Assembly (NCBI GenBank): GCA_051652765.1
Contig: JBOFUV010000051.1
Coordinates: forward strand, 1-10,497
DNA from: Microcoleaceae cyanobacterium
GTDB taxonomy: Bacteria; Cyanobacteriota; Cyanobacteriia; Cyanobacteriales; Microcoleaceae
Length of the DNA: 10,497 nucleotides
Direction of reading: 5' to 3'
Of the stretch, positions 1 to 10,497 are shown piece by piece. The notes under the pieces are model-generated. The model was not told where the DNA came from and ran no database searches. It was given only the letters and a program-made list of their open reading frames with translations. How positions within the stretch are numbered: position 1 is the stretch's first letter; the number at the start of each line of letters is the position of its first letter. Position numbers and translations under genes: made by a program.

Positions 1-14
1 AAGAAGGGAGAACT

Positions 15-28
15 GTAAAGTTAGATAC
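15..28. promoter_or_regulatory. NtcA-box match (GTA-N8-TAC) upstream of gltB
   Basis: GTAAAGTTAGATAC at 15-28, preceded by T, matches the NtcA consensus GTA-N8-TAC. It lies ~310 bp upstream of a nitrogen-assimilation gene. Nearby -10-like hexamers TAGAAT (44-49) and TATACT (58-63) are not at the canonical ~22-nt activator spacing. Confidence 0.45.
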
Positions 29-335
29 GGTTTGCAAAAACCGTAGAATTTGAAACATATACTCTACAAAACTCGACAATTCTTAGCAAATTATTATTTT
101 GTGCAGTCTTGAAGCTTAAGACTTTGACAACTTTGCTGAAAAAGTACTGTATAAATCCAGACAAAATCTAAAAAGATTGAAAATTGTTGAGCTAGACCTA
201 AGATTTCCTTAAGATCAAGTGGCCCAGAGTTTTTTTGGGTAGAAAATTCACCATAATAGATAGGACTCAGTTCTCCCACTGAAGCGAACTGAGTTGTAAT
301 TTGTTAATTTCTTTGCCACTTTCAGGTTACTCATT

Positions 336-3300
336 ATGAATCAGAACGCAATGCCAATTAAACAGGGGCTCTACGATCCACAATTTGAGCATGATGCTTG
401 TGGGGTCGGTTTTATTGTGCAGATGAAGGGGGAAAAGTCCCATGAAATTGTAGAGCAGGCATTGACGATTCTTTTGAACCTTGATCATCGAGGTGCCTGT
501 GGTTGTGAGGCCAACACGGGGGACGGGGCCGGAATTTTGATCCAGATTCCTCACAAATTTCTGCGAAACGTTTCTGGACTCCCCTTGCCCCAGCCAGGGC
601 AATACGGCGTTGGCATGATTTACTGTTCTCCTGATGCAAATATCAGAGCCCAGAGCCGCAAAGCCTTTGAACAAGTCGTCACAGACGAAGGCCAAACTGT
701 TTTGGGATGGCGAGATGTTCCGACTGATCACGCTTCCCTGGGAGAAACGGCTAAAGCCAGTGAACCTTTTGTCCAACAAGTTTTCATTCAACGGAATCCC
801 GAATTAACTGACGAGCTAGCCTTTGAGCGCAAACTCTACGTGATTCGCAAGCGTTCTCACATGACAATTCGGAACTCCGTTGACTCTTATTGGTATCCCA
901 GCAGTCTTTCCTGCCGCACGATTGTCTATAAAGGGATGTTGATGCCGGTTCAAGTGGGAGAATACTATCCCGAACTGCATGATCCCAATTTAGAAAGTGC
1001 CCTAGCCATGGTGCATTCTCGCTTCAGCACCAATACTTTTCCTAGTTGGGAGCGATCGCACCCGTATCGCTACATTGCCCACAACGGCGAAATCAATACG
1101 ATGCGGGGCAATATTAACTGGATGAACGCTCGCCAAGCCCTATTTGAATCGGAACTATTTGGGGAGGATATTCACAAAATTCGGCCTGTGATCAATATCG
1201 ACGGCAGCGACTCGTTAATTTTCGACAATGCTTTAGAGTTGATGACCTTGGCAGGCCGTTCCTTGCCCCATGCCGTGATGATGATGATTCCTGAACCCTG
1301 GACGGCCCATGAATCGATGAGCCAGGAGAAAAAAGATTTCTACAAATACCACTCTTGTCTAATGGAACCCTGGGATGGCCCCGCCTCCATTGCCTTTACC
1401 GATGGCACAATGATTGGGGCCGTCTTAGATCGCAACGGCTTGCGCCCTTCCCGGTATTACGTTACCAAGGATGATTTGGTGATCATGGCCTCTGAAGCTG
1501 GGGTATTGCCTGTAGAACCTGAACGGGTGGCCTTGAAAGGTCGGTTGCAGCCGGGACGGATGTTCCTGGTCAATATGGAAGAAGGCCGAATCGTGGCTGA
1601 CGAAGAAATTAAAAACCAGATTGCAACTGAATATCCCTACAGAGAGTGGTTAACCCAGCACTATGTTGAGCTAGAGCAACTCCCGGATGTCCCCACCGAT
1701 TTACCGCAAACTCCTGAACCCCAGCCGTTCGCGGACAGTGAAACCTTACCCCCTTCCTTGATCCAGCGCCAGAGTGCCTTTGGCTATACCTTTGAAGAGT
1801 TGCGGATGTTGCTGGCTCCCATGGCCAAGAATGGCGTGGAAGCGGTCGGCTCTATGGGAACGGACACACCCTTAGCAGTTCTGTCTGATCGCCCTAAACT
1901 GCTCTACGACTACTTCCAACAGTTATTTGCCCAGGTCACAAACCCCCCGATTGACTCGATTCGGGAAGAGATTATTACCTCCCCGCTCACTACTCTTGGA
2001 GCCGAAAGAAACCTGCTCAAGCCGGAACCTGAAAGTTGCCAACTGATTGAGCTGAAAACTCCTATTCTCAGTAATGCCGAACTCGCCAAACTCAAGCAGG
2101 TTAACCAGGGCGGCTTCAAGTCCATTACCTTACCGATTCTGTTTGATCCTACCCAAGGGGTTCAGGGCTTGAAGCAGGCACTAGAGATTCTGTTTGGCCA
2201 AGTGGATCAGGCGATTCACGCAGGGGCTAGCATTATCATCCTGTCCGACCGCGAGATCAATCAAAGTTATGCCCCGATTCCGGCCCTACTAGCAACTGCT
2301 GGCCTGCATCATCACTTGATTCGGCAGGGGACTCGAACCCGTGTTGGGATCGTATTGGAATCGGGGGAACCCCGTGAAGTGCATCATTTTGCGGTCTTGA
2401 TCGGCTATGGTTGCTGCGCGATTAACCCTTACCTCGCCTTTGAAACCTTGGATGACATGATTCAGCAGGGTTCTTTAACGGAGATAGATCACAAAACGGC
2501 TTGCAAGAACTACATCAAAGCAGCCACCAAGGGCGTGATTAAAATTGCCTCTAAAATTGGCATTTCCACCCTACAAAGCTACCGAGGCGCACAAATTTTT
2601 GAGGCGATTGGTCTGAATCAAGCCGTTGTTGACCAGTACTTCACCTGGACAGCCTCTCGGATTGAGGGGGCAGATTTAGCCGTGATTACCCAGGAAGCGA
2701 TTCTGCGTCATCACCATGGCTTCCCAGATCGGGAGGTGAACGGTCACACCTTGGATGTGGGCGGTGAATATCAATGGCGCAAGGATGGGGAACGGCACCT
2801 ATTCAGCCCGGAAACGATTCACACTCTACAACAGGCCACCCGCAACGGCAATTACGACCTGTACAAAAAGTATGCTGCTTTAGTCAATGACCAAAGTAAG
2901 CATCACTTTACCCTGCGGGGGTTGCTGGATCTAAAATCCCGTGAACCTGTGTCACTGGAGGAGGTAGAGCCGATTGAATCCATTCTGAAACGATTCAAAA
3001 CCGGGGCCATGAGCTACGGGTCAATTTCCAAGGAAGCCCATGAATCCTTGGCGATCGCCATGAACCGGATTGGCGGCAAGTCCAACACCGGAGAAGGGGG
3101 CGAAGACCCAGAACGGTACACTTGGACAAATGAGCAGGGCGACTCAAAAAACAGCGCCATCAAACAAGTGGCATCGGGTCGGTTCGGAGTCACCAGTCTG
3201 TATCTATCAAAAGCCAAAGAACTGCAAATTAAAATGGCTCAGGGAGCAAAACCAGGGGAAGGCGGTCAGTTGCCGGGATTGAAGGTTTATCCCTGGATTG

Positions 3301-4946
3301 CTAAGGTGCGCCACTCTACTCCGGGGGTGGGCCTGATTTCTCCGCCGCCCCACCATGACATTTACTCAATTGAAGACCTAGCAGAGTTAATTCATGACCT
3401 GAAAAACGCGAACCGCGAAGCTCGGATTAACGTCAAGCTCGTCTCCGAAGTAGGAGTTGGAACCATTGCCGCTGGAGTTGCCAAGGCCCATGCCGATGTG
3501 ATTTTAATTTCTGGCTTTGATGGGGGTACGGGGGCCTCTCCCCAAACCTCAATCAAACACGCAGGATTGCCCTGGGAATTGGGACTGGCCGAAACTCATC
3601 AAACCCTGGTGCTGAACAACCTGCGATCGCGCGTTGTGGTAGAAACTGACGGTCAGATGAAAACAGGCCGGGATATTGTGATCGCCGCTCTCTTGGGGGC
3701 AGAAGAATTTGGGTTCTCCACTGCACCCCTCGTAACCCTGGGTTGTATCATGATGCGGGTCTGCCATCTGAATACCTGTCCTGCTGGGGTGGCCACTCAG
3801 AACCCGGAACTTCGCAAGAACTTCATTGGTGATCCCGAATACACGGTGAACTTCATGAAGTTCATCGCTCAGGATATTCGGGAAATCATGGCCAGTCTGG
3901 GCTTCCGTAGCTTTAACGAAATGATTGGCCGCACGGATCTGTTGGAGGCGAAGCAAGCTGTTGACCACTGGAAAGCTAAGGGGATTGACCTGTCAAAGCT
4001 GCTCTATCAACCGGAAGTTGGGCCAGAAGTTGGACGTTACTGTCAAATTCCCCAGGATCACGGGTTGGAGAAATCCCTGGACATGACGACCTTACTGAGT
4101 TTGTGCAAACCTGCAATTGAGCAGGGCGAGAAAGTGACTGCCACCTTGCCGATCAAGAATACTAACCGAGTCGTCGGCACAATTCTCGGCAATGAAATCA
4201 CCAAGCGTCATTGGCATGGGCTACCTGAAGACACGGTTCATCTGCATTTCCAGGGTAGTGCTGGCCAGAGTTTCGGAGCATTTGTCCCCAAGGGTGTGAC
4301 GTTAGAACTGGAAGGAGATGCCAATGACTACTTTGGCAAAGGATTAAGCGGCGGCAAGCTGATGGTCTACCCTTCAGCCCAATCTACTTTTGTCCCCGAA
4401 GATAACATCATCATTGGCAATGTTGCCTTCTACGGAGCCACTAATGGGGAAGCGTACATCAACGGCATAGCTGGAGAACGGTTCTGTGTGCGAAATTCTG
4501 GGGTTCAGACGGTAGTGGAATCCGTTGGCGATCATGGTTGCGAATATATGACCGGAGGCAAAGTGCTGATTCTCGGCCCCACGGGACGAAACTTTGCTGC
4601 CGGAATGAGTGGCGGTGTGGCTTATATTCTGGATGAGATGGGAGACTTTGCCAGCCGCTGCAATACCCAGATGGCGGACATTGAACCCCTAGATGAGGAA
4701 GATGTTGCAACTGTTCGGGAAATGGTGCAAAAGCACGTTGCCTATACTCGCAGCCCCAAGGGTCAAAGGCTGCTAGACACCTGGGATCAGGTTGTTTCTC
4801 AGTTTGTCAAGGTAATGCCACGGGATTACAAACGGGTGCTGCAAGCTTTAAAGGCTGCTTTGGCTTCTGGGTTAAGTGGGGACGAGGCATTAACGGCTGC
4901 GTTTGAAGCCAATGCCCGCGATGTGGCCCGGATTGGGGGCAGTTAA
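336..4946 (+). CDS. gltB: Glutamate synthase large subunit (GltB / NADH-GOGAT alpha-type), 1536 aa
   Basis: EHDA|CGVGF propeptide with N-terminal nucleophile Cys22 (class II glutamine amidotransferase), [48 protein letters not shown], [3Fe-4S] motif [14 protein letters not shown], and C-terminal GXGXG beta-helix. The N-terminus ([12 protein letters not shown]...HRGACGCE) resembles cyanobacterial GltB more than Fd-GOGAT GlsF; this subtype call is from recall. Confidence 0.95.
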
Positions 4947-4960
4947 CCAATAGAAAAATA

Positions 4961-5033
4961 GTAGGTTGGGAAGAATCAGCGAACCCCAACATTCCATTGG
5001 AATGTTGGGGTTCGCCAACTCAACACCACCGAC
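4961..5033. repeat. REP-doublet (REPIN-like) inverted repeat, possible gltB 3' hairpin
   Basis: Perfect 18-bp inverted repeat GCGAACCCCAACATTCCA-T-TGGAATGTTGGGGTTCGC (4979-5015). The 30-bp unit at 4961-4990 starts with GTAG and has an internal GTTGGG...CCCAAC palindrome. An inverted degenerate copy at 5004-5033 matches it at 22/30 positions. Confidence 0.7.
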
Positions 5034-5354
5034 TCAACTATTCATTGAGTGTTTATCCAGTGTTTATTCAGTAATGTGCCTTTGGAAAATCGAATTTAGC
5101 TTAAAAAGCCCGCTCCACTTTTATTCCAGCCAGATTGCAATCGGTAGTTGTTCTCTATCAGCCGTTGTATCTCAGAGGACCAACTCTCTTTCAGGAGTTT
5201 TGTAATAATTAATTGTGCCAGAATGCAAAGTGTGAATCCTGAGACTTCAGGAAGCCAATGTCAAGTGTTGAGGAATTGGTTGCGTCCTCCTTGGGAAGGT
5301 CTTACGGCTTTCTCAGTGATCTAAATCCCATAAATCATCAAGGACACTAATCCA

Positions 5355-6671
5355 ATGTTAGATAGCCCTAACTCTCAAACTCCCCATCACGTTGTTATTG
5401 TGGGTGGTGGTTTTGCTGGACTTCATGCCGCCAAGGATCTGGGTCGTGCTCCCGTGAAGGTGACATTAGTCGATAAGCGCAACTTTCATCTCTTTCAACC
5501 GTTACTGTATCAGGTTGCAACGGGCAGCTTATCCCCTGGAGATATTGCCTCCCCGATTCGCATGGTTTTAAATCGGAACAAAAATACTCAGGTCTTGATG
5601 GAAGAAGCGACTGGCTTTGCCCCGGATCAGAATCAATTGGTTCTGAAAGATCGGAGATTGACCTATGACACGTTGATTATTGCTGCAGGGGTGAGCCATC
5701 ACTACTTTGGGAATGAACATTGGGAACCCCTAGCCCCTGGTCTCAAAACAGTAGAAAATGCCCTAGACATTCGAACGCGGATTTTTGCAGCCTTTGAACA
5801 GGCCGAAAAAGAACCTGACCCCGAAAAACGACAAGCATTGTTGACCTTTGTGATTGTTGGAGCAGGCCCAACTGGGGTTGAACTGGCAGGGGCGTTGGCA
5901 GAGATTGCCTACCGCATTTTGCGGGAGGACTTCCGCTGCATTAATACTAGGGAAACTCGGATTTTGTTGTTGGAAGGGATGGATCGAGTCCTGCCGCCCT
6001 ATCCGCCTGAATTGTCGGTCAAAGCAGAAGCCGCCTTGGTCGCATTGGGGGTGATGGTACGAACGAAAACTATGGTGACTAATATCGAAAACGACGTTGT
6101 CACGGTTAAGTCGGGAGATCAAGTCGAACAGATTATAGCCAAGACGGTGATGTGGGCGGCTGGTGTCCAGGCATCTCCCTTGGGTAAAGCGATCGCGGAA
6201 CACACCGGCGTAGAGCTAGATCGATCGGGTCGTGTCATCGTTGAACCCGATTTGAGCGTCAAGCATCATCCGAATATTTTTGTGATTGGAGACTTGGCAA
6301 ATTTTCCCCATCAAGACGAGAGACCGTTGCCAGGAGTTGCCCCCGTGGCCATCCAACAGGGGGTTTATGTGGCCAAGCTGATCCAAAAGCGACTAAAAGC
6401 CCAAACCTTGCCCCCCTTCCACTACAAAGACTATGGCAACTTGGCAGTCATTGGCCGAAATCAAGCGGTGGTAAATTTAAGGTTTACTCAGTTTTCAGGG
6501 CCGCTGGCTTGGTTTGCTTGGGTATTTGTGCATCTTTTATTCATCATTGAGTTTGATAACAAGCTGCTAGTGCTGATTCAGTGGGGATGGCGATATTTCA
6601 CCGGGGAAGGCGGGGCGCGGCTGATTACCAATCAAGAAAAAGTAGAGGAAAAGTCACCCGTTCAAGTCTAG
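5355..6671 (+). CDS. ndh: Type II NADH:quinone oxidoreductase (NDH-2 family FAD-dependent oxidoreductase), 438 aa
   Basis: FAD-binding VVIVGGGFAG, HLFQPLLYQVATG, second Rossmann motif VIVGAGPTGVELAG, WAAGV, IGD, PGVAPVAIQQG and an amphipathic C-terminal membrane region. AAGGA RBS ~10 nt upstream. Confidence 0.9.
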   Translation: MLDSPNSQTPHHVVIVGGGFAGLHAAKDLGRAPVKVTLVDKRNFHLFQPLLYQVATGSLSPGDIASPIRMVLNRNKNTQVLMEEATGFAPDQNQLVLKDRRLTYDTLIIAAGVSHHYFGNEHWEPLAPGLKTVENALDIRTRIFAAFEQAEKEPDPEKRQALLTFVIVGAGPTGVELAGALAEIAYRILREDFRCINTRETRILLLEGMDRVLPPYPPELSVKAEAALVALGVMVRTKTMVTNIENDVVTVKSGDQVEQIIAKTVMWAAGVQASPLGKAIAEHTGVELDRSGRVIVEPDLSVKHHPNIFVIGDLANFPHQDERPLPGVAPVAIQQGVYVAKLIQKRLKAQTLPPFHYKDYGNLAVIGRNQAVVNLRFTQFSGPLAWFAWVFVHLLFIIEFDNKLLVLIQWGWRYFTGEGGARLITNQEKVEEKSPVQV

Positions 6672-6733
6672 AAGACCGTCAACGCTTAGAATGAATGACA
6701 TAGTCAATTGTCAATCTGCAGGGTCAGGCTCCT

Positions 6734-9166
6734 ATGGTTACTAGCCAGCTTCTCGATCGACGCTATCAAATCATGGAAATCCTCGAGTCCACGGACATCG
6801 GGAAAACCTATTTAGCCAAGGATACTCGTCGTCCTGGAGATTCTCTCTGCTTTGTAAAGCATTTGCTCTTGGCTGCCGAGGAGCCTGAATTTGTCGAAAT
6901 TGTCCGCCGTCGCTTTCAACAGGAAGCCCAAACCCTAGAAAAGCTATCCGAACATGATCAAATTCCTCACCTGCTGGCTTATTTTGAGGAAAATAGAGAA
7001 TTTTATCTGGTGGAATCCTACGTTGAGGGTCAGTCCTTAGCCAATGAGATTCAACCTGGGCAGCCGTTGCCGGAACATCAACTGATTAAAATTCTGATTG
7101 AAGTTTTAGAGGTGTTGATTTTTGTCCACGGGCATGGGGTGATTCATCGGGATATTAAACCCAGCAATTTATCCCGCCGAAATTCAGATGGAAAATTAAT
7201 CCTGCTGGATTTTGGGGTAGTCAAAGAGATTAACCTGCATGAGAACTATAGTCCTCGCACCGCTAGGGTAGGAACCCTGGAATATATGCCTGTGGAACAG
7301 TTCGAAGGTCATCCTCAACTGAACAGTGATATCTACGCTTTGGGGATGATTGGAGTTCAGGCCCTAACGGGATTGCCAATTTATGAATTGCGCCGCTTAC
7401 GAGAAGGCAATCAATCGAATGGACGAGAAATTGCTTGGCGACATTTAGCCATTGTCAGTCAGGAGTTGGGCGATATTCTAGACAAAATGGTGCGCTATGA
7501 TCACCGCCAACGCTATCAGTCTGCTGGGGAAGTTTTGGCAGCGTTGAGACGGTTGAGCGATCGCCCCCAAACCACTGCAGCCAAACTAGAAGTGTATCGC
7601 AGTGAGGTTCGACGCTGCGCTGACCATCGCGGAGATATTTCTGTGGTGGGTCGAAAGATTCTAGATGAAATGCGCTTGAGTTTGGAGCTTGATCCAGAAG
7701 AAATTGAACCGATTGAAGATGAGATTTTAAACCCTTATCGGAAATATCATCAAAAAGGGGAACGGTACGAACAAGCCTTGGCTGCCGCAATTCGTCAGGA
7801 ATACCCCTTCAGCCCCGAAACTATTGAAGAGTTGAAGCGACTGCAACAAATTTTAGGCATTAGTGATGATGACGTTGCAGTGCTCGAACAACAGGTTTTA
7901 CCCAAATCGTTTTGGGACAAATTAGCGGAAAGTATTCCGGGGTTAAAGTCCAAGTCCTTAAAACGTTTACAGCCCCATCGAAGTTCTCCCACGGCTTACT
8001 TGCCCCGGAGAACTTCACCCAATCCCTGGATTTTAGTGGGAACCAGTTTGGCTGCTTTGTTAGCCCTGGGACTGGCAATTTTCGAGTTTCAAAGACGACA
8101 AGATCTACAGGTGACTCGACTGCAACAACAACAGCTTGATCAGCAAGCATTAAGTCGGATCAAACAAATTTCTGGCCGGGGAAGTTATGAACTTTGTATT
8201 AACGAAGCGACTAAAATTCCGGAAACCTCTAGTCAATTTGTTGAAGCCAAAAGTCTGTTACAGCAGTGTCAAGATGCTTTAAGCTGGAGAGTTCCTAAAG
8301 TTCAGGATTTTGCCCAGGTTCCCAGTGAAGTGAATGCGATCGCCTTTAGTCCCGATGGCAAATATTTGGCCAGTGGCAGCCAAGAAGGTTTGGTGAAAAT
8401 TTGGGATGCCGTAACAGGGGAGCTATTAGAAACCTTTGAAGGGGATTCATCGCCCATTTGGGCGGTCAATTTTAGCCCAGATGGACAAGAATTGGCGACA
8501 GGAAGTGACCTTTGGAGAATTCTAGAGTGGAACTTGGCGAACAAAGAATTGTTTGTGCCGTTAGAACATGCTGGGGCAATTTGGTCAGTAGATATTAGCC
8601 CTAATGAACAAACAATTGCCAGTGCCAGTAGTGATTTAACGGTGCGAGTTTGGGATCGACAAAGTGGGCTGGTTTTGTTTGATTTCCCGGTTCATACTGA
8701 TATCGTTTATGCCGTTGCTTTTACCCCCGATGGCACTCAATTAGTCAGTGGCTCCCAGGATCAAACGATTAAAATCATTAGCCTGGAAACGGGAGAGGTT
8801 CTCAAGAGTTTAGACGCGCATTCAGGGGGGGTTCGTACCTTGGCCGTTAGCCCCGATGGTCAAAAGATCGTGAGTGGAGGGTTCGACGATACGGTCAAAA
8901 TTTGGAGTCTAGAAACGGGCAAGTTGTTGCAGACATTGTCAGGACATTCTGGAGACGTTCTCTCCGTTGCTATTAGCCCCGATGGGCGCTCAGTTGCGAG
9001 TGGGAGTGCCGATCGAACGGTGAAAGTTTGGAGTCTAGAAACCGGTGAATTACTAAACACCCTGACTGGCCATACCAATGAAGTTGATACGGTTGCATTT
9101 AGCCCGGATGGAAGAGTTCTAGCGAGTGGCGGCAAAGATCGTGCAGTAAAGTTCTGGAAGCAATAA
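6734..9166 (+). CDS. Pkn2-type Ser/Thr protein kinase with transmembrane helix and C-terminal WD40 repeats, 810 aa
   Basis: Kinase motifs CFVK, HRDIKPSN, DFG, GTLEYMPVE and SDIYALG; hydrophobic WILVGTSLAALLALGLAIF; about seven WD40 repeats (e.g. GHSGDVLSVAISPDGRSVASGSADRTVKVW). Confidence 0.92.
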   Translation: MVTSQLLDRRYQIMEILESTDIGKTYLAKDTRRPGDSLCFVKHLLLAAEEPEFVEIVRRRFQQEAQTLEKLSEHDQIPHLLAYFEENREFYLVESYVEGQSLANEIQPGQPLPEHQLIKILIEVLEVLIFVHGHGVIHRDIKPSNLSRRNSDGKLILLDFGVVKEINLHENYSPRTARVGTLEYMPVEQFEGHPQLNSDIYALGMIGVQALTGLPIYELRRLREGNQSNGREIAWRHLAIVSQELGDILDKMVRYDHRQRYQSAGEVLAALRRLSDRPQTTAAKLEVYRSEVRRCADHRGDISVVGRKILDEMRLSLELDPEEIEPIEDEILNPYRKYHQKGERYEQALAAAIRQEYPFSPETIEELKRLQQILGISDDDVAVLEQQVLPKSFWDKLAESIPGLKSKSLKRLQPHRSSPTAYLPRRTSPNPWILVGTSLAALLALGLAIFEFQRRQDLQVTRLQQQQLDQQALSRIKQISGRGSYELCINEATKIPETSSQFVEAKSLLQQCQDALSWRVPKVQDFAQVPSEVNAIAFSPDGKYLASGSQEGLVKIWDAVTGELLETFEGDSSPIWAVNFSPDGQELATGSDLWRILEWNLANKELFVPLEHAGAIWSVDISPNEQTIASASSDLTVRVWDRQSGLVLFDFPVHTDIVYAVAFTPDGTQLVSGSQDQTIKIISLETGEVLKSLDAHSGGVRTLAVSPDGQKIVSGGFDDTVKIWSLETGKLLQTLSGHSGDVLSVAISPDGRSVASGSADRTVKVWSLETGELLNTLTGHTNEVDTVAFSPDGRVLASGGKDRAVKFWKQ

Positions 9167-9240
9167 ATTCTGCAGGAATAGTGCTTGAGCCGAATCGCAT
9201 CGCGCACCTGATCCAGCAGCTTTTTCGGGCGTTGTTCCAT
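9166..9240 (-). pseudogene. intI: Integron integrase N-terminal remnant (~22-25 codons)
   Basis: MEQRPKKLLDQVRDAIRLKHYS(CRI) matches the IntI N-terminal pattern KLLDQVR..IR.KHYS.RTE. Similarity ends at the kinase stop, and the rest of the 126-aa ORF is antisense to WD40 codons. It is oriented divergently from attI and the cassettes, as in canonical integrons. Confidence 0.85.
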
Positions 9241-9246
9241 TTGGGG

Positions 9247-9468
9247 TTTATGCAGAAAATTTCAAGGTAATCCTCCGAATAAATCGATGTTAGGCCGAAC
9301 ATTGCTGTGTTTCATCGGAGAATATACTGAAAATTTCAGGATAATCCTCAAATTTAGGATGTATACCCAGAAAGTTTCAGTATAATTTCAGCATCAGGGT
9401 AGATTATATGGAAAGTTTCAGGGTAATCATCCCAAAAGCGTTGGTTATGCAGAAAATTTCAACATAAT
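9247..9468. repeat. Five dyad-symmetric 25-bp direct repeats (NWTA-N4-GAAA-R-TTTC-A-N3-TAAT) in the intI-attI interval
   Basis: R1 9247-9271 TTTATGCAGAAAATTTCAAGGTAAT; R2 9321-9345 AATATACTGAAAATTTCAGGATAAT; R3 9362-9386 TATACCCAGAAAGTTTCAGTATAAT; R4 9403-9427 ATTATATGGAAAGTTTCAGGGTAAT; R5 9444-9468 GTTATGCAGAAAATTTCAACATAAT. Start-to-start spacing is 74, 41, 41, 41 bp. Confidence 0.9.
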
Positions 9469-9480
9469 AACTAGTTAGGC
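9462..9480 (+). mobile_element. attI: attI recombination simple site (crossover G9474|T9475)
   Basis: ACATAAT-AACTA-GTTAGGC: a degenerate inverse L box, 5-bp spacer and GTTRRRY R box, the same layout as attI1. GTTAGGC is the exact complement of the GCCTAAC R'' of the downstream attC. Confidence 0.8.
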
Positions 9481-10360
9481 AGAATTAAACTTAAGGAAAG
9501 TGAGAAATTAAAACTGTGACTGAAGATAAAGGCAAAAAGAGAGTTGCGCTTGTCACGGGTTCAACATCTGGGATTGGGATGGCGATTGCAAAGCGTCTTG
9601 CTGAAGAGGGATTTAATGTTGCTTTTCATTCCAGGTCTTCAGTACTAATTGGAGAGTCATTAGCGGAAGCACATCCAGGATCATCTTATTTTCAGGCTGA
9701 TTTGTCCGACCAGAGCCAGTCTCGTAATCTGATCGCCGAAGTATTGTCGCATCACGGTCGGTTGGATGTATTGGTCAATAATGCAGGTATTAGCGCCACG
9801 ATTCCACATACATCTCTTAAGGAAGCATCACCGGAGATCTGGCGGAGTTTGTATGAAGTCAATGTCATAGCACCTTGGACACTAATTTCAGAGGCTGAGA
9901 TTGCGCTACGCCAGTCATCAAGGAGTGAATGTCCTAGTTGTATTCTCAACATTAGCTCTCATGCAGGTATTCGCCCTAAAGGAGCTTCAATTCCTTACTC
10001 TGCTACCAAAGCTGCTCTGAATCACATGACAAAGCTACTTGCGATGAGTCTAGCACCACAGATTCGTGTGAATGCGATCGCGCCAGGTTTGGTTGACACC
10101 CCGATGAGCAAAGATTGGACAGCCGCACGAAAGCTCTGGGAAGAACGATCTCCGATGGGACGAGGAGCGCAACCAGAAGAGATAGCACAGATAGCTTTTA
10201 TGATTGTTTCAAGCCACTATCTTACGGGAGAAATTATAATTTCAGACGGAGGGCTAAATCTCACATAGTAAAAATCATGCCTAACAACCCCGTTGCACAC
10301 CGACCGAATCAAGCTGATCGGTGAGTCCGAAAAATTGCTGGCGGCGGGTGAACGGGAACG
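9475..10360 (+). mobile_element. Integron gene cassette 1 (886 bp, single SDR gene plus attC)
   Basis: Bounded by G|TTAGGC (9474) and G|TTAGAC (10360). The single ORF starts 41 bp into the cassette and attC begins 10 bp after its stop codon. Confidence 0.85.
9516..10268 (+). CDS. Classical short-chain dehydrogenase/reductase (SDR, FabG-like), 250 aa, cassette-borne
   Basis: GTG start; TGSTSGIG cofactor motif, DVLVNNAG, NISS, catalytic YSATK, RVNAIAPGLVDT and C-terminal YLTGE...DGG. Confidence 0.92.
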   Translation: MTEDKGKKRVALVTGSTSGIGMAIAKRLAEEGFNVAFHSRSSVLIGESLAEAHPGSSYFQADLSDQSQSRNLIAEVLSHHGRLDVLVNNAGISATIPHTSLKEASPEIWRSLYEVNVIAPWTLISEAEIALRQSSRSECPSCILNISSHAGIRPKGASIPYSATKAALNHMTKLLAMSLAPQIRVNAIAPGLVDTPMSKDWTAARKLWEERSPMGRGAQPEEIAQIAFMIVSSHYLTGEIIISDGGLNLT

Positions 10361-10366
10361 TTAGAC
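10279..10366 (+). mobile_element. attC: attC site (88 bp)
   Basis: R'' GCCTAAC 10279-10285, 5-bp spacer, L'' CGTTGCAC 10291-10298, then L' GTGAACG 10348-10354, 5-bp spacer, R' GTTAGAC 10360-10366. The arms pair as CGTT[G]CAC[A]CCG[A]CCG with CGGCGGGTGAACG, leaving three extrahelical bases (10295, 10299, 10303). Confidence 0.92.
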
Positions 10367-10384
10367 TTACTTCAGCGTTCAGAT

Positions 10385-10495
10385 TTAGAGATTCCTACAG
10401 AAATTTTCTAGTACTGGGACTGAGGCTCCTAAAATTTTGTCTATACCTAGCAGCAATACGGCTCCTCCAATTGCAACTATTGTGTAGTTCAATCT
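10385..10495 (-). CDS. Possible 3' end of a reverse-oriented gene in cassette 2 (partial, hydrophobic)
   Basis: Open frame from the window edge: RLNYTIVAIGGAVLLLGIDKILGASVPVLENFCRNL*. The stop at 10385-10387 is ~24 bp from the crossover. A second minus-strand frame is also open for 33 codons, so the frame is uncertain. Confidence 0.35.
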   Translation of the reverse strand, partial: RLNYTIVAIGGAVLLLGIDKILGASVPVLENFCRNL

Positions 10496-10497
10496 CT

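Follow-up and report, generated by a model that had tools for sequence, protein, structure and literature searches.

Architecture of the locus

The window, meaning the whole 10,497-nt stretch of DNA analysed here, ends in an integron head and the beginning of its cassette array. The host flank, outside the element, is a Ser/Thr kinase-WD40 gene of 810 aa on the plus strand (6734..9166). Its stop codon is separated by a 7-bp junction without strand assignment (9167..9173) from a 5' stub of intI on the minus strand (9174..9240, with 22 codons at 9175-9240), ~300 codons of the gene being missing, the catalytic domain included. The preliminary description had read this stub as an integron integrase N-terminus, and it does align over 73 bp, with 95% DNA identity, to the beginning of an almost complete intI in a congener (G002:C133), which scores 478 bits on TIGR02249; Pfam returned 0 families for the window stub alone, which is too short. 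Where a complete integron has an intact catalytic intI beside attI, the window keeps 22 codons. The integrase had been called decapitated, and its loss stands, but the head of intI is what remains and the body is what has gone.

At the junction, base 9166 together with 9167..9173 repeats cassette bases 9479-9486 exactly, in inverted orientation (random 8-mer match rate 1.5%); alternatively, 9167..9173 may be a mutated continuation of intI beginning at an internal G|TT. A 126-aa antisense ORF (8860..9240, minus strand) reads through the stub into a frame opposite the WD40 repeats, and had been said to hide the remnant from annotation. The open frame is real, but it has no family match, its 3' part is a shadow frame that is open too opposite the congener's WD40 gene, and it is most likely a shadow frame rather than a gene.

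Between intI and attI lies a plus-strand spacer (9241..9473) with five 26-nt dyad repeats, which begin at 9246, 9320, 9361, 9402 and 9443, mostly 41 bp apart. The repeats and spacer are putative accessory IntI-binding sites and a putative promoter region. The dyad repeats are no better conserved than the spacer and stub (p = 0.21), with no significant sign of selection. The sigma70 promoter consensus had 0 matches in the intI-attI spacer against 1.0 expected, the contigs from RNA runs belonged to other organisms, and the cyanobacterial LexA box had no match. The 41-bp-spaced dyad array offers a definition of a cyanobacterial attI that is amenable to assay. The predicted attI simple site (9461..9480, plus strand) consists of an inverted box (9461-9468), a 5-bp spacer and the core GTTAGGC (9474-9480), a layout seen also upstream of intact cyanobacterial intI genes. 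As in complete integrons, it would have a G|TT crossover (G9474|T9475) and lies divergent from intI. Homology between head copies stops at 9474-9480, and homology to cassette copies of other organisms starts at 9472-9474.

The first cassette (9475..10360, plus strand) is a single-gene cassette of 886 bp, the size first given for it. It carries an open frame for a short-chain dehydrogenase/reductase (SDR) of 250 aa (9516..10268, plus strand) in which glycine-rich, NNAG and YxxxK motifs can be recognised. Its attC (10279..10366, plus strand; crossover G10360|T10361) is an 88-bp bottom-strand hairpin with a fold z of -3.4, and 0/200 shuffles were equally stable. Against a covariance model trained on 28 further attC of the same genome, the window attC itself excluded, it reaches 66 bits (E 2e-14), the next window match having E 0.66; this is our own model and not that of IntegronFinder. 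By the same model, the cassettes are closed by attC with the R''/R' and L''/L' hairpin of complete integrons. Rfam gave no match near gathering score in 8500-10497. A second cassette starts at 10361 and runs to the window's end (10361..10497, plus strand), containing the 3' end of an antisense gene of 175 aa with no known family (10385-10497, minus strand). It continues in contig C132, joined to the window's contig (C51) by the assembly's 139-bp contig overlap.

All of the coordinates first assigned to stub, attI, cassette, attC and second cassette start thus proved correct, as did the view that a chromosomal cassette array begins here: the window itself holds 1 attC, further attC sites are present on C132, and the joined array has 4 attC plus the start of a fifth cassette (at least 5 cassettes). 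Given the 139-bp overlap, these 4 attC also place the array within the definition of a CALIN. The complementarity noticed between the first bases of the cassette and its attC R'' is complete; it recurs in 4/4 cassettes of the window array and in 29/62 cassettes overall (shuffle mean 5.2, max 15).

A dispersed family of integron heads

Heads of this kind are dispersed through the genome, with 5' remnants of intI and intact attI and attC sites, and with G|TT joins at many loci. The ~300-bp head (stub plus attI) occurs at 24 loci, 18 with an intI stub, 20 with an attI core and 19 with a downstream attC; in the 14 loci inspected, the flanks are unrelated host genes, mostly housekeeping. All 18 intI remnants are 5' pieces, the longest of 117 codons, with zero 3' pieces. 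The genome has 78-92 attC of ~88 bp each, all found by one profile (mean column identity 64% among 28 aligned). Such homogeneous, host-typical attC are those of a sedentary chromosomal integron, but the single vertically inherited locus of such an integron is replaced here by 24 loci, and comparison with relatives found no head downstream of the kinase-WD40 orthologues in two congeners. Empty sites were definable at none of the 4 loci tried against both congeners, because synteny with both is disrupted at 4/4.

Cassettes are common to loci and species, heads are mosaic, and head identity across species exceeds that of core genes. In the congener G002 there are 9 heads, whose identity to those of this genome reaches 89-91%, against ~74% for the core (kinase gene); the second congener has 0 attC. 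Three unrelated sequencing runs contain copies of the SDR cassette, 97-98% identical, that follow other attI-like sites, and the window locus itself was present in no run searched (best word share 0.17). A gene-less cassette of ~210 bp is common to 10 arrays. The fifth cassette of the window array, behind an attC, matches the first cassette of the C146 head, behind attI (98.7% over 297 bp), and the C64 array's first cassette has an 89% identical counterpart in G002, at another locus and behind another head type. Since cassettes common to several arrays are joined exactly at G|TT, an IntI appears to have acted on several loci.

Among the heads, 130/253 site pairs failed the four-gamete test, part of which recurrent mutation can account for, and the codon-21 junction is found on both attI types. 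In the stub, most variation falls on third codon positions (0.148, against 0.074 and 0.037), the pattern that alleles taken from working genes would show. The preliminary description had missed that the window is one of 24 dispersed mosaic copies and not a lone decayed integron. Outside the genus, amplified heads were found in none of 5 genomes, each head type being essentially single-copy in the other cyanobacteria with several remnants, and amplification may thus be peculiar to this genus; a search of 301 genomes scored 2 candidates per genome and gives no basis for copy counts.

Origin of the heads and of their cassettes

We consider it about an even chance (roughly 0.5) that natural transformation and recombination brought in and reshuffled the heads, that these lost a costly integrase, and that they were filled by an IntI since gone or transient. 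Incoming integron DNA would find a homologous anchor in a resident head, an attC or a common cassette, with the intI side joined illegitimately, which would leave a nested series of left-hand breaks. The integrase would then be lost by deletion and the attI side retained, because it acts as the anchor and likely bears the cassette promoter. Each retained head would be a substrate for any IntI appearing and a landing pad for array exchange by homologous recombination, and a single truncated form, joined to an IS5 end and a 22-bp array, would have been amplified to 12 copies. Transfer of cassettes and integrons by transformation has been described, in the available text of one report, as not wholly integrase-dependent (PMC3410848), and that of another describes the integrase as costly and quickly inactivated (PMC3510236). 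The genome has intact comEC and dprA; competence genes alone are no demonstration of competence, and G001 has them too yet is without integrons, which counts against transformation.

The left ends of the heads are indeed nested, running from IS5 end through linker, array and intI to spacer, with one break point, beside a 22-bp tandem array, common to twelve heads. This identical single junction would also be expected if the heads had moved as non-autonomous, IS5-ended (MITE-like) units transposed in trans and decayed later, an explanation we regard as unlikely. At three loci (C45, C67 and C101) the linker and array are bounded on the outside exactly by an IS5-family right end, with differing flanks beyond it; the head sits behind the IS5 end in C45 and C67, and C101 stops in the array. 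The array of C50 terminates on an IS5 left end, 11/12 IS5 ends are no more than 3 kb away from integron parts or the 22-bp array, and MITE- and IMU-flanked integrons are already known (PMC3575428, available text). Against this, the window copy has neither IS end nor 22-bp array on its left, the right end of its own array lying beyond the assembled sequence, no locus combines both ends with a target duplication, the heads of G002 have no array in the 420 bp read leftward, just a fragment of transposase is left, and IS5 remnants also occur within cassettes and elsewhere, as neutral space would predict. As a general integron part the 22-bp array was rejected, its exact pattern occurring in 2/61 genomes and the one array of G002 lying away from any head.

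Some of the breaks might instead be the work of IntI itself, if recombination at a GWT site (attG) inside intI released a circle of stub, attI and perhaps cassettes that re-entered at attC or attG. Insertion at attG and excision at nearby sites have been demonstrated in E. coli (10.1101/2022.09.11.507474, available text), in G002:C63 an exact G|TT join links an attC to intI codon ~70, the window's alignment to intI stops at an internal G|TT, and 3/24 heads follow a same-strand attC within 2 kb (0.44 expected), a count that fits the transformation reading as well. However, G002:C63 is the only clean attC G|TT join among 39 remnant junctions examined, many of them mapped against distant references, and the window crossover has A instead of G (reference G|TT, observed A|TT) with 2 mismatches in the next 6 bases. 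A GTTRRRY boundary occurs at 7/32 intact cyanobacterial intI genes, which is not above chance (shuffle mean 3.4, max 10). Movement of heads by IntI is improbable, and attG was rejected as a general origin of the breaks. Integron-as-cassette self-mobility was likewise rejected, intact cyanobacterial intI genes having no conserved left boundary.

The array had been thought either frozen or served by an integrase in trans, and as a description of its present state this holds. The genome search for IntI that had been proposed found neither an intact copy nor a C-terminal part: by TIGR02249 (none over cut-off), tblastn or PF00589, the assembly has no IntI catalytic domain, and it holds 7 other tyrosine recombinases. 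Service in trans can therefore be past or transient only. We think it rather improbable that all heads are now served by a resident intact intI on a plasmid left unbinned or a short contig left unassembled, with the heads themselves derived as fragments from repeated insertions of whole integrons or from tandem stacks. The assembly has no contigs under 1.6 kb, and contig C68 starts with its head; an intact intI could therefore have escaped assembly. Near-identical cassettes across arrays suggest recent activity, a cyanobacterial plasmid bears a related intI, and in G016 there are 6 intI units, of which 2 are intact, stacked in tandem. Yet 0/168 scaffold ends match intI, the assembly is 99.97% complete by markers, and three near-closed genomes (G040, G047 and G218), chosen for showing remnants or heads, have 4-5 remnants each and zero intact copies. 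The G016 stack reads as a tandem duplication and was rejected as a case of integron-as-cassette self-mobility. Apart from those of G002, the best matches to a possible close intact donor were 75-78% identical in limited scans (80 metagenome and 80 genome loci).

A further reading is a 'distributed integron', in which this lineage would have, in place of a single integrase with a single array, a species-crossing, genome-wide family of ~20 non-autonomous attI landing pads that exchange cassettes with one another whenever an integrase passes through, without the cost of owning one. We offer this tentatively, as somewhat doubtful. If true, the cassettes swapped would be defence, toxin-antitoxin and metabolic ones, and many cyanobacterial CALINs would be headed arrays misclassified by current tools. 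Should the heads still work, this integrase-less genome would have ~20 capture sites, with restriction-modification, toxin-antitoxin and metabolic cassettes as cargo.

Comparison with known systems

Broken intI genes and CALINs are already known; we found no published account of an attI family amplified across a genome. Multiple intI genes or pseudogenes in one genome have been described: a fifth of carriers have more than one, and the inactive share of intI genes is put at about a third to 46% (Nemergut et al., 2008, PMC2426708; Cambray et al., 2011, PMC3108266). The 18 remnants with none intact, the strict 5' retention and the 12-copy truncated junction seen here are not described in the available text of those two reports. 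Defective class 1 integrons flanked by MITEs or IMUs share a defective integrase and non-autonomous IS-type ends with these heads, but in the available text of that work the flanks are paired, with inverted-repeat elements on both sides and target duplications in Acinetobacter (PMC3575428), whereas here one-sided IS5 ends occur at 4 loci, the window copy not among them.

Chromosomal integrons of Xanthomonas with truncated or deleted intI likewise have arrays that outlive the integrase, with cassettes diversified before inactivation (10.1101/2025.06.18.660453). They occupy a single ancestral locus behind ilvD; here, in contrast, there are 24 dispersed loci, and the heads are exchanged between species and stand at no congener-matching position where this was checked. 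The closest label is CALIN or SALIN, to which integrase-based annotation would assign these loci: clusters of attC without a recognisable integrase, in short arrays that IntI can mobilise in trans, as far as the available text describes them (PMC4889954; 10.1101/2022.09.11.507474). The usual pseudogene test is restricted to the integrase C-terminus. Cury et al. (2016) searched for IntI pseudogenes with a C-terminal profile, finding them near 15/279 CALINs, and did not search for unknown attI (PMC4889954); 5' stubs are invisible to that test. Here, unlike in CALINs as defined, 21/38 attC groups have a head within 5.2 kb, and since heads on over half of the groups are missed by the C-terminus test, the question of how CALINs originate becomes testable through searches for attI and 5' stubs across cyanobacteria.

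The integron of the window and its array

Taken alone, the integron of the window is an ordinary decayed one, and all the parts named in the preliminary description were found. The window is the whole of one contig (C51) in an assembly of 5.04 Mb and 158 contigs. The proposed intI N-terminus is borne out by a 22-codon stub (9175-9240, minus strand), which matches the beginning of a near-full-length intI in the congener G002 at 95% identity over 73 bp; the named closest relatives of the integrase are mostly labelled cyanobacteria. The attI core has its crossover at G9474|T9475, and the cassette behind it (9475-10360) has the 886 bp and single gene that had been described, the gene being an intact SDR. 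A covariance model that we built from 28 other attC of this genome, with the window attC left out, gives the supposed canonical attC a score of 66 bits. No shuffled sequence folds as stably as this site (0/200; z = -3.4), and the base pairs of the model covary, with 66 cells changed on both sides compared with 21 when shuffled and ≤20 when slid, for a structure derived from the same alignment as tested. The 126-aa antisense ORF has no family match, and its frame is open too opposite a congener's copy of the flanking Ser/Thr kinase-WD40 gene (6734-9166, plus strand). The genes at 336-6671 are ordinary host ones, for the large subunit of glutamate synthase (1536 aa) and for a 438-aa FAD-dependent oxidoreductase that is likely a type II NADH dehydrogenase.

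The left junction is ambiguous, with more than one reading that fits. Its alignment with intI leads to a G|TT within that gene, but the crossover base here is A, and the 8 bases at the junction repeat the first part of the cassette exactly in inverted orientation (chance 1.5%). Several dyad units spaced by ~41 bp occupy 9246-9468 and reach the intI start. Dyads of the same spacing stand upstream of intact intI at five loci (L174, L262, L263, L269, L273); such arrays may bind IntI or serve in autorepression. The dyad-bearing attI region gave no match to a cyanobacterial LexA box.

That the window opens a cassette array was confirmed by joining contigs. The end of C51 shares a 139-bp overlap with C132, the length found in 148/162 end-to-end overlaps of the assembly, and together they hold four complete cassettes and the start of a fifth. 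Behind the SDR cassette come an antisense 175-aa gene, one 3.1-kb cassette with a 271-aa gene and a 711-aa DNA methyltransferase (C132:1916-4863, L146), and a 124-aa gene with a PIN toxin gene. The third cassette is likely a restriction-modification pair; Pfam recognises the methylase only (N6_N4_Mtase, weak DUF1156), and the 271-aa protein has no Pfam family. R'' is complementary to the cassette's own first bases in all four complete cassettes.

Dispersed heads in the genome

The preliminary description had read the locus as the head of an array. Array head it is, although not alone: a profile search of the ~300-bp head found 24 dispersed, related loci including this one, with a stub in 18, an attI core in 20 and attC downstream in 19. 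The genome's attC number 92 by nhmmer (including partial ones) or 78 by covariance model (150 candidates scored), and form 38 groups, 21 of which have a head. Heads lay between unrelated host genes in all 14 loci inspected, and one 273-kb scaffold carries three stub-bearing heads.

The intI remnants, 18 in number, all derive from the 5' end and span 12-117 codons; one of them additionally retains codons 65-103, and in no case does a remnant extend into the catalytic domain. That a resident intI exists and is missing from the assembly seems to us quite improbable. At C138:1706-3685, the fusion point of a 54-codon remnant lies ~70 bp upstream of a 345-aa antisense gene. This gene, which looks like a DNA methylase, belongs to a cassette of an upstream array, and the remnant apparently takes the place of the attC of that cassette.

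In twelve heads intI breaks off at one identical base behind codon 21, where a 22-bp tandem array is fused to it. The window head has its own break point and no such array. IS5-driven transposition, an unlikely explanation for the spread of the heads, fits the 12-copy subfamily best. The array occurs at ~24 places in the genome (e.g. C67:15052-15583, C64:22261-22524, C109:8293-8491), on the left side of 15/24 heads and otherwise near MITE- or REP-like mosaics. Its unit has a fixed 6-base start and 16 variable bases, in several types and up to ~25 units. The exact pattern is genus-restricted (2/61 genomes; G002:C107:627-742 in the congener), and a protein-binding array or mobile minisatellite are possible functions.

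Nine full copies of the window-type head are 90-97% identical and a tenth 80-85%, and a second attI type (C22, C68) is ~70% identical to them. The heads are mosaic (130/253 site pairs four-gamete-incompatible), their left ends form a nested series, and stub variation is mostly at third codon positions.

Mobile cassettes and probable movement of heads

Full R''/core complementarity in 29/62 cassettes (mean 5.2, maximum 15 in 10,000 shuffles) indicates that IntI acted at many loci of this genome. The SDR cassette is also mobile, being present in contigs of 3/4 sequencing runs compared, with 18-29 differences and homology that begins at 9472-9474 behind different attI-like flanks. It has homologues in 17/400 other genomes, where the match begins at the crossover in 4/10 inspected. 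The fifth cassette is 98.7% identical to the first behind the C146 attI, with the same G|TT join and a different left partner; because this exceeds the identity between heads, it likely moved after they diverged. A ~210-bp gene-less cassette, a possible promoter or small-RNA cassette, recurs with 77-98% identity in 10 or more arrays (e.g. C82:9345-9560, C21:29823-30035, C67:15875-16092); in two instances IS5 has inserted into it, both times at one and the same position. Large cassettes at C50:1700-5900 and C34:144051-147569 encode a 1331-aa protein and a three-gene operon (383/124/619 aa), defence-like as judged from first residues.

The congener G002 has nine head loci of both attI types and 18 attC, and one locus has a full-length intI that a single stop codon interrupts; the other congener, G001, has no attC and mere traces of the head. 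In both congeners the kinase gene lacks a head behind it. Heads of the source genome and G002 are up to 89-91% identical, whereas the kinase genes share 74% and the other flanking genes mostly 70-77%, and this closeness points to transfer of heads between species. C64 and G002:C177 have a common first cassette (89% identical), which follows a different head type, at a different locus, in each. At G002:C63:2614-2903 (L030, L123), an exact G|TT join links an attC to codon ~70 of intI, a natural case of attC x attG recombination within the integrase gene. It is the clean case for IntI having moved its own head through attG sites; such a join was found in only 1/39 remnant junctions, and we consider this route rather improbable.

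Among 61 related genomes, five have an IntI match above cut-off. Three near-closed genomes (G040, G047, G218), picked because remnants or heads had shown up in them, each hold 4-5 scattered 5'-anchored remnants without an intact copy, and G218 has 54 attC. Of selected intI loci, 30/38 are intact, mostly beside different genes. Wandering and decay of integrons are thus general in cyanobacteria, but head types are essentially single-copy in those three genomes, and amplification of one head was seen in this genus only among the genomes compared. In the closed genome G016, six intI units are stacked in tandem over ~50 kb (C1:4450000-4501000, L118-L121), two intact and four broken, with toxin-antitoxin genes between units; several arrays there share one terminal sequence.

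Origin of the heads and relation to known integrons

We give a probability of about one half to a joint scenario in which integron DNA would arrive by transformation and recombine with heads already resident, with attC sites or with cassettes held in common, the intI side would be joined or trimmed illegitimately, the cost of the integrase would favour its loss, and attI would remain usable afterwards. comEC and dprA are intact, and published work on integron and cassette transfer by transformation (PMC3410848) and on integrase cost (PMC3510236) is cited in support. Counting against this scenario, no empty site was definable at the four loci compared with both congeners, the attI dyads showed no detectable constraint (p = 0.21), and a search ahead of the cassettes revealed no promoter (sigma70 matches 0 compared with 1.0 expected). 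Tentatively, the heads may be working, maintained landing pads, which if true raises the significance of the finding.

In the parts of the literature consulted, which include PMC8618304 and PMC9668308, broken intI and several intI per genome are known (PMC2426708, PMC3108266), including Xanthomonas integrons with broken intI (10.1101/2025.06.18.660453), as are CALINs (attC clusters without recognisable integrase; PMC4889954) with C-terminal integrase pseudogenes near 15/279 of them, CALINs served in trans (10.1101/2022.09.11.507474) and MITE-flanked integrons (PMC3575428). The literature searched, mostly non-subscription, contained no report of an amplified, dispersed attI-plus-stub family or of cyanobacterial integron architecture; supplementary tables of IntegronFinder papers may list cyanobacterial CALINs. 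What is new here is the genome context: ~20 attI platforms, no integrase, and cassettes exchanged among platforms and between species.

Follow-up and report, generated by a model that had tools for sequence, protein, structure and literature searches.

The attI1 site of class 1 integrons is described, in excerpts of PMC4792948, PMC8946536 and PMC3146285, as a simple site with an L and an R box plus two direct repeats, DR1 and DR2, in all about 65 bp. According to the same excerpts, DR1 and DR2 favour recombination between attI1 and attC and may act as topological filters (PMC8946536), and a role proposed for them is to keep IntI1 close to the simple site (PMC3146285). The attI sites of 30 marine environmental families (PMC3146285) and attIA of Vibrio (PMC8946536) are, in the portions of these papers used here, mostly reported without accessory repeats. 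According to an excerpt of PMC4889954, most integrons have no known attI, and no search for attI is possible. Arrays of attC sites that lack a working integrase, i.e., CALINs and chromosomal integrons with an inactivated intI, have been proposed to be mobilisable in trans (excerpts of PMC4889954 and, for Xanthomonas, 10.1101/2025.06.18.660453), and Xanthomonas strains with the same lesion usually share their arrays at one locus (10.1101/2025.06.18.660453, in part).

The window analysed here (10,497 nucleotides, the whole of contig C51) contains a site that resembles attI1 in its simple site with a 5-bp spacer, its G|TT crossover, the divergent intI next to it, and the core-like boxes upstream; like DR1 and DR2, these boxes are core-site-like accessory sequence upstream of the simple site. 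It differs from attI1 in carrying 11 extra boxes instead of two, in occupying about 230 bp instead of about 65 bp, in having its boxes in both orientations instead of as direct repeats, in arranging them as back-to-back pairs, and in a fixed period of about 41 bp; the class 1, 2 and 3 loci show neither such a period nor phased units. The site in the window is neither a class 1-type attI nor a complete integron. It shares a simple site beside intI with the environmental and Vibrio attI sites, whereas those sites mostly lack accessory repeats. As in CALINs, attC arrays are present and the genome has no working integrase; however, unlike CALINs and the Xanthomonas arrays, attI has been kept, and there are 23 scattered platforms, 12 of them with one exact breakpoint, whose first cassettes differ. 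At the Xer sites cer and psi and in the arms of lambda attP, host proteins, or a separate domain for arm binding, occupy an upstream tract. The tract in the window is likewise long, upstream, a candidate for protein binding, and may impose topology on a tyrosine recombinase, but its boxes resemble the recombinase's own core site. The features of the window are listed in Table 1.

Table 1. Coordinates of the array, the attI simple site, and the adjoining features in the window.
Feature	Position	Strand	Remarks
intI 5' stub	9166..9240	-	22 clear codons, 25 at most; non-functional
R1 dyad unit	9247..9271	n/a	6 bp from the intI start codon; 20.1 bits with the model trained without this genus
R1b degenerate sixth unit	9289..9313	n/a	13.5 bits; left arm GTTAGGC-CGAA
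R2 dyad unit	9321..9345	n/a	motif match and half-site model
R3 dyad unit	9362..9386	n/a	motif match and half-site model
R4 dyad unit	9403..9427	n/a	motif match and half-site model
R5 dyad unit	9444..9468	n/a	left arm in DR1-like position, right arm = L box
attI simple site	9462..9480	+	L box 9462-9468, 5-bp spacer, R box GTTAGGC 9474-9480
First gene cassette, SDR-family oxidoreductase with its own attC	9475..10360	+	ORF 9516-10268; single copy in the genome
attC site	10279..10366	+	R'' GCCTAAC ... R' GTTAGAC; long hairpin on the bottom strand
Start of probable second cassette	10361..10497	+	follows the attC R' box; broken off by the contig end

A motif scan of the window found five exact matches to GAAARTTTCA-N3-TAAT, at 9255, 9329, 9370, 9411, and 9452, where 0.01 are expected and none of 200 shuffled sequences reached five. 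The five repeats with this invariant motif that an earlier note had picked out by inspection are thus confirmed, and the sequence of R4 is indeed the perfect dyad ATTA-N4-GAAA-R-TTTC-N4-TAAT that it had reported. The start-to-start distances from R1 to R5 are 74, 41, 41, and 41 bp, with 16-bp linkers between R2 and R5. The 41-bp period and the linker length therefore stand as first described; the characterisation of the linkers as unrelated does not, as their C/G-rich ends are kept across genomes. Similarly, R1 does start 74 bp from R2, but the gap is not empty: the degenerate unit R1b splits it into 42 and 32 bp, and the spacings become 42, 32, 41, 41, and 41. The two arms of R1b are unequal, the left one scoring 10.25 bits with a perfect core-type GTTAGGC and the right one 0.04 bits, and a unit of this type was scored in 8 further platform copies of this genome. 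Each unit consists of two back-to-back boxes, RTTA(T/G)RC-RGAA, and the geometry in the window is box(7)-11-box(7), separated by 16-bp linkers, with a final box-5-box at the crossover; ahead of the simple site the six units place their 11 extra boxes over about 220-230 bp. Tandem Repeats Finder did not detect the array in the window. A CRISPR array or a structured RNA family was also considered and excluded: the repeats are 78-85% alike, the linkers are short (14-16 bp) and have conserved ends, and an Rfam search returned nothing near a gathering score, its one match being a chance miRNA match (E 0.87).

The proposal that the right arm of R5 serves as the L box of attI agrees with what follows it, 5 bp and then GTTAGGC, and with the cassette starts (9474 and 9472) in other samples. 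The crossover probably lies at G|TT, between 9474 and 9475. The R box and the R'' box of the attC downstream are complementary, and the bottom strand of this attC folds better than expected (z -3.1, with 0 of 200 shuffles as good). The left arm of R5 lies 30 bp before the crossover G, the corresponding distance for class 1 DR1 being 32 bp. Contigs from two public runs, X1 and X5, contain the same SDR cassette from 9474 and 9472 onwards, attached to other upstream DNA in which, by eye, a 25-bp dyad and a 4-5-bp spacer again precede the cassette; the public-run data consisted of contigs, none of which covers the array of the window. The occurrence of one cassette behind different dyads supports both the position of the crossover and the mobility of the cassette. 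The inverted L and R boxes with some 5 bp between them, the G|TT crossover, the adjacent intI (a stub here, full-length in relatives), and the attC-bounded cassette downstream together bear out the identification of the array region as attI.

The intI gene in the window is dead. Its ATG is at 9240 on the minus strand, and the stub extends as far as the stop codon of the kinase gene upstream; its N-terminus is the same as that of the near-complete intI of G002, a genome of the same genus, and the 126-aa read-through ORF across it has no NCBIfam match. R1 does lie 6 bp from an intI start codon, as first noticed, but what begins there is a remnant of 22-25 codons rather than a gene. No match above the TIGR02249 cut-off was found in the assembly (a draft of 158 contigs, 99.97% complete by markers), where the longest remnant covers residues 1-110 and is frameshifted; the intact intI of a complete integron is missing from this assembly. 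Given the stub in the window and an assembly in which no whole intI was found, integrase would have to come in trans, in the past or in the future, for the site to work. In relatives, full-length intI genes adjoin homologous arrays. Among the full-length cyanobacterial intI matches at loci L169-L190, many have a single in-frame stop, mostly TAG.

Between 336 and 9166 the window carries flanking genes of the host. A 1536-aa ORF looks, by its own sequence, like glutamate synthase; the others encode an FAD-dependent oxidoreductase that is type II NADH dehydrogenase-like and, upstream of the intI stub, a Ser/Thr kinase with WD40-like repeats. An inverted repeat with 37-bp arms (4960-5034) directly follows the glutamate synthase gene and is probably terminator-like or a dispersed repeat. 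The best homologues of the kinase in G001 and G002 lead into other genes without an integron, and no exact insertion junction could be defined from them.

The platform to which this array belongs is found at 23 places in the genome, with attC within 15 kb downstream at 18 of them; 85 attC-like sites were found in the genome as a whole. Twelve platforms have one identical intI breakpoint, beside a 22-bp tandem repeat (C17, C22, C34, C45, C52, C64, C67, C82, C97, C103, C116, and C146, with a variant at C50). In these, intI breaks off after codon 21 and is joined to a segment of about 70 bp and to 22-bp units that end in GAGATCAA and are repeated in tandem about 2 to more than 20 times, with ragged far ends. 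Of 61 genomes, two contain the 22-bp unit: the present one and G002, which has at least nine platform copies, one of them adjoining the near-complete intI, which contains a stop codon. At C116 and C61 attC lies upstream of the 22-bp tandem array, and at C144 the array comes after an attC cluster. The first cassettes behind the platforms differ: in the first 300 bases past the crossover, similarity was found in one pair of copies only (19 platforms were anchored correctly, one was mis-anchored, and three had no anchor).

The paralogs carry between one and six units, and C45, with three, still has attC sites downstream. At C71, C146, C67, C45, C34b, and C103 units have been lost in register, and at C103 two types of array are joined. 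As far as these sequences can tell, this suggests recombination between units and between platform copies. Among 13 paralogs, fewer of the key arm columns are variable (21/70) than of the remaining arm columns (24/40), but they are no less variable than the linkers (14/41) or the dead intI stub (15/63); these counts thus do not demonstrate selection on the arms since the loss of the integrase.

For comparison across hosts, intI loci were taken from genome searches and from plasmids, leaving out 9 of the 80 loci of one genome search that had short upstream DNA, two truncated loci, and partial matches. Motif-free autocorrelation of the 300 bp upstream of intI gave a significant period of 39-43 bp in 19 of 26 other main-clade cyanobacterial loci, in none of five picocyanobacterial-type loci, in none of five loci from other classes of the phylum, and in 4 of 68 non-cyanobacterial loci (three Chloroflexota and one Blastocatellia). 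When model columns 9-10 were disregarded, phased units turned up in 20 of the 24 held-out cyanobacterial loci that could be scored (26 fetched; 0/24 shuffles), in 2 of 71 loci from metagenomes (80 fetched), and in 1 of 55 further non-cyanobacterial loci, the shuffles of the latter two sets giving none. The kin among these loci are not independent, so the figures are counts and not tests. The earlier note had made its reading depend on the period being kept in orthologous intI-attI regions, and in 19/26 and 20/24 loci it is kept. The GAAARTTTC core does not hold up as a general motif, occurring in 18 of 98 units and at 10 of 26 other loci; judged from these units, this centre is lineage-specific.

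Across hosts the units are 24-27 bp long (98 units) and their centre varies freely. Of 72 linkers, 66 measure 14-16 bp; the linkers have conserved CC..GG ends, with position 4 being C in 52/66 when read from the 5' end and in 56/66 when read from the other end. Spacings fall at 39-42 bp in 66 of 72 cases and at 32-33 bp in two, with none at 34-38 bp; in the held-out loci, where a required pair at 38-43 bp biases the distribution, 53 of 60 fall at 39-43 bp, five at 30-32 bp, and none at 33-38 bp. These spacings correspond to four or three helical turns and fit phasing; however, tandem duplication alone would also give a dominant period. A unit followed 4-6 bp on by GTT was found at 21 of 26 other cyanobacterial loci and was the last scored unit in 19, while a unit beside the intI start was found at four (G002, G017, G278, and G072). 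By eye, four Chloroflexota loci (L057, L064, L067, and L071) have near-consensus sigma70 promoters just upstream of intI (TTGACA/G, about 17 bp, TATAAC/TACAAT-type), which point from the intI start over the array towards the cassettes.

A symmetric half-site model was derived from 25 loci outside this genus, seeded solely with the GTTRRRY core; a two-strand de novo EM had merged two registers of the quasi-symmetric arm, and the seeded model was used instead. Its consensus is GG-N2-RTTA(T/G)RC-RGAA, and it detects all six units of the window; some arms score poorly (0.04-3.7 bits). Because of the seeding, the first model columns do not constitute independent evidence. The strongest column is the unseeded G at position 8, which is common in attC boxes too (0.75 and 0.64). 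The 58 distinct attC R'' boxes of the genome score 2.75 bits on columns 3-8 and random GTT words -8.29, a difference of 11 bits that was reached in 0 of 5000 resamples; in the same 58 boxes no enrichment was seen at positions 9-10 (AA). Class 1 DR1 and DR2 reach 6.8-7.0 bits on model columns 0-8; the class 1 record that supplied them carries a duplicated DR1. Given that the box columns match both attC cores and DR1/DR2, candidate accessory IntI sites, one of the two roles originally put forward for the repeats, are the reading that fits best.

A post-hoc rule relating IntI residues 239-241 to box position 9, which would have tied the boxes to IntI by covariation, did not provide such a tie. 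It held in 22/22 and 7/7 training arrays, which rest on three changes in the tree and one independent pair on well-supported branches, and failed on held-out loci, where it had no power: fixed before these were fetched, it was correct for 19/19 of the common type and 1/4 of the other type, and 22 of the 23 held-out loci had A anyway, including three of the four predicted to be non-A. A column scan for association between IntI and box was best at residues 25-29, outside the helix of residues 239-241. In a single case, a Y-[ED]-Q-[ST] helix follows RRHH in the integrase of L009 (G036a) as well as in that of L130 (class 1), and the boxes at these two loci end in AGCAG.

We consider it likely, going by sequence, that the array is an extended attI whose paired boxes probably bind IntI and would aid cassette capture. 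One true crossover site would lie at the end of the row, and the remaining boxes would be candidate IntI docking sites. Two boxes on either side of a linker face one another over 16 bp, equal to the 5-bp simple-site spacer with one helical turn added; they would therefore reproduce the phase of the simple site though not its distance, and IntI would bind there without cutting. IntI monomers on facing boxes would sit on the same face of the DNA, unable to form a cutting pair, and these boxes would be binding-only sites. By analogy with DR1 and DR2 of attI1, the row may hold IntI near the simple site or wrap the DNA, which would favour insertion by attI x attC recombination with no need of host factors; the array would thus load IntI and bias the reaction towards cassette capture. 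Where a unit abuts the intI start, it may also repress intI, a role that is moot in the window. The period of about 40 bp could in part be inherited from tandem duplication. A more far-reaching version, which we regard as possible but doubtful, has IntI forming a phased filament on the attI of about 230 bp that acts as a topological filter and self-repressor, the whole being a free-standing module copied to more than 20 chromosomal places without integrase; these copies would together make up a distributed integron, to be reloaded in trans each time an integrase enters the cell. The array is a real, conserved, and apparently undescribed attI variant, with IntI binding and function inferred; no description of a phased multi-dyad attI was found in the literature searched, a search whose reach excluded most subscription papers and attI-alignment supplements.

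Alternatively, the boxes may bind IntI mainly for regulation, titrating the enzyme or repressing intI and gating cassette transcription in place of LexA control. R1 lies close to the intI ATG, the same placement recurs in the four loci named above, and, according to the part of PMC3108266 available, only the beta/gamma-proteobacterial LexA motif was found in intI promoters, the cyanobacterial LexA motif being divergent. By eye, the last unit of L011 (G017) reads TTGACA-16-TATAAT and that of L015 (G028) nearly so; the last dyad of these two loci doubles as a promoter-like TTGACA/T-16-TATAAT, and Pc may therefore overlap the L box. However, in only 4 of 26 other loci does a unit stand beside the start codon, whereas in most the array is anchored on the crossover, and TATAAT is one reading of a reversed box. 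The array region, which had been labelled a promoter region, gave no sigma70 promoter in a consensus scan of 9150-9560, in which no terminator was found either. The suggestion that the array couples intI expression cannot operate here either, as intI is a stub and nothing is left to be regulated in cis. Overall, we judge a mainly regulatory role unlikely. Operators for a dimeric host or accessory factor that shapes the synapse, the other role originally put forward, seem still more improbable. ArgR and PepA at cer and IHF/FIS-type proteins play roles of this sort. The dyad symmetry, the GAAARTTTC centre kept in this genus, and the conserved CC..GG linker ends would suit such a factor, and host factors have been inferred for the Vibrio attIA reaction (PMC8946536, in part). 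Operators of a host transcription factor would be expected at other genes of a regulon, but a genome scan placed 57 of 58 matches of at least 18 bits and 31 of 31 phased pairs at platforms; outside them, there were 49 weak matches against 48 in the shuffled genome and no phased pairs. The free centre, the 24-27-bp units across hosts, the identity of the conserved columns with those of attC cores, and a layout that crosses phyla (Chloroflexota, Blastocatellia) also speak against a host factor.

A role for the dyads as single-strand hairpins or as cruciforms, comparable to a series of attC-type substrates, is very improbable. The bottom strand of 9240-9482 does fold far better than shuffles (z -5.2), and perfect palindromes occur among the units of relatives; however, in 22 arrays the arms do not pair specifically with their partners as in attC-type hairpins. 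Complementarity within units is 669/1023 against a permuted mean of 675 (p 0.81), and across linkers it is 467/704 against 475 (p 0.86); nor is there an R''-5-L'' arrangement upstream. We give equally little credence to neutral tandem amplification of a DR1-L segment, functionless beyond the last unit. The paralogs lost units in register down to one, show no clear constraint, and, in the case of the shortened C45, retain downstream attC sites, all of which such amplification would accommodate; but period, box columns, and CC..GG ends persist over families and phyla while centres and linkers diverge.

The half-site model combined with the 41-bp period makes attI searchable in cyanobacteria and in some Chloroflexota and Acidobacteriota, and such a search exposes capture sites that would otherwise be classed as CALINs. 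What accessory IntI boxes do, as a topological filter or in local retention, has so far been judged from the two repeats of attI1; the natural series of arrays with two to seven units, together with the spacing variants that differ by one turn, makes this role directly testable. The array also bears on the control of the integrase where the proteobacterial LexA box is absent.

Many arrays of this genome also contain a cassette of about 210 bp beginning GTTATCTTGC (e.g., C22:52464-52675, C82:9559-9345, and C136:1155-1365). Its start motif has 14 matches, and the cassette is possibly gene-less or promoter-bearing.
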